Positions 1 to 64,000 of a stretch of 64,000 nucleotides of DNA are shown one piece after another. Numbering within the stretch: the stretch's first letter is position 1; the number at the start of each line of letters is the position of its first letter. Source of the stretch: Escherichia coli (lineage in GTDB: Bacteria > Pseudomonadota > Gammaproteobacteria > Enterobacterales > Enterobacteriaceae). The stretch lies in the NCBI RefSeq assembly GCF_003334765.1, contig NZ_QOWT01000007.1; one strand, 5' to 3'. A program made the position numbers and the translations under genes. The notes below the pieces were generated by a model, which was not told where the DNA came from, searched no databases, and saw only the letters and a program-made list of their open reading frames with translations.

Positions 1-1429
<1,429 letters not shown>

Positions 1430-1527
1430 TATTGCTGACACGGTTTTCCCCTCACCCTAACCCTCTCCCCAGAGGGGCGAGGGGACCGACCGAGCGCCTT
1501 TTTGACTCTGTACACGGTTAACACTTT

Positions 1528-1563
1528 GCCGGATGCGGCGTGAACGCCTGATCCGGCCTACGG
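1528..1563. repeat. REP (repetitive extragenic palindromic) element in pstA-pstB spacer
   Basis: gccggatgcggcgtgaacgcctgatccggcctacgg matches the E. coli REP consensus; preceded by a GC-rich imperfect palindrome at about 1446-1485. Confidence 0.6.
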
Positions 1564-1572
1564 TAAGCCTGA

Positions 1573-2385
<813 letters not shown>

Positions 2386-2399
2386 TTCAGGAGTGCGTT

Positions 2400-3125
2400 A
2401 TGGACAGTCTCAATCTTAATAAACATATTTCCGGCCAGTTCAACGCCGAACTGGAAAGTATCCGCACGCAGGTGATGACCATGGGCGGCATGGTGGAGCA
2501 GCAGCTTTCTGATGCAATCACCGCGATGCATAACCAGGACAGCGATCTGGCGAAGCGCGTCATCGAAGGCGACAAGAACGTCAACATGATGGAAGTGGCG
2601 ATCGATGAAGCCTGCGTGCGCATTATCGCCAAACGTCAGCCGACGGCGAGCGACCTGCGACTGGTTATGGTGATCAGTAAAACCATTGCCGAGCTGGAGC
2701 GTATTGGCGACGTGGCGGACAAAATCTGCCGTACTGCGCTGGAGAAATTCTCCCAGCAGCATCAGCCGTTGCTGGTAAGTCTGGAGTCGCTGGGCCGTCA
2801 TACCATCCAGATGCTGCACGACGTGCTGGACGCGTTCGCGCGGATGGACATTGACGAAGCGGTACGTATTTATCGTGAAGATAAAAAAGTCGATCAGGAA
2901 TACGAAGGTATTGTTCGTCAACTGATGACCTACATGATGGAAGATTCGCGTACCATTCCGAGCGTACTTACTGCGCTGTTCTGCGCGCGTTCTATCGAAC
3001 GTATTGGCGACCGCTGCCAGAATATTTGTGAGTTTATCTTCTACTACGTGAAGGGGCAGGATTTCCGTCACGTCGGTGGCGATGAGCTGGATAAACTGCT
3101 GGCGGGGAAAGATAGCGACAAATAA
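2400..3125 (+). CDS. phoU: phosphate signalling regulator PhoU
   Basis: 241-aa product [14 protein letters not shown]... from ATG at 2400 (ORF track start 2382 is an upstream in-frame extension); follows pstB. Confidence 0.93.
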
Positions 3126-3133
3126 TTCACCAG

Positions 3134-3175
3134 ACAAATCCCAATAACTTAATTATTGGGATTTGTTATATATAA
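3134..3175 (+). terminator. Rho-independent terminator downstream of phoU
   Basis: Perfect 14-bp inverted repeat acaaatcccaataa / ttattgggatttgt (3134-3147 and 3153-3166) with 5-nt loop, followed by T-rich tract. Confidence 0.7.
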
Positions 3176-3320
3176 CTTTATAAATTCCTAAAATTACACA
3201 AAGTTAATAACTGCGAGCATGGTCATATTTTTATCAATAGCGCATTGCTATTTTCTCTGCACGCAATTAAATTAATTTCCGAACCTGGATGTTCGTTATA
3301 AAAACCATTAATAAATGACT
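3176..3320 (+). promoter_or_regulatory. bgl promoter / AT-rich silencer region with candidate CRP site
   Basis: Strongly AT-rich segment upstream of the bglG leader; CRP-like motif tgcgagcatggtcata at about 3212-3227; no IS insertion present. Confidence 0.5.
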
Positions 3321-3346
3321 GGATTGTTACTGCATTCGCAGGCAAA

Positions 3347-3349
<3 letters not shown>
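3321..3349 (+). promoter_or_regulatory. RAT1 (ribonucleic antiterminator) target of BglG in bgl leader
   Basis: ggattgttactgcattcgcaggcaaaacc; near-identical copy at 4267-4296; overlaps 5' arm of the following terminator. Confidence 0.8.
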
Positions 3350-12004
<8,655 letters not shown>

Positions 12005-12472
12005 TTAACTTAAAGAGTCTGTTTCAGGACATGAAATATCCAATCCGGGTAGACGGGTAATGATTCTGCTCATCACCACACCTGCCAGCAATGCAGGAAT
12101 GATGCGGACAACGAGACTGTCACCAGAAAGAATGTTTTCAAACAACTCCGAGGAAGCCATGCCCTTAATATGTACAATAACTGCACAATAGATCTCGGTG
12201 ATAACGACGCCACCTATGCCACCAGCCAGACAACGATAACGTTTCTGTGACCCGATCTTTTCCGGCAGACAGGCAACCATTACACCGGTTAACAACGCAG
12301 GAATAGCTCCCGTAGTTATCGACAATAAGAGAAAAATTGGATGTATTATCACCCAAAGAACCAGCGGTTCTTTTGCGAAGAATATGTAGAGGACAAGAAA
12401 CAGAACACCAATTAACGGTCCTAAAACTGCAAAATAAAGTCCGTGATGTATTACCCGACGTGAAACAGACAT
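12005..12472 (-). CDS. cbrB: inner membrane protein CbrB
   Basis: 155-aa hydrophobic ORF. Confidence 0.8.
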   Translation of the reverse strand: MSVSRRVIHHGLYFAVLGPLIGVLFLVLYIFFAKEPLVLWVIIHPIFLLLSITTGAIPALLTGVMVACLPEKIGSQKRYRCLAGGIGGVVITEIYCAVIVHIKGMASSELFENILSGDSLVVRIIPALLAGVVMSRIITRLPGLDISCPETDSLS

Positions 12473-12538
12473 ATCAAACTCCCTTTACTTACCTTTGAGC
12501 GCCAATTTAAGCGGGGTAAGTGAAGGGAGTGTGAAGAA

Positions 12539-13204
12539 CTATGCCGTAATATCCCAACCACGCGCTTTCCACAGTTCAGGTAACTGCGAAAGATGGGTAA
12601 AGGTGGTGACTTTCGGGTGAACGATCGGCTTATTGTGCGGGTCGGCGCAGAAGTAGAACACTTCCATACCTGCGTCGATACCAGATTGTGCACCGGCAAC
12701 TGAGTCATCAACCAGAATGCAGTTTTCTACATTTACATTCATCGCTTTTGCCGCATGGAACATTAACGCCGGGTCTGGCTTCCAGCGCTGAATATCGTAG
12801 CCGCTGAACAGTTTATCCGGGAAGTAGTGCAACATATTCAGCTTGCCCATAGAATGCTGCATTTTGTTATTTGGGCCGTTAGATACCACACACATTGGCG
12901 CAGTGATCGCTGACAGGAGCGCTCCAGCCCCTTCGATGGCTTCCAGTTCTGAATCGAACAGCCGAGCGACTTCTGCACGGTAAACGTGTTCAGCTTCTGT
13001 TTTCGCTAACGTAACACCATGTTCAAGGGAAACAATATCGATAATTTCGTACAGTTTTACACCTTTGAAACGTTTGAATACCTCTTCAGGATCGAGCGTA
13101 ATACCAAATTCCTGAAACATCGTTACATATGCGCGAGAGCAAATGACTTCACTGTCGACCAGCGTACCGTCGCAGTCGAAAAATACCGCTTCTATCCGGG
13201 ACAT
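12539..13204 (-). CDS. yieH: HAD-superfamily phosphatase YieH
   Basis: 221-aa ORF with HAD motif I FFDCDGTLVDSE near N-terminus. Confidence 0.87.
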   Translation of the reverse strand: MSRIEAVFFDCDGTLVDSEVICSRAYVTMFQEFGITLDPEEVFKRFKGVKLYEIIDIVSLEHGVTLAKTEAEHVYRAEVARLFDSELEAIEGAGALLSAITAPMCVVSNGPNNKMQHSMGKLNMLHYFPDKLFSGYDIQRWKPDPALMFHAAKAMNVNVENCILVDDSVAGAQSGIDAGMEVFYFCADPHNKPIVHPKVTTFTHLSQLPELWKARGWDITA

Positions 13205-13368
13205 GCCTTTCCTTTTTAATCAGTTTAACGTTTTCGTAGAGCCGATTTGCGCAACGCAATCGTTGCCGTATAAGTAAATCCAATAAAAAAGTCTCTCACA
13301 AACGCGCCTATTGTCGCATTTTGGTATACGATAGCGACGGATTTTCCCTCCTTGTTCGGAAATAGATA

Positions 13369-14706
13369 ATGAGTCATCAACATACCACCCAGACTTCTGG
13401 TCAGGGGATGCTGGAACGCGTGTTTAAACTGCGCGAACATGGCACGACGGCACGGACCGAAGTGATCGCCGGTTTTACCACCTTCCTGACGATGGTTTAC
13501 ATCGTTTTTGTTAACCCGCAAATTCTTGGCGTTGCTGGCATGGATACCAGCGCCGTCTTCGTCACTACCTGTCTGATCGCTGCATTCGGCAGTATTATGA
13601 TGGGACTGTTTGCTAACCTGCCAGTTGCACTGGCACCCGCTATGGGCCTGAATGCGTTCTTCGCTTTTGTCGTTGTACAGGCGATGGGCTTGCCGTGGCA
13701 GGTCGGGATGGGCGCAATCTTCTGGGGCGCGATAGGTCTGCTGTTACTGACGATTTTCCGCGTTCGCTACTGGATGATAGCCAACATTCCGGTGAGTCTG
13801 CGTGTGGGTATTACCAGCGGTATCGGTCTGTTCATTGGCATGATGGGGCTGAAAAACGCAGGTGTGATTGTCGCTAACCCGGAAACGCTGGTGAGCATCG
13901 GTAATCTGACTTCTCACAGCGTACTTCTGGGTATCCTCGGCTTCTTCATCATTGCTATTCTGGCCTCGCGCAACATTCACGCAGCGGTGCTGGTTTCTAT
14001 CGTGGTGACGACGCTGCTGGGCTGGATGCTGGGTGATGTGCACTACAATGGCATCGTTTCTGCGCCGCCGAGCGTAATGACAGTTGTGGGTCATGTAGAT
14101 TTAGCCGGGTCGTTTAACCTCGGGCTGGCAGGGGTGATTTTCTCTTTCATGTTGGTCAACTTGTTTGACTCCTCCGGTACGCTGATTGGCGTGACCGATA
14201 AAGCAGGTCTGGCGGATGAGAAGGGGAAATTCCCGCGCATGAAGCAGGCGCTGTATGTCGACAGTATCTCTTCCGTGACCGGTTCGTTTATCGGTACTTC
14301 TTCCGTTACGGCTTATATTGAGTCCTCTTCCGGCGTATCGGTTGGCGGTCGTACCGGTCTGACGGCAGTGGTTGTTGGTCTGCTGTTCCTGCTGGTTATC
14401 TTTCTGTCGCCGCTGGCGGGGATGGTGCCAGGCTACGCTGCAGCTGGTGCGCTGATTTACGTTGGCGTGCTGATGACTTCCAGTCTGGCACGCGTGAACT
14501 GGCAGGATCTTACTGAATCTGTTCCGGCGTTTATTACCGCCGTGATGATGCCGTTCAGCTTCTCGATTACCGAAGGTATCGCGCTGGGCTTTATCTCCTA
14601 CTGCGTGATGAAAATCGGTACCGGACGTCTGCGTGATCTAAGCCCGTGCGTAATCATCGTTGCGCTGCTGTTTATCCTGAAGATTGTCTTTATCGACGCT
14701 CACTAA
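13369..14706 (+). CDS. adeP: adenine permease AdeP (NCS2/AzgA family)
   Basis: 445-aa polytopic membrane ORF. Confidence 0.9.
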   Translation: MSHQHTTQTSGQGMLERVFKLREHGTTARTEVIAGFTTFLTMVYIVFVNPQILGVAGMDTSAVFVTTCLIAAFGSIMMGLFANLPVALAPAMGLNAFFAFVVVQAMGLPWQVGMGAIFWGAIGLLLLTIFRVRYWMIANIPVSLRVGITSGIGLFIGMMGLKNAGVIVANPETLVSIGNLTSHSVLLGILGFFIIAILASRNIHAAVLVSIVVTTLLGWMLGDVHYNGIVSAPPSVMTVVGHVDLAGSFNLGLAGVIFSFMLVNLFDSSGTLIGVTDKAGLADEKGKFPRMKQALYVDSISSVTGSFIGTSSVTAYIESSSGVSVGGRTGLTAVVVGLLFLLVIFLSPLAGMVPGYAAAGALIYVGVLMTSSLARVNWQDLTESVPAFITAVMMPFSFSITEGIALGFISYCVMKIGTGRLRDLSPCVIIVALLFILKIVFIDAH

Positions 14707-14721
14707 AATCGATAGCGCGTT

Positions 14722-14758
14722 AAAAACCCGCCATGCATGATTGCTGGCGGGTTTTTTA
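14722..14758. terminator. bidirectional Rho-independent terminator between adeP and chrR
   Basis: Arms cccgcca (14727-14733) / tggcggg (14745-14751), A-run before and T-run after. Confidence 0.7.
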
Positions 14759-14759
14759 T

Positions 14760-15326
14760 TTAGATCTTAACTCGCTGAATAAACTCACCAAATGCGGTCA
14801 ATTGCCCGGTCAGGTGGTCCAGCGTACCCTGATCAATCACTTCTCCGGTTTGCGGATCAACTTTGTTCTGAATCACGCCGCCCATAAATTCCGGCTTGTT
14901 CATCACCATTGCATCGAGGAAAACCAGAATCTGGCGCAGGTGATACTGACAGCGCGCGCCGCCAATCACGCCCATTGAGCTGGTCTGAATCAATACCGGT
15001 TTACCGGCCAGCGGTTGATCCGGCAGGCGGGAAAGCCAGTCGATGGCATTTTTCAGCCCACCCGGTACCGAGTAGTTATATTCCGGCGTGACGATCACCA
15101 CACCGTCAGCCTGACGGATCTGTTCCGCCAGAGCTTCAACCGTTGCTGGAAAACCTTCTTCCTGCTGTACGTCAGCGTCATACAAGGGAATGTCGGCAAT
15201 GGATGGTAACGCATTGACTTCCATGCTCGCCGGAGCAATTTTCGGCAGGGTACGTGCAACCATGCCATTAAATGAGCCTTTGCGCAGGCTCCCCAGTAAC
15301 GTAACCACCTGCAATTTTTCAGACAT
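14760..15326 (-). CDS. chrR: NAD(P)H-dependent FMN reductase / chromate reductase ChrR (YieF)
   Basis: 188-aa ORF with N-terminal flavodoxin-like fold signature (VVTLLGSLRKGSFN). Confidence 0.88.
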   Translation of the reverse strand: MSEKLQVVTLLGSLRKGSFNGMVARTLPKIAPASMEVNALPSIADIPLYDADVQQEEGFPATVEALAEQIRQADGVVIVTPEYNYSVPGGLKNAIDWLSRLPDQPLAGKPVLIQTSSMGVIGGARCQYHLRQILVFLDAMVMNKPEFMGGVIQNKVDPQTGEVIDQGTLDHLTGQLTAFGEFIQRVKI

Positions 15327-15347
15327 GATGACTCCTGTGGTTGTCTA

Positions 15348-16109
15348 TCAATTTGGCGAAAAAGCCTTCACGGTAGAGAGTTGGGCAAAACGCATCATCC
15401 GGCTGGTAGGATTGTTGGCGCGGCTGTGAATATCCGGCAGGCTTTTCCAGCCGTGTTTGCCATCTAACTCCCAGACACTGAGCTTTTCAATCGTGGGCGT
15501 GACCGCCACGGACCACACCAGCACGTCTTCCGCGTCGCATAACGCTTCTACATGATTTACATGAGCACATTTCAGGCGTCCGGCAATGGGCAGCAGCTGC
15601 AGATCGCGCGGATCGTCATTCAAAACATCACCGGTTAGTTTTAGCACGCTTCGGCGCAGCGTGATGAGCTGCGCCCGCGCTTCGTTAGGATCGTTTTGTT
15701 TACTGATCCATAGCGATTCATTGCTGGAAAAGGTGTGGTTATCGGGCGCGTGTGGGCTATGAAACCCGCGCGTCGCACGCTGTAGTTCCATATCGAGGCC
15801 ACATTCACCTTCGGTTGTTAACGCCACGCCAACCATATTCCCGGCATAGGAAATGGAAAACGAAGGCAAATTTTTATCACTGAAAACCGGTTTACCTTTC
15901 GGCAGGGTGACGATTTCCGGCAATTCGCCAATGCCATACAGCATGAACATCAGTTCTGCGAGTAAACCTCTGGACGCCAGAAAACGGCTTTGACGATGAG
16001 GGGGAATGTTTCGGGCTTCTTGATGACACTGGGAGGGGAGACGAACAGAAATCAGATGTCCTTCCGTTAAAATCCCTCGGGCAAAGTGAGTCGCCATTTT
16101 TCGCTCCAT
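15348..16109 (-). CDS. yieE: phosphopantetheinyl transferase-like protein YieE
   Basis: 253-aa ORF; exact start codon uncertain (MERKMATHF...). Confidence 0.78.
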   Translation of the reverse strand: MERKMATHFARGILTEGHLISVRLPSQCHQEARNIPPHRQSRFLASRGLLAELMFMLYGIGELPEIVTLPKGKPVFSDKNLPSFSISYAGNMVGVALTTEGECGLDMELQRATRGFHSPHAPDNHTFSSNESLWISKQNDPNEARAQLITLRRSVLKLTGDVLNDDPRDLQLLPIAGRLKCAHVNHVEALCDAEDVLVWSVAVTPTIEKLSVWELDGKHGWKSLPDIHSRANNPTSRMMRFAQLSTVKAFSPN

Positions 16110-16253
16110 GCTTAATGGTCCATTATGAATACAAGAGTAATCATTTACTGGAATGATGGACAGACTAAAGCGGCTAAAAGTTCGATTCAGACAAGCTTAT
16201 TACAACTTTTTTACATTTTATTGTGAAATTGGGTCGCGTTTCATACGATTCGG

Positions 16254-17213
16254 TTATGCCATCGACGCGTAAAGGTTTTTAATGGTTTCCCGTAACCAGA
16301 CGATCTTCGGATTATGGCTGTTCCGTTTATGCCACAGCAGGGTAAAAGGAACTTCCAGCTTTTTTTGCTGGCTTTCGTCAAACGGGAGAGGAAGAGCAAC
16401 CAACGGCAGTTGATGGAGTTGATTGTAGTACTGACAGTAGCGCGGCGCGGTCGCCAGTAGCAGATTGTCGGGTTGCGCTGCCATAAACAGTGACTGCTCG
16501 AATTCCGGCAGGCTCATAGCAATCGTGCGTTCGCGTCCCAGCTCCTGTAACACATTGTCCAGCGCCCAGGTATCGCTCTGTTCCCAGCAAATGCTGATAT
16601 GCGGATAACGTAAGAAGGTGTCCAGATTCCACGTTTGATGCAGTGCCGGATGATCTTTGCGTAACCAGACGCAGGGCACATCACTAAACAGCACTTCATA
16701 ATCAATGGCTAACGGTAGCGAGCTTAACAGCTCCCGCGAGCGAGGATGGCTTTCGCGACCGGAAAAACCGATATCCACTTCACCACGAGTAATGGCATCT
16801 AAGGAATCGTAATCCCAGTTACGTAATTTGATGGTCGCCTGCGGGTAACGTTGGTAGATCTGTTTCGACAGCGCATTAAGCATGATCATCATCAGCGGTG
16901 ATTCCGCCGCCAGCTCAAACTTCAGGCCGCGCGGTGTCTGGTGGTGCGGTTTATCCAGCAGCAGGTTGCTCATTTGCATCCACTCCGCCAGATTTTGCTC
17001 CATGCTGACCATCAGCGGTGTGGGCGACAGACCCAGCGGTGAGTTCACAAAGAGCGGGTCGTCAAACCACGCTCTTAACTTTGCCAGCGACTTACTCACC
17101 GCCGAAGGTGTCACGTTTATCCGCTTCGCCGCTTTGGTTACGCTGCGCTCCTGCATCAGCAGTTGCAGACAAAGCAGCAGATTGAGATCAAGCGTGGTGA
17201 TGGATTTCTTCAT
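16254..17213 (-). CDS. yidZ: LysR-family transcriptional regulator YidZ
   Basis: 319-aa product [16 protein letters not shown]... with N-terminal HTH; ORF track start 17222 is an extension; 5' end overlaps mdtL 3' end. Confidence 0.85.
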
Positions 17214-18363
17214 GAGCGGCAACGGGGCGTCCAGGCGCGACGAACATAATCAGCAACAGGCTCACTATGCTACAGGCAATCAGAATCCCGATCAGCATAT
17301 TCCATGCGCCGATACCAACCACCGCTGCCAGCCAAATCCACAGTGACGAACCGCAAACCTGCGCAATACCTAAGGTCGAGCTGGCTACGCCCGCGCGTAA
17401 TGAAAACGGCCCTAACGCCTGACTCATCGCCACACCAAAACCTACCGAGAAACCGGCGCAAATCAGCGTGATACCAAACAGAGAAACCGCATGGGAAGGT
17501 GAAACGGCAAGAGTGATCCCCGCCGCCAGGAATAACACCTGCGAGGTGATCATCAACGTACGTGGCTTAAAAATTCCCAGCGCAAATGGCGTGGAGAATG
17601 AAACGGTCATGCTGACGCCAGCGGTCAGCGCCATAATGGTGGCGTATTCACCGCGCTCAAACCCCATGATTTCCATCAGCAATACCGGTGACGTGTTGAC
17701 GAAAGTGAGGATCACCGAAACGCTGAGGGTGGTGATAACAACACGGCTGAGGAAAAAACGGTTAAGCAGCGACTCGCTATTTTCTCGTGGTTTATCCGAA
17801 GCTGCGGGGGCCGCTGGGCGCGTTTCTTTTAAAATAAACAAAGACAACATCAGTACCGCGATGCCCATCATTGCCATCGCCCAGAACAGACTCTGCCACG
17901 GGAATTTAAGCATAATCAGATGTCCGAGCACTGGCGCTAACACCGGAATGATGCAGGTAATACCGTTGAGTAATGACAGCACTTTAGCCCGACGTCGATC
18001 ATCCAGCGTGTCGCGCAAAATAGCGAACGCCACTACGTAACAACAGCCTGCGCCCAACCCCTGTAGAAATCGGCCTGCAAGAAATAACGTGCTGGTTTCA
18101 GCCAGTGAACAGAACACCGAGGCAATAATAAATAGCGCCGCGCCGGGTATGGCGACCGGCTTTCTCCCTGAACGATCGGCCACTTTACCGGCAAATAACA
18201 TCGCAGCTGCCATCCCCGCCAGATATACGGAGAACGCAATATGCAACTGCGCTTCGCTGGCATTGAGATCGGCGGCGATGCGCGGTAAACCAACGAGGTA
18301 CATATCAATCCCGGCGGGATAAAGTAAAACCAGGGCAAAACTACAAATCAAAAAGCGGGACAT
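17188..18363 (-). CDS. mdtL: MFS multidrug efflux transporter MdtL
   Basis: 391-aa 12-TM MFS ORF. Confidence 0.9.
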
Positions 18364-18450
18364 GGGCTAAAGCGTCCTGATAGTAAGGTGACGCAAAGCA
18401 TACGTGGTGAAGGAGGATCAGGCGAGTTGCCATTTGGACATAAGTGATTT

Positions 18451-18477
18451 CCTGAGAGGCAAGAAGCCAGCGAATGG
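18451..18477 (-). terminator. putative hairpin terminator downstream of tnaB
   Basis: aagaagccagc / gctggcttctt inverted repeat just past tnaB stop; weak U-tail. Confidence 0.4.
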
Positions 18478-18494
18478 CTGGCTTCTTGAAGGAT

Positions 18495-19742
18495 TTAGCC
18501 AAATTTAGGTAACACGTTAAAGACGTTGCCGAACCAGCACAAAATCACGGTTATACCAAAGAGAATGACAATCGCCGGAATAAGATTGCCGCCCCAGACC
18601 GTGAACATCTGATTGGGAAACTTCTTGCGAGCTTTGATTGCAAGCACTGCGGGAATAATGACCGCCCAGATGGTGGCGCACAGCCCGGCACCGCCGATCC
18701 CGTAAATAAAGCCGTTCGGGAAGATCAGATACAACAACGCAGGTGGCAGGAAGGTTAACAGCACGGTTTTGAAACGCCCGCCGTGGGAGTTATCAATCTT
18801 AAACAGGTCCGCCAGATAATCGAACAACCCCAGCGTGACACCAAAGAACGAACTGGCAACAGCTAAGTTAGAGAACACCAGCAGGCAAAACTCGATAATG
18901 CCGTGCTGTTTGGTGCCGAGGAACGATTTCACCAGCGAATCAACGTTGCCGCCTGAGGAGATAATCGCCTTAAAGCTTTCTCGCGGAATATTCCCCATGG
19001 TGCAATAGAGCCAGAAGAGATAAATCACCAGCGCCAGCAGCGAACCAAATACCACGCTTTTGATTAACTTATCTTTGCGTTTTCCATAGCAAATAATCAG
19101 GCTGGGAATATTGCCGTGGAAACCAAATGACGCCAGACACACCGGCAAAGCCATAAAGATATACGGGAAGTAAGACGTTCCCGCAGTGGAGCTGGTGGCG
19201 TCGCGCAGAATGGAGTAATCGACCTGGAAGAAAAAAGAACCAAACACGATCACAAAGGAGATAATCTTCAGCCCGAGGAACAATGAGGTAATACGACTGG
19301 CGGCTAACGAACTTAACCACAATACGCTGGCAACGAAAATGGCTGTGCAGATCCCGACAATACGTGGATTAGCGTGATAACCCAAATTCATTGATATCGT
19401 TTCACTAATGATCGCACCATTAGCAGAGATATAGGCATAAGTGAGGATATAGAGAACGAAGGCAACGGTAATACCGCTGATAATGTTCCAGGTGTTACCG
19501 ATTAAATCTTTGGTGATGGTGTTAAAACTGGAGCCGACGGGATAATTTAAATTTGCTTCTAATAACAATAACCCGGAATGAAGCATTGAAAACCAGGCAA
19601 TGATAAGGATAAAGGCACCCCAGAAAAACCAGGCACCGGCAAGATCAACAGGTAAAGCAAACATACCTCCACCAATTACTGTACCTGCTATAACCATAAC
19701 ACCCCAAAATGCAGAGTGCTTTTTTTCAGCTTGATCAGTCAT
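18495..19742 (-). CDS. tnaB: low-affinity tryptophan permease TnaB
   Basis: 415-aa membrane ORF downstream of tnaA. Confidence 0.93.
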   Translation of the reverse strand: MTDQAEKKHSAFWGVMVIAGTVIGGGMFALPVDLAGAWFFWGAFILIIAWFSMLHSGLLLLEANLNYPVGSSFNTITKDLIGNTWNIISGITVAFVLYILTYAYISANGAIISETISMNLGYHANPRIVGICTAIFVASVLWLSSLAASRITSLFLGLKIISFVIVFGSFFFQVDYSILRDATSSTAGTSYFPYIFMALPVCLASFGFHGNIPSLIICYGKRKDKLIKSVVFGSLLALVIYLFWLYCTMGNIPRESFKAIISSGGNVDSLVKSFLGTKQHGIIEFCLLVFSNLAVASSFFGVTLGLFDYLADLFKIDNSHGGRFKTVLLTFLPPALLYLIFPNGFIYGIGGAGLCATIWAVIIPAVLAIKARKKFPNQMFTVWGGNLIPAIVILFGITVILCWFGNVFNVLPKFG

Positions 19743-19832
19743 GATGCCACCTTTAGAGGAAGGCTATTTTTGTTATTGAGGATGTAGGGTAAGAGAGTGG
19801 CTAACATCCTTATAGCCACTCTGTAGTATTAA

Positions 19833-21248
19833 TTAAACTTCTTTAAGTTTTGCGGTGAAGTGACGCAATACTTTCGGTTCGTACGTAAAGGTTAATCCTT
19901 TAATATTCGCCGCGTTCTCTTTCACATGTTTAAAGGCTTCAATAATGAAGTCCATATGTGTTTGAGTATATGTTGCGCGCGGAATGGTTAAACGCAGCAG
20001 TTCAGCCGGGCATGGCAGTTGTTTACCGGTTTTCGGATCGCGGCCTAACAGGAAAGAGCCAATTTCTACCGCACGGATACCGGCGACTTTATACAGCTCG
20101 CAGGCCAGCGCCTGTGCCGGGAACTGGTCTGCCGGGATATGCGGCAACAGTTTACCGGCATCAACGAATGCCGCGTGACCGCCCGCCTGCTGGCAGACAA
20201 CGCCAATCTCTTCCAGACCATCGACCAGATACTGTACCTGCGCGATACGATAAGCCAGCCAGTCGAGATTCATGCCGTCATACAGACCTACCGCCAGACG
20301 CTCCATCGCGCCGCCTTCCAGGCCGCCATATGTCGGGAAGCCTTCCTGCACCACGCAAAGGGTTCTGCACTCGGTGTACACATCAAAGAAGCTGTCGTCT
20401 TTCATGCACAGCAGGCCGCCCATCGGCACCATCGCATCTTTCTTGGCGGACATCGCCAGCATATCGGCATATTTGTAGGTTTCGCGGGTGATCTGCTCGA
20501 TGGTCCAGTCTTTGTATTCTGCTTCACGCTGCTTGATGAAATAGGCGTTTTCAGCAAAGCGCGCGGAGTCCATTACCACCGGAATATCGTATTTCTTCGC
20601 GATGCTGTACATCGCTTTTAAGTTTGCCAGTGAAACCGGCTGACCACCTGCAGAGTTACTGGTGATGGTTGCAACGATATACGGCACGTTATTCGGACCA
20701 ACTTCTTCAATACCGCGTTCTAATCCCTCAAGGTCAAAGTTGCCTTTAAAGTCGTAACGCACGCCCGTATCGAAGGCTTCTTTGATATAGACGTTACGCA
20801 CGGTACAGCCGTTGATCTGGCTATGGCCCTGCGTGGTATCAAAGAAATAGTTAGAGAACGCCACCATTTTGCTGCGATCCAGGCCTTTTTCCTGCTCGCG
20901 TTTTTTAATCAGTACCGGAATATAGATTTGCTCTGCGCCACGGCCCTGGTGAGTCGGAATGGTGTATTGATAACCAAAGATATTTTTCACTGACTCGGCT
21001 AACGCATAGTAGCTACGACTGCCGCTGTAGGCTTCGTCGCCGCGCATCATCGCAGCCTGCATGCTCTGCGTCACCGCCCCGGTGCCGCTGTCGGTCAGTA
21101 AATCGATAAACACATCTTCGCTATCCAGCAGGAACGGGTTCATACCGGATTTAATAATTGCCTCTTCACGATAAGCGCGAGTGGTACGTTTTACTGGCTC
21201 AATAACACGAATGCGGAACGGTTCAGGGAGATGTTTAAAGTTTTCCAT
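19833..21248 (-). CDS. tnaA: tryptophanase TnaA
   Basis: 471-aa product [19 protein letters not shown]... (track start 21263 is an extension); PLP-enzyme sequence. Confidence 0.95.
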
Positions 21249-21468
21249 TACATAATCCTTCATTTATTTTAATTACAGTGATCCCTGTGAATATTACATC
21301 TGCTATACCGATTAATTCGCCAGATATATATGCAAGCACCATCATTTACTAAAACAAGTAAATAAACGAGAGATGACCTTTGCAAAAGGCAAAATTAAGA
21401 TATAGCAAACAAATAGATCACATTGAATCTAATCGGTTTGGCTCTGGTGATGGCTACAGAAGGGCAAA

Positions 21469-21543
21469 TCAAGGGCGGTGATCGACAATTTTGTTGTCAA
21501 TATTGAACCATTTTGAGGTCACACATATATGTAAGATATTCAT
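21469..21543 (-). CDS. tnaC: tna operon leader peptide TnaC (24 aa)
   Basis: Minus-strand ORF translating to MNILHICVTSKWFNIDNKIVDHRP with the single Trp codon and C-terminal Pro; about 220-nt spacer to tnaA. Confidence 0.9.
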   Translation of the reverse strand: MNILHICVTSKWFNIDNKIVDHRP

Positions 21544-21618
21544 AATGCACTTATCCTCGCAAGACACGAGGCTACATTATTACACTCAGAGTTTTTGTCT
21601 ATTCTGAAATTGTTTAAA

Positions 21619-21634
21619 TGTGAATCGAATCACA
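21619..21634. promoter_or_regulatory. CRP-binding site of the tna promoter
   Basis: tgtgaatcgaatcaca is a near-perfect TGTGA-N6-TCACA palindrome upstream of tnaC. Confidence 0.6.
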
Positions 21635-21785
21635 ATCGTTCGGGGAGCAATATTAAATGCTTTTTTTAAAGATTATAAATTACGTAAGAATTTTAATGTT
21701 TAAAAAAAGGGTTGAGGAATAACAGGAGTGGTAACAATGAAGCGAAGCCGCATCTGACAGTCAGAATGCGGCTTCGTAAGCGCGG

Positions 21786-23150
21786 TTACTTACCAATACA
21801 GAAGCTGGAGAAAATCCGCCCCAGCAGGTCGTCTGAAGTAAATTCCCCGGTGATTTCGCTTAAGTTCTGCTGTGCCAGACGCAACTCTTCCGCCAGCAGT
21901 TCACCTGCCCAGGCTCCCAACAGTTGCGCTTTGCCCTGTTGTAGATGTTCCGCTGCCTGTTCCAGCGCCTGTAGGTGGCGACGACGCGCCAGGAAGCCGC
22001 CTTCCATGTTGGTGTCAAAGCCCATGCTCTGTTTGAGATGGTTACGCAGCACGTCCACGCCTTCACCAGTCCTTGCCGAGAGACGAATTAACGCGTGACC
22101 GTTCACTTCACTCATTCCCAGCGTTTCGCCGGTGATATCGGCTTTATTGCGCACCACGGTGATCGGCAGTTTCGCTGGCAGACGGGCAATAAATTCCGGC
22201 CAGATCTCTGCCGGATCCACGGCGTCTGTTGTGGTGCCATCGACCATAAACAGCACGCGGTCGGCCTGTTCAATTTCCTGCCACGCGCGCTCGATACCAA
22301 TACGTTCTACTTCGTCACTGGCTTCACGTAGCCCGGCGGTATCGATGATATGCAGCGGCATTCCGTCAATGTGGATATGCTCACGCAGCACGTCACGCGT
22401 AGTTCCGGCGATATCGGTTACGATTGCCGCTTCACGCCCCGCCAGCGCGTTTAACAGGCTCGATTTACCGGCGTTAGGACGTCCGGCAATCACCACTTTC
22501 ATCCCTTCGCGCAACAAACTACCCTGACGTGCTTCAGCACGCACTGCATCAAGATCGGCAATAACGTCATTGAGCTGGGCTTCAATTTTTCCGTCGGAGA
22601 GGAAATCGATCTCTTCATCGGGGAAATCAATTGCCGCTTCGACGTAAATGCGCAAGTGGGTGAGGGCTTCTACCAGATGATTAACCCGTGCGGAGAATGC
22701 GCCTTGCAGCGAGTTAAGTGCCGAACGGGCCGCCTGTTCCGAACTGGCGTCGATAAGATCGGCAATCGCCTCGGCCTGGGCTAAGTCAAGTTTATCGTTA
22801 AGAAACGCGCGTTCGGAAAACTCACCAGGGCGAGCAATCCGCAGGCCGGGAATGGTCAGAATGCGTTTTAACAGCAGGTCGAGGATCACCGGACCGCCAT
22901 GACCTTGCAGTTCCAGCACATCTTCGCCGGTGAACGAGTTCGGGCCAGGGAACCATAGCGCAATCCCCTGATCGAGCACGCTGCCGTCGGCGTCTTTAAA
23001 CGGAAGATAATCGGCGTAGCGCGGCTTAGGCAGTTTACCCAGCACGGTTTCGGCAACTTCACGGGCTTTGAAGCCGGAGATGCGCAGGATGCCAACGCCG
23101 CCACGTCCCGGAGGCGTGGCCTGGGCTACGATAGTGTCATTATCGCTCAT
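21786..23150 (-). CDS. mnmE: tRNA modification GTPase MnmE (TrmE)
   Basis: 454-aa ORF with G-domain motifs [13 protein letters not shown] and C-terminal CIGK. Confidence 0.95.
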
Positions 23151-23171
23151 GATGTTCCTGTTGCTTTGTGT

Positions 23172-23199
23172 GGCGGATGCGCGGTGCTTATCCGCCCTA
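23172..23199. repeat. REP-like palindrome in mnmE-yidC spacer
   Basis: ggcggatgcgcggtgcttatccgccctac resembles one REP unit. Confidence 0.45.
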
Positions 23200-23232
23200 C
23201 GAAAAGAAAAAAGGCGGTCAACTGACCGCCCT
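23200..23232 (-). terminator. Rho-independent terminator downstream of yidC
   Basis: ggcggtca / tgaccgcc inverted repeat; on minus strand followed by a U-run (plus-strand A-run 23202-23212). Confidence 0.6.
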
Positions 23233-23255
23233 TATTTTAGCGAAAACTCACCGAA

Positions 23256-24902
23256 TCAGGATTTTTTCTTCTCGCGGCTATGCAGGCCACGTTTTTCCAG
23301 ACCACGGTAAATCAGCTGCTGCTGAATAATGGTTACCAGGTTGCTGACGATATAGTACAGCACCAGACCTGACGGGAACCACAGGAAGAACACGGTGAAG
23401 ATGACCGGCATAAAGGTCATGATCTTCTGCTGCATCGGGTCGGTCACTGTGGTCGGCGACATCTTCTGAATGAAGAACATCGTTACGCCCATCAGGATCG
23501 GCAGGATGTAGTACGGGTCCTGTGCCGACAGGTCGTGGATCCACAGTGCAAACGGTGCCTGACGCAGTTCAACGGAACCCATCAGCATGTAGTACAACGC
23601 CAGGAAGATTGGCATCTGGATCAGCAGCGGGAAGCAGCCGCCCAGCGGGTTAACCTTCTCAGCTTTGTACAGCGCCATCATTTCCTGGCTGATACGCTGT
23701 TTGTCATCGCCCAGACGCTCACGCATTGCCTGAATCTTCGGCTGCAACATACGCATCTTCGCCATGGAGGTGTACTGCGCTTTGGTCAGCGGGTACATGA
23801 TGCCACGAACGATAAAGGTGATGATGATAATGGAGAAGCCCCAGTTACCCACAAAGCTATGGATCCATTTCAGCAGTTTGAACAGCGGCTGAGAGATGAA
23901 CCACAACCAACCGTAATCAACGGTCAGATCCAGGTGCGGAGCAACAGCTGCCATTTTGTCCTGGATTTCCGGGCCAACCCACAGGGTGCTGTTCATCGCG
24001 CCAGTCTGACCAGGCTGAACCAGTACCGGCTGAGATTTATAGCCGATAGCGGCGATGCCGTTACCCAGATTAGCGGTATAGAAGTTGTTGGTACCGTCGT
24101 TATGCGGGATCCACGCCGTCGCGAAATACTGTTGCAGCATCGCCACCCAACCACCTTTCGAAGAGATGTTCAGGTTTTCGTTATCGGCAATGGTATCGAA
24201 CTTGTATTTCTCATACTTCTCGTCAGGCGTGGAGTACGCCGCGCCACGGAAGGTGTGCAGTGCGAAGTTGCTGCTTCCGGTATCGAGATGCGGTGGCAGA
24301 GTGATGGATTGCTTCAACTGACCAAACGAGGAGATTTCCAGCGGTTTCTCGCCAGCGTTCTGCACGTTGTAGTTGACGTTGACAGCGTAATCACCACGTT
24401 TCAGGACAAACGTTTTGGTAAACGTGTTGCCTGCCGCGTCGGTATACGTCATCGGCACCTGCAGTTCGTTTTGACCTTCAGCCAGCACATAAGCGTCTTT
24501 TTCAACGTTATACAGCGGACGCGGGCCGTTAGCCGGGTTATCCGGGCCATCACGACCGGTCAGACCGCTCTGTGCCTGATAAATAAACTGCGGTGAAGTT
24601 TCCAACAGCTGGAACGGCTGGGTAGAGTTCAGCTCTTTCGGGTAAGCAGGCAGCAGAGCTTGCTCAACATCACCACCACGGGTGTTGATGGTCAGATCAA
24701 GCACGTCGGTCTTAACCGAGATCAGTTTCCCCTGGCCACTGGCCGGTACGCCCTGGTCGGCGGCGCTACCCGCTGCGGTGGTCGTTGTCTGCGTGGTCTG
24801 TTGGGCCTGAGGTTGCGGGTTTTTATCCTGCTCCCAGGCTTGCCAGATCATGAAAGACACGAACAGCAAAGCGATGACTAAAAGATTGCGTTGCGAATCC
24901 AT
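23256..24902 (-). CDS. yidC: membrane protein insertase YidC
   Basis: 548-aa ORF. Confidence 0.95.
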
Positions 24903-24904
24903 CG

Positions 24905-25162
24905 TTAGTGTTCTCTGGTATCAAATGGTCCGGGCGGGACGGGATCGTCACCACCAGGGTGTAAAGGGTGGCATTTTAATACGCGTTTCACCGTCAACCA
25001 ACTGCCTTTTATCACTCCAAACCTGCGCAATGCCTCAATTCCGTAGCTTGAACAGGTTGGAGTGAAACGACAATGCGGCCCGAGTAGCGGACTAATCAGG
25101 CGTTGATAGACCCGAATGAGGGCTATCAGGACCCGCGAGCCAGGCGACAGTGGCGGCGCCAT
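24905..25162 (-). CDS. yidD: membrane protein insertion efficiency factor YidD
   Basis: 85-aa ORF between rnpA and yidC, overlaps rnpA 3' end. Confidence 0.85.
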
Positions 25163-25485
25163 AATTTTTCCAACGCTTCCGAGAGAGCACGGTTATCGAG
25201 GTCGGCAACCCCTTTTTTCGCCACCACCACGAAATCCATAGCCGGGAGTTCATGTTGGCGCAGACGGAAGCTTTCACGCGTCAGACGTTTAATCCGATTG
25301 CGTTCATGGGCGCGTCGAACGTTTTTCTTGGCGACTGTAAGACCGATACGGGGATGCCCCAGCGAATTCAGGCGGCCGAGAATGGTAATTTGCGGCGTGC
25401 CAGCCCGTTGTGGCTGCTGGAAGACGAATGTGAATTGACTGGGAGTTAACAAGCGTAACTCCCTGGGAAATGCGAGCTTAACCAC
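25126..25485 (-). CDS. rnpA: RNase P protein component RnpA
   Basis: 119-aa basic ORF immediately downstream of rpmH. Confidence 0.93.
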
Positions 25486-25501
25486 TCAGGGGTTAGCTTT
25501 A

Positions 25502-25654
<153 letters not shown>

Positions 25655-26030
25655 CTAAACTTGAATAAATTCAATGGCTTTATTGGATATCCGCCGAAAA
25701 ATGAAACGATGGACACCGAAGCCATGGGTGATTAAAGAGGCCGGATTGTAATAATTGTACACTCCGGAGTCAATTCTCTTTCCTTATTTACCGCGCTTTT
25801 CCGCACCTTTTCGCAGGGAAAATGTACGACCTCACACCAGTGGAAACCAGCATGGCGCGCCGGGTGGAGGATTATACGGGCTGATGGGTAAAGCGCAAGG
25901 ATCGTCCTGGATCTTTATTAGATCGATTAAGCCAATTTTTGTCTATGGTCATTAAATTTTCCAATATGCGGCGTAAATCGTGCCCGCCTCGCGGCAGGAT
26001 CGTTTACACTTAGCGAGTTCTGGAAAGTCC

Positions 26031-26125
26031 TGTGGATAAATCGGGAAAATCTGTGAGAAACAGAAGATCTCTTGCGCAGTTTAGGCTATGATCCGCGGTC
26101 CCGATCGTTTTGCAGGATCTTGATC
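26031..26125. promoter_or_regulatory. dnaA promoter region: DnaA box plus GATC cluster
   Basis: tgtggataa (DnaA box TTATCCACA on the opposite strand) at 26031-26039; five GATC sites between 26066 and 26125. Confidence 0.65.
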
Positions 26126-26248
26126 GGGCATATAACCGCAGACAGCGGTTCGTGCGTCACCCTCAAGCAGGGTCTTTTCGACGTACGTCAACAATCATGA
26201 ATGTTTCAGCCTTAGTCATTATCGACTTTTGTTCGAGTGGAGTCCGCC

Positions 26249-27652
26249 GTGTCACTTTCGCTTTGGCAGCAGTGTCTTGCCCGATTGCAGGATGAGTTAC
26301 CAGCCACAGAATTCAGTATGTGGATACGCCCATTGCAGGCGGAACTGAGCGATAACACGCTGGCCCTGTACGCGCCAAACCGTTTTGTCCTCGATTGGGT
26401 ACGGGACAAGTACCTTAATAATATCAATGGACTGCTAACCAGTTTCTGCGGAGCGGATGCCCCACAGCTGCGTTTTGAAGTCGGCACCAAACCGGTGACG
26501 CAAACGCCACAAGCGGCAGTGACGAGCAACGTCGCGGCCCCTGCACAGGTGGCGCAAACGCAGCCGCAACGTGCTGCGCCTTCTACGCGCTCAGGTTGGG
26601 ATAACGTCCCGGCCCCGGCAGAACCGACCTATCGTTCTAACGTAAACGTCAAACACACGTTTGATAACTTCGTTGAAGGTAAATCTAACCAACTGGCGCG
26701 CGCGGCGGCTCGCCAGGTGGCGGATAACCCTGGCGGTGCCTATAACCCGTTGTTCCTTTATGGCGGCACGGGTCTGGGTAAAACTCACCTGCTGCATGCG
26801 GTGGGTAACGGCATTATGGCGCGCAAGCCGAATGCCAAAGTGGTTTATATGCACTCCGAGCGCTTTGTTCAGGACATGGTTAAAGCCCTGCAAAACAACG
26901 CGATCGAAGAGTTTAAACGCTACTACCGTTCCGTAGATGCACTGCTGATCGACGATATTCAGTTTTTTGCTAATAAAGAACGATCTCAGGAAGAGTTTTT
27001 CCACACCTTCAACGCCCTGCTGGAAGGTAATCAACAGATCATTCTCACCTCGGATCGCTATCCGAAAGAGATCAACGGCGTTGAGGATCGTTTGAAATCC
27101 CGCTTCGGTTGGGGACTGACTGTGGCGATCGAACCGCCAGAGCTGGAAACCCGTGTGGCGATCCTGATGAAAAAGGCCGACGAAAACGACATTCGTTTGC
27201 CGGGCGAAGTGGCGTTCTTTATCGCCAAGCGTCTACGATCTAACGTACGTGAGCTGGAAGGGGCGCTGAACCGCGTCATTGCCAATGCCAACTTTACCGG
27301 ACGGGCGATCACCATCGACTTCGTGCGTGAGGCGCTGCGCGACTTGCTGGCATTGCAGGAAAAACTGGTCACCATCGACAATATTCAGAAGACGGTGGCG
27401 GAGTACTACAAGATCAAAGTCGCGGATCTCCTTTCCAAGCGTCGATCCCGCTCGGTGGCGCGTCCGCGCCAGATGGCGATGGCGCTGGCGAAAGAGCTGA
27501 CTAACCACAGTCTGCCGGAGATTGGCGATGCGTTTGGTGGCCGTGACCACACGACGGTGCTTCATGCCTGCCGTAAGATCGAGCAGTTGCGTGAAGAGAG
27601 CCACGATATCAAAGAAGATTTTTCAAATTTAATCAGAACATTGTCATCGTAA
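26249..27652 (+). CDS. dnaA: chromosomal replication initiator DnaA
   Basis: 467-aa product from GTG at 26249 ([14 protein letters not shown]...); AAA+ Walker [12 protein letters not shown]; track start 26237 is an upstream extension. Confidence 0.95.
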
Positions 27653-27656
27653 ACCT

Positions 27657-28756
27657 ATGAAATTTACCGTAGAACGTGAGCATTTATTAAAACCGCTACA
27701 ACAGGTGAGCGGTCCGTTAGGTGGTCGTCCTACGCTACCGATTCTCGGTAATCTGCTGTTACAGGTTGCTGACGGTACGTTGTCGCTGACCGGTACTGAT
27801 CTCGAGATGGAAATGGTGGCACGTGTTGCGCTGGTTCAGCCACACGAGCCAGGAGCGACGACCGTTCCGGCGCGCAAATTCTTTGATATCTGCCGTGGTC
27901 TGCCTGAAGGCGCGGAAATTGCCGTGCAGCTGGAAGGTGAACGGATGCTGGTACGCTCCGGGCGTAGCCGTTTTTCGCTGTCTACCCTGCCAGCGGCGGA
28001 TTTCCCGAACCTCGATGACTGGCAGAGTGAAGTCGAATTTACCCTGCCGCAGGCAACGATGAAGCGTCTGATTGAAGCGACCCAGTTTTCTATGGCGCAT
28101 CAGGACGTTCGCTATTACTTAAATGGTATGCTGTTTGAAACCGAAGGTGAAGAACTGCGCACCGTGGCAACCGACGGCCACCGTCTGGCGGTCTGTTCAA
28201 TGCCAATTGGTCAATCTTTGCCAAGCCATTCGGTGATCGTACCGCGTAAAGGCGTGATTGAACTGATGCGTATGCTCGACGGCGGCGACAATCCGCTGCG
28301 CGTACAGATTGGCAGCAACAACATTCGCGCCCACGTTGGCGACTTTATCTTCACCTCCAAACTGGTGGATGGTCGCTTCCCGGATTATCGCCGCGTTCTG
28401 CCGAAGAACCCGGACAAACATCTGGAAGCTGGCTGCGATCTGCTCAAGCAGGCGTTTGCTCGCGCGGCGATTCTCTCTAACGAGAAATTCCGCGGCGTAC
28501 GTCTTTATGTCAGCGAAAACCAGCTGAAAATCACCGCCAACAACCCGGAACAGGAAGAAGCGGAAGAGATCCTCGACGTTACCTATAGCGGTGCGGAGAT
28601 GGAAATCGGCTTCAACGTCAGTTATGTGCTGGATGTTCTGAACGCGCTGAAATGCGAAAACGTCCGCATGATGCTGACCGATTCGGTTTCCAGCGTGCAG
28701 ATTGAAGATGCGGCCAGCCAGAGCGCGGCTTATGTTGTCATGCCAATGAGACTGTA

Positions 28757-28757
<1 letters not shown>
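27657..28757 (+). CDS. dnaN: DNA polymerase III beta sliding clamp DnaN
   Basis: 366-aa [20 protein letters not shown]... Confidence 0.96.
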
Positions 28758-32273
<3,516 letters not shown>

Positions 32274-32293
32274 TGGCGCTAACCATGCGAGCG

Positions 32294-32393
32294 TGCCTGA
32301 TGCGCTACGCTTATCAGGCCTACGAAAATCTTGCAATGTATTGAATTTTCATGATTTTGTAGGCCGGATAAGGCGTTCACGCCGCATCCGGCA
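32294..32393. repeat. BIME: two inverted REP units flanking an AT-rich spacer
   Basis: tgcctgatgcgctacgcttatcaggcctac (32294-32323) and gtaggccggataaggcgttcacgccgcatccggca (32359-32393) in opposite orientation. Confidence 0.6.
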
Positions 32394-32405
32394 AGAAGCT
32401 ATAAG

Positions 32406-32439
32406 AAAAGGGCGGAGATCATCTCCGCCCTTTTTATTT
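32406..32439 (+). terminator. Rho-independent terminator downstream of gyrB
   Basis: Perfect palindrome gggcggagat c atctccgccc (32410-32430) followed by tttttattt. Confidence 0.75.
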
Positions 32440-32512
32440 CTGCAATCCGCAATTATCATCCCGCAAATCTATACTTTTTGGGTCAACACGTAACGCTTTA
32501 CAGGTGATTATC

Positions 32513-32911
32513 ATGGGGCTTTTTGATGAAGTTGTCGGTGCCTTTCTGAAAGGCGATGCGGGGAAATATCAGGCTATTTTAAGTTGGGTTGAGGAGCAGG
32601 GCGGCATTCAGGTGCTGCTGGAAAAACTGCAAAGTGGCGGCTTAGGGGCCATTCTCTCAACCTGGCTGAGTAATCAACAGGGCAATCAATCGGTTAGTGG
32701 CGAGCAACTGGAATCGGCGCTCGGCACAAATGCGGTGTCCGATCTCGGGCAAAAACTTGGCGTGGATACCAGTACAGCTTCCATTTTACTGGCAGAACAA
32801 TTGCCGAAGATTATTGATGCGCTCTCACCGCAAGGTGAAGTGTCACCACAAGCCAATAACGATCTGCTTTCCGCAGGCATGGAACTGCTGAAAGGGAAAC
32901 TCTTCCGCTAA
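32513..32911 (+). CDS. yidB: uncharacterized protein YidB
   Basis: 132-aa product MGLFDEVVGAFLKGD... (track start 32504 is an extension). Confidence 0.8.
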   Translation: MGLFDEVVGAFLKGDAGKYQAILSWVEEQGGIQVLLEKLQSGGLGAILSTWLSNQQGNQSVSGEQLESALGTNAVSDLGQKLGVDTSTASILLAEQLPKIIDALSPQGEVSPQANNDLLSAGMELLKGKLFR

Positions 32912-33025
32912 GCAAAAAGGGAGCACGCAACGCGCGTTGCATCCCCCTTTTCCCTCGGGTGTTGTACTGATTTTTGAGCGGAATCGCGTTAGCATGGGTC
33001 AGGAACCAATCTACCTGGGGAACTC

Positions 33026-33838
33026 ATGGCTATTAAACTCATTGCTATCGATATGGATGGCACCCTTCTGCTGCCCGATCACACCATTTCACCCGCCGTT
33101 AAAAATGCGATTGCCGCAGCTCGCGCCCGTGGCGTGAATGTCGTGCTAACGACGGGTCGCCCGTATGCAGGTGTGCACAACTACCTGAAAGAGCTGCATA
33201 TGGAACAGCCGGGCGACTACTGCATTACTTATAACGGCGCGCTGGTACAGAAGGCCGCTGATGGTAGCACCGTGGCGCAAACTGCTCTCAGCTATGACGA
33301 CTATCGTTTCCTGGAAAAACTCTCTCGCGAAGTCGGTTCTCATTTCCACGCCCTGGACCGCACCACGCTGTACACCGCCAACCGTGATATCAGCTACTAC
33401 ACGGTGCATGAATCCTTCGTTGCCACCATTCCGCTGGTGTTCTGCGAAGCGGAGAAAATGGACCCCAATACCCAGTTCCTGAAAGTGATGATGATTGATG
33501 AACCCGCCATCCTCGACCAGGCTATCGCGCGTATTCCGCAGGAAGTGAAAGAGAAATATACCGTGCTGAAAAGTGCGCCGTACTTCCTCGAAATCCTCGA
33601 TAAACGCGTTAACAAAGGTACGGGGGTGAAATCACTGGCCGACGTGTTAGGTATTAAACCGGAAGAAATCATGGCGATTGGCGATCAGGAAAACGATATC
33701 GCAATGATTGAATATGCAGGCGTCGGTGTGGCGATGGATAACGCTATTCCTTCAGTGAAAGAAGTGGCGAACTTTGTCACCAAATCTAACCTTGAAGATG
33801 GCGTGGCGTTTGCTATTGAGAAGTATGTGCTGAATTAA
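33026..33838 (+). CDS. yidA: HAD-superfamily (Cof-type) sugar phosphatase YidA
   Basis: 270-aa ORF with HAD motif I IAIDMDGTLL. Confidence 0.9.
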   Translation: MAIKLIAIDMDGTLLLPDHTISPAVKNAIAAARARGVNVVLTTGRPYAGVHNYLKELHMEQPGDYCITYNGALVQKAADGSTVAQTALSYDDYRFLEKLSREVGSHFHALDRTTLYTANRDISYYTVHESFVATIPLVFCEAEKMDPNTQFLKVMMIDEPAILDQAIARIPQEVKEKYTVLKSAPYFLEILDKRVNKGTGVKSLADVLGIKPEEIMAIGDQENDIAMIEYAGVGVAMDNAIPSVKEVANFVTKSNLEDGVAFAIEKYVLN

Positions 33839-33883
33839 TCTGTGGGCGGGCAAACAGCATAAACGCGTTTGCCCGCTTACTGA

Positions 33884-34540
33884 TTATTGGTTTACTGCAT
33901 ATACAACCAGAAATTGCAGCGGTGCAGTAATGATGTCCAGCGTAACAGTCACTGGCAGTAATGCTGCGGAAACACCATCCGGAATGCCTCTGGGTGAATA
34001 GTATTCATAAAATCGCACTTTAAATGGATGGTAGAACGCCATCACCTTTGAGTAATCCATGTTTTTATTTTTCTCATGGATTGTGCCTTTTAGGTTTTCC
34101 AGTGACCTGGTACAGTGTTGAACACCACAGGCAAAACCATAATGCGTTGCCAGTGCCTTTTCTTCTTCGTTATTCCAGTAGTAGTAAAGCGATATTGTGC
34201 CGGTAAATTTCTTTTTCCCCGCATTTAAAACAAATCTTGCGTCATCGGCAACCTGAATATTGTGCCGGTTAAGTGCTGGATCATTGAGCATCTTAACGAT
34301 GTCATCGGCACCATCAGTGATAAGGTAATCCAGCGATTCCCCTACAAAAACATAGCCTTTTGTTCCATTACTATCTTTTGCCTGCGATAGCCCAGTGATG
34401 GTGTCTGACTGCGATTGATACTTTCCTGAACTACCCTTTGCGGTATGGGAAACCAGAGCATACGAGATACAGCCTGAAAGCATCAGCGCCAGTGGGAATA
34501 AACCGGCAGCCTTAAAAAATCCCTTAAAATTCAACTTCAT
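33884..34540 (-). CDS. yidX: putative lipoprotein YidX
   Basis: 218-aa product [24 protein letters not shown]... with lipobox LSGC; track ORF extends further upstream to 34657. Confidence 0.78.
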
Positions 34541-34678
34541 GATTAATCCTTTAAACGAGTAGCTAAGCCGTTGAAAGCATACTCTTCTTTCCCTCCTGTT
34601 TAGCGCCTGATATCCCTTTTCAGATTTCTGCCCGACGCATGTCATTTTTTTATGCATTGTTCTTTTTGTGATCTAAAT

Positions 34679-34751
34679 TGTAGTACAACAATATAAGTTT
34701 GTACTACATTACACGCACGGCAAACGCGAACGTCATCACGCTGGTACTACA
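34679..34751. promoter_or_regulatory. candidate DgoR operator repeats in dgo promoter
   Basis: Three GTA-N-TAC palindromic motifs: tgtagtaca (34679-34687), tgtactaca (34700-34708), ggtactaca (34743-34751); first two 21 bp apart. Confidence 0.45.
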
Positions 34752-34817
34752 AAGTTGCCGCGTTATGCATCGATCGGGGTAAAGTAGAGAAGAACATACA
34801 GAGCACAAGGACTCTCC

Positions 34818-35507
34818 ATGACTCTCAATAAAACCGATCGCATTGTCATTACGCTGGGTAAACAGATCGTTCACGGCAAATACGTGCCAGGCTCGCCGCT
34901 TCCGGCTGAGGCGGAACTCTGTGAGGAGTTTGCAACCTCGCGCAACATCATCCGTGAGGTGTTCCGTTCGCTGATGGCGAAGCGGCTGATTGAAATGAAA
35001 CGTTATCGCGGGGCGTTTGTGGCACCGCGTAACCAGTGGAATTACCTCGACACTGACGTACTGCAATGGGTGCTGGAAAATGACTACGACCCACGGCTTA
35101 TCAGTGCCATGAGCGAAGTGCGAAATCTGGTGGAACCGGCGATTGCCCGTTGGGCAGCAGAGCGCGCGACTTCCAGCGATCTGGCGCAGATTGAATCGGC
35201 GCTGAACGAGATGATTGCCAACAATCAGGACCGCGAAGCGTTTAACGAAGCGGATATTCGCTACCACGAGGCGGTGCTGCAGTCGGTGCATAACCCGGTG
35301 TTACAGCAACTTAGCATTGCGATCAGTTCGCTGCAGCGGGCGGTTTTTGAACGAACCTGGATGGGCGATGAGGCCAACATGCCGCAAACGCTCCAGGAAC
35401 ATAAGGCGCTGTTCGATGCGATACGACATCAGGACGGCGATGCGGCAGAGCAGGCGGCGCTTACCATGATCGCCAGCTCGACACGAAGGTTAAAGGAAAT
35501 CACATGA
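34818..35507 (+). CDS. dgoR: GntR/FadR-family repressor DgoR
   Basis: 229-aa ORF with N-terminal winged HTH. Confidence 0.9.
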   Translation: MTLNKTDRIVITLGKQIVHGKYVPGSPLPAEAELCEEFATSRNIIREVFRSLMAKRLIEMKRYRGAFVAPRNQWNYLDTDVLQWVLENDYDPRLISAMSEVRNLVEPAIARWAAERATSSDLAQIESALNEMIANNQDREAFNEADIRYHEAVLQSVHNPVLQQLSIAISSLQRAVFERTWMGDEANMPQTLQEHKALFDAIRHQDGDAAEQAALTMIASSTRRLKEIT

Positions 35508-36382
35508 CAGCTCGCTACATCGCAATTGACTGGGGATCGACCAATCTGCGCGCCTGGCTTTATCAGGGCGACCACTGCCTGGAGAGCAGGCAATCAGAAG
35601 CAGGCGTCACGCGCCTGAACGGAAAATCTCCGGCTGCGGTGTTAGCAGAAGTCACGACCGACTGGCGTGAAGAGAAAACGCCAGTGGTAATGGCAGGAAT
35701 GGTTGGCAGCAACGTCGGCTGGAAAGTTGCACCGTATTTATCTGTTCCTGCCTGTTTTTCGTCTATTGGCGAACAATTAACGTCAGTTGGCGACAATATC
35801 TGGATTATTCCCGGATTATGTGTCTCTCATGACGATAACCACAATGTGATGCGCGGCGAAGAAACACAATTGATCGGCGCGCGAGCTCTGGCTCCTTCCT
35901 CTCTTTATGTCATGCCCGGAACCCATTGCAAATGGGTGCAGGCCGATAGCCAGCAAATCAACGATTTTCGCACCGTGATGACCGGTGAATTACATCATTT
36001 ACTGTTAAATCACTCATTGATTGGCGCAGGTTTGCCGCCGCAGGAAAACTCTGCCGATGCCTTCACAGCTGGCCTTGAGCGTGGTCTTAATACGCCCGCC
36101 ATATTGCCGCAGCTTTTTGAAGTTCGCGCCTCGCATGTGCTGGGAACACTTCCCCGCGAACAGGTCAGCGAATTTCTCTCTGGTTTGTTGATTGGCGCAG
36201 AGGTCGCCAGTATGCGCGACTATGTGGCCCATCAACACGCCATCACCCTTGTCGCCGGAACATCGCTGACCGCGCGCTACCAGCAAGCCTTTCAGGCGAT
36301 GGGTTGCGACGTGACGGCGGTGGCGGGCGACACGGCATTTCAGGCTGGTATAAGGAGCATCGCTCATGCAGTGGCAAACTAA
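35504..36382 (+). CDS. dgoK: 2-dehydro-3-deoxygalactonokinase DgoK
   Basis: 292-aa ORF, start overlaps dgoR stop. Confidence 0.9.
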   Translation: MTARYIAIDWGSTNLRAWLYQGDHCLESRQSEAGVTRLNGKSPAAVLAEVTTDWREEKTPVVMAGMVGSNVGWKVAPYLSVPACFSSIGEQLTSVGDNIWIIPGLCVSHDDNHNVMRGEETQLIGARALAPSSLYVMPGTHCKWVQADSQQINDFRTVMTGELHHLLLNHSLIGAGLPPQENSADAFTAGLERGLNTPAILPQLFEVRASHVLGTLPREQVSEFLSGLLIGAEVASMRDYVAHQHAITLVAGTSLTARYQQAFQAMGCDVTAVAGDTAFQAGIRSIAHAVAN

Positions 36383-36983
36383 ACTCCCGCTGATCGCCAT
36401 TTTGCGCGGTATTACGCCCGACGAGGCGCTGGCGCATGTTGGCGCGGTGATTGACGCCGGGTTCGACGCGGTTGAAATCCCGCTGAATTCCCCACAATGG
36501 GAGCAAAGCATTCCCGCCATCGTTGATGCGTACGGCGACAAGGCGTTGATTGGCGCAGGTACGGTACTGAAACCTGAACAGGTCGATGCGCTCGCCAGGA
36601 TGAGCTGTCAGCTCATCGTTACGCCCAATATCCATAGTGAAGTGATCCGCCGTGCGGTGGGCTACGGCATGACCGTCTGCCCCGGCTGCGCGACGGCGAC
36701 CGAAGCCTTTACCGCGCTCGAAGCGGGCGCGCAGGCGCTGAAAATATTTCCGTCATCGGCTTTTGGTCCGCAATACATCAAAGCGTTAAAAGCGGTATTG
36801 CCATCGGACATCGCAGTCTTTGCCGTTGGCGGCGTGACGCCAGAAAACCTGGCGCAGTGGATAGACGCAGGTTGTGCAGGGGCGGGCTTAGGCAGCGATC
36901 TCTATCGCGCCGGGCAATCCGTAGAGCGCACCGCGCAGCAGGCAGCAGCATTTGTTAAGGCGTATCGAGAGGCAGTGCAATGA
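36366..36983 (+). CDS. dgoA: 2-dehydro-3-deoxy-6-phosphogalactonate aldolase DgoA
   Basis: 205-aa ORF, KDPG-aldolase-like. Confidence 0.9.
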
Positions 36984-38128
36984 AAATCACCAAAATTACC
37001 ACGTATCGTTTACCTCCCCGCTGGATGTTCCTGAAAATTGAAACCGATGAAGGCGTGGTCGGTTGGGGCGAGCCCGTGATCGAAGGCCGCGCCCGTACGG
37101 TGGAAGCGGCAGTTCACGAGCTGGGTGACTATTTGATTGGTCAGGATCCATCGCGCATCAATGACTTATGGCAAGTGATGTATCGCGCCGGATTCTATCG
37201 CGGCGGTCCGATCCTGATGAGCGCCATCGCCGGGATTGACCAGGCGTTATGGGATATCAAAGGTAAAGTGCTGAATGCGCCGGTCTGGCAACTGATGGGC
37301 GGCCTGGTTCGCGACAAAATTAAAGCCTACAGTTGGGTTGGCGGCGATCGTCCGGCGGATGTTATCGACGGCATTAAAACGCTACGCGAAATCGGCTTCG
37401 ATACCTTCAAACTGAACGGTTGTGAAGAACTGGGGCTAATTGATAACTCCCGCGCGGTAGATGCGGCGGTTAACACCGTGGCACAAATTCGTGAAGCTTT
37501 TGGCAATCAGATTGAGTTTGGTCTTGATTTCCACGGTCGCGTCAGCGCGCCGATGGCGAAAGTGCTGATTAAAGAACTGGAGCCGTATCGCCCGCTGTTT
37601 ATTGAGGAGCCGGTGCTGGCGGAACAAGCCGAATACTACCCGAAACTGGCGGCACAAACGCATATTCCACTGGCGGCGGGTGAACGCATGTTCTCACGCT
37701 TCGATTTTAAACGCGTGCTGGAGGCAGGTGGTATTTCGATTCTGCAACCGGATCTCTCCCACGCGGGCGGTATTACCGAATGCTACAAAATCGCCGGAAT
37801 GGCAGAAGCCTATGACGTGACCCTTGCGCCGCACTGTCCGCTCGGACCGATTGCACTGGCGGCTTGCCTGCATATCGACTTTGTTTCCTATAACGCCGTA
37901 CTTCAGGAACAAAGTATGGGAATTCATTACAACAAAGGCGCGGAGTTACTCGACTTTGTGAAAAACAAAGAAGACTTCAGCATGGTCGGCGGCTTCTTTA
38001 AACCGTTAACGAAACCGGGCTTAGGCGTGGAAATCGACGAAGCTAAAGTGATTGAGTTCAGTAAAAATGCCCCGGACTGGCGTAATCCGCTCTGGCGTCA
38101 TGAAGATAACAGCGTAGCAGAGTGGTAA
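36980..38128 (+). CDS. dgoD: D-galactonate dehydratase DgoD (enolase superfamily)
   Basis: 382-aa ORF overlapping dgoA stop. Confidence 0.93.
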
Positions 38129-38247
38129 TTCCTGCCACGTAAGCCCCTCATCGGGCACTAAAACAGCAATACAAAAATATAACCCTCTGTAAATTACAGG
38201 GCATGGTGAGCGGCTTCGCTATGCCCAAAATCTGGAGAAAGCTCGCT

Positions 38248-39540
38248 ATGGATATTCCCGTTAATGCAGCAAAGCCGGGGCGTCGGCGTTATCTGACGCT
38301 GGTGATGATCTTTATTACGGTAGTCATTTGTTATGTCGACCGCGCCAACCTGGCCGTGGCTTCCGCCCATATTCAGGAAGAGTTCGGCATTACCAAAGCG
38401 GAAATGGGCTATGTATTTTCGGCCTTCGCCTGGCTTTATACGCTATGTCAGATCCCCGGCGGTTGGTTTTTAGATCGCGTAGGTTCTCGCGTGACTTATT
38501 TTATTGCGATATTTGGCTGGTCAGTGGCGACTTTATTCCAGGGCTTTGCCACGGGCTTAATGTCATTAATTGGTCTGCGCGCGATAACCGGTATTTTCGA
38601 AGCGCCTGCTTTCCCGACCAATAACCGGATGGTGACCAGCTGGTTCCCGGAACATGAACGCGCTTCTGCCGTTGGTTTTTATACGTCTGGTCAGTTTGTC
38701 GGTCTGGCGTTTCTGACGCCGCTGCTGATCTGGATTCAGGAGATGTTGAGCTGGCACTGGGTGTTCATTGTCACTGGTGGTATCGGCATTATCTGGTCGC
38801 TGATTTGGTTTAAGGTTTATCAGCCGCCGCGCCTGACCAAAGGTATCAGCAAAGCTGAACTGGATTACATTCGTGATGGCGGCGGTCTGGTGGATGGTGA
38901 TGCGCCGGTGAAGAAAGAGGCGCGTCAGCCGTTAACAGCCAAAGACTGGAAACTGGTGTTCCATCGTAAACTGATCGGCGTTTATCTTGGGCAATTTGCG
39001 GTGGCTTCTACACTGTGGTTTTTCTTAACCTGGTTCCCGAACTATTTAACCCAGGAAAAAGGAATCACGGCGCTGAAAGCAGGCTTTATGACCACGGTGC
39101 CATTCCTCGCGGCGTTTGTCGGCGTCCTGCTCTCTGGCTGGGTAGCGGATCTGCTGGTACGTAAGGGCTTTTCACTGGGCTTTGCGCGTAAAACGCCGAT
39201 TATCTGCGGCTTGCTGATCTCCACCTGCATTATGGGCGCTAACTACACTAACGATCCGATGATGATTATGTGCCTGATGGCGCTGGCATTCTTCGGTAAC
39301 GGTTTTGCTTCGATTACCTGGTCGCTGGTTTCTTCTCTGGCACCGATGCGCCTGATTGGTTTAACCGGCGGCGTGTTTAACTTCGCCGGTGGTCTGGGCG
39401 GCATCACCGTTCCGCTGGTGGTGGGGTACCTGGCGCAGGGTTACGGTTTCGCACCTGCACTGGTTTATATCTCCGCCGTCGCGTTGATTGGCGCGCTCTC
39501 TTATATCCTGCTGGTGGGCGATGTGAAGCGCGTTGGCTAA
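38248..39540 (+). CDS. dgoT: D-galactonate:H+ symporter DgoT (MFS)
   Basis: 430-aa product [18 protein letters not shown]... (track start 38203 is an extension). Confidence 0.88.
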
Positions 39541-40601
39541 TCCTTCAACTGTGGAATATGTGCCACACCACTGCGCATAATCCACTTTCTTAAAGCCGGT
39601 GCGGTCAGGCATCGGCTTTTTACTATCTTGCCGAAGAGTTTTAAACGCAGTTTGCGGGTGGCGCGCCAGTAAGCGGTATTGAGCTTCTCTGGCTGCTTCA
39701 GTAACACCGAACGCAGAATGTCTGTGCTATCCAGCGCATAGCTAATCCCCTCCAGCGAGCTGGCGCTGATAAATCCCGCCGCTTCACCAATCAGAAAGGC
39801 GTTGTCCTTACCGCAGACAAAATCCTGCCAGCGCGAGGGAAACAGCACCGTGCATTTTTCGCTTTTCACCGTCTTACCAAACTGGAACTGAAAGGCGCTC
39901 ATTTTCTCTTTCAGCGTCGTGAAACGCGTCTGACCGTCTTTCATTGGATAGGCACCGCCAAAGATAAAATAACCGTCTTTGCTGATACTCCATGAATAAC
40001 AGTTAGTTATCGAATTATCAAAGATGCAGGAGTAGAACGGCACCGGATGTTTCTCCGCGAACCACTGCTGGATAGCGACATATTTACGGATTTGATGATC
40101 CGGGTAGAGATGTCGCCGCACCATCGAGTTTGCGCCATCGGCACCGACCAGATAGCGGGCGGTAATATGTTGCTCCCAGCCGTCTGCACGAAAAATGACA
40201 TGCCATTTATCATCCTCACGCCAGATTTTTCGGCACAGGCTGTCGTGATAAACCTCAACGCTGGCGGGGATCAGCGATTTCATCCACAAGTCGAAAGCAT
40301 GGCGATTAATATTGATATAGCTTCGCTGGTAGTTACGCGTGAGCGATGCGGCGACGTCGACGGTTTTGACGCTGAAAATCTGCGGATTAGCGATCACATC
40401 GACAGGAAGCGTCAGCCCATCGCGAATAAAAGATCGCTGCGCGTCCGGTGCCAGCAGACCGCCGCAGGGTTTGCTGAAACCTTCAGTACCACACTGGTGC
40501 TTTTTATCCAGCGCGATCACCTGCATTTTGCCTGCTAACTTTCGTGCCAACGCCGATCCTGCCGGGCCGAGGCCAATAATCGCCACGTCGAAATGTTCCA
40601 T
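39537..40601 (-). CDS. cbrA: FAD-dependent oxidoreductase CbrA
   Basis: 354-aa product [19 protein letters not shown]... with dinucleotide-binding GxGxxG. Confidence 0.85.
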
Positions 40602-40665
40602 CTTTTCACTCACATTCATCACGATGGCAAAAGACTATTGTCTGAAAGTGAAGTCCTTGTGAAGT

Positions 40666-41916
40666 ATGATGGCGGGACCCGTTTTGTATCAGGACCGCGC
40701 CATGAAACAGATAACCTTTGCTCCCCGTAATCACCTGCTCACCAATACCAATACCTGGACGCCCGACAGCCAGTGGCTGGTATTTGACGTGCGTCCTTCT
40801 GGCGCGTCGTTTACCGGCGAGACCATTGAGCGTGTGAATATCCATACCGGCGAGGTCGAGGTTATCTATCGCGCGTCACAGGGCGCACACGTCGGCGTGG
40901 TGACCGTTCATCCGAAGTCAGAGAAATATGTTTTCATCCACGGCCCGGAAAATCCTGATGAAACATGGCATTACGACTTCCATCATCGGCGCGGAGTGAT
41001 TGTTGAAGGCGGCAAGATGAGTAACCTTGATGCGATGGATATTACCGCGCCGTATACGCCAGGAGTGCTGCGCGGCGGCAGCCATGTGCATGTCTTTAGC
41101 CCGAACGGTGAAAGGGTGAGCTTTACCTATAACGATCATGTAATGCATGAACTCGATCCGGCGCTGGATTTGCGAAACGTCGGTGTTGCTGCGCCGTTTG
41201 GCCCGGTCAACGTACAAAAGCAGCATCCGCGTGAATACAGCGGTAGCCACTGGTGCGTGCTGGTGAGCAAAACCACGCCCACGCCACAGCCTGGCAGTGA
41301 TGAAATCAATCGTGCTTATGAAGAAGGATGGGTAGGAAATCACGCGCTGGCATTTATTGGCGACACACTTTCGCCAAAGGGCGAGAAAGTGCCGGAGCTG
41401 TTTATCGTTGAGTTACCGCAAGATGAAGCTGGCTGGAAAGCGGCAGGTGATGCGCCGTTAAGCGGAACGGAAACAACCCTGCCCGCGCCACCGCGTGGCG
41501 TCGTGCAGCGACGTTTAACCTTTACCCACCATCGGGCTTATCCGGGGTTAGTCAACGTCCCGCGCCACTGGGTGCGCTGTAATCCGCAGGGTACACAAAT
41601 CGCGTTTTTAATGCGAGATGATAACGGCATTGTGCAACTGTGGCTTATCTCGCCACAGGGCGGCGAGCCGCGCCAGTTAACCCATAACAAAACGGATATT
41701 CAGTCTGCATTTAACTGGCATCCGTCAGGAGAATGGTTGGGCTTTGTGCTGGATAATCGAATTGCTTGTGCCCATGCGCAAAGCGGCGAGGTTGAGTATT
41801 TAACCGAACACCACGCCAATTCACCTTCTGCGGACGCCGTGGTCTTCTCGCCGGATGGTCAGTGGCTGGCGTGGATGGAAGGCGGCCAGCTGTGGATCAC
41901 CGAAACTGATCGCTAA
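40666..41916 (+). CDS. yidR: uncharacterized protein YidR
   Basis: About 415-aa ORF; start ambiguous between tandem ATG codons. Confidence 0.78.
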   Translation: MMAGPVLYQDRAMKQITFAPRNHLLTNTNTWTPDSQWLVFDVRPSGASFTGETIERVNIHTGEVEVIYRASQGAHVGVVTVHPKSEKYVFIHGPENPDETWHYDFHHRRGVIVEGGKMSNLDAMDITAPYTPGVLRGGSHVHVFSPNGERVSFTYNDHVMHELDPALDLRNVGVAAPFGPVNVQKQHPREYSGSHWCVLVSKTTPTPQPGSDEINRAYEEGWVGNHALAFIGDTLSPKGEKVPELFIVELPQDEAGWKAAGDAPLSGTETTLPAPPRGVVQRRLTFTHHRAYPGLVNVPRHWVRCNPQGTQIAFLMRDDNGIVQLWLISPQGGEPRQLTHNKTDIQSAFNWHPSGEWLGFVLDNRIACAHAQSGEVEYLTEHHANSPSADAVVFSPDGQWLAWMEGGQLWITETDR

Positions 41917-41917
41917 A

Positions 41918-42250
41918 TCAGTTATCAGGCATTCTGGCCGGTGGAATAACCGCATTGGTGGCTTGCGCGTTGGCTTCGCTTTTTTCAACGCGCGAGCGCA
42001 CCGAGCTGTCTTTGCGGAACACATCCCACGGCAGTAAAAGCGTGTCCATCACAGCGGTAAACGGCATATCGAGAATCGCCAGCGACTTAGTGCCCCAGTT
42101 GGTTTCATCGTCGCCAATCATGGTTGCGCTGGCGCGGGTGCCGGGATACGTTCCTTCTTTCCCTCCGGTATGGGACATCACGCTGGAGCATCCTCCGAGT
42201 AATGTCATTCCGCTGCATATCATGAACGCTAACAACACATTTCTTATCAT
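41918..42250 (-). CDS. yidQ: putative lipoprotein YidQ
   Basis: 110-aa product MIRNVLLAFMICSGMTLLGGCSS... with lipobox LGGC; track ORF extended upstream. Confidence 0.7.
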   Translation of the reverse strand: MIRNVLLAFMICSGMTLLGGCSSVMSHTGGKEGTYPGTRASATMIGDDETNWGTKSLAILDMPFTAVMDTLLLPWDVFRKDSSVRSRVEKSEANAQATNAVIPPARMPDN

Positions 42251-42424
42251 AATAAATTCATCTGTTGATCGTGGGTGTTGGCCTGATGAGTTATAGCGAT
42301 CCCTTGCTGAAAATAACATCATCATTACGTCGCACTGTGGCGGCTATCGCACTTTAACGTTTCGTGCTGCCCCCTCAGTCTATGCAATAGACCATAAACT
42401 GCAAAAAAAAGTCCGCTGATAAGG

Positions 42425-42455
42425 CTTGAAAAGTTCATTTCCAGACCCATTTTTA
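42425..42455 (+). promoter_or_regulatory. sigma32 heat-shock promoter of ibpA
   Basis: cttgaaa (42425-42431), 14-nt spacer, cccatttt (42446-42453), matching sigma32 -35/-10 consensus. Confidence 0.6.
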
Positions 42456-42555
42456 CATCGTAGCCGATGAGGACGCGCCTGATGGGTGTTCTGGCTACCT
42501 GACCTGTCCATTGTGGAAGGTCTTACATTCTCGCTGATTTCAGGAGCTATTGATT

Positions 42556-42969
42556 ATGCGTAACTTTGATTTATCCCCGCTTTACCGTTCTGCTATTGGA
42601 TTTGACCGTTTGTTTAACCACTTAGAAAACAACCAGAGCCAGAGTAATGGCGGCTACCCTCCGTATAACGTTGAACTGGTAGACGAAAACCATTACCGCA
42701 TTGCTATCGCTGTGGCTGGTTTTGCTGAGAGCGAACTGGAAATTACCGCCCAGGATAATCTGCTGGTGGTGAAAGGTGCTCACGCCGACGAACAAAAAGA
42801 GCGCACCTATCTGTACCAGGGCATCGCTGAACGCAACTTTGAACGCAAATTCCAGTTAGCTGAGAACATTCATGTTCGTGGTGCTAACCTGGTAAATGGT
42901 TTGCTGTATATCGATCTCGAACGCGTGATTCCGGAAGCGAAAAAACCGCGCCGTATCGAAATCAACTAA
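42556..42969 (+). CDS. ibpA: small heat-shock protein IbpA
   Basis: 137-aa product [19 protein letters not shown]..., alpha-crystallin domain. Confidence 0.94.
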
Positions 42970-43080
42970 TTCCCTAAGGCCGCCTGGCGCGGCCTGACAT
43001 CTCCATGCTCGCCGTCAGGGAGCATATGCGAATCTTCGGATTTGCAGGTACTTACTCGCTTCTTAGAAGGAGAAATGACT

Positions 43081-43509
43081 ATGCGTAACTTCGATTTATC
43101 CCCACTGATGCGTCAATGGATCGGTTTTGACAAACTGGCCAACGCACTGCAAAACGCCGGTGAAAGCCAGAGCTTCCCGCCGTACAACATTGAGAAAAGC
43201 GACGATAACCACTACCGCATTACCCTTGCGCTGGCAGGTTTCCGTCAGGAAGATTTAGAGATTCAACTGGAAGGTACGCGCCTGAGCGTAAAAGGCACGC
43301 CGGAGCAGCCAAAAGAAGAGAAAAAATGGCTGCATCAAGGGCTTATGAATCAGCCATTTAGCCTGAGCTTTACGCTGGCTGAAAATATGGAAGTCTCTGG
43401 CGCAACCTTCGTAAACGGTTTACTGCATATTGATTTAATTCGTAATGAGCCTGAACCCATCGCAGCGCAGCGTATCGCTATCAGCGAACGTCCCGCGTTA
43501 AATAGCTAA
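43081..43509 (+). CDS. ibpB: small heat-shock protein IbpB
   Basis: 142-aa product [19 protein letters not shown]..., paralog of ibpA. Confidence 0.94.
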
Positions 43510-43524
43510 CTAGCTATTCTCTTT

Positions 43525-43553
43525 GCCCCGCCATTCTGGTGGGGCTTTTTTTG
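43525..43553 (+). terminator. Rho-independent terminator downstream of ibpB
   Basis: gccccgcca / tggtggggc hairpin followed by TTTTTTT. Confidence 0.7.
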
Positions 43554-43704
43554 TCTTACTTACTCAACAATGCGTTAAATTTCGACTGTTTAAGATATTT
43601 CGGCACGTTCTTTCCCGTGATAATGTGCGCTATAAGGCAAATCTGCTTCACCGATTCAGCCATAATCCGTAGCAATTAAAATGTTATCTCAAGAGAAATG
43701 GACG

Positions 43705-45366
43705 ATGAGTGATATAGCATTAACGGTCAGTATTCTGGCTTTGGTGGCAGTCGTCGGTTTGTTTATCGGCAACGTCAAATTTCGCGGCATAGGATTAGGT
43801 ATTGGCGGCGTGCTGTTTGGTGGGATCATCGTCGGCCATTTTGTTTCTCAGGCGGGGATGACATTAAGTAGCGATATGCTGCATGTTATTCAGGAATTTG
43901 GCCTGATCCTGTTCGTTTATACTATCGGGATTCAGGTAGGGCCGGGCTTCTTTGCCTCATTGCGCGTCTCCGGATTACGCCTCAACCTGTTTGCTGTTCT
44001 GATCGTCATCATCGGTGGTCTGGTTACCGCCATCCTGCATAAACTGTTTGATATTCCACTGCCGGTAGTGCTGGGGATTTTCTCCGGTGCGGTTACCAAT
44101 ACGCCAGCGCTGGGGGCAGGGCAGCAGATTTTGCGCGACCTGGGTACACCAATGGAAATGGTCGATCAGATGGGGATGAGTTACGCGATGGCGTATCCAT
44201 TCGGCATTTGCGGGATTTTGTTCACCATGTGGATGTTGCGGGTTATTTTCCGCGTCAATGTCGAGACAGAAGCTCAGCAGCACGAGTCTTCACGCACCAA
44301 TGGCGGCGCGCTGATCAAGACTATCAATATTCGCGTTGAGAACCCTAACCTGCATGATTTAGCCATTAAAGATGTACCGATTCTCAACGGCGACAAAATT
44401 ATCTGCTCGCGTCTGAAACGCGAAGAAACCCTAAAAGTTCCTTCGCCAGATACCATTATCCAACTGGGCGATTTGCTGCATCTGGTGGGTCAGCCAGCGG
44501 ATTTACATAATGCGCAACTGGTGATTGGTCAGGAGGTCGATACTTCGCTGTCCACGAAAGGCACTGATTTGCGCGTCGAGCGTGTGGTGGTCACCAATGA
44601 AAACGTGCTCGGAAAACGTATTCGCGACCTGCACTTTAAAGAACGCTATGACGTTGTTATCTCGCGCCTGAACCGTGCCGGGGTCGAACTGGTCGCCAGT
44701 GGCGATATCAGCCTGCAGTTCGGCGATATCCTCAATCTGGTGGGGCGTCCGTCCGCAATTGATGCCGTTGCCAATGTGCTGGGGAATGCGCAGCAAAAAC
44801 TGCAACAGGTTCAGATGCTGCCAGTGTTTATTGGCATCGGGCTAGGCGTATTGTTAGGTTCTATTCCCGTCTTTGTGCCAGGATTCCCGGCCGCGTTGAA
44901 ACTGGGGCTGGCGGGCGGACCGCTGATTATGGCGTTGATCCTCGGGCGTATCGGCAGTATCGGCAAGCTGTACTGGTTTATGCCGCCAAGCGCCAACCTC
45001 GCGCTGCGGGAGCTGGGGATCGTGCTGTTCCTCTCGGTCGTTGGTCTGAAATCTGGTGGGGATTTTGTGAATACCCTGGTCAATGGCGAAGGGCTAAGCT
45101 GGATTGGTTATGGTGCCCTGATCACCGCCGTTCCGCTGATTACTGTTGGCATTCTGGCGCGGATGTTAGCCAAAATGAATTACCTGACCATGTGCGGGAT
45201 GCTGGCAGGTTCCATGACCGATCCTCCGGCGCTGGCGTTTGCTAATAATCTTCATCCAACCAGCGGTGCGGCGGCGCTCTCTTACGCCACTGTCTATCCG
45301 TTGGTAATGTTCCTGCGCATTATCACCCCCCAATTACTGGCGGTGCTCTTCTGGAGTATCGGTTAA
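43705..45366 (+). CDS. yidE: putative transport protein YidE (duplicated membrane domains with central TrkA-C-like region)
   Basis: 553-aa product [19 protein letters not shown]... Confidence 0.87.
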
Positions 45367-46079
45367 CTCTTTTCCGGGTGGAGTCGCCGTAAATGGTACT
45401 CCACCTGGTATTCGCTGGCATTTCTGAACATCACTGAATAATTCAAAAACTCCCCGCTCTCGCTATATGACAACGAGGTGATCCGCAGCAGTGGCGTGTG
45501 TTCCGCTACCTTCATTTGCCGCGCCAGCAGTCTATCGGCGAGCACTGGCGTCAGGCTTTCATAATTACCGCCAATCAAAATCCCGCACTCTTGTTCAATA
45601 TATTCAAACTTCGACCCTTCCAGATGTTGCAGCGAAAGATTACGGAACAGTTTTACCGGCATATAGCTGTCTTCCAGCATCAGCGGTTTCCCTTCCACAA
45701 AACGAACGCGACGGGAGAAGTAGATCTGCTCGTTGATTTGAATCCGTAACTGGCTGGCAATGGCCGGAGGCGCAGGCATGATTTCAAAAATCAGCACCTG
45801 GCTGGTGACCGTTTTTCCCTGCCGTTTTAACACCTCCACCAGCCCGGTCAGACTGGCGGTTTGATGCAGTACATCTTTGCGCACCAGGTAAGTGCCACTA
45901 CCGTGGCGGCGGACCACCAGCCCCCACGCTACCAGCAGGTCAATGGCTTTACGGATGGTCATCCGCGATACCGCAAACTCTTCCGCCAGCTTTTTTTCAC
46001 CGGGAAGAAGGCTGTTTAGCGTGAAATCTGCGGAGTTAAGTCGAATTCTTAACCGCTCCGCAATGCTTTTGTAGATCAT
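45363..46079 (-). CDS. yidP: GntR/HutC-family transcriptional regulator YidP
   Basis: 238-aa product [14 protein letters not shown]... with HTH; track ORF extended to 46238. Confidence 0.8.
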
Positions 46080-46374
46080 CTCTAGATCTCTTTTTTGCCT
46101 GCAAGCCCGGGTAATGCGCACACAAGTTCTGCTTAATCGATTGAAAAAACATCTTTTTTTTAAAGATGTGTTCGATGCTGTGTACCTGTGCTCACAGAGG
46201 TCTACTTTTTCGCGAAAACGTAGATCTCTACCGCCCAACGAAAAGCATGAAAGCGATCACGAATCCCATTGGGTCGTCATGTTCTGCCGATCGCATCTTC
46301 CTATCCTCGCTCCAGGCCTGCCGCATAACCAATCAGGCTTCCTACTTACAGAATTGAGAAAAGAGGATGTGGAA

Positions 46375-49695
<3,321 letters not shown>

Positions 49696-49861
49696 TTTAA
49701 TATCCCTCCGGCGAATTATGCTCACAACCTGAACTTAACAGAAAACAATCCGTTCAGGGATACGACGTTTGTATTTTAAGAATCTGACTGCCTGACCCGA
49801 CGCATTTTACCTCTCCCTATATTCATGCGTCCGGGACATAAACATAAATAAGGGCTATGAG

Positions 49862-51814
49862 ATGAATTCGTTACAAATCTTGAGTTTTGTCGGTTTTACG
49901 CTGCTGGTGGCGGTGATCACCTGGTGGAAGGTCCGCAAAACAGATACCGGATCGCAACAAGGCTATTTTCTTGCCGGACGTTCACTAAAAGCGCCGGTTA
50001 TTGCCGCTTCGTTAATGCTAACCAACCTTTCCACGGAACAACTGGTCGGCCTTTCCGGGCAGGCCTACAAAAGCGGCATGTCGGTGATGGGCTGGGAAGT
50101 GACTTCAGCGGTGACGCTGATCTTCCTCGCGCTAATCTTTTTACCGCGCTATCTGAAGCGCGGCATTGCCACCATCCCCGATTTTCTGGAGGAACGTTAT
50201 GATAAAACGACGCGTATTATCATCGACTTCTGCTTCCTAATTGCCACCGGCGTCTGCTTTCTGCCGATTGTTCTCTACTCCGGCGCGTTGGCGCTCAACA
50301 GCCTGTTTCACGTCGGGGAATCGCTACAGATTTCTCACGGTGCGGCTATCTGGCTACTGGTAATTTTGCTTGGTCTGGCGGGAATTTTGTATGCGGTGAT
50401 CGGCGGACTGCGCGCAATGGCAGTGGCGGACTCCATCAACGGTATTGGGCTGGTTATCGGCGGGTTGATGGTGCCGGTATTTGGCCTGATCGCGATGGGC
50501 AAGGGCAGCTTTATGCAGGGCATTGAGCAACTCACCACCGTTCACGCCGAGAAATTAAACTCAATCGGTGGCCCGACCGATCCCTTGCCGATTGGCGCGG
50601 CATTTACCGGTTTGATTCTGGTGAACACCTTTTACTGGTGTACAAATCAGGGCATCGTGCAACGCACGCTGGCGTCAAAAAGCCTGGCGGAAGGGCAAAA
50701 GGGGGCGCTGTTAACGGCGGTGCTGAAAATGCTCGACCCGCTGGTACTGGTGCTGCCAGGGTTGATTGCGTTTCATCTGTATCAGGATTTACCGAAAGCC
50801 GACATGGCCTACCCGACGCTGGTCAATAACGTTCTGCCAGTGCCAATGGTGGGTTTCTTCGGCGCGGTGTTATTTGGTGCGGTGATCAGTACCTTCAACG
50901 GCTTTCTGAATAGCGCCAGTACGTTATTCAGTATGGGTATTTACCGTCGCATCATTAACCAGAATGCCGAGCCGCAGCAGCTGGTCACCGTCGGGCGCAA
51001 ATTTGGTTTCTTTATCGCTATCGTTTCGGTGCTGGTCGCGCCGTGGATCGCCAACGCGCCGCAGGGGCTGTATAGCTGGATGAAACAGCTCAACGGCATT
51101 TACAACGTGCCGCTGGTTACCATCATCATTATGGGCTTTTTCTTCCCGCGCATCCCGGCGCTGGCGGCAAAAGTAGCGATGGGGATTGGCATAATCAGCT
51201 ACATCACCATCAACTATCTGGTGAAGTTCGACTTCCATTTCCTCTATGTGCTGGCCTGTACGTTCTGCATCAACGTGGTCGTGATGCTGGTGATCGGTTT
51301 TATCAAACCGCGCGCCACGCCGTTCACCTTCAAAGATGCGTTTGCGGTGGACATGAAACCGTGGAAAAACGTCAAGATCGCGTCAATTGGCATCCTGTTC
51401 GCGATGATTGGCGTCTATGCCGGGCTGGCTGAATTCGGCGGCTACGGTACGCGCTGGTTAGCGATGATCAGTTATTTCATTGCCGCCGTAGTGATTGTCT
51501 ACCTGATTTTTGACAGCTGGCGGCGGAAGGTATTCGCTTTAATTCCGCCTACACCTGTTCACCGGTTTGTACGCCTGCACGGGCCGGACTATTTACCGGT
51601 ATCTACGCTAACCAGTCCGGCCCGTGGACCAACAACGTCGCGCCAGGCAAAAACATCTCCACTATGGGGCGCTACTTTAAGGATGCCGGCTATCACACCT
51701 GTTACATCGGCAAATGGCATCTCGACGGTCATGACTATTTCGGCACTGGCGAGTGTCCGCCGGAGTGGGACGCTGATTACTGGTTCGATGGGGCGAACTA
51801 TCTTAGCGAACTGA
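49862..51814 (+). CDS. yidK: sodium:solute symporter (SSS family) YidK; 3' end aberrant, reads out of frame into yidJ
   Basis: First ~552 codons are a typical SSS transporter; the last ~100 codons are low-complexity out-of-frame translation of the sulfatase gene. Confidence 0.6.
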   Translation: MNSLQILSFVGFTLLVAVITWWKVRKTDTGSQQGYFLAGRSLKAPVIAASLMLTNLSTEQLVGLSGQAYKSGMSVMGWEVTSAVTLIFLALIFLPRYLKRGIATIPDFLEERYDKTTRIIIDFCFLIATGVCFLPIVLYSGALALNSLFHVGESLQISHGAAIWLLVILLGLAGILYAVIGGLRAMAVADSINGIGLVIGGLMVPVFGLIAMGKGSFMQGIEQLTTVHAEKLNSIGGPTDPLPIGAAFTGLILVNTFYWCTNQGIVQRTLASKSLAEGQKGALLTAVLKMLDPLVLVLPGLIAFHLYQDLPKADMAYPTLVNNVLPVPMVGFFGAVLFGAVISTFNGFLNSASTLFSMGIYRRIINQNAEPQQLVTVGRKFGFFIAIVSVLVAPWIANAPQGLYSWMKQLNGIYNVPLVTIIIMGFFFPRIPALAAKVAMGIGIISYITINYLVKFDFHFLYVLACTFCINVVVMLVIGFIKPRATPFTFKDAFAVDMKPWKNVKIASIGILFAMIGVYAGLAEFGGYGTRWLAMISYFIAAVVIVYLIFDSWRRKVFALIPPTPVHRFVRLHGPDYLPVSTLTSPARGPTTSRQAKTSPLWGATLRMPAITPVTSANGISTVMTISALASVRRSGTLITGSMGRTILAN

Positions 51815-52908
51815 CGGAAAAAGAGATTAGCCTGTGGCGCAATGGCCTAAACAGCGTCGAAGATTTACAGGCGAACCATATCGACGAAACCTTCACCTGG
51901 GCGCATCGTATCAGCAATCGGGCGGTGGATTTTCTGCAACAGCCTGCGCGCGCAGACGAGCCTTTCCTGATGGTGGTTTCGTATGATGAGCCGCATCACC
52001 CGTTCACCTGTCCGGTGGAGTATTTAGAGAAATACGCTGATTTTTACTACGAGCTGGGCGAGAAAGCACAGGATGACCTGGCTAACAAACCGGAACATCA
52101 CCGCTTATGGGCGCAGGCGATGCCATCGCCAGTCGGTGATGACGGGCTTTATCACCATCCGCTCTATTTTGCCTGTAATGACTTTGTTGATGACCAAATC
52201 GGACGGGTCATCAATGCCTTAACGCCAGAGCAACGTGAAAATACGTGGGTTATTTATACCTCCGATCACGGCGAAATGATGGGCGCACATAAGCTGATCA
52301 GTAAAGGGGCGGCGATGTATGACGACATCACCCGCATTCCGCTGATCATCCGTTCGCCGCAAGGGGAGCGGCGACAGGTCGATACGCCAGTCAGTCATAT
52401 CGATTTACTGCCGACAATGATGGCGCTGGCAGATATTGAAAAACCAGAGATTCTGCCGGGGGAAAATATCCTTGCCGTGAAAGAGCCACGCGGCGTGATG
52501 GTGGAATTTAACCGCTACGAGATTGAGCATGACAGCTTTGGCGGTTTTATTCCGGTGCGTTGCTGGGTGACGGATGACTTTAAACTGGTACTCAACCTCT
52601 TCACCAGTGATGAACTTTACGATCGCCGTAATGACCCAAATGAAATGCATAACCTGATCGATGATATCCGTTTTGCAGACGTTCGCAGCAAAATGCATGA
52701 CGCCTTATTGGATTACATGGACAAAATTCGCGATCCGTTCCGCAGTTACCAATGGAGTCTGCGTCCGTGGCGTAAAGATGCACGGCCGCGCTGGATGGGG
52801 GCGTTTCGTCCACGTCCACAAGATGGCTATTCGCCAGTTGTACGCGACTATGACACCGGCCTACCGACACAAGGGGTGAAGGTGGAGGAGAAAAAACAGA
52901 AGTTCTGA
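51514..52908 (+). pseudogene. yidJ: sulfatase YidJ, 5'-truncated
   Basis: Sulfatase signature CTPAR (Cys codon 51568-51570) within QLAAEGIRFNSAYTCSPVCTPARAGLFTG lies in frame upstream of the first ATG (51664); in-frame TGA at 51511 leaves no room for the conserved N-terminal domain. Confidence 0.55.
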
Positions 52909-52954
52909 CGATAATGCCCGCTGATGATCACCCGGCGGGCATTATTCAGGCTGC

Positions 52955-53404
52955 TTAAACCAGTGAACCGCCGGTCAGGAAGGAAAAGATAAGGAATATC
53001 AGCAAAATGCTGCACACGATGCCGATACCAAAAAGCAAGGTATGGAAAGCCAGCGTCCCGCCGCCAAAAACCAGCGCGCCGCGAATGCCCCAGCGATTTT
53101 CCTTACGCATACCGCCAATAAATGCGCAAAGTAGCGCAGCAATGGCCAGTGCGATACCGCTTTGATTGAGGATTTTATCGACATCTACGTCCTCTTTTTT
53201 CTCCACGGTGGTAATTTTTTCGCCTTTTATTCCGGCGAGAAGACCTCTTTTAATTTCAGCCGTTTTGTCCGCCACGATGCTTTCAAACGTTGGCGGTGGT
53301 GCGGAGAAAGGGCCGAATGAAAAGTGGATAATCCCCATCATTAAAGCGATGGCACCGAACAGCATGCCCAATGAACTGATTTTATTTTGAGCTATGATAC
53401 CCAT
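52955..53404 (-). CDS. yidI: inner membrane protein YidI
   Basis: 149-aa hydrophobic product MGIIAQNKISSLGMLFG...; track ORF extended to 53512. Confidence 0.75.
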   Translation of the reverse strand: MGIIAQNKISSLGMLFGAIALMMGIIHFSFGPFSAPPPTFESIVADKTAEIKRGLLAGIKGEKITTVEKKEDVDVDKILNQSGIALAIAALLCAFIGGMRKENRWGIRGALVFGGGTLAFHTLLFGIGIVCSILLIFLIFSFLTGGSLV

Positions 53405-53511
53405 CTGACCTCCTTGTAGCGGATGGCAAAAGCATATCAGGAAACGGGCGGACGAAATTCTTAAAAAAACCGCTAAAGGTAGAGCGTTAGTGAAATTGCA
53501 AAGGAGCAACA

Positions 53512-53859
53512 ATGAAAATTTCCCGCCTCGGAGAAGCGCCTGATTACCGCTTCTCGCTGGCTAATGAGCGTACTTTTCTGGCGTGGATCCGTACTGCACT
53601 AGGATTTCTGGCGGCGGGGGTTGGGCTTGATCAACTTGCGCCAGATTTCGCCACGCCCGTCATTCGCGAACTGCTGGCGTTGTTGTTGTGTCTGTTTTCC
53701 GGCGGGTTAGCGATGTATGGCTACTTGCGCTGGTTACGCAATGAAAAAGCGATGCGTCTGAAAGAGGACCTGCCCTACACCAACAGCTTATTAATCATTA
53801 GCTTAATATTGATGGTCGTGGCGGTGATCGTTATGGGACTGGTGTTGTATGCCGGATAG
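53512..53859 (+). CDS. yidH: inner membrane protein YidH (DUF202)
   Basis: 115-aa ORF. Confidence 0.8.
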   Translation: MKISRLGEAPDYRFSLANERTFLAWIRTALGFLAAGVGLDQLAPDFATPVIRELLALLLCLFSGGLAMYGYLRWLRNEKAMRLKEDLPYTNSLLIISLILMVVAVIVMGLVLYAG

Positions 53860-54211
53860 CCGCAAAGCCAGACGCATTGCCGACCCAGGACTGCAGCCGG
53901 AGCGCACATCACTGGCGTGGTTTCGTACCATGCTGGGCTACGGCGCGTTGATGGCGTTGGCTATCAAACACAACTGGCACCAGGCGGGCATGTTATTCTG
54001 GATTTCGATTGGCATTCTCGCCATCGTGGCGCTGATCCTCTGGCACTACACCCGTAATCGCAATTTAATGGATGTCACGAATAGCGATTTTTCCCAATTT
54101 CACGTAGTCCGTGACAAATTTTTGATCTCCCTCGCGGTGTTATCTCTCGCAATACTGTTTGCTGTAACGCATATACATCAACTTATCGTATTTATTGAGA
54201 GAGTCGCATGA
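53849..54211 (+). CDS. yidG: inner membrane protein YidG (DUF202)
   Basis: 120-aa ORF overlapping yidH 3' end by 11 nt. Confidence 0.8.
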   Translation: MPDSRKARRIADPGLQPERTSLAWFRTMLGYGALMALAIKHNWHQAGMLFWISIGILAIVALILWHYTRNRNLMDVTNSDFSQFHVVRDKFLISLAVLSLAILFAVTHIHQLIVFIERVA

Positions 54212-54705
54212 CAGGAAGTCAGGTCATTGATGCTGAAGAGGACAGGCATAAACTGGTTGTAGAGTACAAGGATGCTCTGCAACCTGCCGATTTTTATCAC
54301 AATTTCAAACAGCGGGGCATCCGCTCCGTACAGCTCATTCCCTATCTTGAATTTGATGACCGGGGCGATCTGACGGCCGCTTCGGTGACAGCAGAGCTGT
54401 GGGGGAAATTTTTAATTGCCCTGTTCGAGTGTTGGGTGCGGGCAGATATCAGTCGTATCTCGATTGAGCTTTTTGACGCCACCTTACAAAAATGGTGTGG
54501 CAGCGAAAACCCGCAACCGCGCTGTGACTGCCAGGCGTGCGACTGGCATCGCCTGTGCCCGCACGCTCGGCAGGAGACGCCAGACAGCGTGCTTTGTGCG
54601 GGCTATCAGGCGTTTTATTCTTACTCCGCACCGCATATGCGGGTGATGCGTGATCTGATAAAGCAGCATCGTTCTCCCATGGAGCTGATGACGATGCTGC
54701 GGTGA
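54208..54705 (+). CDS. yidF: truncated anaerobic sulfatase-maturase-like protein YidF (C-terminal Cys-rich domain only)
   Basis: 165-aa ORF with Cys cluster CDCQACDWHRLCP...C but no CxxxCxxC radical-SAM motif; overlaps yidG stop. Confidence 0.8.
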   Translation: MTGSQVIDAEEDRHKLVVEYKDALQPADFYHNFKQRGIRSVQLIPYLEFDDRGDLTAASVTAELWGKFLIALFECWVRADISRISIELFDATLQKWCGSENPQPRCDCQACDWHRLCPHARQETPDSVLCAGYQAFYSYSAPHMRVMRDLIKQHRSPMELMTMLR

Positions 54706-54712
54706 CGTGCGC

Positions 54713-55897
54713 TTAAACGGGCTGCCCCTGATGCGACATCCGCGTCGCCAGCGGCAGCCAGCACAGCACGATCAACAATCCCATTAAGGTCATCAACAAC
54801 CCCAGGCTGCCCTGACCGGTTTGCGGCAACATCGCAGAGAGCGACGCCAGCACGCCGGAACCAATGTTTTGCAGACCGCCGACCAGCGCGCCAGCCGTGC
54901 CCGCCAGGAAGGGGAACGGCTCCATCGCGCCGCTGGTCGCCAGCGGAAACAGCATCCCGGCACCGAAAAAGAACAGCGCGGCGGGAACGAGCAGCGTCCA
55001 GACATTCATCACGCCAAACCAGTCGGGGATCCACATCAGCAAGCCAGCCAGCAGGCAGCAGATAACCGACTGCCACATTAACGTGGAGAAGCGTTTATTG
55101 GGACGTCCGGCAAACCATGCGCCAAAAAACGCTGCCGGAATCGGCAGAATAAACAAAATACTGACCGTCATACTGCTCAGCCCTAACACCGCGCCCATCA
55201 GCACGCCGGAGCAGGCTTCAAAGGCGGCAATCCCGGCCAGACCGCCAATCAGCATCAGCAAATAACAGTTAAAACCGCTGTTACCGAAAAGCGTTTTATA
55301 ACTGGTAAGCAGGCGCGTGCGCGGTGCATCGACCGGACGCGTTTCCGGCATCCAGCGGGCCATACTGAAGGTCACACCAGCACAAAGAACCAACAAAAAG
55401 AGATAACAGGCGCGCCAGTTCCACATCGTATCCAGCAGACCGCCGATTAGCGGTGCGAGCAACGGACTGACGAGAATCCCCATGTTTAACAGGCTGTTAG
55501 CATGGCGCAACTGTGTCCGTTCATATAAGTCTCGCGGTAAAGTACGCGCCATTACGCCGCCAACGCCGGTGCCCATCCCCTGCATCGCGCTGGCGGCAAT
55601 CAACACCGTCAAACTGGAGGTCGTGACCGCGACCAGCGTTGCCAGCATAAAAATGGACATTCCGACGAGGATCACCGGTCGGCGGCCCACGCGGTCGGAA
55701 ATCGGGCCATAAAACAGCTGTGAGACACCGTAAGTCAGCAGATAAGCGCCCATTACGCTCTGCACCGCCCCTTCACGGACGTTGAGATCGCGCGCCATAT
55801 CGGCAATAGCTGGAATATAAATGGTTTGCGCCATCTGACCGACGGCCACGAGTAATACCAACATCAATAACAAATTGACGTTTCTTTGCCTTTTCAT
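54713..55897 (-). CDS. emrD: MFS multidrug efflux transporter EmrD
   Basis: 394-aa product MKRQRNVNLLLMLVLLV... Confidence 0.9.
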   Translation of the reverse strand: MKRQRNVNLLLMLVLLVAVGQMAQTIYIPAIADMARDLNVREGAVQSVMGAYLLTYGVSQLFYGPISDRVGRRPVILVGMSIFMLATLVAVTTSSLTVLIAASAMQGMGTGVGGVMARTLPRDLYERTQLRHANSLLNMGILVSPLLAPLIGGLLDTMWNWRACYLFLLVLCAGVTFSMARWMPETRPVDAPRTRLLTSYKTLFGNSGFNCYLLMLIGGLAGIAAFEACSGVLMGAVLGLSSMTVSILFILPIPAAFFGAWFAGRPNKRFSTLMWQSVICCLLAGLLMWIPDWFGVMNVWTLLVPAALFFFGAGMLFPLATSGAMEPFPFLAGTAGALVGGLQNIGSGVLASLSAMLPQTGQGSLGLLMTLMGLLIVLCWLPLATRMSHQGQPV

Positions 55898-56074
55898 TAT
55901 CACGGATGCTTTTATAAAAATAATTAGAATAAGTCACTACGCATTCCCATAAATGCGGGAGAGGAATCTATCACATTGATGAATGTTAGCCAGATATACG
56001 CCAGGAATGGGGAATTGTTTAGCGGCAGAATATGTAAACAAAAGCGGCAATAAATGTTGCCGGGAGAGATGGTA

Positions 56075-56110
56075 GGGCGGATAAGATGCGTCAGCATCGC
56101 ATCCGACACC
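56075..56110. repeat. REP-like palindrome upstream of emrD
   Basis: gcggataagatgcgtcagcatcgcatccgaca resembles a REP unit. Confidence 0.4.
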
Positions 56111-56121
56111 AACCCGCACGC

Positions 56122-56155
56122 TAAATATAAAAGGGGAGCGGTTTCCCGCTCCCCT
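56122..56155 (-). terminator. Rho-independent terminator of tisB
   Basis: ggggagcgg / ccgctcccc hairpin; on minus strand followed by UUUUAUAUUU. Confidence 0.65.
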
Positions 56156-56176
56156 TTGGTGCGACTTGAATCTGAA

Positions 56177-56266
56177 TTACTTCAGGTATTTCAGAACAGC
56201 ATCAAGCAGTTGCAGTGCTGCAACAATGAGTTTGAGGATAAGAATGGCGATATCCACCAGGTTCAT
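56177..56266 (-). CDS. tisB: type I toxin TisB (29-aa membrane peptide)
   Basis: Minus-strand ORF translating to MNLVDIAILILKLIVAALQLLDAVLKYLK, preceded by aggag Shine-Dalgarno; too short for the ORF track. Confidence 0.88.
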   Translation of the reverse strand: MNLVDIAILILKLIVAALQLLDAVLKYLK

Positions 56267-56502
56267 ACGCGTCTCCTGTGGTTCAGGAGCACTGCCAGCT
56301 GACGTACCTTTCCGCTGCCTGTTGCCAGCTGTTGTGCACGCGGTATCTCAAGGAGAAACGTTGTGCTTGTTGACATAACACAGTGTGCTCACGCGGGGTT
56401 AAGGCGCTGACGGCACCACCCGTTTCAGCCAGGACTTAGTGCGCCGGGTAACGATGCGGCCCCCGCATAACACATTGCGTACAGTGATATTATAGAAGTT
56501 TA

Positions 56503-56518
56503 CTGTATAAATAAACAG
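56503..56518. promoter_or_regulatory. LexA box (SOS operator) in divergent tisAB / istR-2 promoter region
   Basis: ctgtataaataaacag = CTGT-N8-ACAG; candidate tisAB -10 TATAAT on minus strand at 56489-56494. Confidence 0.75.
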
Positions 56519-56560
56519 TAATATTTGGACAAAACGCAAACTGTGATCGATACTCAACTA

Positions 56561-56701
56561 TGCACTAAATACGTCAAAATTCGTGCCGAAATTGCGCGTT
56601 CTGCGCGGAACACGTATACTTTCAGTGTTGACATAATACAGTGTGCTTTGCGGTTACCAGCCGCAGGCGACTGACGAAACCTCGCTCCGGCGGGGTTTTT
56701 T
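56561..56701 (+). ncRNA. istR: IstR antitoxin sRNA (IstR-2 about 140 nt; IstR-1 about 75 nt at roughly 56626-56701)
   Basis: Plus-strand terminator hairpin with T-run ending about 56701; candidate -10 tatact at 56615-56620 for the short form; 20-nt segment 56628-56647 complementary to tisAB mRNA region 56370-56389; ends estimated from published sizes. Confidence 0.55.
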
Positions 56702-56830
56702 GTTATCTGCAATTCAGTACAAAACGTGATCAACCCCTCAATTTTCCCTTGCTGAAAAATTTTCCATTGTCTCCCCTGTAAAGCTGTGCTTGTATAAATA
56801 TTGTTAAACACAAAACCAACAAGGTCCCCA

Positions 56831-56929
56831 ATGACTACTTCCATGCTCAACGCAAAACTACTACCAACTGCGCCATCCGCCGCAGTGGTCGTCGTGCGTG
56901 TGGTGGTGGTCGTCGGCAATGCGCCGTAG
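56831..56929 (+). CDS. ivbL: ilvB operon leader peptide IvbL
   Basis: 32-codon ORF MTTSMLNAKLLPTAPSAAVVVVRVVVVVGNAP rich in Val/Leu codons, followed by attenuator hairpin. Confidence 0.85.
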   Translation: MTTSMLNAKLLPTAPSAAVVVVRVVVVVGNAP

Positions 56930-56952
56930 GGACTGGAACAACACACGATTCC

Positions 56953-56987
56953 AAAACCCCGCCGGCGCAAACCGGGCGGGGTTTTTC
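56953..56987 (+). terminator. ilvB attenuator terminator
   Basis: aaccccgccgg ... ccgggcggggtt hairpin followed by TTTTT, between ivbL and ilvB. Confidence 0.7.
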
Positions 56988-57034
56988 GTTTAAGCACCTC
57001 CCGGAAAGTCGGCCCAGAAGAAAAGGACTGGAGC

Positions 57035-58723
57035 ATGGCAAGTTCGGGCACAACATCGACGCGTAAGCGCTTTACCGGCGCAGAATTTATCGTTCATTTC
57101 CTGGAACAGCAGGGCATTAAGATTGTGACAGGCATTCCGGGCGGTTCTATCCTGCCTGTTTACGATGCCTTAAGCCAAAGCACGCAAATCCGCCATATTC
57201 TGGCCCGTCATGAACAGGGCGCGGGCTTTATCGCTCAGGGAATGGCGCGCACCGACGGTAAACCGGCGGTCTGTATGGCCTGTAGCGGACCGGGTGCGAC
57301 TAACCTGGTGACCGCCATTGCCGATGCGCGGCTGGACTCCATCCCGCTGATTTGCATCACTGGTCAGGTTCCCGCCTCGATGATCGGCACCGACGCCTTC
57401 CAGGAAGTGGACACCTACGGCATCTCTATCCCCATCACCAAACACAACTATCTGGTCAGACATATCGAAGAACTCCCGCAGGTCATGAGCGATGCCTTCC
57501 GCATTGCGCAATCAGGCCGCCCAGGCCCGGTGTGGATAGACATTCCTAAGGATGTGCAAACGGCAGTTTTTGAGATTGAAACACAGCCCGCTATGGCAGA
57601 AAAAGCCGCCGCCCCCGCCTTTAGCGAAGAAAGCATTCGTGACGCAGCGGCGATGATTAACGCTGCCAAACGCCCGGTGCTTTATCTGGGCGGCGGTGTG
57701 ATCAATGCGCCCGCACGGGTGCGTGAACTGGCGGAGAAAGCGCAACTGCCTACCACCATGACTTTAATGGCGCTGGGCATGTTGCCAAAAGCGCATCCGT
57801 TGTCGCTGGGTATGCTGGGGATGCACGGCGTGCGCAGCACCAACTATATTTTGCAGGAGGCGGATTTGTTGATAGTGCTCGGTGCGCGTTTTGATGACCG
57901 GGCGATTGGCAAAACCGAGCAGTTCTGTCCGAATGCCAAAATCATTCATGTCGATATCGACCGTGCAGAGCTGGGTAAAATCAAGCAGCCGCACGTGGCG
58001 ATTCAGGCGGATGTTGATGACGTGCTGGCGCAGTTGATCCCGCTGGTGGAAGCGCAACCGCGTGCAGAGTGGCACCAGTTGGTAGCGGATTTGCAGCGTG
58101 AGTTTCCGTGTCCAATCCCGAAAGCGTGCGATCCGTTAAGCCATTACGGCCTGATCAACGCCGTTGCCGCCTGTGTCGATGACAATGCAATTATCACCAC
58201 CGACGTTGGTCAGCATCAGATGTGGACCGCGCAAGCTTATCCGCTCAATCGCCCACGCCAGTGGCTGACCTCCGGTGGGCTGGGCACGATGGGTTTTGGC
58301 CTGCCTGCGGCGATTGGCGCTGCGCTGGCGAACCCGGATCGCAAAGTGTTGTGTTTCTCCGGCGACGGCAGCCTGATGATGAATATTCAGGAGATGGCGA
58401 CCGCCAGTGAAAATCAGCTGGATGTCAAAATCATTCTGATGAACAACGAAGCGCTGGGGCTGGTGCATCAGCAACAGAGTCTGTTCTACGAGCAAGGCGT
58501 TTTTGCCGCCACCTATCCGGGCAAAATCAACTTTATGCAGATTGCCGCCGGATTCGGCCTCGAAACCTGTGATTTGAATAACGAAGCCGATCCGCAGGCT
58601 TCATTGCAGGAAATCATCAATCGCCCTGGCCCGGCGCTGATCCATGTGCGCATTGATGCCGAAGAAAAAGTTTACCCGATGGTGCCGCCAGGTGCGGCGA
58701 ATACTGAAATGGTGGGGGAATAA
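57035..58723 (+). CDS. ilvB: acetolactate synthase I large subunit IlvB
   Basis: 562-aa ThDP-enzyme ORF. Confidence 0.95.
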   Translation: MASSGTTSTRKRFTGAEFIVHFLEQQGIKIVTGIPGGSILPVYDALSQSTQIRHILARHEQGAGFIAQGMARTDGKPAVCMACSGPGATNLVTAIADARLDSIPLICITGQVPASMIGTDAFQEVDTYGISIPITKHNYLVRHIEELPQVMSDAFRIAQSGRPGPVWIDIPKDVQTAVFEIETQPAMAEKAAAPAFSEESIRDAAAMINAAKRPVLYLGGGVINAPARVRELAEKAQLPTTMTLMALGMLPKAHPLSLGMLGMHGVRSTNYILQEADLLIVLGARFDDRAIGKTEQFCPNAKIIHVDIDRAELGKIKQPHVAIQADVDDVLAQLIPLVEAQPRAEWHQLVADLQREFPCPIPKACDPLSHYGLINAVAACVDDNAIITTDVGQHQMWTAQAYPLNRPRQWLTSGGLGTMGFGLPAAIGAALANPDRKVLCFSGDGSLMMNIQEMATASENQLDVKIILMNNEALGLVHQQQSLFYEQGVFAATYPGKINFMQIAAGFGLETCDLNNEADPQASLQEIINRPGPALIHVRIDAEEKVYPMVPPGAANTEMVGE

Positions 58724-58726
58724 GCC

Positions 58727-59017
58727 ATGCAAAACACAACTCATGACAACGTAATTCTGGAGCTCACCGTTCGCAACCATCCGGGCGTAATGACCCACGT
58801 TTGTGGCCTTTTTGCCCGCCGCGCTTTTAACGTTGAAGGCATTCTTTGTCTGCCGATTCAGGACAGCGACAAAAGCCATATCTGGCTACTGGTCAATGAC
58901 GACCAGCGTCTGGAGCAGATGATAAGCCAAATCGATAAGCTGGAAGATGTCGTGAAAGTGCAGCGTAATCAGTCCGATCCGACGATGTTTAACAAGATCG
59001 CGGTGTTTTTTCAGTAA
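58727..59017 (+). CDS. ilvN: acetolactate synthase I small (regulatory) subunit IlvN
   Basis: 96-aa ORF, 4 bp after ilvB. Confidence 0.93.
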
Positions 59018-59037
59018 CCGCTCAAGGCTTGAACAAC

Positions 59038-59075
59038 ATCGCGCTTATCGTTAAGGTAAGCGCGTATTTTTTTTA
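59038..59075 (+). terminator. Rho-independent terminator downstream of ilvN
   Basis: cgcgctta / taagcgcg arms (59040-59047, 59057-59064) followed by a long T-run. Confidence 0.65.
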
Positions 59076-59092
59076 CCCGCCAGGACAAGACC

Positions 59093-59683
59093 ATGATCAC
59101 CGTTGCCCTTATAGACGATCACCTCATCGTCCGCTCCGGCTTTGCGCAGCTGCTGGGGCTGGAACCTGATTTGCAGGTAGTTGCCGAGTTTGGTTCGGGG
59201 CGCGAGGCGCTGGCGGGGCTGCCGGGGCGCGGTGTGCAGGTGTGTATTTGCGATATCTCCATGCCCGATATCTCCGGTCTGGAGCTGCTAAGCCAGCTGC
59301 CGAAAGGTATGGCGACGATTATGCTCTCCGTTCACGACAGTCCTGCGCTGGTTGAGCAGGCGCTTAACGCGGGGGCACGCGGCTTTCTTTCCAAACGCTG
59401 TAGCCCGGATGAACTCATTGCTGCGGTGCATACGGTTGCCACGGGCGGCTGTTATCTGACGCCGGATATTGCCATTAAACTGGCATCCGGTCGTCAGGAC
59501 CCGCTAACCAAACGTGAACGCCAGGTGGCGGAAAAACTGGCGCAAGGAATGGCGGTGAAAGAGATTGCCGCCGAACTGGGCTTGTCACCGAAAACGGTAC
59601 ACGTCCATCGCGCCAATCTGATGGAAAAACTGGGCGTCAGTAACGACGTAGAGCTGGCGCGCCGCATGTTTGATGGCTGGTGA
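59093..59683 (+). CDS. uhpA: response regulator UhpA (NarL/LuxR family)
   Basis: 196-aa ORF with receiver domain and C-terminal LuxR HTH. Confidence 0.93.
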
Positions 59684-61185
59684 TGAAGACGTTGTTCTCC
59701 CGCTTAATTACCGTTATTGCCTGCTTTTTTATCTTCTCTGCCGCATGGTTTTGCCTGTGGAGTATCAGCCTGCATCTGGTTGAGCGCCCTGATATGGCGG
59801 TGCTGTTATTTCCGTTTGGTCTGCGTCTGGGGCTAATGCTGCAATGCCCGCGCGGATACTGGCCCGTATTGCTGGGCGCGGAGTGGCTGCTGATTTACTG
59901 GCTAACGCAGGCGGTCGGTTTAACCCATTTTCCGTTATTGATGATCGGTAGTTTACTGACGTTACTGCCCGTAGCGCTGATCTCGCGCTATCGCCATCAG
60001 CGTGACTGGCGCACCTTGCTGTTACAGGGGGCGGCGTTAACGGCGGCGGCGTTGTTGCAGTCGCTGCCCTGGCTTTGGCACGGCAAAGAGTCGTGGAATG
60101 CGCTGTTGCTGACTTTAACTGGCGGCCTGACGCTGGCCCCGATATGTCTGGTGTTCTGGCACTATCTCGCCAATAACACCTGGCTGCCGCTCGGTCCGTC
60201 ACTGGTTTCTCAGCCAATCAACTGGCGCGGGCGACATCTGGTCTGGTACTTGCTGCTGTTTGTTATCAGTCTCTGGCTCCAGTTGGGATTGCCGGACGAA
60301 CTGTCGCGCTTTACGCCATTCTGTCTGGCGCTGCCGATTATCGCGCTGGCCTGGCACTATGGTTGGCAAGGGGCGCTGATTGCGACGTTGATGAACGCCA
60401 TCGCGCTGATCGCCAGTCAAACCTGGCGCGATCATCCGGTGGATTTATTGCTCTCGCTGCTGGTGCAAAGTCTGACAGGGTTGTTGCTTGGCGCTGGCAT
60501 CCAGCGGTTGCGTGAACTTAACCAGTCGCTGCAAAAGGAACTGGCGCGCAATCAGCATCTGGCTGAACGGTTGCTGGAAACCGAAGAGAGCGTGCGCCGT
60601 GATGTGGCGCGTGAGCTGCATGATGATATCGGTCAGACCATCACTGCTATTCGTACTCAGGCGGGCATTGTTCAGCGGCTGGCGGCAGATAACGCCAGCG
60701 TGAAGCAGAGCGGGCAGCTCATCGAACAACTATCGCTGGGCGTTTACGACGCGGTGCGCCGTTTGTTGGGTCGGTTACGTCCGCGCCAGTTGGATGATCT
60801 CACCCTGGAGCAGGCCATCCGCTCACTGATGCGGGAAATGGAGCTGGAAGGGCGCGGTATTGTCAGCCATCTCGAATGGCGAATCGATGAATCAGCGTTA
60901 AGCGAAAACCAGCGCGTGACGCTGTTTCGTGTCTGCCAGGAAGGGCTGAACAACATTGTGAAACATGCTGATGCCAGCGCGGTCACCCTGCAAGGCTGGC
61001 AGCAGGATGAACGGTTGATGCTGGTTATTGAAGACGATGGCAGCGGTTTGCCGCCGGGTTCCGGGCAACAAGGTTTTGGCCTCACCGGAATGCGCGAGCG
61101 CGTAACGGCGCTGGGTGGCACATTACACATTTCCTGTCTGCACGGCACGCGTGTCAGCGTTTCTCTACCTCAACGCTATGTCTAA
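59683..61185 (+). CDS. uhpB: sensor histidine kinase UhpB
   Basis: 500-aa product [11 protein letters not shown]...; ATG overlaps uhpA stop; membrane N-terminus and C-terminal kinase domain. Confidence 0.9.
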
Positions 61186-61194
61186 GGTTTGATG

Positions 61195-62514
61195 ATGTTG
61201 CCGTTTCTGAAAGCGCCTGCCGATGCGCCATTAATGACTGATAAATATGAAATTGATGCCCGCTATCGCTACTGGCGTCGGCATATTCTGCTGACCATCT
61301 GGCTGGGTTACGCGCTGTTTTACTTCACGCGGAAAAGTTTTAACGCCGCCGTACCAGAAATCCTTGCTAACGGCGTGCTCAGCCGTAGCGATATCGGCCT
61401 GTTAGCGACCCTGTTTTACATTACCTATGGCGTGTCGAAGTTTGTCTCCGGCATTGTCAGCGATCGCTCAAATGCCCGTTATTTTATGGGGATAGGGCTT
61501 ATCGCCACGGGCATTATCAACATTCTGTTTGGCTTCTCGACGTCGCTATGGGCGTTTGCCGTGCTCTGGGTGCTGAACGCCTTTTTCCAGGGCTGGGGTT
61601 CACCGGTGTGTGCGCGTCTGTTAACGGCCTGGTATTCACGTACCGAGCGCGGCGGTTGGTGGGCATTATGGAACACGGCGCATAACGTCGGCGGCGCACT
61701 CATTCCCATTGTGATGGCAGCGGCTGCGCTGCATTACGGCTGGCGTGCCGGGATGATGATTGCTGGTTGTATGGCGATAGTCGTGGGGATTTTTCTCTGC
61801 TGGCGGCTACGCGATCGCCCGCAGGCGTTAGGTTTACCGGCGGTCGGTGAATGGCGACACGACGCGCTGGAAATTGCTCAACAACAAGAAGGGGCAGGGT
61901 TGACGCGTAAAGAGATCCTCACCAAATATGTGTTGCTGAATCCGTATATCTGGCTGCTTTCGTTTTGCTATGTGCTGGTCTATGTGGTCCGGGCGGCGAT
62001 CAACGACTGGGGCAATTTGTATATGTCCGAGACACTGGGCGTCGATCTGGTCACGGCGAATACGGCAGTGACGATGTTTGAACTGGGCGGATTTATCGGT
62101 GCGCTGGTAGCCGGTTGGGGCTCGGACAAATTGTTTAACGGCAACCGAGGGCCGATGAATTTGATTTTCGCCGCCGGAATTTTGCTTTCAGTCGGCTCCC
62201 TGTGGCTGATGCCATTTGCCAGCTACGTGATGCAGGCAACCTGCTTCTTCACCATTGGTTTTTTTGTCTTTGGCCCACAGATGTTAATCGGTATGGCGGC
62301 GGCAGAGTGTTCCCACAAAGAGGCGGCAGGGGCGGCGACGGGGTTTGTCGGCTTGTTTGCTTATCTGGGGGCGTCGCTTGCTGGTTGGCCGCTGGCGAAA
62401 GTACTCGATACCTGGCACTGGAGCGGATTTTTTGTGGTTATCTCTATCGCCGCCGGGATTTCCGCACTGCTGTTACTGCCCTTTTTGAACGCCCAGACAC
62501 CGCGCGAAGCGTGA
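61195..62514 (+). CDS. uhpC: MFS-type glucose-6-phosphate sensor protein UhpC
   Basis: 439-aa product MLPFLKAPADAPLMTDKYEID...; paralogous to uhpT. Confidence 0.88.
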   Translation: MLPFLKAPADAPLMTDKYEIDARYRYWRRHILLTIWLGYALFYFTRKSFNAAVPEILANGVLSRSDIGLLATLFYITYGVSKFVSGIVSDRSNARYFMGIGLIATGIINILFGFSTSLWAFAVLWVLNAFFQGWGSPVCARLLTAWYSRTERGGWWALWNTAHNVGGALIPIVMAAAALHYGWRAGMMIAGCMAIVVGIFLCWRLRDRPQALGLPAVGEWRHDALEIAQQQEGAGLTRKEILTKYVLLNPYIWLLSFCYVLVYVVRAAINDWGNLYMSETLGVDLVTANTAVTMFELGGFIGALVAGWGSDKLFNGNRGPMNLIFAAGILLSVGSLWLMPFASYVMQATCFFTIGFFVFGPQMLIGMAAAECSHKEAAGAATGFVGLFAYLGASLAGWPLAKVLDTWHWSGFFVVISIAAGISALLLLPFLNAQTPREA

Positions 62515-62538
62515 TGCATCTCACCTTTTCACTTCATA

Positions 62539-62574
62539 TCCGGCAAAACTAAGAAATTTTCCAGGTTTTGCCTG
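62539..62574. promoter_or_regulatory. candidate UhpA-binding inverted repeat in uhpT promoter
   Basis: ggcaaaac (62541-62548) / gttttgcc (62564-71) inverted repeat about 35-70 bp upstream of candidate -10 tacaat at 62609-62614. Confidence 0.5.
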
Positions 62575-62651
62575 GACGCTATCTCAGGCCTGATTTGCTG
62601 CTGATTTTTACAATGCATGCCTCACGCAGGTATTCATTTCAGGAGTAACCC

Positions 62652-64000
62652 ATGCTGGCTTTCTTAAACCAGGTTCGCAAGCCGACCCTGGACCTTCCGC
62701 TCGAAGTGCGGCGCAAAATGTGGTTCAAACCGTTCATGCAATCCTACCTGGTGGTCTTTATCGGCTACCTGACGATGTACCTGATTCGCAAGAACTTTAA
62801 CATCGCGCAGAACGATATGATTTCGACCTACGGGTTGAGCATGACGCAGCTGGGGATGATCGGCCTGGGTTTCTCCATCACTTATGGCGTGGGTAAAACG
62901 CTGGTTTCCTACTACGCCGACGGCAAAAACACCAAACAATTCCTGCCGTTCATGCTGATCCTCTCTGCTATTTGTATGCTGGGCTTCAGTGCCAGTATGG
63001 GCAGCGGCTCGGTTAGCCTGTTCCTGATGATTGCCTTCTACGCCTTAAGCGGCTTTTTCCAGAGTACCGGCGGTTCGTGCAGTTACTCCACCATCACCAA
63101 ATGGACGCCGCGTCGTAAACGCGGGACATTCCTCGGTTTCTGGAATATTTCTCACAACCTTGGCGGTGCAGGCGCAGCAGGTGTGGCGCTGTTCGGGGCA
63201 AATTACCTGTTCGATGGCCATGTCATCGGCATGTTTATCTTCCCGTCGATTATCGCGCTGATTGTCGGTTTTATCGGCCTGCGTTACGGCAGCGACTCCC
63301 CGGAATCTTATGGCCTCGGCAAAGCTGAAGAACTGTTCGGCGAGGAGATCAGCGAAGAGGACAAAGAGACAGAATCTACCGATATGACCAAGTGGCAGAT
63401 CTTTGTTGAGTATGTGCTGAAAAACAAAGTGATCTGGCTGCTGTGCTTCGCCAACATTTTCCTCTATGTGGTACGTATTGGTATCGACCAGTGGTCAACC
63501 GTATACGCGTTCCAGGAACTGAAACTCTCTAAAGCGGTGGCGATTCAGGGCTTTACGCTGTTTGAAGCTGGTGCGCTGGTCGGTACGCTGCTGTGGGGCT
63601 GGCTCTCTGACCTGGCGAACGGTCGCCGTGGCCTGGTGGCCTGCATCGCGCTGGCGCTGATTATCGCCACGCTCGGTGTGTATCAACATGCCAGTAACGA
63701 ATATATCTATCTGGCTTCTCTCTTTGCGTTGGGTTTCCTGGTCTTTGGCCCGCAATTGTTGATTGGTGTGGCTGCTGTTGGCTTTGTACCTAAAAAAGCG
63801 ATTGGCGCTGCCGATGGTATTAAAGGCACCTTTGCTTACCTGATTGGTGACAGCTTTGCCAAGTTAGGTCTGGGAATGATTGCCGATGGGACGCCGGTAT
63901 TCGGCCTTACCGGCTGGGCAGGCACCTTCGCCGCGCTGGATATCGCCGCGATTGGTTGTATCTGCCTGATGGCGATAGTGGCGGTAATGGAAGAACGCAA
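62652..64000 (+). CDS. uhpT: hexose-6-phosphate:phosphate antiporter UhpT, N-terminal ~449 codons (3' end outside window)
   Basis: ATG at 62652 after RBS aggagt; open frame [25 protein letters not shown]... runs to window end; not in ORF track because no stop in window. Confidence 0.93.

What the first reader, a model, noticed from the sequence alone, without database searches (positions are those of the whole stretch)
21249..21650. tna leader: 24-codon tnaC plus long untranslated spacer for Trp-dependent Rho antitermination
The minus-strand ORF 21469-21543 encodes MNILHICVTSKWFNIDNKIVDHRP with the critical Trp12 and terminal Pro24. It is separated from tnaA by about 220 nt and preceded by a near-perfect CRP palindrome (21619-21634). 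The feature is missing from the ORF track because of its size.
Basis: partly seen in the sequence, partly recalled or inferred. Interest (0 to 1): 0.3.

Follow-up and report, generated by a model that had tools for sequence, protein, structure and literature searches.

The report
E. coli tnaC tryptophanase leader, textbook

Summary
Confirmed, and already known.

- **tnaC:** the minus-strand ORF 21543..21469 translates to MNILHICVTSKWFNIDNKIVDHRP*.
- **Spacer:** exactly 220 nt (21468..21249) separate it from the tnaA start at 21248.
- **CRP site:** a perfect TGTGA-N6-TCACA core lies at 21619-21634. It is the only one in the 64 kb window, against 0.03 expected by chance.
- **Identity:** window 21200-21800 matches E. 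coli K-12 MG1655 at all 601 bases. RefSeq annotates tnaC at these coordinates. The peptide equals PDB 6I0Y chain 7 and passes the NCBIfam tnaC_leader equivalog cutoff.

The rut-like C-over-G, poorly structured tract covers only about 21484..21435, across the stop codon. The rest of the spacer is AT-rich with G over C.

In five divergent E. coli alleles, tnaC changes only synonymously. The CRP site, the first 50 spacer nt and the last 51 nt are nearly invariant, while the middle of the spacer varies.

The mechanism comes from the literature and was not tested here. Tryptophan blocks RF2 release of TnaC-tRNAPro, and the stalled ribosome hides boxA and rut from Rho.

Side note: about one third of complete E. 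coli genomes use TAA rather than TGA as the tnaC stop codon.

Interest is low.

The parts
21743..21776 (-). Strong hairpin just after the mnmE stop codon (mnmE ends at 21786). It is probably the mnmE terminator or insulator upstream of the tna promoter. This is context, not part of the leader itself.
   Evidence: RNA fold -26.9 kcal/mol, z = -5.0, 0 of 200 shuffles as stable. The consensus terminator scan did not report it and the U-tract is weak. Its function is inferred.
21616..21637 (-). CRP (CAP)-cAMP binding site. The 22-mer is GATTGTGATTCGATTCACATTT and the core TGTGA-N6-TCACA is at 21619-21634.
   Evidence: Unique in the 64 kb window against 0.03 expected. 15/22 to consensus with both pentamers perfect. 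Invariant in 5 divergent E. coli alleles although the flanks vary. CAP/cAMP activation of tna is stated in PMC3299997 and PMC5748587.
21574..21601 (-). Candidate core promoter. The -35-like TAGACA is at 21601-21596. The -10 is either AATAAT at 21581-21576, preceded by TGn, or TAATGT at 21579-21574. The transcription start is near 21567.
   Evidence: Inferred from reading the sequence. TAGACA is invariant, and the -10 region differs between alleles but stays -10-like (AATAAT versus TATACT). The consensus scan found no canonical promoter on this strand, as expected for an activator-dependent promoter. The start near 21567 rests on my recollection of a 319-nt leader (Deeley and Yanofsky 1982; Stewart and Yanofsky 1985) and was not verified here.
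21554..21558 (-). Shine-Dalgarno GAGGA for tnaC, 10 nt before the ATG.
   Evidence: Read directly from the sequence. Invariant in 5 alleles.
21469..21543 (-). tnaC: the 24-codon leader peptide ORF plus its TGA stop, encoding MNILHICVTSKWFNIDNKIVDHRP.
   Evidence: In 5 alleles there are 5 synonymous changes, no amino-acid changes and one stop-codon change.
21469..21477 (-). boxA-like sequence CGCCCTTGA, covering codons 23-24 and the stop codon.
   Evidence: 7 of 9 to the boxA consensus CGCTCTTTA. Its role is the subject of Konan and Yanofsky 2000. That paper's title appears, but the text is not held, so the exact boxA bases are from my recollection of the abstract.
21435..21484 (-). rut-like tract, the Rho loading site: C-rich and poorly structured, spanning the tnaC stop codon.
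   Evidence: C 20 and G 8 in 50 nt, in the top 1.2% of all minus-strand 50-nt windows (profile). The fold of 21490..21419 is -5.7 kcal/mol, z = +0.98, so it is no more structured than shuffles. One variable site in the first 50 spacer nt, against 13% in mid-spacer. The literature places rut immediately next to the stop codon (PMC10941005).
21429..21444 (-). Predicted Spot 42 sRNA pairing site, GAGCCAAACCGAUUAG, which pairs with Spot 42 nt 49-65.
   Evidence: Local duplex of -19.4 kcal/mol, reached by 3 of 100 dinucleotide shuffles. The spf sequence was taken from K-12. PMC5748587 reports a 15-nt Spot 42 tract pairing in the tnaC-tnaA spacer and repressing tnaCAB. That this is the same site is my inference.
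21249..21468 (-). The 220-nt untranslated tnaC-tnaA spacer. It contains rut at its 5' end, the Rho-dependent pause and termination region, and the tnaA translation-initiation region at its 3' end.
   Evidence: Length and composition A63 C35 G39 T83. No intrinsic-terminator-like site in it. The middle 119 nt are 13.4% variable and the last 51 nt are invariant. Rho-dependent terminators are placed here by PMC3299997, and L4 binding to the spacer by PMC7858274.
21256..21260 (-). Shine-Dalgarno AAGGA for tnaA, 7 nt before the ATG at 21248.
   Evidence: Read directly from the sequence. Invariant in 5 alleles.
19833..21248 (-). tnaA, tryptophanase (471 aa).
   Evidence: TIGR02617 at 1010 bits against a cutoff of 825.8. 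RefSeq annotation.
18495..19742 (-). tnaB, low-affinity tryptophan permease (415 aa).
   Evidence: NF007235 at 925 bits against a cutoff of 497. RefSeq annotation.

Best explanation
This is the regulatory leader of the E. coli tnaCAB (tryptophanase) operon, in the same form as the K-12 reference.

How it works:
1. cAMP-CRP bound at 21616-21637 activates transcription from a weak promoter that starts near 21567.
2. A ribosome translates the 24-codon tnaC (21543..21469).
3. When free tryptophan is low, RF2 releases TnaC at the UGA stop and the ribosome leaves. This exposes the boxA-like sequence (21477..21469) and the C-rich, unstructured rut tract (about 21484..21435). Rho loads there, catches RNA polymerase at pause sites in the 220-nt spacer, and terminates before tnaA.
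4. When tryptophan is high, one L-Trp binds in the exit tunnel next to TnaC W12 and D16. Cleavage of TnaC-tRNAPro (P24 in the P site) by RF2 is inhibited. The stalled ribosome covers boxA and rut, Rho cannot load, and tnaA and tnaB are transcribed.
5. The spacer also carries later-described layers: a Spot 42 sRNA pairing site and L4 binding.

Shown here: the sequence anatomy, the identity with the reference and with the peptide in a solved structure, family membership, the composition and low structure of the rut tract, the absence of an intrinsic terminator, and the conservation pattern.

Taken from the literature and not testable here: tryptophan dependence, Rho dependence, RF2 inhibition and CRP activation.
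For: - Exact translation.
- 601/601 DNA identity to K-12 MG1655, including tnaC b3707.
- tnaC, tnaA and tnaB are annotated at these positions in RefSeq, with mnmE upstream and mdtL downstream.
- The locus is present in 5420 of 5426 complete E. coli genomes.
- The peptide is identical to PDB 6I0Y chain 7, 'Tryptophanase operon leader peptide'.
- TIGR02616 tnaC_leader equivalog, 44.3 bits against a cutoff of 23.55, with tnaA and tnaB equivalogs downstream.
- The CRP core is unique in the window and invariant across alleles.
- The C-over-G peak straddles the stop codon and is unstructured.
- There is no intrinsic terminator in the spacer.
- tnaC shows only synonymous variation.
- The mechanism is described for this operon in PMC12360218, PMC8429421, PMC10941005 and PMC3299997.
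Against: Nothing substantive.
- The rut signal is modest when judged by composition alone (top 1.2% of windows, G not strongly depleted).
- The promoter hexamers and transcription start were not determined here, and the consensus scan found no canonical promoter on this strand.
- There is no Rfam family for this leader. That is expected for a peptide- and Rho-based attenuator and does not count against it.
Confidence: 0.98

Rival explanations
1. The 24-codon ORF is a chance ORF in an intergenic region, and the upstream palindrome is coincidental.
For: Short ORFs are abundant. One search lists 105 ORFs of at least 20 aa within 7.5 kb, and a 24-codon ORF on its own is not significant.
Against: - It is identical to the experimentally studied TnaC.
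- It passes a curated equivalog model.
- Divergent E. coli alleles show five synonymous and no amino-acid changes, while nearby non-coding DNA varies at up to 13-19% of positions.
- The CRP core is expected 0.03 times per window.
Confidence: 0.003
2. The leader works like the trp operon attenuator. Ribosome position on the leader peptide would choose between alternative RNA hairpins, one of them an intrinsic (Rho-independent) terminator.
For: It is a short leader peptide with a Trp codon in front of a tryptophan-related operon. The whole-leader fold predicts long-range pairing in the AT-rich spacer (MFE -72.7 kcal/mol for 349 nt).
Against: - No G+C-rich hairpin followed by a U-tract exists anywhere in 21468..21249.
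- There is a single Trp codon rather than tandem codons, and regulation responds to excess tryptophan, not to its shortage.
- The segment next to the stop codon is unstructured (z = +0.98).
- The literature shows Rho dependence.
Confidence: 0.01
3. The long spacer exists mainly for post-transcriptional control of tnaA (Spot 42/Hfq pairing, L4 binding, control of tnaA translation initiation), and Rho termination is secondary.
For: - A Spot 42-complementary tract lies at 21444..21429, and repression through the spacer has been published (PMC5748587).
- L4 is reported to bind the spacer and repress TnaA translation (PMC7858274).
- The last 51 nt of the spacer are invariant.
Against: - These layers add to the primary switch and do not replace it. 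Induction by tryptophan is about 38-fold and depends on the tnaC AUG (Table 1 of PMC10941005).
- The Spot 42 duplex is only modestly better than chance (3 of 100 shuffles).
- The middle 119 nt of the spacer vary freely (13.4%).
Confidence: 0.01

Closest known systems
E. coli K-12 tnaC / tna operon leader (b3707; Yanofsky laboratory system)
   Same: Everything. 601 of 601 bases match over 21200-21800. The peptide, the UGA stop, the 220-nt spacer, the CRP site and the gene order mnmE-tnaC-tnaA-tnaB-mdtL are all the same.
   Different: Nothing within the leader. The nearest difference from MG1655 is a synonymous tnaA change at 21111 (Val46, GTT to GTG).
speFL-speF ornithine-sensing leader (uORF-dependent, Rho-dependent attenuation)
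   Same: The logic is the same according to PMC12360218. A small-molecule-dependent arrest peptide stalls the ribosome, which shields a rut site and allows transcription of the downstream catabolic gene.
   Different: The ligand is ornithine and the peptide is different. According to PMC11890864, RF1 rather than RF2 is blocked. The peptides share no sequence relationship.
trpL / trp operon attenuator
   Same: A short leader peptide that senses tryptophan status through a translating ribosome and controls transcription read-through.
   Different: trp senses charged tRNATrp at tandem Trp codons and uses alternative hairpins with an intrinsic terminator. tna senses free L-Trp inside the ribosome tunnel at the stop codon and uses Rho. 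No intrinsic terminator is present here.
Class I CRP-dependent promoters such as lac
   Same: A consensus-like CRP site sits about 60 bp upstream of the presumed start, with a weak core promoter.
   Different: The exact spacing was not established here. The centre of the site is 59.5 bp upstream of position 21567, and that start position is recalled rather than measured.

Membership tests
TnaC tryptophanase leader peptide (NCBIfam TIGR02616) | Sequence match to the curated equivalog model above its cutoff | tested here: met
   44.3 bits against a cutoff of 23.55, E 1.1e-11, covering profile positions 1-22 of 22.
TnaC tryptophanase leader peptide (NCBIfam TIGR02616) | Conserved functional residues W12, D16, I19 and a C-terminal P24 directly followed by a stop codon (listed as critical in PMC10941005 and PMC3299997) | tested here: met
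   MNILHICVTSKWFNIDNKIVDHRP* has W12, D16, I19 and P24 followed by TGA. Residue roles are given.
TnaC tryptophanase leader peptide (NCBIfam TIGR02616) | Located immediately upstream of tnaA on the same strand | tested here: met
   tnaA (TIGR02617, 1010 bits) starts 220 nt downstream on the same strand, followed by tnaB.
TnaC tryptophanase leader peptide (NCBIfam TIGR02616) | L-Trp-dependent ribosome arrest at the stop codon (inhibition of RF2) | not testable with these tools
   Established experimentally and structurally for the identical peptide: PDB 6I0Y and 4UY8 and PMC8429421.
uORF-shielded Rho-dependent attenuator | C-rich, G-poorer, unstructured rut tract next to the uORF stop codon | tested here: met
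   C 20 and G 8 in 21484..21435, in the top 1.2% of windows. Fold z = +0.98. The signal is modest but sits where published work places rut.
uORF-shielded Rho-dependent attenuator | No intrinsic terminator between the uORF and the structural gene | tested here: met
   No terminator-like site in 21468..21249. The only two hits on this strand lie inside mnmE.
uORF-shielded Rho-dependent attenuator | Termination depends on Rho (bicyclomycin or rho mutants) | not testable with these tools
   From the literature only.
CRP-activated promoter | CRP consensus site TGTGA-N6-TCACA upstream of the core promoter | tested here: met
   Perfect half-sites at 21619-21634, unique in the window and invariant in 5 alleles.
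CRP-activated promoter | Site centred at a helical-phase position (-61.5, -41.5 and so on) relative to a mapped transcription start | tested here: inconclusive
   The transcription start was not mapped here. With the recalled 319-nt leader (start at 21567) the centre is at -59.5. A start at 21565 would give -61.5.
Rfam cis-regulatory RNA families | Match to any curated covariance model | tested here: not met
   No match at E up to 1 in 20800-22000. The tna leader is not an Rfam family, so this says nothing against the identification.

The most novel reading that the evidence does not exclude
The leader in this window is not new. The least documented thing I saw is that the E. coli tna leader exists as two major natural alleles. 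The K-12/window type has a UGA tnaC stop (3594 of 5426 complete genomes). A second type has a UAA stop with a linked G-to-A change four bases into rut, plus a different -10 region (1751 genomes). UGA is read only by RF2 and UAA by both RF1 and RF2, and the changes fall inside boxA and rut. The two alleles could therefore set different basal and induced levels of indole production between lineages. I did not find this in the few held papers I searched, but engineered UAA and UAG variants were studied long ago (Konan and Yanofsky 1999, recalled, not verified here).
Probability: 0.2. Interest if true: 0.3.

Novelty: already known. Interest (0 to 1): 0.05.

Why it matters
It matters only as a check on the scan. 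The first-stage reader correctly recognised a 24-codon regulatory ORF, its CRP site and its spacer from raw sequence, at exact coordinates.

The tna leader is a classic example of a metabolite-sensing arrest peptide coupled to Rho-dependent termination, and it is used as a tryptophan biosensor (PMC12360218). The copy in this window is identical to the reference and adds nothing new.

The population-level observations could interest people working on strain differences in indole signalling. These are the UGA/UAA stop alleles, the IS1 insertions in the leader, and the invariant rut, Spot 42 and ribosome-binding segments set against a variable mid-spacer.

Tried and rejected
- **Rfam:** a permissive scan of 20800-22000 (E up to 1) gave no hit. 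There is no curated family for this leader.
- **Promoter scan:** the consensus scan found no canonical sigma-70 promoter on the minus strand and only one weak plus-strand match. My promoter hexamers are therefore read by eye, and the transcription start is recalled.
- **Spot 42, first attempt:** RNA duplex prediction with full-length Spot 42 against the whole spacer gave a meaninglessly long duplex, no better than shuffles (87 of 200 as good). I replaced it with a local 18-mer by 30-mer scan.
- **Papers not held:** Konan and Yanofsky 2000 (PMC94583) and Turnbough 2019 (PMC6710462) are not in the library. The exact published boxA and rut bases rest on my recollection plus secondary descriptions.
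- **Leader length:** a literature search for the 319-nt leader returned only incidental hits.
- **Natural UAA allele:** a literature search for it found nothing on point.
- **yidK-yidJ fusion:** I guessed that the 158-bp difference from MG1655 at yidK/yidJ would make an in-frame fusion. The ORF list shows it does not.
- **Searches deliberately not run:** I ran no further search on a cross-genus TnaC comparison. The identification was already settled, and the literature covers conservation.

Full report
**1. What is in the sequence**

On the minus strand, 21543..21469 is ATG plus 23 codons plus TGA. It translates to MNILHICVTSKWFNIDNKIVDHRP*, with W12, D16, I19 and P24.

GAGGA lies 10 nt upstream of the ATG, at 21558-21554. 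The next gene begins at 21248 ([18 protein letters not shown]...) with AAGGA 7 nt upstream. The untranslated spacer 21468..21249 is therefore exactly 220 nt.

The mechanical ORF list shows the tnaC frame as a 32-aa ORF from a GTG at 21567. It also extends tnaA to an in-frame ATG at 21263, giving 476 aa. RefSeq annotation uses 21543 and 21248.

At 21619-21634 the minus strand reads TGTGATTCGATTCACA. Both CRP half-sites are perfect, and 14 of 16 positions are self-complementary. The pattern TGTGA-N6-TCACA occurs once in the 64 kb window against 0.03 expected by chance.

**2. Where the window comes from**

The window is the reverse complement of E. coli K-12 MG1655 at about 3,845,8xx-3,909,977. 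It differs by about 10 single-base changes and a 158-bp length difference near window 51,510-51,524.

Over 21200-21800 it matches MG1655 at all 601 bases. The locus is present in 5420 of 5426 complete E. coli genomes, always chromosomal. The features annotated under the match are mnmE, 'tnaC: tryptophanase leader peptide' and tnaA. The gene order is yidC-mnmE-tnaC-tnaA-tnaB-mdtL.

**3. Identification**

- The peptide is identical, 24 of 24, to PDB 6I0Y chain 7 ('Tryptophanase operon leader peptide'), and its residues 5-24 match 4UY8 chain 7.
- It scores 44.3 bits against the NCBIfam equivalog TIGR02616 tnaC_leader, whose cutoff is 23.55.
- The downstream proteins pass the tnaA and tnaB equivalogs with 1010 and 925 bits.
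- There is no Rfam family for this leader, and none matched.

**4. Anatomy of the leader, tested here**

*Composition.* The excess of C over G on the transcript peaks across the tnaC stop codon. Window 21484..21435 has C 20 and G 8, which puts it in the top 1.2% of all minus-strand 50-nt windows.

*Structure.* That segment is not structured. Folding 21490..21419 gives -5.7 kcal/mol with z = +0.98.

*Rest of the spacer.* The remaining 170 nt are AT-rich with G over C (A50 C21 G30 T69). The rut-like signal is therefore confined to the part next to the stop codon and is not spread over the spacer.

*boxA.* CGCCCTTGA (21477..21469, covering codons 23-24 and the stop) matches the boxA consensus at 7 of 9 positions.

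*Terminators.* No intrinsic-terminator-like site lies in the spacer.

*Promoter.* No canonical -35/-10 pair was found on this strand, which fits an activator-dependent promoter. Reading by eye, I propose TAGACA (21601-21596) with a -10 at either 21581-21576 or 21579-21574. A start near 21567 is taken from my recollection of a 319-nt leader and is not verified.

**5. Constraint within E. coli**

I aligned the window with four alleles that are 95-97% identical to it.

All five encode the same TnaC protein (WP_001364348.1). Within tnaC there are five synonymous substitutions, no amino-acid changes, and one stop-codon change.

| Segment | Window coordinates | Length (nt) | Variable sites |
|---|---|---|---|
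| mnmE 3' end and intergenic region upstream of CRP | 21800-21638 | 163 | 16 (9.8%) |
| CRP 22-mer | 21637-21616 | 22 | 0 |
| CRP site to transcription start | 21615-21568 | 48 | 9 (18.8%) |
| 5' UTR | 21567-21544 | 24 | 1 (4.2%) |
| tnaC including stop | 21543-21469 | 75 | 6 (8.0%) |
| Spacer, first 50 nt | 21468-21419 | 50 | 1 (2.0%) |
| Spacer, middle | 21418-21300 | 119 | 16 (13.4%) |
| Spacer, last 51 nt | 21299-21249 | 51 | 0 |
| tnaA 5' end | 21248-21200 | 49 | 1 (2.0%) |

With only five sequences this is indicative rather than statistical. Even so, it matches the published functional map: the CRP site, the peptide, the rut tract and the tnaA ribosome-binding region are held constant, and the mid-spacer is free to vary.

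**6. Mechanism (from the literature)**

cAMP-CRP activates initiation (PMC3299997; PMC5748587).

At low tryptophan, RF2 releases TnaC at the UGA stop. The rut site next to the stop codon is exposed, and Rho terminates transcription in the spacer.

At high tryptophan, L-Trp binds in the exit tunnel with TnaC W12 and D16. RF2 cleavage of TnaC-tRNAPro is blocked. The stalled ribosome masks the Rho entry site, and tnaA and tnaB are transcribed (PMC10941005; PMC8429421; PMC12360218).

None of these steps can be tested with sequence tools. They were established on a sequence identical to this one.

**7. Extra layers in the spacer**

PMC5748587 reports that Spot 42 pairs with the tnaC-tnaA spacer through a 15-nt tract and represses tnaCAB. 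Using the K-12 spf sequence, the best local duplex joins Spot 42 nt 49-65 to window 21444..21429 at -19.4 kcal/mol. Three of 100 dinucleotide shuffles reach that energy. The site lies inside the invariant, C-rich tract. That it is the published site is my inference.

PMC7858274, citing Singh et al. 2020, reports that ribosomal protein L4 binds the spacer and represses TnaA translation.

**8. Rivals**

- A chance ORF is excluded by the identity, the model match and the synonymous-only variation.
- A trp-style hairpin attenuator is excluded by the absence of an intrinsic terminator and the lack of structure next to the stop codon.
- A mainly post-transcriptional role for the spacer is at most an added layer.

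**9. Verdict**

The feature is already known, a textbook element identical to the reference genome. Interest is 0.05.

The only mildly noteworthy result concerns other genomes rather than this window. About two thirds of complete E. coli genomes carry the UGA-type leader (3594 exact matches to the allele-specific 36-mer). About one third carry a UAA stop with a linked G-to-A change in the rut tract (1751 exact matches).

Noticed in passing
window 21470 and 21465 (tnaC stop codon and +4); loci L007 and L008: There is a natural polymorphism of the tnaC stop codon. The window and K-12 have TGA, with 3594 exact matches to the allele-specific 36-mer among 5426 complete E. coli genomes. A second allele has TAA plus a linked G-to-A change 4 nt downstream, inside boxA and rut, with 1751 exact matches. 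The peptide is unchanged. A limited literature search did not find it discussed.
   Followed up: partly
window 21574-21593 (promoter -10 region): The two leader alleles also differ in a cluster just upstream of the presumed start: CTCTGAGTGTAATAATG against TTCTTGAGTATTATACTG. This changes the -10-like hexamer from AATAAT, with an upstream TG, to TATACT without it. It could alter promoter strength.
   Followed up: no
mnmE-tnaA interval in other genomes (hits H1 NZ_CM173937.1 and H12 NZ_CP055259.1): Some E. coli strains carry an IS1 element in this interval. In strain E70 the 601-nt region is split into two pieces by an IS1 transposase gene. In strain AH62 only 16% of the region remains, no tnaC is listed under the match, and IS1 is annotated within the matched span, between the remaining mnmE-side and tnaA-side pieces. 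About 790 genomes have matches covering less than 80% of the region.
   Followed up: no
window 21743-21776 (-): A long, stable hairpin (-26.9 kcal/mol, z = -5.0) lies 10 nt after the mnmE stop codon and upstream of the tna CRP site. The terminator scan missed it because of its loop/bulge geometry and weak U-tract. It is probably the mnmE terminator or insulator.
   Followed up: partly
window 21444..21429 and 21468..21451 (-): There are two Spot 42-complementary tracts in the rut-proximal spacer. One pairs with Spot 42 nt 49-65 (-19.4 kcal/mol) and the other with nt 4-19 (-17.7 kcal/mol). Both lie inside the Rho-loading region, not downstream of it as PMC5748587 describes the site. Whether sRNA pairing here interacts with Rho loading is open.
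   Followed up: partly
window about 51510-51524 (+), yidK/yidJ junction: The window lacks about 158 bp that MG1655 has (K-12 about 3,858,296-3,858,453), with about 15 bp of overlap at the junction. As a result the yidK-frame ORF runs to 650 aa (49862..51814) and the yidJ-frame ORF is 414 aa (51664..52908). They are not fused in frame. The same junction is contiguous in several other E. coli genomes, for example ML35 and FORC 064.
   Followed up: partly
window 69, 7153, 21111, 32784, 36603, 41136, 47479, 50488: These are single-base differences from MG1655, which show that the window is a close relative of K-12 rather than MG1655 itself. The one at 21111 is a synonymous change in tnaA codon 46 (GTT in K-12, GTG here). 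Two more mismatches and a one-base gap lie beyond 51524.
   Followed up: partly
window 21263 (-): An in-frame ATG 15 nt upstream of the annotated tnaA start makes the mechanical ORF 476 aa instead of 471 aa. The tnaA Shine-Dalgarno AAGGA lies inside this extension, which favours 21248 as the real start.
   Followed up: yes
window 56572-56701 (+), 26759-26839 (-), 42490-42562 (+), 32316-32358 (-): Rfam matches above the gathering score elsewhere in the window: istR sRNA (150 bits), AsdA antisense RNA of dnaA (102 bits), the ROSE_2 thermometer of ibpA (100 bits) and ES036/CssrF sRNA (45 bits). All are expected for this K-12 region. Another leader-peptide gene, ivbL, is annotated in the K-12 region that corresponds to the window.
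   Followed up: no

Follow-up and report, generated by a model that had tools for sequence, protein, structure and literature searches.

A consensus-grade BIME-1 element and a predicted intrinsic terminator downstream of gyrB in Escherichia coli

The repeat block downstream of gyrB and the BIME families

The REPs of E. coli have been described as imperfect palindromes of 30-40 nt with a conserved 5'-foot, GTAG (CTAC on the complement), and mismatched bases within the stem, and have been divided into three types, y, z1 and z2 (Ton-Hoang et al. 2012, PMC3333891). In the same classification, BIME-1 combines a z1 and a y REP in a single copy around a long, well-conserved L linker that frequently contains an IHF site, and BIME-2 combines z2 and y REPs in tandem arrays with short linkers; the TnpA-REP protein requires both the non-complementary stem bases and the GTAG foot (PMC3333891). 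Enrichment of gyrase cleavage has been reported for BIME-2 elements and for y REPs, in a study that never mentions BIME-1 (PMC6379681). The spacer between gyrB and yidB has been presented as a representative REP-containing spacer (PMC7967276, Fig. 5B and item 1 of the supplementary list), with the same sequence printed as the one analyzed here. Given that PMC7967276 lists yidB-gyrB as a REP locus, the feature described below, a consensus-grade BIME-1 followed by a standard terminator in E. coli K-12, is already known.

The window, that is, the whole stretch of 64,000 nucleotides analyzed here, is base-for-base identical to E. coli K-12 MG1655 (NC_000913.3, reverse strand) between positions 32255 and 32520, an interval that spans gyrB-yidB; a K-12 coordinate is converted by the rule that the window position equals 3909978 minus that coordinate. 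The initial annotation, made from the sequence alone, held that REPs account for the palindromic structure of this spacer without invoking a gene, and the records agree with it: none of the E. coli records returned, including that of MG1655, annotates a feature between gyrB and yidB. The RefSeq feature table of MG1655 likewise contains no repeat_region entry for the element. The coordinates of the individual features are collected in Table 1.

Table 1. Features of the gyrB-yidB region and additional REP sequences, in window coordinates
Feature	Position	Strand	Description
gyrB ORF	29856-32273	+	annotated as gyrB in E. coli records
gyrB stop codon TAA	32271-32273	+	end of the ORF; same in MG1655
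z1-type REP (REP A)	32295-32323	+	iREP orientation on the + strand; GCCTGATGCGCTACGCTTATCAGGCCTAC, CTAC at the linker-proximal 3' end (32320-32323)
L linker	32324-32358	.	exactly 35 nt, 23% GC; GAAAATCTTGCAATGTATTGAATTTTCATGATTTT
Predicted IHF site	32334-32346	-	consensus match ATTCAATACATTG, 12/13 to WATCAANNNNTTR
y-type REP (REP B)	32359-32392	-	+ strand reads GTAGGCCGGATAAGGCGTTCACGCCGCATCCGGC; GTAG linker-proximal (32359-32362)
Predicted intrinsic (Rho-independent) terminator	32406-32439	+	A4, 9-bp GC-rich stem GGGCGGAGA/TCTCCGCCC, loop UCA, then UUUUUAUUU
yidB start ATG	32513	+	gene after gyrB, same strand
y REP	1527-1561		33/34 to the consensus
Inverted degenerate z REP	1562-1592		foot GTAA; 1-nt linker to the y REP
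Degenerate REP variant	23171-23240, including terminator-like neighbor		GGCGGAT...ATCCGCC stem, CTAC foot
Degenerate REP variant	56072-56106	-	GGCGGAT...ATCCGCC stem, CTAC foot

The first REP stem begins 21 nt 3' of the gyrB stop codon. The two REPs that follow are oppositely oriented, such that the CTAC foot of REP A and the GTAG foot of REP B both face the linker between them, which includes CAATGTATTGA; a spacer of 13 nt separates the y REP from the terminator. These boundaries reproduce the outline given in the initial annotation, namely two inverted REP units around an AT-rich spacer of 35 bp, followed by a 10-bp perfect palindrome with a T-run. No further REP was found between position 32393 and yidB; the element consists of a single z1-L-y unit and shows no tandem repetition.

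Both REPs fold well below the level of shuffled sequences. REP A reaches -13.2 kcal/mol (z -4.6), with a 1x1 mismatch between stem segments of 8 bp and 2 bp, and REP B reaches -19.5 kcal/mol (z -4.4), with the 2x2 internal mismatch of the family between segments of 7 bp and 4 bp. The L linker alone has no stable fold (z ~ +0.4). When the 172-nt 3' region is folded as RNA, the energy is -70.9 kcal/mol (z -5.9), and the structure of minimum energy contains one long hairpin, with REP A paired to REP B and the linker at the tip.

Chance is excluded as the source of the REP matches after gyrB. With up to 2 mismatches allowed, the REP-foot 13-mer TTATCMGGCCTAC has 11 matches in the window against 1.75 expected, a number that none of 100 shuffles reached, and the only two exact matches in the window are those in REP A and REP B. 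The sequences are, moreover, dispersed in high copy number: a 411-nt query (window 32150-32560) matched a median of at least 40 places per genome and had matches in every one of the 5,426 complete E. coli genomes. Altogether, the units show the features by which REPs are recognized, that is, an imperfect palindrome with a GTAG/CTAC foot, stem mismatches, high-copy dispersal and an extragenic location.

For the search of the window, blastn-short was used with y, z1 and z2 consensus strings, of which the y string was confirmed by PMC7967276. The y REP after gyrB agrees at 34/34 positions with the E. coli REP consensus GCCGGATGCGGCGTGAACGCCTTATCCGGCCTAC printed in PMC7967276, and its end fits the tail ...CTTATC(C/A)GGCCTAC of the Stern 1984 consensus, the tail being the portion of that consensus compared as quoted in PMC7967276. 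Profile searches, which the initial annotation had named as the test that could refute it, bear out the REP reading as well. The Rfam naRNA4 profile aligns the y REP to its first hairpin with one difference in the loop (E 1.9e-7), and the Rfam model ES036 (RF02751) matches positions 32316-32358 on the - strand with 44.8 bits, above its gathering score of 37.6; the 43-nt consensus of this model, AAAuUUGUGCAAAUUCAAUAAAUUGCAGGAaAUACGUAGGCCU, equals the L linker plus the GTAGGCC REP foot. For the corresponding 43-mer from the linker, the median number of similar places in an E. coli genome is 6, even in a search with the sensitivity of blastn.

Further copies of the element support the family assignment. 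The BIME-1 copies located 3' of dppA and nagD in other strains align with the gyrB copy without gaps across z1, linker and y, with z1 proximal to the upstream gene, in the same orientation as after gyrB. The z1 REP shows little or no variation between the gyrB copy and those of dppA and nagD, and a linker core, TGCAA..TATTGA.TTT.CA, is conserved in all three. An alignment of ten REPs shows that the y and z types differ by a compensatory change from a G:C to a U:A pair. We assign REP A to the z1 type because it has the short z form, unlike the long z2 form of the naRNA4 consensus, and in accordance with the definition in PMC3333891. The order z1-L-y, the profile matches, the consensus match and the paralogous copies together identify the element as BIME-1, and the block after gyrB is almost certainly made up of a canonical BIME-1 and, downstream of it, the intrinsic terminator that closes the gyrB transcription unit. 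In the older literature, BIME-1 elements appear under the names RIP or RIB element.

Like other BIME-1 elements of E. coli, the gyrB copy consists of z1 and y REPs in inverse orientation, with their feet facing a 35-nt A/T-rich L linker with an IHF-consensus core, and it is present in a single copy at the 3' end of a transcription unit; no structural difference was found, and the copy is of consensus grade. With BIME-2, represented by REP325 (naRNA4, Rfam RF02564, 'Y-l-Z2') and built of tandem y-z2 units that gyrase binds and cuts, it shares the y REP but lacks z2, the short S linker and the tandem repetition. Membership in BIME-2 was considered and rejected on these grounds; the total naRNA4 score is 47.1 bits, below the gathering score of 59.5, and the second hairpin of the model is filled by the unrelated terminator.

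The match to the IHF consensus within the linker (Table 1) is preceded on the - strand by an A/T-rich tract. Matches of this kind occur 63 times in the 64 kb on both strands (about one per kb), and about 0.02 would be expected in the linker. In the six copies compared (gyrB, a divergent allele of the same locus, dppA, nagD, the E. albertii copy and that of 'E. coli E69'), the specified positions of the IHF consensus are invariant, and variation is confined to the N positions and to the single mismatched position. These observations suggest that the linker carries an IHF site, which we regard as predicted.

The predicted terminator and the alleles of the gyrB 3' flank

The palindrome between the BIME and yidB has two arms of 10 nt, at 32410-32419 and 32421-32430, that are 100% complementary, and extends through A4 and T4 to arms of 14 nt (AAAAGGGCGGAGAT / ATCTCCGCCCTTTT); the complete layout of 32406-32439 is AAAA-GGGCGGAGAT-C-ATCTCCGCCC-TTTT-TATTT, in which the T-run TTTTTATTT occupies 32431-32439. 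The core stem GGGCGGAGA/UCUCCGCCC with the loop UCA has an energy of -16.7 kcal/mol, and the structure with the A:U extension has -23.3 kcal/mol (z -7.2) on the + strand. The palindrome is symmetrical, and on the - strand it forms a hairpin of -21.7 kcal/mol followed by UUUUCUUAU. Sequence and conservation together point to the palindrome and its T-run as the structure that terminates gyrB transcription.

With its GC-rich stem of 9 bp, its loop of 3 nt and its U-run (8 of 9 bases), the structure resembles canonical Rho-independent terminators, among them the bidirectional type flanked by A- and T-tracts. Because gyrB and yidB are encoded on one strand, termination in both directions would be relevant only to the antisense transcript that has been reported at this locus. 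A consensus terminator scan of the window did not list 32406-32439, probably because greedy extension of the stem through A4:T4 and then through a G:T pair consumed the T-run; a terminator in which A-tract and T-run pair can escape simple scanners. In the supplementary files examined from a study that mapped 3' ends in E. coli (eLife 62438), a search for gyrB, yidB or their coordinates returned no entry.

Comparison of genomes shows that the BIME is optional in E. coli and that the terminator is conserved. An allele with the BIME, covering at least 80% of the query, is present in 4,625 of the 5,426 E. coli genomes (~85%), and about 710 genomes (~13%), ST131 included (e.g., NZ_CP093011.1), carry a BIME-less allele that has an unrelated 36-nt filler, TTTTTGTTGCTGATAAAATGACTTAGTCGTCAGTCC, in place of the 129 nt between TAATGGC and GGGCGGAG (equivalent to window 32281-32409). 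This filler had no match in any other locus compared. The filler allele retains the terminator and the yidB leader; its palindrome lies ~43 nt 3' of the stop codon and is the only terminator-like structure there. Since ~13% of the E. coli genomes lack the BIME, any function that the element has is non-essential. A third allele (NZ_CP146556.1) has a BIME-1 at the same site with a linker that is only 88% identical, and in one strain (NZ_AP027822.1) an IS200C of ~711 bp with tnpA is inserted directly after the T-run of the terminator, approximately at window position 32438/32439; the insertion spans 580-1295 of the NZ_AP027822.1 locus segment compared. The terminator is kept in every E. coli allele seen.

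A wider survey covered about 120 loci in species-representative genomes that were scanned with the GyrB C-terminus. GTAG-tagged REPs within 150 nt of gyrB were found at about 10 of these loci. E. albertii has a BIME-1 and the same terminator at the same site, with a linker resembling that of the NZ_CP146556.1 allele. The BIME-1 of 'E. coli E69' is decaying: z1 has an insertion of 4 nt, y has decayed (GTGGGCAGG...), and the REP begins only ~12 nt past the stop codon. In Citrobacter, Pluralibacter, Pseudocitrobacter and Superficieibacter (7 loci), gyrB is directly followed by y/z REP pairs that are built differently, with short linkers and in either orientation; in Citrobacter, yidB is absent and yidA is the next gene after gyrB. 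At the equivalent place, the two Kluyvera loci have a plain hairpin-plus-T terminator only. From the distribution at this site in E. coli and E. albertii, the presence of BIME-1 looks ancestral to the two species and the filler allele looks derived. As expected of mobile non-autonomous elements, the gyrB 3' flank has been colonized by REPs repeatedly.

The same comparisons bear on the reading in which the gyrB transcript has its functional end at the REPs, which would act as a terminator or cause a Rho-dependent pause, and in which the 32406-32439 palindrome serves mainly the opposite strand. REPs have been mentioned as terminators or in connection with Rho-dependent termination (PMC3333891, PMC7967276), and both the symmetry of the palindrome and the location of an antisense transcription start site downstream of it would fit such a division of labor. 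However, no U-run follows either REP (REP A continues with GAAAAUC and REP B with AAGAAGC), the U-tract of the palindrome on the + strand, UUUUUAUUU, is strong and better than the tract on the - strand, and both the BIME-less alleles and the Kluyvera loci make do with the hairpin-plus-T structure. We consider this reading unlikely and retain the palindrome as the predicted terminator of gyrB.

The antisense transcript and the Rfam match

An antisense transcription start site with 'considerable expression' has been reported at yidB-gyrB on the + strand of K-12, which is the - strand of the window, for a transcript complementary to the yidB 5'UTR (PMC7967276). Combined with the ES036 match above the gathering score on the same strand, this raises the question of whether the linker encodes the small RNA ES036 (CssrF), antisense to the gyrB 3'UTR. 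Several observations argue otherwise. The cssrF gene was defined in Shigella flexneri at another locus, dacB/yhbZ; the 43-nt consensus of the model is simply the BIME-1 linker with its REP foot, and the recurrence of the same linker 3' of dppA and nagD indicates a repeat family rather than an orthologous gene. By itself the linker does not fold stably, and an antisense RNA initiated near yidB would meet the symmetrical terminator, with its - strand hairpin, before reaching the linker. A scan of the - strand between 32440 and 32520 found no promoter-like site. What the locus shares with RF02751 is thus the sequence match, and it differs in being a repeated linker outside the dacB/yhbZ locus. 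We rejected the sRNA gene as a candidate and regard the existence of an independently transcribed sRNA orthologous to CssrF here as very improbable; the Rfam match after gyrB is a match to the repeat family.

There is practically no chance that the palindromes belong to a short coding gene, the 66-aa ORF with a GTG start at 32293-32493 (+): the frame is open in a mechanical sense, but it is made of REP, linker and terminator sequence, has no annotated CDS in MG1655 or the other records shown, is for the most part replaced by unrelated sequence in ~710 genomes and consists of DNA that is dispersed through each genome as a repeat, and we discarded it as spurious. The BIME-1 and the predicted terminator suffice to explain the GC-rich palindromes after gyrB, without recourse to a new gene, sRNA or regulatory device.

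Possible roles of the element and other repeats in the window

The functional steps outlined here are inferred from family membership; the supplementary data of RepRanger contain no entry for gyrB or yidB. Lying upstream of the terminator, the BIME would be transcribed into a gyrB 3'UTR of ~165 nt, in which the REPs may fold into highly stable hairpins, either separately or as a single long one, and impede 3'-to-5' exonucleases. This would protect the upstream gyrB mRNA, and REP hairpins have indeed been cited as stabilizing mRNA (PMC3333891). The A-tract/hairpin/T-tract terminator would then stop the transcription of gyrB and, being symmetrical, may also stop the antisense transcript reported at yidB-gyrB. 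On the DNA, IHF is predicted to bind and bend the L linker, and the REPs may serve as weak binding sites for gyrase and Pol I; binding of IHF, gyrase and Pol I may help to buffer the supercoiling that transcription generates where the unit ends.

The origin of the element is probably to be sought in mobile DNA. It would have arrived as a non-autonomous element by way of RAYT/TnpA-REP, which recognizes a REP with a 5' GTAG; the GTAG foot and the stem mismatch needed by this protein are both present in the gyrB BIME. According to PMC7967276, which attributes the finding to Liang et al. (2015), a REP no more than 15 nt from a stop codon lowers protein output. This mechanism of translation control probably does not apply to the gyrB BIME, given that its first REP, starting 21 nt past the stop codon, lies outside that range.

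The naturally occurring alleles with and without the BIME offer a ready-made comparison for the effect of BIME-1 on the mRNA of an essential gene. One could speculate, at long odds, that the presence or absence of the BIME-1 tunes the expression of gyrase B or local supercoiling between lineages, through the stability of the gyrB mRNA 3' end or through an IHF- or gyrase-bound insulator beside a gyrase gene, and that the symmetrical terminator acts both ways, keeping the yidB-antisense transcript out of the BIME and gyrB.

Additional REP sequences occur in the window (Table 1), two of which had been listed in the initial annotation as similar single REP units. The first, placed at 1528-1563, is a REP but not a single one: its y REP adjoins an inverted degenerate z REP, and the pair at 1527-1592 is an atypical BIME. 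The second, placed at 23172-23199, is a degenerate REP variant (23172-23200) that is weak on sequence score alone (E ~1) and, in the ten-REP alignment, shows a compensatory swap from C:G to G:C. A hairpin-plus-T terminator-like structure of its own follows this variant, and the same combination is seen at 56072-56155, where the other degenerate variant adjoins its own hairpin-plus-T structure.

A different dispersed repeat, CCCCTCACCCTAACCCTCTCCCCAGAGGGGCGAGGGG..., occupies 1436-1500, in the spacer just upstream of the start of pstB, and the REP pair at 1527-1592 lies directly downstream. With a median of 14 places in an E. coli genome, this sequence is presumably a Box C-like repeat. Elsewhere in the window, matches at the gathering level of Rfam were obtained for AsdA (antisense to the dnaA mRNA; 26759-26839, -), ROSE_2 (a heat-shock RNA thermometer; 42490-42562, +) and istR (56572-56701, +), all of which are expected in this part of the K-12 chromosome.

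Follow-up and report, generated by a model that had tools for sequence, protein, structure and literature searches.

An ordinary Escherichia coli segment with two predicted lipoproteins, a putative sugar-acid propeller and divergent allele classes of yidX beside the galactonate operon

Positions 33884-42250 of the window (the whole stretch of 64,000 nucleotides analysed here) are an ordinary E. coli segment carrying yidX, dgoRKADT, cbrA, yidR and yidQ, and the three yid genes are already known and annotated in this species. With slightly better than even confidence, we read this segment as a whole as one in which YidX and YidQ are lipoproteins, YidR is a propeller for sugar acids, no system is formed with dgo, and yidX occurs in distinct allele classes. 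The window is E. coli chromosome (100% identity to E. coli chromosomes), and a 10-kb segment was found in 5425 of 5426 complete E. coli genomes. With gene coordinates carried over from the RefSeq annotation onto window positions, the interval is bounded exactly by the stop of yidX and the start of yidQ, just as the first-pass annotation had placed it, and both lipoprotein N-termini given there were identical. That annotation had described the three genes as flanking the dgo operon (34818-39540, plus strand, RefSeq annotation, treated here as context only): yidX does directly abut it, but cbrA and yidR sit between dgoT and yidQ, and cbrA had been overlooked. The latter (yidS; 39537-40601, minus strand, RefSeq annotation) is a colicin M resistance gene of FAD-dependent, geranylgeranyl-reductase-like type whose last 4 nt overlap dgoT, and its product matched NCBIfam NF008519 (685.8 bits) as well as a geranylgeranyl reductase subfamily model. 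The view that yidX, yidQ and yidR still await a function held good, as no mechanistic work on YidX, YidQ/YceK, DUF1375 or DUF3748 turned up in full-text literature searches.

YidX and YidQ are predicted to be precursors with signal-peptidase-II sites and a residue other than Asp at +2. Under two formal lipobox rules, a PROSITE PS00013-type rule and a G+LPP pattern, the match in YidX fell on Cys24 by both patterns (LSGC, Ile at +2; signal peptide residues 1-24, 34469-34540, minus strand) and that in YidQ on Cys21 (LGGC, Ser at +2; residues 1-21, 42188-42250, minus strand), and the same rules gave no match in CbrA or YidR. The first-pass annotation had called both proteins lipoproteins and had named a lack of signal peptidase II sites on formal prediction as the finding that would speak against this; rule-based sites are present in both. 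Furthermore, G23 and C24 of YidX show no variation in 13 homologues, nor in the relatives from Proteus, Salmonella and Acinetobacter that tblastn recovered, and the lipobox Cys of YidQ is invariant in 60 orthologues, with YidQ also detected in outer-membrane vesicles (PMC7973035).

The yidX gene (33884-34540, minus strand, ORF and RefSeq annotation) encodes a 218-aa lipoprotein precursor and is here a class I allele. The ATG of this frame has a good Shine-Dalgarno sequence (AAGGA) upstream, and a longer 257-aa ORF has no lipobox at a workable distance. Close to the C-terminus lies the motif LLPVTxTLDxxTxPLQ (residues 194-209; 33914-33961, minus strand), which is invariant across all allele classes, retained as LLP.T...D....P as far as Acinetobacter, and, the signal peptide apart, the 19-aa window of highest hydropathy in the protein (Kyte-Doolittle 1.5-1.8). 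With a hydropathy of about 1.75, the C-terminus could serve as a stop-transfer helix, in which case YidX would stay in the inner membrane despite the +2 rule. A Foldseek search gave 175 AFDB matches at E<=1e-3, and nearly all of the 50 listed were named only 'Lipoprotein'. YidX is probably one of a rapidly evolving family of lipoproteins of ~220 aa from host-associated Proteobacteria, which share a conserved hydrophobic C-terminal motif.

Comparison with other genomes points to two ancient allele classes of yidX in E. coli, common to several Escherichia species. Genomes with class I number 3539 and those with class II 1886; the two classes share 60% aa identity. Divergence is confined to a block of ~815 bp (33841-34656, unstranded) that takes in yidX with the spacer 3' of it and some 115 nt upstream, where identity to E. 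coli 83972 is 65-80%, against 95-100% in the flanks; likewise, dS is 1.36 for yidX versus 0.02-0.23 in 13 neighbouring genes. We give even chances to a neutral reading of this dimorphism, in which it is left over from one or a few past replacements of the allele, by homologous recombination from other Escherichia lineages, and is not kept up by selection. That reading accords with the sharp edges of the block inside conserved flanks, the near absence of intermediates between the classes, the dN/dS of 0.20 (purifying selection on both classes) and the 90-94% identity of class II to E. marmotae and E. albertii alleles, as vertical descent predicts; it sits less easily with the presence of deeply diverged classes in both E. 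coli and E. albertii, at least four in number, and with the restriction of the block to a single exported-protein gene. The depth and number of the classes and their confinement to one gene would be typical of an exposed protein under selection.

As for the relation to galactonate metabolism, gene order indicates that yidX, yidQ and yidR adjoin the dgo operon through insertions and not through joint function. In a synteny survey of 64 Enterobacterales loci, yidR was followed by convergent yidQ at 60, among them those of Photorhabdus, Xenorhabdus, Morganella and Tatumella, which have neither ibpAB nor yidA nearby. Near yidR, dgo was found at about 19-21 of the 64 loci, cbrA at 11 and yidX at 4, and yidA lay directly upstream at 13. 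The ancestral Enterobacterales order is yidA> yidR> <yidQ ibpA>, and dgo, cbrA and yidX are lineage-specific insertions between yidA and yidR. The sole conserved unit among these genes is yidR/yidQ with its adjacent or overlapping ends: at 40 of the 60 loci with measured junction gaps, the genes overlap or leave at most 6 nt between their stop codons. In the window, the tail-to-tail junction (41914-41920, unstranded, from coordinates) has one nucleotide between the stop codons, and no terminator-like site was predicted there. The earlier statement that nothing indicated a multi-gene system survives for dgo, which some two thirds of the yidR-yidQ loci lack, but it missed the conserved yidR-yidQ pair. 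Overlapping yidR and yidQ transcripts, a convergent excludon, have been described by RNA-seq analysis (PMC12288877). Because the yidQ transcript must run into yidR, induction of yidQ probably lowers yidR expression, and vice versa; the adjacency could also be plain inherited synteny.

yidQ (41918-42250, minus strand, RefSeq) encodes a 110-aa lipoprotein precursor of the YceK/YidQ family with the N-terminus MIRNVLLAFMICSGMTLLGGC. The protein matched NCBIfam NF008628 (211.9 bits, cutoff 91) and, over residues 35-76, Pfam DUF1375 (PF07119, 1.5e-08), while the YceK model NF007555 gave 4.8e-08, below that model's cutoff. The DUF1375 core (42023-42148, minus strand, Pfam match) includes the motif ILDMPFTAVMDTLLLPWD, and the pattern [IL]D[LM]PF[ST]A..DT.LLP.D is conserved across 60 orthologues; no demonstrated function for any member of the YceK/YidQ family was found in the literature. 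About 100 nt upstream of yidQ lies a MarA/SoxS/Rob-type box, GCACGAAACGTTAAA (42353-42367, minus strand), an exact match unique in the window, which corresponds exactly to a MarA ChIP-seq site at ibpA<>yidQ (PMC5684230). Published work also has RamA and SoxS binding the equivalent Salmonella region, and places yidQ in a CpxR regulon list and in the sigmaE regulon, its overexpression being toxic; simple scans upstream of the gene found no sigmaE-like promoter and no CpxR box. YidQ is probably a small lipoprotein of the outer membrane that envelope stress induces (Cpx, sigmaE, MarA/SoxS/RamA), and it probably acts via its invariant Pro-bracketed, Asp-containing hydrophobic segment touching the membrane or an envelope partner.

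YidR is predicted to be a signal-less seven-bladed beta-propeller of PD40 type, 404 aa long and belonging to the DUF3748 family (yidR, 40702-41916, plus strand, RefSeq start). The first-pass annotation had put it at ~415 aa, the ORF has 416 codons from the first ATG and the old K-12 annotation had 415 aa, but a published N-terminal peptide and Ribo-seq data move the start downstream by 11 codons (10.1101/113530), to 40702. The predicted -10 box overlaps the old yidR ATGs. In the cbrA-yidR gap, the predicted promoter (hexamers at 40642-40670) is overlapped by a perfect cre-tag-like repeat, TTCACAAGGACTTCAC (40648-40663, minus strand), an exact match to TTCACnnnnnnTTCAC, which we take to be the cre-tag consensus. 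Nor is the protein free of recognisable motifs, as had been supposed, since DUF3748 (PF12566) matched residues 63-179 in the 404-aa numbering (40888-41238, plus strand, E = 8.6e-58) and PD40, DPPIV_N and TolB blades matched weakly. The AF2 model is a seven-bladed propeller (pLDDT 97.5, pTM 0.94), no signal peptide, lipobox or hydrophobic segment was found in YidR, and the dN/dS of yidR is 0.087. Conservation marks out a family signature, RGGSHVHVFSPNGERVSFTYND (residues 124-145; 41071-41136, plus strand), with H128, H130, Y143 and D145: in 72 sequences down to 29% identity, G125, G126 and Y143 are invariant and H128, H130 and D145 are at least 90% conserved, and all of these residues are still invariant in 18 multidomain relatives. 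From strand topology only, the conserved residues R96, H128, H130, Y143, D145 and R158 are predicted to line the upper end of the central channel.

The most likely place of YidR is in the cytoplasm, where it would bind or act enzymatically on an anionic sugar, be it a uronate, an aldonate or a keto-deoxy acid. Such a role is favoured because YidR relatives in other phyla are often exported and occur as neighbours or fusion partners of glycoside hydrolases and sulfatases: 27 of 72 have N-terminal signal sequences, 9 of these with a lipobox; fusions to a sulfatase, a GH31 and a BNR_2 domain were seen once each, together with T9SS sorting tails, in metagenomic gene calls; and the neighbours include GH1+GH36+MFS, GH43+GH20+GH9+CE4, and a TonB receptor, HAD and PfkB kinase. 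Four of the seven non-enterobacterial contexts were uninformative, and the 16 loci from Planctomycetota/Verrucomicrobiota had no neighbour in common. A published yidR deletion grows poorly on galacturonate and gluconate, and these phenotypes may not belong to YidR, because read-through from the Keio cassette in yidR is antisense to yidQ.

We consider it unlikely that YidR is instead a non-catalytic scaffold or peptide-binding propeller (TolB- or S9-gating-like) whose conserved residues bind protein or peptide: the two His, two or three Arg, Tyr and Asp invariant in DUF3748 would fit catalysis or the binding of small anions better, the fusion partners and neighbours are enzymes of carbohydrates and not of proteolysis, and there is no hydrolase domain in YidR. 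Clearly less probable is a role as an accessory of the D-galactonate pathway (a lactonase or epimerase feeding DgoD), functionally part of dgo, since the yidR loci without dgo include those of E. albertii, Serratia, Yersinia, Erwinia, Pantoea and Photorhabdus. Two TGTA(G/C)TACA repeats in the yidX-dgoR intergenic region (34679-34708, plus strand, pattern search and sequence), presumably DgoR operators, were found by pattern search only at the dgoR promoter, with none upstream of yidR or yidQ. yidR does lie downstream of dgoT on the same strand, and the published expression correlation with dgoT/D/R/K is in line with such a role; read-through could also give co-expression, as no terminator was predicted after dgoT, and cbrA-dgoT is itself a published excludon (PMC12288877). 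The published deletion metabotype, nearest to dgoT (CLR 12.7), also speaks for that role but may be a plate-position artefact, because the similarity lists are crowded with the chromosomal neighbours yicI/J/M, setC, yieP, dgoT/R and yidX; moreover, the growth defects reported concern galacturonate and gluconate, with none on galactonate in the text consulted.

Very unlikely, and not supported as a family membership, is that YidR is a divergent PL22-type oligogalacturonate lyase. Compared with PL22 Ogl (PDB 3pe7, 3c5m), it lacks specific sequence homology: the family profile reached at most 20% probability against two PL22 sequences, with generic blades alone aligned, and when PDB sequences were searched with a profile (E<=10), the 60 best matches listed contained no PL22 sequence. 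The HxH motif lies in the last blade of PL22 (H353/H355) and in the third blade of YidR, and nothing conserved in the YidR consensus corresponds to the other PL22 Mn ligands (H287 and Q350) in the only weak blade register that the profile comparison offered, read by eye. Least likely of all is the surface adhesin, 'hyperadherence' factor or ATP/GTP-binding protein of the vaccine and plant-attachment literature, for although Salmonella yidR mutants are published as attaching more weakly to lettuce and forming less biofilm, YidR-based vaccines as protecting mice from K. pneumoniae and EHEC, and a natural yidR stop codon as occurring in a low-infectivity S. Enteritidis isolate, the E. coli protein is predicted to be a soluble propeller without signal peptide, lipobox or hydrophobic segment, no P-loop motif was found in it, indirect effects or polarity on yidQ could account for the adhesion phenotypes, and the 'hyperadherence' label, under which genome announcements lump yidQ, yidP and yidR together, presumably spread from a neighbouring-gene phenotype.

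Divergent-allele loci for envelope proteins are a general phenomenon in E. coli. For yidX, unlike them, no ligand, phage, colicin or immune pressure is known, and the surface exposure of YidX is putative; like them, yidX has at least two deep classes within one species, is confined to one exported-protein gene and extends across species. YidQ resembles its E. coli paralogue YceK in being a small lipoprotein with the core motif D-x-P-F-S-A-x-x-D-T-L-L-L-P, and differs from it by an additional C-terminal tail of about 35 residues. Finally, set against the propellers of the TolB C-terminal domain and of the S9 (prolyl-oligopeptidase-type) peptidases, YidR is predicted to be a stand-alone, cytoplasmic propeller, without the TolB N-terminal domain, signal peptide or alpha/beta-hydrolase domain, and distinguished by the DUF3748 insert, which is specific to its family and has His, Arg, Tyr and Asp residues that do not vary.

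Several E. coli chromosomes carry the 10-kb segment around the interval 33884-42250 with 100% identity, and of the 5426 complete E. coli genomes 5425 contain it. Transferred onto the ORF map of the window, the RefSeq annotation places yidA at 33026-33838 (+), yidX at 33884-34540 (-), dgoR, K, A, D and T at 34818-39540 (+), cbrA at 39537-40601 (-), yidR at 40702-41916 (+), yidQ at 41918-42250 (-) and ibpA at 42556-42969 (+). The limits set by the first-pass annotation coincide exactly with the stop codon of yidX and the start codon of yidQ; the N-termini it quoted for YidX and YidQ were both exact. It had described yidX, yidQ and yidR as flanking the dgo operon, which holds for yidX, directly adjoining dgo, and not for yidR and yidQ; cbrA, an FAD-dependent, geranylgeranyl-reductase-like colicin M resistance gene inside the interval, had gone unmentioned. 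On the whole, its observation is confirmed with corrections and its interpretation is partly supported. The three genes are already known and annotated, without an established function, and do not constitute a new kind of system; the leads that remain are the conserved tail-to-tail yidR/yidQ pair and the dimorphism of yidX alleles.

For the first of these leads, yidR loci were scanned in one genome per species with a profile built from 12 sequences, and the best 80 loci comprised 64 from Enterobacterales (92% to 52% identity) and 16 from Planctomycetota/Verrucomicrobiota (47-50%). Tblastn of the window proteins against these loci found a convergent yidQ downstream of yidR in 60 of the 64 Enterobacterales loci, the dgo operon beside it in about 19-21, cbrA in 11 and yidX in 4, with yidA directly upstream of yidR in 13, an order seen in many genera. 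Photorhabdus, Xenorhabdus, Morganella and Tatumella keep the convergent yidQ and have neither ibpAB nor yidA nearby, and E. albertii NBRC 107761 carries yidA-yidX-cbrA-yidR-yidQ with dgo absent. In 40 of 60 loci, furthermore, at most 6 nt separate the stop codons of yidR and yidQ, or the two genes overlap (by up to 47 nt); in 56 of 60 the distance is no more than 104 nt. Taken together, the synteny counts point to an ancestral order yidA> yidR> <yidQ ibpA>, and dgoRKADT, cbrA and yidX are later, lineage-specific insertions between yidA and yidR. To judge from this gene order, yidR/yidQ is the sole candidate functional unit in the interval. The earlier view that no multi-gene system is present therefore stands as far as dgo is concerned, the co-location not being conserved, and fails for yidR and yidQ, a conserved convergent pair. 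The closest relatives of YidR outside Enterobacterales among the best 80 loci (47-50% identity) all belong to Planctomycetota/Verrucomicrobiota, with no intermediates; no conserved neighbours of yidR were found in those 16 loci. An old horizontal transfer of yidR between the two groups is suggested.

According to a published RNA-seq analysis, convergent excludons, that is, gene pairs with overlapping antisense 3' ends, occur in E. coli at yidQ-yidR, cbrA-dgoT and yidX-yidA (PMC12288877). The yidR/yidQ junction has the corresponding layout, with a single nucleotide (41917) between the stop codons and no predicted terminator, the transcript overlap itself being taken from that publication. The dgoT/cbrA junction (4-nt overlap, 39537-39540) and the yidA/yidX junction (45-nt gap, 33839-33883) are likewise free of a predicted terminator. 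No unit other than yidR and yidQ is conserved here, so knockouts of one gene by a cassette that reads outward are confounded at this locus.

The proposal that YidX and YidQ are lipoproteins is supported by sequence rules. Under the lipoprotein rule (PROSITE PS51257-type: a positively charged N-region, then a hydrophobic core, then a lipobox whose final Cys falls at position 15-35), applied through a PS00013-type rule and the G+LPP pattern, signal peptidase II sites are predicted in both proteins; the outcome that was to refute the first-pass reading, a lack of such sites, did not arise. YidX has K2, K6 and K10, a hydrophobic core and LSGC with Cys24; YidQ has R3 followed by ICSGMTLLGGC with Cys21, and Gly at -2 makes it miss the strict form L-[AS]-[GA]-C. 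YidR and CbrA matched neither pattern. In the longer upstream ORFs (257 and 135 aa) the Cys is too distant from the start to serve as a lipobox. The Cys is invariant among homologues, being kept in 60/60 YidQ orthologues from 60 genomes, and in 13/13 YidX homologues as well as in the Salmonella, Proteus and Acinetobacter relatives. Under the Lol sorting rule, lipoproteins without Asp at +2 are predicted to reach the outer membrane; the +2 residue is Ile in YidX and Ser in YidQ, so both would be sorted there. YidQ has been detected in outer-membrane vesicles of a tolA strain (PMC7973035). YidX has a hydrophobic C-terminus (hydropathy 1.75) and may reside in either membrane.

YidQ belongs to the YceK/YidQ family, scoring 211.9 bits against the equivalog model NF008628 (cutoff 91, residues 1-110 covered) and matching PF07119 (DUF1375) at E 1.5e-08. 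Its orthologues, taken from the yidR synteny loci, keep the lipobox, a G-x-Y-P-G-T element and the motif [IL]D[LM]PF[ST]A..DT.LLP.D (60 orthologues). A word-indexed protein search retrieved only E. coli entries of 98-100% identity, a search of PDB sequences gave no significant match, and our literature search found no description of the mechanism of the YceK/YidQ family. As to regulation, yidQ is on a published CpxR regulon list, has been treated as a sigmaE-regulon gene that is toxic on overexpression, and neighbours a MarA ChIP-seq site reported at ibpA<>yidQ, and the equivalent Salmonella region is bound by RamA and SoxS. The window contains the MarA-box 15-mer GCACGAAACGTTAAA exactly once; this copy, at 42353-42367 (-), precedes yidQ by about 100 nt. 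Simple scans upstream of yidQ, yidR and yidX found no CpxR box or sigmaE promoter; being crude, they do not contradict the published regulon data. The ibpA-yidQ intergenic region carries this MarA box on the minus strand and a sigma32-type ibpA promoter on the opposite strand, and additionally holds a ROSE_2 RNA thermometer at 42490-42562 (+) (Rfam, 100.4 bits). We conclude that YidQ is probably a small outer-membrane lipoprotein induced by envelope stress, the regulatory evidence coming entirely from publications.

For YidR, the older annotation of 415 aa, the length also proposed at first, is superseded by the RefSeq start at 40702, which gives 404 aa and agrees with published ribosome profiling and N-terminomics, in which translation begins 11 codons after the older start (10.1101/113530). 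A predicted -10 hexamer, TATGAT, lies at 40665-40670, across the old ATGs. Within the 100 nt between cbrA and yidR there is also a perfect cre-tag-like repeat, TTCACAAGGACTTCAC, at 40648-40663 (-), overlapping the predicted yidR promoter; given this position, CreBC control of cbrA could also affect yidR. The protein had been thought to lack any recognisable motif; instead, it matches Pfam DUF3748 over model positions 1-123 of 123 (E 8.6e-58), with weak PD40, DPPIV_N and TolB blade matches at its C-terminus. Neither a signal peptide nor a P-loop was found in its sequence. An exhaustive search of 50%-identity cluster representatives returned 187 relatives at E<=1e-30. An AlphaFold2 model from a 72-sequence alignment (pLDDT 97.5, pTM 0.94) takes the form of a seven-bladed propeller. 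The invariant or near-invariant residues are D29, R31, Y91, R96, G121, G125, G126, H128, H130, Y143, D145, R158 and W210, which, from strand topology, we infer to lie on the inner strands and B-C loops of blades 1-4. In propellers, the inner strands and B-C loops form the usual active-site face.

For YidX, a Pfam-A scan gave no match even at E<=10, no NCBIfam model applied, and no relative occurs among PDB sequences; PF27265.1 is precomputed for YidX homologues in the protein database, and the Pfam-A copy that we scanned did not return it. The idea of an Escherichia-restricted orphan was rejected, since Foldseek and tblastn reveal a far wider and very divergent family. A word-indexed search gave 42 clusters, and Foldseek against AFDB50 gave 175 matches at E<=1e-3. 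The 50 matches listed, from Salmonella, Proteus, Yersinia, Klebsiella, Pasteurellaceae, Acinetobacter and Neisseria, nearly all bear no description beyond 'Lipoprotein' and measure about 220-250 aa. Tblastn relatives in Proteus (41%), Salmonella Infantis (46%) and Acinetobacter (26%) each have a different genomic context. In a wide alignment reaching Acinetobacter (26%), all eight sequences keep the lipobox, C138, a few scattered Gly, Tyr and Phe residues and, as the most striking conserved feature, a C-terminal LLP-x-T-x3-D-x4-P; a DSNGT-GYVF-G element is invariant in closer relatives and not conserved in Acinetobacter. Several public records of YidX are odd and look like annotation or contamination errors: UniProt entries of E. 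coli O157:H7 and Shigella call it 'Replicase', an E. coli yidX with 100% identity turns up in two 'Campylobacter phage' records of about 174 kb (MG065691 and MG065686), and several Mb-sized chromosomes are filed as plasmids or phages.

Outside its signal peptide, YidX is most hydrophobic in this C-terminal segment. In YidX (33914-33961, -) and YidQ (42023-42148, -) alike, the part after the signal peptide that ranks highest in both conservation and hydrophobicity has the spacing P-x-[ST]-x3-D-x4-P. Homology of the YidX motif to the DUF1375 core was considered and is not supported: hhalign gave 13% probability and aligned the signal peptides alone, an HMM of the YidQ motif retrieved no YidX ORF among 10,610 background ORFs at E<=1000, and the loose expression P.[ST]...D....P also matches 34 unrelated ORFs. 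By these comparisons the likeness would be a resemblance only, without statistical support.

The second lead is the variation of yidX itself. Class I, the allele of the window, also found in K-12, O157:H7, O104:H4 and W, occurs in 3539 of 5425 genomes and class II, found in Nissle 1917 and 83972, in 1886. They share about 70% nucleotide and 60% amino-acid identity, and intermediates are almost absent. Divergence from strain 83972 is confined to about 33841-34656, with flanks 95-100% identical. The block has sharp edges: one lies 3 nt past the stop codon of yidA, the other some 115 nt before the start codon of yidX and just short of two TGTA(G/C)TACA repeats. For yidX, dS is 1.36 and dN 0.27 (dN/dS 0.20), against dS of 0.02-0.23 in 13 neighbouring genes. 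The allele of the E. albertii type strain shares 94% identity with class II, and that of E. marmotae 90%; a third class, carried by a few E. coli and by another E. albertii, shares 73-76% with class I, and a fourth exists. On this evidence the classes are ancient and trans-species, each under purifying selection. They may be maintained by selection or may be leftovers of allele replacement. A more specific scenario, which we consider rather unlikely, would have an exposed YidX kept as ancient classes by balancing or frequency-dependent selection from phage, bacteriocin or host immunity, its Pro-x-Thr-x3-Asp-x4-Pro segment docking to a membrane or partner like the YceK/YidQ core. If that scenario were true, YidX and the DUF1375 lipoproteins would share one hitherto undescribed anchoring mechanism. 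In any case, yidX offers a clean example of a hyper-divergent allele block at a core-genome position, and could mark selection on the envelope.

As for what YidR does, 27 of the 72 relatives have N-terminal export signals, 9 of these with a lipobox. Among long relatives, the fusion partners, each seen in a single case, are a sulfatase, a GH31 enzyme and a BNR_2 domain, and T9SS sorting tails also occur. Sugar-utilisation genes occur in three of seven non-enterobacterial neighbourhoods (GH1, GH36 and MFS; GH43, GH20, GH9 and CE4; TonB receptor, HAD and PfkB kinase), and no informative genes were found in the other four. The HAD hydrolase beside the Bacteroidota-like relative was considered as a YidA and turned out not to be a YidA orthologue. 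A yidR deletion grows poorly on galacturonate and gluconate (PMC5293155). The export signals, fusions, neighbourhoods and published data therefore led us to read YidR as a cytoplasmic protein that binds an anionic sugar or acts on it as an enzyme, a reading that we rate as plausible, if somewhat below an even chance.

A narrower proposal ties YidR to galactonate: the metabolome of the yidR deletion most resembles that of dgoT, and its expression correlates with the dgo genes (PMC5293155). This link is weak, for several reasons. The dgo operon is absent from most genomes that keep yidR. Of the TGTA(G/C)TACA repeats, which we take to be DgoR operators, a pattern search of the window located two (34679 and 34700) in the promoter region that dgoR shares with yidX, one at an unrelated position, 23588, and none ahead of yidR or yidQ. 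Transcripts of dgoT may plausibly read through, given that a terminator is not predicted there and that cbrA-dgoT has been published as an excludon. The Keio cassette in yidR reads into antisense yidQ. The metabotype lists holding yidR (PMC5293155 supplement) are rich in chromosomal neighbours, namely yicI, yicJ, yicM, setC, yieP, dgoT, dgoR and yidX, as a Keio plate-position batch effect would produce, which weakens the published link to dgoT. The association thus probably arises from the location of the gene, by way of read-through transcription or the layout of the plates, and not from its function.

Salmonella yidR mutants attach more weakly to lettuce, and several papers name YidR an adhesion factor and use it as a vaccine antigen. 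YidR remains under development as an antigen, and its sequence indicates a cytoplasmic propeller with an enzyme-like conserved pocket; surface-adhesin and ATP/GTP-binding labels find no support there. The antigen rationale and the labels 'hyperadherence' and 'ATP/GTP-binding' therefore need re-examination.

Membership of YidR in the oligogalacturonate lyases of family PL22 (Ogl) was considered as well. The PL22 sequences 3pe7 and 3c5m, recovered from the PDB by an approximate Ogl query, were compared with the 72-sequence YidR profile; hhalign gave a probability of at most 20% and aligned generic blades alone, and PL22 entries are absent among the 60 best matches listed from the YidR profile search of the PDB. 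Both families have HxH just before a PD40-like turn. In PL22, however, we take the Mn2+ ligands to be His287, Gln350, His353 and His355, with His242 and Arg217 catalytic (YeOGL numbering, positions checked on the 3pe7 sequence); its HxH sits in the last blade, the seventh, with H287 and Q350 as fellow metal ligands, whereas the invariant H128/H130 of YidR lies in blade 3 and the YidR family consensus has no conserved counterparts of H287 and Q350. PL22 membership is thus not supported, and the resemblance is kept at most as an analogy. YidR does not fit the S9 prolyl-oligopeptidase family, as its 404 aa are a propeller alone, lacking the alpha/beta-hydrolase domain with its Ser-Asp-His triad, and its matches to S9 chains are confined to their propeller blades. 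What YidR does fit is the seven-bladed PD40-type beta-propeller, with a predicted all-beta fold of seven blades and structural matches to solved propellers.

Follow-up and report, generated by a model that had tools for sequence, protein, structure and literature searches.

The yidX–dgoR region and its three palindromes

The window analysed here is a stretch of 64 kb of Escherichia coli DNA that includes the dgo operon. RefSeq gives the order of genes as yidX (minus strand), an intergenic region of 277 bp, and dgoR-dgoK-dgoA-dgoD-dgoT; the start codon of yidX lies at 34540 and the ATG of dgoR at 34818. The chromosome is K-12-like, and the 1.2 kb around the sites described below is 100% identical to many complete E. 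coli genomes. In B2-type E. coli (CFT073, UM146) homology to the window begins only from ~34500, and a different upstream gene is annotated. The list of open reading frames offers a longer, 257-aa form of yidX (33884-34657, minus strand, with its ATG at 34657), which would reach within 21 bp of the first palindrome. We treat this extension as an artefact: RefSeq places the start at 34540, and the RefSeq protein begins MKLNFKGFF…, which is lipoprotein-like.

34818..35507, plus strand: dgoR coding sequence, 229 aa; a GntR/FadR-subfamily repressor and the first gene of dgoRKADT (list of open reading frames; RefSeq WP_000174305.1, 100% DNA identity)
34807..34811, plus strand: Shine-Dalgarno sequence of dgoR, AAGGA, 6 nt before the ATG; read from the sequence and conserved in the anchored alignment

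A preliminary description had placed dgoR, as a regulator gene, at the head of the operon, and RefSeq bears this out: the operon is dgoRKADT, and the product of its first gene is a GntR/FadR-subfamily protein. RefSeq names that product D-galactonate utilization regulator DgoR, and a cognate FadR-subfamily regulator is thus encoded at the locus itself. The best NCBIfam matches of the product are NanR, LldR, GlcC and PdhR, all under their cut-offs.

The intergenic region holds three short palindromes of the FadR type, at the positions first reported for them (tgtagtaca, 34679-34687; tgtactaca, 34700-34708; ggtactaca, 34743-34751). The symmetric units are longer than was first noted, at 11 bp each; they are designated S1, S2 and S3, and their positions are given relative to the inducible promoter P1.

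34678..34688, no strand: S1, TTGTAGTACAA (TTGTA-G-TACAA), a perfect palindrome; DgoR operator IR1, overlapping the P1 -35 region and the right CRP half-site
34699..34709, no strand: S2, TTGTACTACAT (TTGTA-C-TACAT), one mismatch; DgoR operator IR2, overlapping the -10 hexamer of P1
34742..34752, no strand: S3, TGGTACTACAA (TGGTA-C-TACAA), one mismatch; predicted third DgoR operator

The centres fall at 34683, 34704 and 34747, which gives distances of 21 bp (S1–S2), 43 bp (S2–S3) and 64 bp (S1–S3), or approximately 2, 4 and 6 helical turns. The separation of exactly 21 bp claimed for the first two sites is therefore correct; their description as lying "immediately" upstream of dgoR is not, the three sites being spread from 140 to 66 bp before the ATG at 34818.

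The core GTASTAC occurs seven times in the 64 kb, compared to an expectation of 2.35. The longer form TNGTASTACNA occurs twice (S1 and S3) compared to an expectation of 0.09, a count of two being reached in none of 100 shuffles, and four sequences in the window lie within one mismatch of TTGTA[C/G]TACAA compared to an expectation of 0.57, three of them inside this single stretch of 75 bp. The clustering of the palindromes far exceeds chance. The fourth near-consensus sequence, ATGTAGTACAA (23587-23597), is one mismatch from the DgoR palindrome; it lies inside a 548-aa open reading frame on the minus strand (23256-24902, yidC-sized), and we reject it as a DgoR site, its occurrence probably being due to chance. 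The same probably holds for a further GTAGTAC core at 23508.

Operators of the FadR subfamily, including those of DgoR, FadR, LldR and PdhR, take the form TNGT-N3-ACNA, in which GT and AC are separated by 3 nt (PMC4494728). S1 and S3 fit TNGTASTACNA exactly and S2 deviates at position 11 alone; S3 also fits TNGTNNNACNA in full. The initial assignment of the palindromes to a regulator of the GntR/FadR type is supported both by this form and by the cognate FadR-subfamily regulator encoded downstream.

Published operators and conservation across species

Work from the Chaba laboratory places DgoR dimers on 'two closely spaced inverted repeats' that overlap the D-galactonate-inducible promoter, and D-galactonate frees the DNA (PMC11705089, PMC12288454). 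The sequence of the first repeat, IR1, is given as CTAAATTGTAGTACAACAATAT, and the second, IR2, carries 'one mismatch' (PMC11705089). The published IR1 oligonucleotide, 5'-CTAAATTGTAGTACAACAATAT, matches positions 34673-34694 of the window letter for letter and contains S1. Independently published Sort-Seq data (Belliveau et al. 2018, PMC6003448) define a footprint of the repressor type at -140..-110 relative to the ATG, an interval which in the window is 34678-34708, that is, S1 plus S2. A probe covering -145..-110 pulled down DgoR (Belliveau et al. 2018, PMC6003448), and the footprint is gone in ΔdgoR cells or in galactonate (PMC6003448); Reg-Seq treats the dgoR promoter as comprising two DgoR sites and a CRP site. 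That S1 and S2 are DgoR operators is, in our judgement, virtually certain.

S3 has a counterpart of a different kind. Three DgoR sites, CTAAATTGTAGTACAACAATA, TAAGTTTGTACTACATTACAC and CACGCTGGTACTACAAAGTTG, are entered for E. coli b4479 in the S1 File of Suvorova, Korostelev & Gelfand (2015; PMC4494728), and all three of these 21-mers are present verbatim in the window; S3 corresponds to the DgoR_ECO site CACGCTGGTACTACAAAGTTG. The triple recurs there for E. fergusonii, Enterobacter 638, Cronobacter, Klebsiella, Shigella, Salmonella and Serratia (Suvorova 2015, PMC4494728). Since all three sites stand in that supplement, the present finding is a rediscovery of catalogued sites and is already known: S1 and S2 were shown by experiment and S3 was predicted in 2015. 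Comparison with the published dgo system (Singh et al. 2019; Belliveau et al. 2018; Suvorova 2015) reveals the same locus and the same sequences, with S1 equal to IR1, S2 equal to IR2 and no difference at either; the exception is S3, which is a computational listing, whereas the experimental model has two operators. The suggestion that the palindromes are autoregulatory operators accordingly stands for S1 and S2, with their footprint and pull-down, while for S3 the support comes from comparative genomics. In the accessible experimental literature, which describes two operators only, we found no experiment on DgoR binding at S3, and a full-text literature search for the S3 string returned no relevant paper.

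Phylogenetic footprinting had been named as a means of checking the sites, with a lack of conservation as the outcome that would speak against them. A scan of one genome per species yielded 80 dgoR loci from Enterobacteriaceae and relatives (protein identity 79-99%), and 79 upstream regions, the window included, were anchored on S1. The position and sequence of all three sites are kept across the 79 species. The S1–S2 spacing is 21 bp in every one of them (79/79), and the S1–S3 spacing is 64±1 bp in 79/79 (64 bp in 71, 63 in six and 65 in two); S2 and S3 are 43 bp apart in 71/79 and 42 to 44 bp apart in the remaining 8/79. S1 is a perfect palindrome in 74/79 species. S2 is perfect in none (0/79), carrying one mismatch in 72 and two in seven, and S3 is likewise never perfect (0/79), with at most one mismatch in 67/79 and at most two in 77/79. 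Information content, averaged over the columns of each element, is as follows.

S1: 1.97 bits per column
S2: 1.75 bits per column
S3: 1.64 bits per column
CRP left half and T-tract: 1.73 bits per column
S1–S2 spacer: 0.65 bits per column
S2–S3 spacer (before S3): 0.49 bits per column

A pairwise comparison to E. whittamii gives 0 differences in the three sites against 5/10, 12/32 and 6/27 in the spacers. At the level of sequence conservation, footprinting across 79 species confirms selection on the three sites. Since S2 and S3 do not reach perfection in any of these species, operator and promoter strength may be under selection to stay sub-maximal.

The main variants of S3 are TTGTACTGCAA (32 species), TTGTACTTCAA (16) and TAGTACTACAA (11); the E. 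coli form, TGGTACTACAA, is found in two. In most species the A of the 'AC' dinucleotide typical of the family is replaced by G or T at this site, as in TTGTACTGCAA. The E. coli 11-mer itself occupies the S2 position in Affinibrenneria (footprinting) and in Pectobacterium (Suvorova 2015), and for this reason the S3 sequence of E. coli should, as judged from these occurrences, be competent to bind DgoR.

A further conserved element lies upstream of the three sites. The TTGT of S1 is preceded, at a distance of exactly 21 bp, by another TTGT (34657-34660), which shares the phase of S1 and S2 and lacks a right half-site; 60/79 species have it unchanged, and its columns carry 1.3-2.0 bits. It may represent an additional DgoR half-site, or else belong to one of the overlapping promoters that Belliveau et al. 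describe.

The inducible promoter and its repression

The elements of P1 are packed closely around S1 and S2. A CRP site of class II geometry, with TGTGA in its logo, has been mapped to -160..-140 relative to the ATG, and TACATT has been identified as the wild-type, non-optimal -10 hexamer (Belliveau 2018, PMC6003448). In the window TACATT occupies 34705-34710; this hexamer and the class II geometry of the CRP site together lead us to place the start of P1 at ~34717.

34664..34685, plus strand: cAMP-CRP site, class II, for P1; left half TGTGA at 34667-34671, right half overlapping S1
34717 (±1 nt), plus strand: predicted transcription start of P1, 7 nt after the -10 hexamer; this puts the CRP centre (34674.5) at -42.5, a class II position

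A strict consensus scan of 34400-35000 for sigma-70 promoters and terminators gave no match, a result in keeping with weak promoters that depend on an activator and one that does not count against their presence. An identical TGTGATC (34667-34673), in which the CRP left half is combined with a Dam target (GATC, 34670-34673), is shared by 71/79 species. The homologous Dam target of Salmonella is hemimethylated, and expression of dgoR there is bistable and depends on Dam (PMC7708049). Another GATC of E. coli lies at 34772-34775, downstream of S3 and upstream of the -10 hexamer of P2, the basal promoter considered below.

According to the published model, DgoR dimers occupy IR1 (S1) and IR2 (S2) when D-galactonate is absent, and CRP and RNA polymerase are excluded from P1; D-galactonate binds DgoR's C-terminal domain, the DNA is released, and cAMP-CRP activates P1. 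The geometry in the window implies the same exclusion: S1 lies over the -35 region as well as the right CRP half-site, and S2 over the -10 hexamer, so that bound DgoR would keep both RNA polymerase and CRP from P1. The conservation data fit this occlusion model fully. Because the 21-bp spacing is invariant, S1 perfect (and nearly invariant) and S2 always imperfect, we suggest that S1 serves as the nucleation site for DgoR, and that S2 would be filled side by side with it, on the same face of the helix and probably cooperatively.

Closely spaced promoter sites occupied by several dimers are also known from NanR, another FadR-subfamily repressor of sugar-acid genes, which binds the (GGTATA)3 operator. 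There, three dimers assemble cooperatively on direct repeats, and a unique N-terminal extension provides the cooperativity. The DgoR sites differ in being inverted repeats 21 bp apart, and no N-terminal extension of the NanR kind is reported for DgoR.

One property of S2 concerns the single base by which it departs from symmetry. A change of T to A at 34709 would both perfect S2 and improve the -10 hexamer (from TACATT to TACAAT), and it is avoided among the species aligned unless the left half is degraded instead. The idea that the mismatch is forced on S2 by the overlapping -10 is wrong, given that TACAAT is the better -10.

S3 and the basal promoter P2

RNA polymerase has a further site downstream of P1, which spans -70..-30 relative to the ATG and is visible in glucose (Belliveau 2018, PMC6003448). 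In the window this interval contains hexamers that we assign, provisionally, to a basal promoter P2.

34755..34785, plus strand: downstream basal promoter P2, with predicted hexamers; -35-like TTGCCG at 34755-34760, 19-bp spacer, -10 TAAAGT at 34780-34785; predicted start at ~34792

S3 lies directly upstream of the poor -35 of P2. Measured from the predicted starts, it extends from approximately +26 to +36 of P1 (centre ~+31), and its centre is at ~-45 of P2. In 77/79 species TAAAGT, or a hexamer close to it, begins 33 bp past the centre of S3, a distance more rigid than that between S2 and S3 (43 bp in 71/79); the distance from the -10 to the ATG is looser, at 32-40 bp in all but two species. 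The fixed distance between S3 and TAAAGT (34742-34785) suggests that S3 and the downstream promoter form one module.

On the strength of the 2015 listing and of footprinting over 79 species, S3 is a predicted DgoR operator. It would be a weaker, auxiliary one, on the same helix face as S1 and S2, and its most likely role would be to let DgoR limit P2, which would tighten autoregulation of the basal supply of DgoR. S3 may in addition lend stability or backup to the S1/S2 complex on P1, through contact between dimers or as a roadblock. We favour an action on P2 because the distance from S3 to the -10 of P2 is the more rigid of the two. Several observations weigh against S3 having a role. Two inverted repeats are what the experimental groups describe, and their probe, of 55 nt, holds two sites; Sort-Seq, at base-pair resolution, detects a repressor-type shift only at -140..-110 and none at -76..-66 (PMC6003448); P2 is seen in glucose, where DgoR is active (PMC6003448); and Reg-Seq sees reason to believe that the dgoR promoter holds no undiscovered sites. 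Moreover, the G or T that replaces the A of 'AC' in most species weakens one half-site, and DgoR is reported as a dimer, with no known higher oligomer that would bridge sites 43 bp apart. Taking both sides into account, we consider it reasonably likely that DgoR occupies S3 in vivo and that this has a measurable effect. The explanation as a whole, in which DgoR on S1 and S2 represses P1, galactonate relieves this repression and S3 is an auxiliary operator, is in our view very probably correct.

The same spacing data bear on a second possibility, namely that S3 acts mainly on P1: a DgoR dimer at +31 would touch the dimers bound at S1 and S2 on the same helical face (looping or cooperativity), which would increase operator occupancy or impede elongation, and P2 would be uninvolved. 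The centres, 43 and 64 bp apart, are separated by ~4.1 and 6.1 turns, and in 79/79 species the S1–S3 and S2–S3 distances deviate by no more than ±1 bp; for the family, AraR-type cooperativity between adjacent sites has been cited (PMC4494728). The nearest precedent is LldR at O1 and O2 of lldPRD. Like DgoR, LldR is a repressor of the FadR subfamily whose own gene belongs to the acid-catabolic operon it controls. As in the dgo region, there are operators on the upstream and on the downstream side of the core promoter, and repression by LldR reportedly varies with the angular orientation of one operator relative to the other, consistent with phase-dependent looping. The arrangements differ, however: the two LldR sites flank their promoter at a much greater distance, whereas the dgo region has two sites on the promoter and a third 43 bp away. 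Looping by DgoR would be by analogy with LldR. DgoR is described solely as a dimer, and helical phasing is compatible with bridging but is not proof of it. A 43-bp loop would be sterically demanding, Sort-Seq gives no derepression from mutations near -76..-66 (PMC6003448), and the S2–S3 distance varies (42 to 44 bp in 8/79) while that from S3 to the -10 of P2 is fixed in 77/79. We therefore regard a role of S3 chiefly in P1 repression as rather unlikely, and retain P2 as its more probable target.

The sign of an effect on P2 is a separate matter. FadR activates fabA from a site around -40 and represses the fad genes, so that a site of the TNGTNNNACNA type can activate or repress according to its position, a comparison relevant to S3 at ~-45 of P2. 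By analogy with FadR at fabA, DgoR at S3 could activate P2 and so sustain its own low-level synthesis while P1 is shut. Such a role would be in keeping with the rigid distance to the -10, with the poor -35 and 19-bp spacer of P2, and with the fact that the P2 polymerase site is seen in glucose, with DgoR active, and has an upstream edge (-70) that overlaps S3 at -76..-66 (PMC6003448). Against this, wild-type DgoR cannot be detected in non-inducing medium when the dgo promoter drives its expression, and -45 is not a canonical class II position and is itself counted from a predicted start. Activation of P2 thus appears highly unlikely, and limitation of P2 by DgoR is the reading we carry forward.

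It is also conceivable that S3 is not a DgoR site, and that it is conserved as a promoter element of P2, as the site of another regulator, or as an RNA element in the P1 leader. The accessible experimental reports on the dgo promoter contain no DgoR binding at S3. The half-sites of PdhR and LldR are TTGGT, and the TGGT...ACAA of E. coli S3 resembles them; most species, however, read TTTGT at this site rather than TTGGT. The left half TTGTAC resembles a -35 hexamer, but it ends 32 bp before TAAAGT, which is too far, and there is no -10 at 17±1 bp downstream; we reject it in that capacity. An RNA element in the 101-nt P1 leader around S3 we reject as well (MFE -24.7 kcal/mol, z = -0.55 compared to shuffles, no Rfam match at E ≤ 1). 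Furthermore, the conserved columns of S3 are those of the palindrome (G3, T4, A5, C9, A10 and A11, at 1.8-2.0 bits), and we judge a function unrelated to DgoR to be unlikely.

S3 is itself flanked by inverted repeats (34724-34764), which read AACGCG/CGCGTT in E. coli and CCTCAC/GTGAGG in Enterobacter-like species, in differing registers.

Combining the above, one can picture a circuit of two promoters and three operators, in which DgoR shuts P1 through S1 and S2 and sets its own basal synthesis through S3, either by repression or by activation in the manner of FadR at fabA, with the imperfect S2 and S3 allowing graded occupancy. We put this forward tentatively; in its entirety it is a doubtful, if real, possibility.

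Control of galactonate use by DgoR matters for the fitness of E. coli in the gut. When mice are colonised experimentally, adaptive mutations arise in dgoR recurrently. DgoR also serves as a model for FadR-type allostery. What the finding mainly demonstrates is that a true regulatory architecture can be recovered from sequence alone. Beyond this, there is modest specialist interest in a conserved site, S3, that is absent from the current experimental model, both in its function and in its fixed coupling to the basal promoter. If S3 is functional, it would refine quantitative models of the 'gold standard' promoter used in Sort-Seq and Reg-Seq.

Follow-up and report, generated by a model that had tools for sequence, protein, structure and literature searches.

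What controls the second gene of a heat-shock unit, and which part of the RNA between the two genes could sense temperature? An initial annotation of the DNA analysed here, a window of 64 kb, pointed to a GC hairpin in the spacer between ibpA and ibpB, described as lying near the second Shine-Dalgarno sequence, and proposed temperature- or processing-dependent control of the second cistron. The window is Escherichia coli chromosome and its DNA at ibpAB is 100% identical to annotated E. coli ibpA/ibpB records, which confirms the gene identification. We are highly confident that this is the small heat-shock operon ibpAB of E. coli, controlled at the several levels already known for it. Published work covers control by sigma32, an RNA thermometer 5' of each gene, the processing of the two-gene mRNA and autorepression by IbpA. 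Thus, a textbook heat-shock unit was recognised correctly from raw sequence, and the finding is correct but ordinary, because the operon, its heat-shock promoter and the two temperature-sensing leaders are well studied. Our additions are small: the conspicuous GC hairpin is a conserved post-stop element and not the sensor, the ibpB leader resembles a diverged duplicate of the ibpA leader, and both leaders have an invariant hairpin apex in common.

Operon and transcription

The genes and the transcription signals of the operon are located in the window as follows.

42403-42410, + strand: A8 run, ~15 nt upstream of the -35 element, with A positions at least 90% conserved in 80 species
42425-42453, + strand: sigma32-type ibpAB promoter, with -35 CTTGAAA at 42425-42431, a 14-nt spacer and -10 CCCATTTT at 42446-42453
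42556-42969, + strand: ibpA coding sequence, 137-aa small heat-shock protein (WP_001243437.1, small heat shock chaperone IbpA)
43081-43509, + strand: ibpB coding sequence, 142-aa small heat-shock protein (WP_001243431.1, small heat shock chaperone IbpB)
43525-43552, + strand: intrinsic terminator of the operon from a terminator scan, a 9-bp GC-rich stem followed by T7

Promoters of sigma32 (RpoH) have the consensus CTTGAAA at -35 and a CCCCATNT-like sequence at -10, with a spacing of about 13-15 nt. CTTGAAA-N14-CCCATTTT upstream of ibpA satisfies this consensus, and its -10 aligned to CCCCATNT has a single mismatch, the first C. The motif CTTGAAA-N14-CCCATNT has one exact match in the 64-kb window, where ~0.12 would be expected by chance with one mismatch allowed. 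Among 80 Enterobacteriaceae species the -35 CTTGAAA is invariant except for one A conserved in at least 90%, and the A/T positions of the -10 are invariant or nearly so. The sigma32-type promoter proposed upstream of ibpA is borne out by this uniqueness in the window and by its conservation. In addition, the A8 run may be a UP-element-like sequence. The literature describes ibpAB transcription as sigma32-dependent and the operon as a member of the sigma32 regulon. RNA polymerase with sigma32 would start a few bases past the -10 and would transcribe both genes to the terminator.

On the other hand, ibpB might be transcribed mainly alone, from a sigma54 promoter lying within the last part of the ibpA gene (TGGTAAATGGTTTGCT, 42890-42905), and the spacer would then be an ibpB 5' UTR. 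The site has the GG-N10-GC spacing, with TGGTAA-ATGGT-TTGC present at 42890-42903 compared with TGGCAC-N5-TTGC. It is listed as a known promoter, with a ChIP signal under sigma54 overexpression (PMC2831329), and this is repeated in later introductions. However, published ChIP results disagree, since a genome-wide ChIP-seq study reported only background at ibpB and its authors regarded the site as probably misannotated (PMC4591121). The site lies within coding sequence, so its conservation says little, and disruption of ibpA was reported in one study to impair the induction of both transcripts. We therefore regard separate sigma54-driven transcription as improbable and retain transcription of both genes from the sigma32-type promoter. 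Within the spacer itself, a sigma54 promoter was rejected because inspection by eye found the right spacing nowhere.

Two leaders and their Shine-Dalgarno hairpins

Both genes were said to have long leaders, and this holds: the ibpA leader is ~97-100 nt, a length inferred from the position of the -10, and the ibpA-ibpB spacer is 111 nt, both with conserved hairpins. The ibpA leader folds into three hairpins (I-III) and the spacer into four (S1-S4).

42460-42498, + strand: ibpA leader hairpin I (SL1), stable, -18.5 kcal/mol at 37 C
42501-42522, + strand: ibpA leader hairpin II (SL2), -9.0 kcal/mol at 37 C, inside the Rfam ROSE_2 match
42530-42546, + strand: ibpA leader hairpin III, putative thermosensor, CUC-G-CUG AUUU CAG-GAG, within the ROSE_2 match
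42977-42995, + strand: hairpin S1, the GC hairpin, GGCCGCCTGGCGCGGCC at 42978-42994, with the stem 42977-42983/42989-42995
43005-43025, + strand: hairpin S2, AUGCUC-G-CC GUCA GG-GAGCAU, 96% paired
43027-43046, + strand: hairpin S3, 8-bp stem, 87% paired, both-side changes in 8/8 pairs
43055-43072, + strand: hairpin S4, ROSE-type, CUC-G-CUUC UUA GAAG-GAG, -5.1 kcal/mol at 37 C

Folding of the single sequence gave only modest z-scores for the two leaders (-2.1 and -1.4), and the segment with the post-stop GC hairpin was matched by 99 of 500 shuffles. Because these energetics are unremarkable, we relied on covariation. For the ibpA leader, 89% of the cells are paired compared with 29-52% when the partners are slid, and 158 cells show changes on both sides compared with 49 in shuffles, none of 500 shuffles reaching 158. 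For the spacer, the paired cells amount to 92% against 44-53% (78 species) and the both-side changes to 149 against 56, a number that was again reached by 0 of 500 shuffles. All seven hairpins are supported by covariation. As far as comparison of 78-80 species and the Rfam match can tell, the predicted structures are more than chance.

The ibpA leader matches Rfam ROSE_2 (RF01832) over the full model at 42490-42562, with 100.4 bits against a gathering threshold of 65, and RefSeq annotates a ROSE feature at this leader. The likeness to ROSE-like thermometers that had been suggested for ibpA is thus well founded, and the leader is a ROSE-like RNA thermometer as judged by the Rfam criterion and the RefSeq annotation. 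ROSE-like elements are defined by a position in the 5' UTR of a small heat-shock gene, two to four hairpins and, in the last of them, U(U/C)GCU imperfectly paired with the Shine-Dalgarno sequence (PMC3669281). The ibpA leader agrees with this definition: the last of its three hairpins pairs UCGCU (42531-42535) with the Shine-Dalgarno AGGAG (42542-42546) and leaves one G bulged. This hairpin III does not vary among 80 species, is 99.8% paired and, at -4.6 kcal/mol (37 C), is the least stable of the three. Hairpin II is nearly invariant in sequence (CCUGUCCA...UGGAAGG) and 94% paired. The inner helix of hairpin I is 92% paired with both-side changes in 7/9 pairs, and RNAalifold predicted this hairpin independently. 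The two stable hairpins, followed by the weak one with its bulged G, would hold back ibpA translation, and warming would loosen hairpin III for ribosome binding; an induction of 4-fold between 25 and 42 C is quoted for this thermometer (PMC3669281).

The ibpB Shine-Dalgarno sequence GAAGGAGA (43066-43073) is likewise paired with UCGCU, in hairpin S4. All of its pairs are kept in the 78 species compared (100% paired); 72 of these have UCGCU and six have UUGCU. In the predicted fold, S4 is the sensor-like element that hides the ibpB Shine-Dalgarno sequence and is separate from the GC hairpin. By hiding this sequence as in ibpA, S4 would give ibpB its own thermometer and not translational coupling to ibpA. 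Temperature-dependent translation of ibpB, with structure probing and reporter assays, is reported in later papers, and literature on ibpAB also describes Shine-Dalgarno masking and PNPase-dependent decay. With respect to classification, however, the ibpB leader reached only 15.2 bits (E 5, 43015-43087) against the ROSE_2 threshold of 65 in a permissive-threshold search, and the other ROSE models gave no match there. It is not a member by the Rfam criterion and is covered by no Rfam family.

Folding of the leaders at 30 and 42 C had been proposed as a check. Neither leader is unstructured around its Shine-Dalgarno sequence, which would have counted against the proposal; both sequences lie in conserved hairpins. 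These two hairpins are the weakest in their leaders (-4.6 and -5.1 kcal/mol, compared with -8.4 to -18.5 kcal/mol for the other five at 37 C), and warming from 30 to 42 C costs them about 2 kcal/mol (about 1.8 for ibpA hairpin III). On the other hand, nearest-neighbour folding at 25-50 C gave no clear thermal switch of the ensemble. The unpaired probability of the Shine-Dalgarno sequence barely moves from 30 to 42 C, from 0.37 to 0.38 in ibpA and from 0.19 to 0.22 in ibpB, and hairpin III faces competition from an alternative pairing at 37 C. Taken by itself, thermodynamic prediction can neither establish thermometer function nor refute it.

The GC hairpin downstream of ibpA

Hairpin S1 consists of 7 bp closed by a loop of 5 nt, with a predicted energy of -13.9 kcal/mol at 37 C. 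It is 92.7% paired, with both-side changes in 5/6 pairs (78 species). A hairpin of -8 kcal/mol or stronger within 45 nt of the ibpA stop was found in 72 of 78 species, at a median start of 7 nt past the stop, which is also where S1 starts in E. coli. The GC hairpin noted in the spacer is therefore real, but it is not near the second Shine-Dalgarno sequence, as it ends 71 nt upstream with two further hairpins between.

This distance bears on the reading implied by the initial annotation, in which the GC hairpin itself controls ibpB translation in a temperature-sensitive manner. S1 is certainly the most eye-catching structure of the spacer. However, its predicted stability is still -12.8 kcal/mol at 42 C and -7.1 kcal/mol at 70 C, the two intervening hairpins are conserved, and the ibpB Shine-Dalgarno sequence is paired inside its own invariant hairpin. 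Moreover, S1 is missing in several species (L025, L032, L034) in which S2 and S4 are intact. On these predicted energies, S1 would not melt at physiological temperatures and, being also far from the Shine-Dalgarno sequence, cannot be the temperature-sensitive element; we consider a sensor role extremely improbable. The proposed control of ibpB by temperature is thus supported through the hairpin at 43055-43072 and not through the GC hairpin, and S1 fits the processing/stability half of the proposal better.

Immediately past a stop codon, a stable GC-rich stem-loop that is conserved with compensatory changes could also be a terminator or attenuator that halts most transcripts after ibpA and lowers ibpB expression. 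S1 has the GC-rich stem-loop of an intrinsic terminator but not the directly following T run. In E. coli the downstream sequence has no T run (GACATCTCCA), and in 72 species the next 10 nt contain a median of 2.5 T and at most 5. In addition, the terminator scan gives only 43525-43545, and the literature has the bicistronic transcript made and processed afterwards. S1 as a terminator was rejected for the absent T run, and attenuation after ibpA seems to us an unlikely account of the hairpin. Instead, S1 would most likely shield the ibpA portion of the mRNA at its 3' end after the bicistronic RNA is cut in the spacer; processing of the ibpAB transcript into monocistronic transcripts is described in the literature.

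Shared features of the leaders and known systems

A covariance model, R1, was built from ibpA leaders only. It matched the spacer over its full length with 25.6 bits (E 4e-5). Of 46 sources, 27 were hit with E no higher than 0.0051. All 74 matches in 215 kb are ibpA leaders or the region just downstream of ibpA. Hairpin I is aligned on S2 and hairpin III on S4, and part of the spacer score comes from the shared Shine-Dalgarno sequence and ATGCGT, reflecting the paralogous coding starts. A search of the spacers by nhmmer with an ibpA-leader profile gave 13 marginal matches, with E of 0.016 or worse. The likeness is mostly one of structure, not sequence, and so a covariance model was needed to see it. 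Since R1 finds the ibpB leader as its sole other match, the ibpB leader (S2, S3, S4) looks like a copy of the ibpA leader that has diverged but is still co-linear with it, and we infer an origin by duplication. S3 is variable in sequence and is absent from ~17 spacers of Citrobacter and Kluyvera.

The architecture of S2 is the same as that of the inner part of hairpin I, and its GCCG...GGG.G positions are invariant. The apex common to both consists of a bulged G, a CC/GG clamp and a 4-nt loop, (C/U)GCC-N4-GGG(U/A)G. It is invariant in ~80 species and occurs on the + strand of the window only at 42476 and 43010. IbpA is reported to repress both ibpA and ibpB, and it would bind the structured leaders to add translational repression of both genes. 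In published reporters, mutations that weakened SL1/SL2 and mutations that strengthened them both abolished repression, which would be explained if IbpA recognises the shared apex. The mRNA of rpoH is also reported to be repressed by IbpA, and the apex motif is absent from its 5' part, with one occurrence at +802 as expected by chance. This absence weakens the idea of a general recognition signal for IbpA. We put forward only tentatively, as a doubtful joint reading, that the shared apex is a sequence-specific feature recognised by IbpA oligomers and that S1 fixes the 3' end of processed ibpA mRNA, thereby contributing to the ratio of IbpA to IbpB. The invariant apex could be a starting point for mutational studies of the recognition of target mRNAs by IbpA.

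Intercistronic stem-loops protect the upstream part of processed polycistronic mRNAs from 3' exonucleases, as with the REP elements after malE. S1 is likewise a stable GC-rich hairpin just past the first stop, without a T run, in a transcript reported to be processed. It differs from REP elements in being a single short locus-specific hairpin and not a repeated sequence, and its protective role is putative.

With regard to the thermometers, the ibpA leader is the identical element, without difference, to the ROSE-like thermometer of E. coli ibpA (RF01832, Waldminghaus et al., 2009). The Rfam ROSE_2 model begins in the 3' arm of hairpin I, and thus the conserved hairpin I is not described by the model. 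The ibpB leader is at the same locus as the ibpB thermometer that was reported in the ibpA-ibpB intergenic region together with processing of the ibpAB transcript (Gaubig et al., 2011); hiding of the Shine-Dalgarno sequence by the leader and control by temperature, processing and IbpA are accordingly published. The Pseudomonas ibpA thermometers are described as a stable GC-rich hairpin followed by a weak U(U/C)GCU/Shine-Dalgarno hairpin (PMC3669281). They come from another genus and precede a single small heat-shock gene, whereas there are three hairpins in the E. coli leaders, and the score of Rfam ROSE_3 here is only 20.8 bits. On the other hand, the ibpB leaders of Citrobacter and Kluyvera that lack S3 have a two-hairpin layout like that of Pseudomonas.

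Promoter and leader of ibpA

The ibpAB region (42300-43600) is 100% identical to many complete Escherichia coli chromosomes and occurs as a single copy in 5420 of 5426 genomes. In the RefSeq annotation, ibpA (small heat shock chaperone IbpA) is directly preceded by a ROSE feature and followed by ibpB; yidQ and yidR flank the pair at one end, yidE at the opposite end.

Layout of the ibpAB operon
42556-42969, plus strand: ibpA coding sequence (sequence, RefSeq)
42890-42905, plus strand: TGGTAAATGGTTTGCT, published sigma54 promoter site for ibpB, within ibpA
111 nt: ibpA-ibpB spacer
43081-43509, plus strand: ibpB coding sequence (sequence, RefSeq)
43525-43545, then a T run: single intrinsic terminator downstream of ibpB

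The sigma32-type promoter proposed by the initial annotation lies upstream of ibpA exactly where it was placed, with CTTGAAA at 42425-42431 and, after 14 nt, CCCATTTT at 42446-42453. It is unique in the window (one exact match in 64 kb vs 0.12 expected with one mismatch permitted) and is conserved in the upstream-region alignment of 80 Enterobacteriaceae species, in which CTTGAAA varies only at one A (conserved at 90% or more) and the -10 element shows little or no variation at its A and T positions. Membership of ibpAB in the sigma32 regulon has been published. The divergent yidQ-ibpA intergenic region also holds a run of eight A (42403-42410, plus strand), some 15 nt ahead of the -35 element; it is at least 90% conserved in the 80 species and, judged by its sequence, looks like an UP element. 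With regard to ibpB, a sigma54 promoter within ibpA was reported and served as a ChIP positive control (PMC2831329), but a later genome-wide sigma54 ChIP-seq study found only background signal at this site and its authors considered it misannotated (PMC4591121). The ibpB stop codon is spanned by a perfect 8-nt inverted repeat, AATAGCTA/TAGCTATT (43501-43518, plus strand), just upstream of the operon terminator.

The inferred ibpA leader (from about 42459 to the start codon) folds into three hairpins in ViennaRNA, and Rfam ROSE_2 matches it over the full model at 42490-42562 (100.4 bits vs the gathering score of 65), so that the expected ROSE-like thermometer structure is indeed present at ibpA.

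Hairpins of the ibpA leader (energies at 37 C)
42460-42498, plus strand: HP I, -18.5 kcal/mol
42501-42522, plus strand: HP II, -9.0 kcal/mol
42530-42546, plus strand: HP III, CUC-G-CUG AUUU CAG-GAG, -4.6 kcal/mol

In HP III, by far the weakest, UCGCU (the ROSE signature) is paired to the Shine-Dalgarno sequence AGGAG, leaving one G bulged. Among 80 species, 89% of the pair cells of the leader hold standard pairs vs 29-52% when partners are slid by 1-3 columns, and 158 cells are changed on both sides vs 49 in shuffles, with covariation in the inner helix of HP I and the outer pairs of HP II. HP III never varies among these species, so that what supports it is invariance together with the Rfam model, not covariation. 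An independent RNAalifold prediction also contained HP I and HP III. Elsewhere in the window, Rfam matched istR Hfq-binding antitoxin RNA (full length, 56572-56701, plus strand, 150.1 bits), AsdA, the antisense RNA of dnaA mRNA (full length, 26759-26839, minus strand, 101.9 bits), and the ES036 (CssrF) sRNA (32316-32358, minus strand, 44.8 bits, slightly over the threshold of 37.6).

Hairpins of the ibpA-ibpB spacer

Folding of the spacer gave four hairpins.

Features of the spacer (energies at 37 C)
42977-42995, plus strand: S1, the GC hairpin of the initial annotation, -13.9 kcal/mol
43005-43025, plus strand: S2, -10.1 kcal/mol
43027-43046, plus strand: S3, -8.4 kcal/mol
43055-43072, plus strand: S4, CUC-G-CUUC UUA GAAG-GAG, -5.1 kcal/mol, the weakest of the four
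43066-43073, plus strand: GAAGGAGA, ibpB Shine-Dalgarno sequence

The second Shine-Dalgarno sequence lies upstream of ibpB, masked by S4, which has the same design as HP III (UCGCU and a bulged G facing the Shine-Dalgarno). In 78 species, 92% of the pair cells of the spacer are paired vs 44-53% when slid, and double-change cells number 149 vs 56 in shuffles. S2 is 96% paired with an invariant apex, S3 covaries at 8 of 8 pairs, and S4 is 100% paired and nearly invariant; in six of the 78 species UUGCU replaces UCGCU, and U(U/C)GCU is precisely the variation by which ROSE elements are defined.

The GC hairpin S1 exists as noticed (GGCCGCCTGGCGCGGCC, 42978-42994, with a 7-bp stem and a 5-nt loop), but it is not near the second Shine-Dalgarno: it starts 7 nt past the stop codon of ibpA, and 71 nt separate its end from that sequence. 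At -12.8 kcal/mol at 42 C and still -7.1 at 70 C, it is too stable for the physiological range and too distant to be the temperature sensor. Nor is it a canonical terminator, as the E. coli sequence after it has no T run. A comparable hairpin follows the ibpA stop codon in 72 of 78 species (median 2.5 T in the following 10 nt), at a conserved position starting at a median of 7 nt downstream. S1 is 92.7% paired, with changes on both sides at 5 of 6 pairs; its loop is variable and the stem changes are compensatory. Conserved place, variable loop and compensated stem are typical of an RNA structure maintained for its shape, and S1 is best read as a putative hairpin protecting the 3' end of the ibpA portion of the mRNA. 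Some species that retain S2 and S4 lack S1 (loci L025, L032 and L034).

The spacer varies in other ways. S3 is absent from about 17 Citrobacter and Kluyvera loci (L005, L006, L010, L012, L014, L015, L017, L018, L024, L054-L056, L072 and others), leaving an ibpB leader of two hairpins as in the short Pseudomonas ROSE elements. Enterobacter and Lelliottia spacers (L063, L064, L068, L073, L075, L077, L079) have an extra insert of about 25-30 nt between S3 and S4, which can fold into an additional hairpin (CTGCGCAC...GTGC), and the L008 spacer is 237 nt long. In Kluyvera genomosp. 3 (L026, ~1990-2010) ibpB apparently has a frameshift close to codon 8 and may be a pseudogene or reflect an error in the assembly, and in the E. 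albertii type strain (L002, ~2025-2030) codon 2 of ibpB is CCT (Pro), not CGT (Arg).

Proposed kinship of the two leaders

Rfam did not recognise the ibpB leader (ROSE_2, 15.2 bits, E 5), and a plain sequence profile of the ibpA leaders gave only marginal matches to the spacers. On the other hand, a covariance model built from the 80 ibpA leaders only, comprising HP II, HP III and the inner helix of HP I, recovered every ibpA leader and matched the ibpB leader over its full length in 27 of 46 sources (E <=0.0051), including the spacer of the window (42992-43086, 25.6 bits, E 4e-5). Across both strands of 215 kb the model gave 74 matches, and each of them was an ibpA leader or lay just downstream of ibpA.

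The alignment places S2 onto inner HP I and S4 onto HP III; S3 sits where HP II would be, without resembling it. S2 and HP I have a distinctive apex in common: one bulged G in the 5' arm, two C-G pairs and a loop of 4 nt (HP I ...GC-G-CC-UGAU-GG-GU...; S2 ...UC-G-CC-GUCA-GG-GA...), and neither alignment shows any change at the GCC...GG(G) positions. On the plus strand of the 64 kb, the strict motif (C/U)GCC-N4-GGG(U/A)G occurs only at 42476-42488 and 43010-43022. The Shine-Dalgarno and ATGCGT, which both leaders have because the coding starts are paralogous, contribute some of the model score on the spacer; the S2-HP I correspondence is independent of these. Most simply, the leader would have been copied along with the gene in the tandem duplication that gave rise to ibpB, and the copy would then have diverged.

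Predicted temperature response, IbpA repression and known thermometers

Both leaders are clearly structured around their Shine-Dalgarno sequences, the opposite of what would have refuted the initial annotation. The folding at two temperatures that it suggested gives a mixed picture. From 30 to 42 C, HP III weakens from -5.6 to -3.8 kcal/mol and S4 from -6.3 to -4.2 kcal/mol, corresponding to a rise of a few tens-fold in the opening equilibrium by arithmetic from these energies, and none of the remaining hairpins of both leaders is weaker than -7.2 kcal/mol at 42 C. The full-length ensemble, by contrast, shows an almost flat probability of an unpaired Shine-Dalgarno over this range (0.37 to 0.38 for ibpA, 0.19 to 0.22 for ibpB); an alternative pairing competes with HP III at 37 C. 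Non-canonical pairs reported for ROSE hairpins are outside the scope of nearest-neighbour models, and folding thus neither confirms nor refutes the thermometer. Overall, the initial observation stands and the temperature- or processing-dependent control suggested for ibpB is supported; the single point to correct is that the highlighted GC hairpin is not the sensor.

IbpA oligomers are published to repress translation of ibpA and ibpB via these leaders and to promote PNPase-dependent decay. According to a preprint on IbpA autorepression, repression was lost in both weakened and strengthened versions of SL1/SL2 (HP I and HP II), which suggests that their sequence matters, not stability alone. 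One candidate for what IbpA recognises is the invariant apex that S2 has in common with HP I, though an unlikely one: rpoH mRNA is likewise repressed by IbpA, and the absence of the motif from the 5' part of this mRNA counts against such a role.

Published papers describe the ibpA 5' UTR as a ROSE-like thermometer, whose stable and unstable elements agree with the stabilities of HP I and HP II vs HP III. They also report that ibpA and ibpB each have a thermometer in the 5' UTR, as shown by structure probing and reporter assays, and that the bicistronic ibpAB transcript is processed. The ibpAB system is already known in essentially all respects raised by the initial annotation.

Follow-up and report, generated by a model that had tools for sequence, protein, structure and literature searches.

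The analysed window, a 64-kb stretch of an Escherichia coli genome, is collinear with K-12 MG1655, from which it differs only by 10 SNPs and one 159-bp deletion. The deletion lies in a cluster at 48.8-54.7 kb that is arranged as yidL / yidK-yidJ / yidI / yidH-yidG-yidF (Table 1). In this cluster yidL, yidI, yidH, yidG and yidF are intact, as is the neighbouring emrD. In the intact operon of K-12 and BL21, yidK encodes a 571-aa SSS-family symporter and yidJ encodes a 497-aa S1 sulfatase, and the two genes overlap by ATGA. These reference lengths agree with the sizes given in a preliminary description of the window (about 571 and 497 aa). Compared with that operon, the window has the same locus with the same neighbours (yidL, yidI, yidH, yidG, yidF), and the coding sequence that is left specifies unchanged protein, but 159 bp are lacking, the tail of YidK is frameshifted and yidJ has no start. 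The supposed maturase partner, yidF, has the same length of 165 aa in the window and in every fetched annotation, including K-12, BL21-derived and deletion-carrying genomes; its profile match covers only positions ~160-245 of 363, with 75 bits against a cut-off of 349.

Table 1. Coordinates of the features at the yidL-yidF cluster in the window.
Feature	Position	Strand	Basis or remark
yidL, divergently transcribed AraC-family regulator, intact, 297 aa	48802..49695	-	annotation of carriers
Chimeric ORF, 650 aa, yidK codons 1-554 joined out of frame to yidJ	49862..51814	+	TGA stop 51812-51814
Native yidK part, codons 1-554	49862..51523	+	protein 100% identical to reference YidK
Extended imperfect repeat context	51510..51524	.	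second MG1655 BLAST segment begins 51510, one gap; printed contexts
In-frame TGA closing the yidJ frame on the 5' side	51511..51513	+	translation
Deletion junction, one remaining CTGGCGGC copy (8-bp direct repeat)	51517..51524	.	two copies 159 bp apart in intact genomes
yidJ remnant, reference codons 35-497 and stop, pseudogene	51517..52908	+	no amino-acid substitutions
Novel 96-residue tail (RKVFALIPPTPVHRF...GRTILAN), yidJ out of frame	51524..51811	+	translation
Sulfatase signature CTPAR, Cys52 to Arg56	51568..51582	+	Cys codon 51568-51570
Longest canonical-start ORF in the yidJ frame, 414 aa from Met84	51664..52908	+	without Asp12 and Cys52
yidF, 165 aa, fragment-length relative of anaerobic sulfatase maturases	54208..54705	+	profile match

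Alignment with the BL21-derived BLK16 left exactly 159 bp of the yidK–yidJ junction without a counterpart in the window, and the alignment with MG1655 showed the same 159-bp gap, which also sets the window apart from about 5,000 other complete E. coli genomes; the loss had earlier been estimated at about 150-160 bp. A 701-bp junction query matched 5,115 of the 5,426 complete E. coli genomes, and in the rows sampled from these matching genomes it always aligned as two pieces over ~860 bp. The deletion removes the last 17 codons and the stop codon of yidK, together with the Shine-Dalgarno sequence GGAAGGA, the ATG and codons 1-34 of yidJ. The preliminary description had allowed that the reference yidJ might itself begin downstream of 51511, which would speak against a truncation; the reference ATG is instead located inside the deleted 159 bp. 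The deleted DNA was not found relocated elsewhere in the 64-kb window.

In the intact sequence the missing segment is bordered on either side by the 8-bp string CTGGCGGC (L002, positions 2818 and 2977, 159 bp apart), which is the sole exact direct repeat of at least 8 bp in the 281 bp examined. One copy is located at yidK codons 552-555 and the other at yidJ codons 35-37. Both belong to a longer imperfect repeat, in which the left copy TTGACAG-CTGGCGGC and the right copy TTGATAGTCTGGCGGC of intact genomes match in 14 of 16 columns. After the deletion exactly one copy is left, and the flanks are seamless and the same as the reference on both sides, with no mobile-element, foreign or filler DNA. 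The earlier proposal of a microhomology-type deletion truncating the 5' end of yidJ is thus borne out by the two 8-bp direct repeats between which it lies. A shared string at the junction had also been correctly noticed, but the string is CTGGCGGC at 51517-51524 and not cagctgg.

Deletion endpoints at short direct repeats, with one copy kept and no filler, are the textbook signature of slipped-strand mispairing. In E. coli, deletions of this kind are classic for spontaneous lacI deletions and for the RecA-independent deletion assays of later years. The yidK-yidJ case is alike in all these respects and has nothing unusual: its endpoints coincide exactly with repeats (8 bp exact, ~16 bp imperfect) that are separated by fewer than 200 bp, a single copy survives and no DNA has been inserted. 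The ancestor would have contained the two CTGGCGGC copies 159 bp apart within the longer imperfect repeat of ~16 bp, and a single misalignment between the copies would lead to the loss of one copy and of everything between. RecA-independent slipped-strand mispairing at replication is the most likely mechanism as read from the junction signature alone, a scar which other microhomology-dependent routes leave as well. Secondary structure aiding the slippage was considered and found unpersuasive; since the deleted interval gave nothing better than weak inverted repeats (80% complementarity over 15 nt; 7-nt arms), hairpin assistance is not invoked.

The 650-aa ORF had been described as YidK joined to out-of-frame yidJ, and this holds, the first 554 residues being identical to reference YidK. 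The symporter part had been taken as normal to about codon 552; it is native indeed, but its native end is Arg554, directly after Trp553. Beyond this point the yidK reading frame continues for 96 codons across yidJ, out of register with the yidJ frame. The native C-terminus of YidK (HRHDPAVTFTPDGKDSL) and the stop codon are absent, 17 residues being swapped for the 96 out-of-frame residues. We found no recognisable features in this 96-residue tail, which is out-of-frame sulfatase sequence only, and beyond residue 560 it contains no strongly hydrophobic segment (maximum 19-residue Kyte-Doolittle mean 1.24). The hydropathy peaks are as in the reference, and the last hydrophobic segment of YidK is kept (centres of the scanning window 539-545). 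Against the YidK equivalog NCBIfam NF007790, the chimera scored 856.0, compared with 856.6 for intact YidK and a cut-off of 401, and the match runs end to end as in intact YidK (chimera residues 1-526 corresponding to profile positions 1-527 of 527). The unchanged score and the kept hydrophobic segment indicate that the YidK transporter core is intact. Judging from the sequence, the chimeric YidK with its complete core may still work despite the aberrant tail.

The situation of yidJ is more severe. Translation of the yidJ frame confirmed the in-frame TGA, the catalytic Cys codon and the first start at the positions given in the preliminary description. Upstream of the ATG at 51664 the frame translates as ...F-stop-QLAAEGIRFNSAYTCSPVCTPARAGLF..., and after the TGA it continues as ...LAAEGIRFNSAYTCSPVCTPAR. 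The first ATG/GTG/TTG of the frame is at 51664 and corresponds to Met84, downstream of the catalytic Cys52. It had been stated that 19 codons without a start separate the TGA from the Cys; no canonical start is present, as claimed, but the codons number 18. The signature CTPAR, with the residue that is converted to formylglycine, is still encoded in this frame. It falls after the in-frame TGA (51511) and before any canonical start (the first is at 51664), and would not be translated by normal initiation. Two non-canonical starts before Cys52 (CTG at 51517 and ATT at 51532) were considered and rejected: neither has a usable Shine-Dalgarno spacing, and the products would still lack Asp12. The 414-aa ORF has no Shine-Dalgarno-like sequence in the printed sequence upstream of 51664, and it matches sulfatase profiles from position 86-89 onward only.

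With codons 1-34, yidJ has lost the first strand of the sulfatase fold, which contains the conserved metal ligand Asp12. When YidJ is aligned with solved S1 sulfatases, the match begins at residue 2, and Asp12 takes the conserved metal-ligand position, equivalent to TDEH in 9ihk and FDDM in 6pt4. The missing N-terminus had been said to include a metal-binding Asp pair; the metal-binding Asp12 is lost as stated, but YidJ has Asp12-Thr13 and no Asp pair. It had also been claimed that no other frame encodes the sulfatase N-terminus, in agreement with our tblastn search of the window, which revealed no N-terminal sulfatase segment elsewhere, the best stray match (E ~0.05) being inside dnaN. Both the N-terminal metal-Asp strand and the start codon with its ribosome-binding site, which are expected of a formylglycine-dependent S1 sulfatase gene, are absent from the remnant. 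As no canonical start precedes Cys52, an active sulfatase cannot be made. Stripped of its Shine-Dalgarno sequence, ATG and codons 1-34, yidJ in the window is therefore a pseudogene.

Carriers of the deletion were searched with a 46-bp query centred on the junction, of which neither half alone was able to seed a megablast hit. The identical junction was found in 45 of the 5,426 complete genomes (0.8%), which come from many laboratories, hosts and countries and include NCTC9087, NCTC9100, ML35 and the O157:H16 strain 98-3133. The sources of the carriers were humans, chickens, pigs, a dog, a crow, vegetables and wastewater, on several continents. Moreover, the exact 650-aa protein was present on at least 1,000 contigs and the exact 414-aa product on 798 contigs. 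In the carriers with fetched annotation, PGAP labels yidK as 'missing C-terminus' and yidJ as 'incomplete; missing N-terminus', both as partial pseudogenes. The allele is therefore already known, as the public PGAP annotation flags both genes as pseudogenes; none of the papers covered by our literature search on yidJ and yidK discusses it, and the genes have only incidental mentions in gene lists there. Considering the carriers together with the junction, we regard it as highly probable that the deletion in the window is genuine and that this 159-bp allele of the yidK-yidJ operon has been inherited vertically.

Nine carriers were fetched, and over 12 kb they differ by 0-3 SNPs from the window and from each other, all on one K-12-like haplotype. 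One of the nine has a Tn3 insertion in the 12-kb region. Non-carriers have the 12-kb haplotype as well: sampling the ranking at even steps gave a share of ~15% of genomes, and over these 12 kb the window is separated from the best non-carriers by 1 SNP. The flank haplotype alone was rejected as a test of monophyly, since a haplotype common to ~15% of genomes including non-carriers is uninformative. We used allele-specific 55-bp queries to test the nesting of SNPs within the carriers. The 53932-A allele was found in only 2 genomes, both of them carriers, and the 55529-G allele of the window (in emrD) in only 11 genomes, all of them carriers; the two informative SNPs are thus nested in the carrier set, with no four-gamete violation. 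Farther away, 12 of the best 13 matches to window positions 1-25000, which are 26-51 kb from the deletion, were carriers.

From the nested SNPs and the enrichment among near relatives, and not from a genome-wide tree, a single origin is probably to be favoured. The deletion event was probably fairly recent and took place in the K-12-like lineage, as suggested by the yidJ remnant, which has no amino-acid changes.

The same slippage might also have happened several times at a hot spot, so that the 45 carriers would not form one clade. The repeat substrate for this was found in every intact genome examined, and an ST131 genome (phylogroup B2, 3% divergent) has both repeats unchanged and in the same surroundings. 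Many non-carriers share the flanking haplotype of the carriers, and the carriers belong to several serotypes (O157:H16, O2:H16) and hosts. However, ~85% of genomes are of other haplotypes with the same repeats, and still all fetched carriers are of one haplotype; the absence of any four-gamete violation at the two informative SNPs and the strong enrichment of carriers among the closest relatives of the window 26-51 kb away also argue against recurrence. The carrier LR-64-2 and the non-carrier LR-64-1 are seemingly from the same sample series and could be taken as a deletion arisen de novo. This was rejected because over 47 kb the two are separated by 6 SNPs and 2 indels, and additionally by an island adjoining tRNA-Sec; they are different strains. 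We therefore consider recurrence improbable.

The single deletion is not the only way in which E. coli has lost yidJ. A +1 frameshift, caused by a single C insertion at nt 332, was found in 411 complete genomes of the ST131 type, whose annotations give the gene either as yidJ or as a pair of sulfatase fragments. The ST131-type allele and that of the window are both independent, lineage-fixed inactivations of yidJ; the former is an insertion on a haplotype ~3% divergent that leaves yidK untouched, whereas the latter is a deletion. The junction region was unmatched in a further ~311 complete genomes, and in some of these an IS200/IS605 tnpA remnant with a TnpB gene occupies the place of yidL-yidK-yidJ-yidI (e.g. 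MSB1_1D). This loss of the whole cluster is also a natural route to the absence of YidJ, but here several genes were replaced together in connection with a mobile element, in contrast to the microhomology deletion of the window. With the 45 carriers included, no intact yidJ is present in ~14% of complete genomes. The loss of yidJ is thus common; in E. coli the gene has been inactivated several times independently, the allele of the window being one case.

Inactivation in at least three independent ways could reflect selection against yidJ, and the allele may be selected and not neutral, either because the loss of YidJ is advantageous in the gut or because the tailed YidK is altered in transport, activity, stability or regulation. 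The persistence of the allele, its spread to many hosts and continents and the fully intact transporter core would agree with this. Relaxed selection explains the repeated loss equally well, however, and the allele probably persists because yidJ is dispensable. Nothing recognisable is encoded in the tail, which is simply yidJ sequence in a wrong frame, only 0.8% of complete genomes have the allele, and our literature search gave no link between yidJ or yidK variation and a phenotype in the carrier strains. Selection on the allele is accordingly judged very unlikely.

The preliminary description had also worried that the junction was an assembly error, in which case the strain would have an intact yidK-yidJ. 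Small collapses are possible at repeats, and the related assembly MLI104K2 has a clearly corrupted consensus in the same segment, so the stretch can be mis-called. Against an error of assembly or consensus in the source genome stand the identical junction in 45 independent complete assemblies and the exact chimeric protein on at least 1,000 contigs. The later, derived SNPs are nested within the carriers as expected of a real inherited allele, and an 8-bp repeat is far too short for an assembly collapse. The worry is dispelled by these observations, and such an error is hardly credible.

The opposite polarity, with the short form as the ancestor and a gain of the 159 bp by other strains, has only the formal symmetry of an indel in its favour and a negligible chance of being right. 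The 159 bp contain the stop of yidK, the start of yidJ and conserved fold elements, whose alignment with solved sulfatases begins at residue 2. YidK is 571 aa in other genera (Citrobacter and Klebsiella), and the segment is present in all other E. coli haplotypes examined, phylogroup B2 included. The length of YidK in these genera and the conserved fold elements in the deleted segment indicate that the long form is ancestral.

The deletion in the window is thus real and has made a lineage-specific pseudogene, but it is ordinary, belongs to a mechanistically well-understood type and matters little except for the quality of annotation. Database proteins named 'solute:sodium symporter' (650 aa) and 'sulfatase-like hydrolase' (414 aa) stem from one pseudogenising deletion and should not be taken for genuine protein variants. 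The allele is also a handy lineage marker, with a junction PCR product 159 bp shorter, and the sublineage that it marks comprises K-12-like E. coli including ML35, NCTC9087, NCTC9100 and O157:H16 strains. About one in seven complete E. coli genomes is without an intact yidJ, and this is the background against which a function of the uncharacterised sulfatase/transporter pair is to be assigned.

The window is the oriC-proximal pstC-bgl-tna-dnaA-gyrB-dgo-ibp-yid-ilvBN-uhp region (1-64000); across its 64 kb, only 10 SNPs separate it from K-12 MG1655. Exact matches to its 12-kb and 25-kb haplotypes were found in SHP24 and the isolates IAL7250/52/54/55, members of an 11-genome subclade, marked by 55529-G in emrD, within the carriers of the 159-bp yidK–yidJ deletion.

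Features of the window and of loci fetched from other E. coli genomes (L handles; coordinates internal to each locus)
Feature	Sequence	Coordinates	Strand	Remark
glv PTS gene	window	46375-47991	+	intact 538-codon ORF
Family-4 glycosyl hydrolase (6-phospho-alpha-glucosidase) remnant	window	47991-48805	+	adjoins glv PTS gene
yidF, 165 aa	window	54208-54705	+	annotated 'radical SAM protein'; partial match to anaerobic sulfatase maturase model
Smeared yidJ stretch	L001 (NZ_CP116925.1, strain MLI104K2)	about 2905-2976		corresponds to the right half of the 159 bp that the window lacks
Tn3-family transposon in glv PTS gene	L011 (NZ_OZ547038.1, isolate AF58)	1-1424
yidJ split by frameshift	L012 (ST131 strain MB1341)	3240-4734		window yidJ equivalent about 51750
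yidL-yidK-yidJ-yidI replacement	L013 (strain MSB1_1D)	4313-6093
dgoK (2-dehydro-3-deoxygalactonokinase)	L017 (LR-64-2)	9257-10134		annotated frameshifted

Upstream of the cluster, the glv PTS gene of MG1655 is interrupted by a stop at codon 369, because of the SNP at window position 47479. In both the window and K-12, only about 815 bp of the family-4 glycosyl hydrolase gene remained, and this remnant was frameshifted; in BL21-type strains the gene is intact (1,323 bp). In AF58, one of the deletion carriers, the Tn3-family insertion in the glv PTS gene sits just upstream of the cluster. Another carrier, LR-64-2, has a dgoK frameshift annotated neither in the window nor in K-12, which is either a sequencing error or one more sporadic pseudogene.

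Of the 363 positions in the anaerobic sulfatase maturase profile, the yidF product covered just about 160-245; its score was 75 bits, where the cut-off is 349. The N-terminal radical-SAM core appears to be missing from it. Its length was equal in the window, the K-12 and BL21-derived annotations and the fetched carriers.

The genome of MLI104K2 is non-deleted and its flanks are otherwise identical to the window, but a "smeared", homopolymer-like consensus (GAAACCCCGGCCCCAAAAATGGGGGGGGGGTTAGGGGGAAACCCCCGAAAAAAAAAAAAAATATTTTTTT) replaces the normal yidJ sequence, and the gene is "frameshifted" in the PGAP annotation. The smeared run begins directly past the TCGTCATGACC repeat and its end is exactly the right CTGGCGGC copy. 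This stretch has the look of an artefact of consensus calling or polishing, and a region of mixed or low coverage is a possible source.

The yidK-yidJ junction region was unmatched in about 311 complete genomes. Strain MSB1_1D is without yidL, yidK, yidJ and yidI, and the site from yidL to yidI holds a degraded IS200/IS605 tnpA and an intact TnpB gene (InsQ-family RNA-guided endonuclease). In MB1341, yidJ is broken into two CDS by a +1 C insertion at nt 332, and the locus also misses yidI and the glv genes; an allele-specific query detected the insertion allele in 411 of the 5,426 complete genomes. The +1 C frameshift is a yidJ inactivation independent of the deletion in the window.

Follow-up and report, generated by a model that had tools for sequence, protein, structure and literature searches.

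The tisB/istR module of Escherichia coli is the textbook link between the SOS response and antibiotic persistence, and the founding case of control by an antisense RNA that competes with standby ribosomes. LexA represses both tisAB and istR-2, and IstR-1 is expressed constitutively (PMC2826370) and acts as the antitoxin (PMC4147584). The primary (+1) tisAB mRNA is inert, and processing to a +42 form exposes a standby site, at which IstR-1 competes with the 30S subunit and induces an RNase III cut that leaves an inactive +106 mRNA (PMC4147584, PMC8145889, PMC5668327, PMC7708055). The toxin, TisB, depolarises the inner membrane, depletes ATP and promotes the formation of ciprofloxacin persisters (PMC2826370, PMC8145889). 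The locus lies on the chromosome between emrD and ilvB (PMC9040746).

We analysed a 64-kb stretch of E. coli DNA (the window, in whose coordinates all positions are given), in which a sequence-only reading had assigned the interval between emrD and ilvB to the known tisAB/istR-1/istR-2 system and had judged it not to be new. The stretch concerned is, as a whole, almost certainly the chromosomal tisB/istR-1 type I toxin-antitoxin locus of E. coli. Positions 56000-56800 are 100% identical over 801 bp to E. coli K-12 MG1655, in which tisB is annotated, as the sequence-only reading had expected of a BLASTN comparison, and many other E. coli chromosomes are also 100% identical across this interval. 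Because of this identity, of the scores of the encoded peptide against TisB equivalog models and of a full-length Rfam istR match (both described below), we conclude that the window carries the reference tisB/istR locus. The assignment made from sequence is further borne out by the LexA box, the predicted RNA duplex and the position of the locus. The locus is already known; the initial observation is confirmed and its interpretation supported.

The gene order in the K-12 annotation is emrD, ysdE, tisB, ivbL, ilvB, which places the module at the published chromosomal site. The list of open reading frames (ORFs) and the K-12 annotation place emrD at 54713-55897 (minus strand), ivbL at 56831-56929 (plus strand) and ilvB from 57035 (plus strand); ivbL encodes the ilvB leader peptide MTTSMLNAKLLPTAPSAAVVVVRVVVVVGNAP. 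The distance from the emrD start at 55897 to the ivbL start at 56831 is 933 bp, in agreement with the gap of about 930 bp described previously. That description had the size right and had taken the gap to be free of listed ORFs; the annotated 24-amino-acid ysdE and a REP element also lie inside it. ysdE (55979-56053, plus strand; MNVSQIYARNGELFSGRICKQKRQ) has no NCBIfam match. The REP-type palindrome, at about 56064-56108, gives a weak partial match to Rfam naRNA4, and in some strains a palindromic element of about 175 bp that is rich in GGGGAGAGGG motifs stands in its place. In a few genomes ISKox3 is inserted in the emrD-ivbL gap.

Several further elements lie near the module or elsewhere in the window. 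The attenuator hairpin of the ilvB leader is located just downstream, at about 56944-57005. The segment TTCAGTACAAAACGTGATCA (56714-56733), which follows the IstR terminator on its right, differs at two positions only in an allele that lacks tisB; because it is nearly conserved there, it probably belongs to ilvB control and not to the toxin-antitoxin module. Three other Rfam matches in the window exceed the gathering score: AsdA, an antisense RNA of the dnaA mRNA (26759-26839, minus strand; 101.9 bits), the ES036/CssrF sRNA (32316-32358, minus strand; 44.8 bits) and a ROSE_2 RNA thermometer (42490-42562, plus strand; 100.4 bits).

The toxin gene, tisB, occupies 56177-56266 on the minus strand and is present in the ORF list, as first reported, as a frame encoding the 29-amino-acid hydrophobic peptide MNLVDIAILILKLIVAALQLLDAVLKYLK; NCBIfam and the K-12 annotation give the same assignment. 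The peptide does match TisB on search. It passes both curated TisB equivalog models of NCBIfam over its full length (residues 1-29), scoring 69.6 bits against NF011340 (cut-off 53) and 59.9 bits against TIGR04459 (cut-off 38). Its GRAVY value is 1.62, and residues D5, K12, Q19, D22 and K26 are aligned along one helical face, a pattern consistent with an amphipathic helix inserted in a membrane. Searching the PDB sequences with TisB returned no match. The Shine-Dalgarno sequence noted ahead of the gene is present as AGGAG at 56277->56273 on the minus strand, 6 nt upstream of the tisB ATG.

Both SOS-controlled promoters of the locus are associated with a single LexA operator, TACTGTATAAATAAACAGTA (56501-56520), which matches 18 of the 20 positions of the 20-bp palindromic consensus that we used, TACTGTATATATATACAGTA, and is common to the divergent tisAB and istR-2 promoters. 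At up to three mismatches to this consensus it is the sole match in the window, and none of 100 shuffled sequences gave one. The box had been recognized initially by its bare core, CTGT-N8-ACAG. This core is indeed present, as a single copy in the 64-kb window (56503-56518), but 0.5 copies are expected by chance and 44 of 100 shuffles contained at least one, so that the minimal motif is not significant without its flanks. The TATAAT hexamer observed beside the box is located 6 nt from it, at 56494->56489 on the minus strand, and serves as the -10 element of the tisAB promoter as read from the sequence, with the -35 position falling inside the LexA box. On the other side, the box is 6 nt from the -35 hexamer of a candidate istR-2 promoter (TGGACA, 17 nt, GATACT; 56526-56554, plus strand), the only sigma-70-like site reported in 55900-57050.

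From the position of the TATAAT hexamer we infer that the tisAB transcript starts at 56482. With this numbering, positions +50/+51 read CC and +57 reads G, in agreement with the residues mutated under these numbers by Romilly et al. 2020 (PMC7708055). Counting the published mRNA length of 359 nt (PMC2577331) from 56482 puts the 3' end at 56124, in the T-tract that follows the terminator. The minus-strand transcript proposed from sequence, 56481-56135, was therefore nearly right and is better given as 56482->56124 (about 359 nt). The strong intrinsic terminator described after tisB (56130-56157, minus strand) has a perfect 12-bp stem, of which 8 pairs are G-C, and a loop of 4 nt, and is followed by the T-rich tail TTTTATATTT.

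On the opposite strand, the Rfam istR model (RF01400) matches 56572-56701 with 150.1 bits (gathering score 45), covering model positions 1-130 of 130. The divergent plus-strand unit ends, as had been noticed, in a hairpin and T-run: the IstR terminator (56676-56701) comprises a 10-bp stem at 56676-56699 and a T-run at 56696-56701. Two RNAs would share this end. IstR-1 is predicted to start near 56627, 6 nt downstream of a TATACT hexamer (56615-56620, plus strand) that reads as the -10 element of its constitutive promoter, which would give an RNA of about 75 nt (56627-56701) composed of a 5' antisense tail (56627-56647), an internal stem-loop and the terminator. In its minimum free energy (MFE) structure nucleotides 1-12 are unpaired, with an unpaired probability of 0.97, and are followed by two hairpins. 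The longer, LexA-controlled IstR-2 would extend from near 56561, a 5' end that is approximate and is placed by the candidate promoter at 56526-56554, to 56701, a length of about 140 nt that takes in the Rfam match; Vogel et al. in 2004 reportedly gave 140 nt. The antitoxin activity of IstR-2 has been reported to be weak, for which burial of the antisense tail would be one explanation. Within IstR-2 the Rfam consensus pairs GUCAA with UUGAC, and ViennaRNA predicts a tail that is mostly open, with a mean unpaired probability of 0.78 versus 0.97 in IstR-1. The fold of IstR-2 has a z-score of -2.8.

The complementarity between IstR and tisAB stems from a direct repeat, 258 bp apart, between the IstR-1 tail and the tisAB leader. 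The repeat had been described as 20 nt long with a single G-U wobble. The repeat and the wobble are both present, and its length is 22 nt (56368-56389 versus 56626-56647), with one mismatch (the sRNA copy has T where the leader copy has C) that becomes a U-G wobble in the RNA duplex; the published complementarity is 21 nt (PMC4147584). The leader copy (56368-56389, minus strand) is the IstR-1 target and, according to the literature, the single-stranded ribosome standby region. In tisAB numbering this target spans +94..+115, the Shine-Dalgarno sequence +206..+210 and the tisB AUG begins at +217. The target is therefore about 100 nt upstream of the tisB Shine-Dalgarno sequence, as published (PMC7708055, PMC8145889), and the published end of the RNase III product, +106, falls within it (PMC7708055, PMC8145889).

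The pairing energy was taken from the 22-nt tail alone together with co-folding. The best duplex between this tail and the tisAB leader has a predicted energy of -36.7 kcal/mol, about 10 standard deviations beyond 1000 shuffled tails (mean -13.9 ± 2.2 kcal/mol, minimum -21.4), so the folding of the plus-strand RNA against the toxin leader suggested earlier yields a duplex far stronger than the shuffled controls. Across the whole window, on both strands, the sole comparable pairing site is the complement of the IstR gene itself. A duplex prediction with the full-length RNAs was dropped because, ignoring intramolecular structure, it over-extended the pairing, and shuffles also reached -53 kcal/mol. 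A second similarity is collinear with the 22-nt repeat: GCTCACGCGGGGTT (56387-56400), located right after the IstR-1 target in the leader, matches GCTCCGGCGGGGTT (56684-56697) in the IstR terminator at 12 of 14 positions. On the basis of these two successive collinear repeats we speculate that istR-1 may have arisen by local direct duplication of the tisAB leader, although the 14-nt likeness could instead be due to chance.

We extended the analysis to other genomes. Of 5426 complete E. coli genomes, 4359 carry the 581-bp tisB/istR module, in every case on the chromosome. The other 1067 (about 20%) do not have it and keep emrD, ysdE, ivbL and ilvB. In one such genome, that of E. coli strain 9, roughly 150 bp of unrelated sequence stand in place of about 650 bp (window 56058-56710). 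The boundaries of the exchange are sharp, one shortly past ysdE and the other shortly past the IstR terminator; they were read by eye from this single example and are approximate. The absence of the module from some 20% of E. coli genomes is already published: the locus is missing from phylogroup B2, as well as from E. albertii and clade V (PMC9040746). Scanning a contig collection with the exact 20-mer LexA box retrieved at least 120 stretches across Proteobacteria, and is unspecific because the box is near-consensus; among the stretches that were fetched, four are tisB loci, one from E. coli and three from Citrobacter.

The three Citrobacter loci carry orthologues, with TisB 90-97% identical and an identical LexA box, and the antisense pair is kept in both of the two loci that extend as far as the IstR-1 tail. 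At the wobble position, Citrobacter IstR-1 has C instead of U, giving a perfect G-C pair, and an A->G change in the target at 56373 creates a new A-C mismatch. A comparison of the E. coli and Citrobacter IstR-1/target duplexes revealed no compensatory changes; judged from these alignments, the pairing is conserved and not covarying. Two Citrobacter orthologues share an 11-nt deletion at the predicted IstR-2 start, aligned to window 56556-56566. They keep the istR-2 promoter hexamers and the hairpin specific to IstR-2, in which the C-A mismatch at 56597/56612 becomes U-G, a pair-preserving change.

Thermodynamic folding of the tisAB mRNA provides a possible structural basis for the inertness of its primary form. 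In the MFE structures the tisB Shine-Dalgarno sequence (AGGAG, 56277->56273) is buried in the hairpin CUCCUGAACCACAGGAG (56273-56289, minus strand), with a predicted unpaired probability of 0.01-0.06 across the +1, +42 and +106 isoforms. In the +1 mRNA, 5' nucleotides 8-21 pair with +84..+98, a segment that abuts and overlaps the IstR-1 target. Removing the first 41 nt raises the predicted accessibility of the target only modestly, from 0.38 (+1) to 0.48 (+42). The tisB ribosome-binding site is thus predicted to be sequestered and the standby site to be occluded in the primary transcript. The same 5' region contains CATAACACATTG (56466-56477; +6..+17 of the tisAB mRNA), a third, partial copy (11 of 12 positions) of the core of the IstR/target repeat. 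The inhibitory 5' end of the tisAB mRNA, predicted to fold back on +84..+98, resembles IstR-1 in sequence.

The following sequence of events, which nothing in the analysis contradicts, would account for these features; its transcripts, +42 processing, RNase III cleavage, ribosome standby, toxicity and persistence are drawn from the literature on the identical sequence. Without DNA damage, LexA bound at 56501-56520 would repress the leftward tisAB and rightward istR-2 promoters, and a separate promoter would supply IstR-1 constitutively. The primary tisAB mRNA (+1 = 56482) would be untranslatable, with the tisB Shine-Dalgarno sequence locked in a hairpin and the 5' end folded onto the loading region that lies upstream of tisB. 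Once processed to the +42 form, the mRNA would expose a single-stranded standby site at 56368-56389, some 100 nt ahead of the tisB ribosome-binding site, where a 30S subunit with protein S1 could load before moving to the start codon of tisB. IstR-1 would pair with the standby site over 21-22 nt through its single-stranded 5' tail, blocking standby loading and triggering RNase III cleavage to the inactive +106 mRNA. Under strong SOS induction the tisAB mRNA would outnumber IstR-1, and TisB, as a 29-amino-acid amphipathic membrane helix, would enter the inner membrane and collapse the proton motive force and ATP, producing dormant, drug-tolerant cells.

In this scheme IstR-2 may be more than a redundant antitoxin and have a role of its own. 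The 5' domain that is specific to it (about 56561-56626) and its promoter might be needed in cis or in trans for tisB expression, or IstR-2 might target another mRNA present during the SOS response. We regard such a role as possible yet rather unlikely. Such a role is compatible with the fact that Citrobacter retains both the istR-2 promoter hexamers and the hairpin specific to IstR-2, the latter with changes that preserve pairing. Deletion of the istR-2 promoter reduced persisters as much as deletion of tisAB, an effect that was left unexplained (PMC2826370).

Control by ribosome standby could in principle be replaced by translational coupling of the kind used by hok/mok, in which IstR-1 would block translation of a leader ORF, tisA, and ribosomes terminating on tisA would re-initiate at the overlapping tisB start. 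The layout invites this explanation: the 37-codon tisA (56263-56376, minus strand; in the ORF list) spans the IstR-1 site, the target at 56368-56389 includes the start codon of tisA (ATG at 56376), the stop codon of tisA and the start codon of tisB share bases (AUGA, 56266-56263), and such an arrangement is typical of translational coupling, as in hok/mok (PMC4147584). However, no Shine-Dalgarno sequence is visible upstream of the tisA ATG, where the sequence is GAGCACACUGUGUU, and tisA has no NCBIfam match. tisA is described as an untranslated ORF (PMC2826370), ribosome standby has been demonstrated instead, and a stop codon placed in tisA or a mutated tisA start codon has been reported to leave TisB synthesis and IstR-1 control intact (PMC2826370, PMC4147584, PMC7708055). 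Coupling through tisA is consequently very improbable, and competition between IstR-1 and standby ribosomes remains our reading of the locus. That the ORF, the repeat and the palindrome are accidental intergenic features without a functional module has a next to negligible probability: the minimal CTGT-N8-ACAG does occur at chance frequency and short ORFs are abundant (47 of at least 20 amino acids in 3 kb), but the K-12 identity, the family-level matches of the peptide (TisB models) and of the sRNA (Rfam istR), the energy of a duplex far outside its shuffled controls and a 20-mer LexA box never seen in shuffles refute it, and conservation of the module in 4359 E. coli genomes and Citrobacter and a large experimental literature on the exact sequence also stand against it.

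Recognition of tisB/istR here shows that a compact RNA-controlled module can be read from raw sequence, and adds no new biology. Because the sequence is the K-12 reference allele, there is nothing strain-specific to learn from the locus.

Compared with tisB/istR-1 of K-12, the locus has the same DNA, TisB peptide, IstR RNA, LexA box and divergent non-overlapping layout, and the same antisense pairing of 21-22 nt about 100 nt upstream of the tisB ribosome-binding site; we found no difference. The dinQ/AgrB system is similar in combining a small hydrophobic toxin with a divergent antisense RNA that acts in trans by pairing to a long 5' UTR, far upstream, in having an inert primary transcript that is activated by 5' processing, and in RNase III cleavage; dinQ is also controlled by LexA (PMC5668327). 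It differs in that its peptides and sRNAs belong to other families than TisB and IstR, and in that dinQ does not use ribosome standby, AgrB instead refolding the mRNA to sequester the Shine-Dalgarno sequence (PMC5668327). With hok/sok the locus shares the features of a type I system, an inert primary mRNA that is activated by processing, a leader ORF before the toxin ORF and a duplex that RNase III cleaves (PMC4147584). However, Sok is a cis-antisense RNA encoded opposite its target, whereas IstR is encoded in trans: the IstR genes (56561-56701) and the tisAB transcript (56124-56482) do not overlap. hok also requires translation of mok, whereas tisA is untranslated, and hok is processed at its 3' end and tisAB at its 5' end.

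Follow-up and report, generated by a model that had tools for sequence, protein, structure and literature searches.

The leader region of the ilvBN operon, ivbL, has been described in Escherichia coli since the early 1980s. Its attenuator was reportedly defined by Friden, Newman and Freundlich in PNAS in 1982 and by Hauser and Hatfield in NAR in 1983 and PNAS in 1984; these studies are said to have observed termination in vitro, with a leader RNA of about 180-190 nt, and a promoter that depends on cAMP-CRP. Reporter assays have found that an ivbL-gfp fusion is repressed by valine and by leucine and is unaffected by amino acids with few codons in the leader, and that recoding the control codons of the leader makes it respond to other amino acids (PMC11187965). 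Two further studies also describe ivbL as the ilvBN attenuator (PMC9299463, PMC11347164).

Our study examined the stretch of 64,000 nucleotides referred to here as the window, in which an earlier sequence-only reading had placed an ivbL leader peptide and attenuator upstream of ilvB. We are close to certain that the element found at this position is the E. coli ivbL-ilvBN leader and that it is a ribosome-mediated transcription attenuator, and every testable defining feature of such an element is present. It is a textbook attenuator that can be recognised from the raw sequence alone. It is also already known, being annotated in essentially every E. coli genome, and it holds no new biology. Table 1 includes the features of the locus and their coordinates.

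Table 1. Features of the ivbL-ilvBN leader region, in positions of the window; structural elements are given as folded in this study.
Feature	Coordinates	Strand	Details
Candidate -10 hexamer TATAAA of the ivbL promoter	56793..56798	+	Read from sequence
Shine-Dalgarno region AAGGUCCC	56821..56828	+	GGUCCC (56823-56828) can pair with GGGACU (56929-56934)
ivbL leader ORF	56831..56929	+	ATG at 56831, TAG at 56927-56929; 32 sense codons, MTTSMLNAKLLPTAPSAAVVVVRVVVVVGNAP
Tandem Leu control codons CUA CUA (codons 10-11)	56858..56863	+	All six bases invariant in 79 aligned sequences
ORF hairpin CUGCG (56868-56872):CGCAG (56881-56885), part of the upstream protector	56868..56885	+	U-A to C-G change at 56869:56884
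Val control run (codons 19-28), VVVVRVVVVV	56885..56914	+	Nine of ten codons Val, one Arg
Small protector hairpin CGGC (56914-56917):GCCG (56923-56926)	56914..56926	+	In the full-length MFE and in the nascent fold to 56952
Antiterminator	56921..56968	+	GCGCCG (56921-56926):CGGCGC (56963-56968); GGG (56929-56931):CCC (56958-56960); encloses hairpin 56934-56939 / 56947-56953
Rho-independent terminator (attenuator)	56953..56990	+	Stem 56953-56965 / 56972-56985 interrupted by a bulged G; U-run at 56981-56985, followed by CGUUU
Regulated genes ilvB (57035-58723) and ilvN (58727-59017), acetohydroxyacid synthase I	57035..59017	+	RefSeq annotation

The ivbL leader and its surroundings

The identity of the leader ORF was established from annotation, protein families and genome comparison. 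RefSeq places ivbL (WP_001300753.1, 'ilvB operon leader peptide IvbL') with the same sequence at the coordinates of the ORF, and the peptide matches the NCBIfam equivalog NF007579 with 78.7 bits (cutoff 60) over residues 1-32 of 32, as well as the Pfam family PF08049 (IlvB_leader) with 72.5 bits (E = 2.3e-20). The ORF shares its strand with ilvB-ilvN and lies directly upstream of them. The ivbL and ilvB coordinates of one E. coli record map exactly onto 56831-56929 and 57035-58723, and the gene order in one matching E. coli record is tisB, ivbL, ilvB, ilvN, uhpA. A 401-nt query around ivbL was matched at 95% identity or more by 5,419 of the 5,426 complete E. coli genomes, always on the chromosome, and the features beneath these matches were ivbL (leader peptide IvbL) and ilvB (acetolactate synthase large subunit). 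The RefSeq position, the two family matches and the conservation described below bear out the earlier placement of a leader and attenuator upstream of ilvB.

As in other ribosome-mediated attenuators, the leader ORF is short and translatable, with an AAGG Shine-Dalgarno sequence 6 nt 5' of its AUG, and it carries clustered regulatory codons, namely nine Val in ten codons together with three Leu. When all of the approximately 128,000 ten-codon windows in the six frames of the 64-kb window were searched for at least seven Val codons, the Val run of ivbL was the sole locus recovered. The sequence-only reading had described a 32-codon ORF containing a run of Val and Leu codons. The ORF is as it had stated, from ATG to TAG (Table 1), and the Val part is correct, the stretch that it quoted (AAVVVVRVVVVVG) consisting only of Val codons; the Leu part is not, given that the three Leu codons of ivbL are codons 6 (CUC), 10 (CUA) and 11 (CUA), all of them 5' of the Val run. 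CUA is the rarest Leu codon in E. coli, and the presence of a fixed CUA CUA pair in all 79 aligned sequences suggests selection on the choice of tRNA isoacceptor.

Read from the sequence, the start of ivbL transcription would lie near 56805-56807, about 25 nt upstream of the AUG. A consensus promoter scan made no call at the candidate -10 hexamer TATAAA because the -35 element is poor. A candidate CRP-like site, CGTGA-N6-CCTCA, occupies 56725-56740 of the window, about 70 nt 5' of this putative start, which is consistent with the known activation of ilvB by cAMP-CRP. Further upstream, just 5' of ivbL, lies the sRNA istR (Rfam RF01400, 150 bits; 56572-56701, plus strand), the antitoxin of tisB, which is the only above-threshold Rfam match near ivbL and has a terminator of its own; the type I toxin ORF tisB (MNLVDIAILILKLIVAALQLLDAVLKYLK) is found near istR, also upstream of ivbL, at 56177-56266 on the minus strand. 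Elsewhere in the window, matches at the Rfam gathering score were obtained for AsdA, the antisense RNA of dnaA mRNA (26759-26839, minus strand), for the ES036/CssrF sRNA (32316-32358, minus strand) and for the ROSE_2 RNA thermometer (42490-42562, plus strand).

Between the ivbL ORF and ilvB stands an intrinsic terminator, as is expected of an attenuator. The GC-rich hairpin and T-run that had been noticed from the sequence correspond to AAAACCCCGCCGG-CGCAAA-CC(G)GGCGGGGUUUU at 56953-56985, with a folding energy of -21 kcal/mol and a UUUUU end (56981-56985). The accompanying statement that the hairpin follows the ORF within 25 nt is approximate: it agrees with the 23 nt that separate the stop codon from the first A-U pair and disagrees with the 27 nt to the first G-C pair. 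A simple consensus terminator scan made no call at this hairpin. The miss was most likely caused by the bulged G, which breaks the ungapped stem that the scan requires, and it is not counter-evidence. A 3' end named ivbL_t has been catalogued by Term-seq, and the isolated ivbL_t terminator was weak in a reporter assay (PMC9023263). Rfam was searched over 55800-57300 (E <= 1) and over the whole window (gathering score), and neither search matched a leader family, or any other model, to this leader. On the minus strand, sub-threshold Rfam matches to P6 (22 bits) and STnc310 (21 bits) cover the terminator at 56955-57005; an A-run and a U-run flank the hairpin, which thus looks like a terminator on either strand, and these matches most likely represent a generic resemblance to terminators.

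Alternative folds and the position of the ribosome

The sequence-only reading had proposed a search for an alternative pairing able to sequester the 5' arm of the terminator. Our folds contain such an antiterminator (56921-56931:56958-56968), whose isolated element has an energy of -19.5 kcal/mol; the helix coordinates are those of the folds of this analysis. When the nascent transcript ends at 56968, a point at which the 5' arm of the terminator has been made and the 3' arm is absent, the antiterminator is the minimum free energy structure. Its 5' strand is formed by the last two codons (31-32), the stop codon and GG. Its 3' strand, 56958-56968, falls in the 5' arm and loop of the terminator, and bases 56958-56965 of the arm are shared by both structures. 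An alternative antiterminator through the G-rich Val run (GGUGG with CCGCC) was also considered; it has about five contiguous pairs by inspection, and it was rejected, being chosen by neither the MFE nor RNAalifold.

To relate these folds to translation, each codon in turn was taken as the A site under two footprint assumptions on the nascent transcript to 56968. With A-site codons from 1 to 25/26, the antiterminator remained intact, with nine of its nine outer pairs formed at a mean pair probability of approximately 0.88. From A-site codon 27/28 through the stop codon it was abolished, and none of the nine outer pairs formed. In these models, the arrangement meets the needs of attenuation: the antiterminator strand would be covered by a ribosome at the end of the leader and left free by one stalled at Val or Leu codons. 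In the full leader, the equilibrium fold was always the terminator wherever a 29-nt ribosome footprint was placed. This outcome is expected for a hairpin of -21 kcal/mol and is uninformative on a kinetic switch; given that the full transcript at equilibrium always forms the terminator, the switch must be kinetic.

It is important to consider how much weight a fold of this kind can bear. When the 67 nt 5' of the terminator arm were shuffled 1,000 times with dinucleotide content preserved, the GC-rich arm gained a pairing energy equal to or greater than the real one in 855 cases, which is not significant, and at least as many arm bases were paired upstream in 588. A single-sequence fold alone is therefore weak evidence, as the search could hardly have failed. 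With a terminator arm so rich in GC, the search for an alternative pairing in one sequence cannot discriminate, and it is the cross-species conservation that supports the switch.

The same folds include structures that may act as a protector. The transcript to 56952 folds into a long helix at 56831-56913, in which the N-terminal codons pair with the Val run, together with the CGGC/GCCG hairpin and the closing helix GGUCCC:GGGACU (56823-56828 / 56929-56934), the last of which is also present in the full-length MFE. These three elements occupy the antiterminator strand before its partner exists, and the small hairpin (56914-56926) pre-occupies part of the antiterminator 5' strand. Once the 5' arm of the terminator is present, the antiterminator state is more stable than the protector state by 8.3 kcal/mol, and the antiterminator is also the favoured structure in the nascent-transcript ensemble when no ribosome is included (P = 0.88). 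Termination in the absence of translation is therefore predicted to require kinetic trapping.

Conservation across Enterobacteriaceae

We conducted a protein-guided scan with one genome per species, which yielded 80 ilvB loci with an IlvB identity of 83-99% in Escherichia, Citrobacter, Salmonella, Klebsiella, Raoultella, Enterobacter, Kluyvera, Kosakonia, Pluralibacter, Leclercia, Lelliottia and relatives. Of these, the 78 with enough sequence 5' of ilvB all have a leader ORF that ends in ...LL.TA....VVVV[R/S]VVVVVG.AP, usually 100-108 nt from ilvB. The peptide, the terminator and the antiterminator are all kept in these 78 Enterobacteriaceae orthologues.

The pairings were followed in an alignment of 79 sequences, 73 of which are distinct. 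The terminator is essentially invariant, with 98.5% of its cells paired. The nine outer pairs of the antiterminator are 100% paired in the 73 distinct sequences, with a single G-C to G-U change, and unguided RNAalifold picks the antiterminator pairing for the consensus structure. Changes that preserve pairing were found in two hairpins: in the inner hairpin, 56938:56949 is U-A in place of A-U in 11 distinct sequences, and in the ORF hairpin 33 distinct sequences (36 of 79 overall) have C-G in place of U-A at 56869:56884, all cells being standard pairs. The small hairpin at 56914-56917 / 56923-56926 is 100% paired and invariant in the 73 distinct sequences, and the closing helix GGUCCC:GGGACU is 85.8% paired across orthologues, mostly with one-sided G-U changes. 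It is important to note that the terminator and the outer stem of the antiterminator show no covariation, both being invariant, that the compensatory changes sit in hairpins compatible with both states, and that the invariance could in principle reflect other constraints.

The mean column identity of the Val run is 0.979, with 21 of its 30 columns invariant and its synonymous third positions near-fixed; the segment of codon 29 through the stop codon has an identity of 0.986 and the terminator one of 0.979. The third-codon positions of ilvB in the same genomes, used as a neutral comparator, have a column identity of 0.675. The stretch from the Val run through the terminator is thus far more conserved than the neutral sites of the adjacent gene. 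This conservation, which includes synonymous and non-coding sites, indicates that selection acts on the RNA and on codon identity beyond the peptide. The comparative data are stronger than the single-sequence test as evidence for the attenuator switch.

In some Citrobacter, Klebsiella and Enterobacteriaceae genomes, about 125 nt are inserted downstream of the attenuator terminator, ahead of the ribosome-binding site of ilvB (L007:1040-1175, L022:1040-1175, L054:1040-1175), with the attenuator intact, and three other loci (L016, L044, L052) have truncated versions of about 60-80 nt. This insertion resembles an ERIC/IRU repeat, with the core ...GAATC[T/C]CCAGGAGCGTACAT.GGTACGTGACTG.GG...

Mechanism, competing explanations and known attenuators

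The amino-acid attenuation design recognised by the sequence-only reading holds at this locus: the attenuator parts are present and mutually exclusive, the antiterminator depends on the position of the ribosome and is kept in the 73 distinct sequences, and published reporter work has shown that Val and Leu repress expression downstream of ivbL (PMC11187965). Under this design, a ribosome would translate the 32-codon leader while RNA polymerase transcribes the next ~55 nt. With charged tRNA-Val and tRNA-Leu plentiful, the ribosome would reach codons 27-32 or the UAG and cover 56921-56931; the 5' arm of the terminator would then pair with 56972-85, and transcription would stop at the U-run before ilvB. 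If Val or Leu is scarce, the ribosome would stall at the nine Val codons (19-28) or at CUA-CUA (10-11), so that 56921-56931 could pair with 56958-56968 and form the antiterminator. With no terminator able to form, the polymerase would read into ilvBN, whose product makes acetolactate, a precursor of Val and Leu. When no ribosome is present, termination probably has time to occur because the protector, which forms earlier, keeps hold of the antiterminator strand; its parts are the large helix (56831-56913), the hairpin 56914-17/56923-26 and GGUCCC:GGGACU. It is from the folds that we infer the kinetic order of folding and the role of the protector.

Other explanations of these observations were weighed against attenuation. 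The hairpin might be merely a constitutive intrinsic terminator, for instance the end of a short upstream transcript, with an incidental Val-rich ORF and no switch. On this account a chance partner for a GC-rich arm is to be expected, as in the shuffle control, and the equilibrium fold always gives the terminator. However, the upstream sRNA istR ends at its own terminator (56676-56699), so that the ivbL hairpin is not the end of the istR transcript; moreover, the ORF, the Val run, the CUA-CUA pair and the hairpin spacing are conserved in 78 species with near-fixed synonymous sites, and the reporter data show control by both Val and Leu (PMC11187965). We consider a purely constitutive terminator highly improbable. 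An even more remote chance is assigned to IvbL being a functional hydrophobic micropeptide conserved for its own activity, which would account for the almost invariant C-terminal VVVVRVVVVVGNAP but leaves aside the fact that the synonymous third positions and the non-coding bases after the stop codon are conserved too, which points to selection on RNA and codons, and that the N-terminal half of the peptide varies freely.

Special attention was given to the sRNA GcvB, which together with RNase E could act on the ivbL 5' UTR and the ivbL-ilvB spacer as the main control in place of ribosome stalling. GcvB uses its R1 region to repress translational fusions of ivbL and ilvB (PMC9299463), RNase E sites are found in the ivbL-ilvB intergenic region (PMC11347164), and the 5' UTR and positions 56938-56948 contain CA-rich stretches with complementarity to R1. 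Nevertheless, the reported repression of ivbL by GcvB is weak (PMC9299463), and the runs of Val and Leu codons and the terminator/antiterminator pair would be left unexplained; these observations fit better with GcvB as an extra layer over attenuation, and its being the main control is very unlikely. GcvB as a new regulator of ivbL/ilvB was rejected as a candidate finding, given that it has already been published (PMC9299463).

Using a gcvB sequence from an E. coli genome, where the gene lies between gcvA and ygdI, we predicted the sites of R1 with RNAduplex. The best site corresponds to ilvB codons 4-9 (GCACAACAUC, 57046-57059; -24.6 kcal/mol), and weaker sites are predicted in the ivbL ORF and the 5' UTR. 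R1 would also pair, at -20.9 kcal/mol, with the loop AACAACACACG (56938-56948), which is CA-rich, unpaired and nearly invariant and lies inside the antiterminator, just 5' of the terminator. These models raise the tentative and, in our judgement, rather unlikely idea that this loop is a docking site for the R1 seed of GcvB, whose pairing biases the choice between terminator and antiterminator. If true, the sRNA would act on attenuation itself, in addition to repressing the translation of ivbL and ilvB, which is the effect already published; PMC9299463 does not deal with the consequences of the loop site for attenuation.

Returning to attenuation by the ribosome, the preferred reading, the leader can be compared with the other systems of this kind. 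The ilvL-ilvGMEDA and leuL-leuABCD leaders have the same design as ivbL: a short ORF in which the regulatory amino acids abound and, 3' of it, antiterminator and terminator hairpins that exclude one another. In leuL, as in ivbL, the rare Leu codon CUA serves as a control codon. In contrast to ilvL and leuL, E. coli ivbL lacks Ile codons, and Val and Leu are the only amino acids to which it responds; it also belongs to a different peptide family with different RNA sequences, and the Rfam leader models have no match to ivbL. The logic of the 1:2 / 2:3 / 3:4 model of trpL is likewise found in ivbL, where a ribosome at the stop codon would mask the 5' strand of the antiterminator and a stall at the control codons would free it. 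Unlike in trpL, the predicted protector of ivbL is much weaker than the antiterminator (by 8.3 kcal/mol), and its default without translation is therefore predicted to rest on kinetic trapping. With respect to the ivbL-ilvBN attenuator of E. coli K-12, nothing substantive is different: the locus studied here is the same element, with an identical peptide, position, terminator and set of downstream genes.
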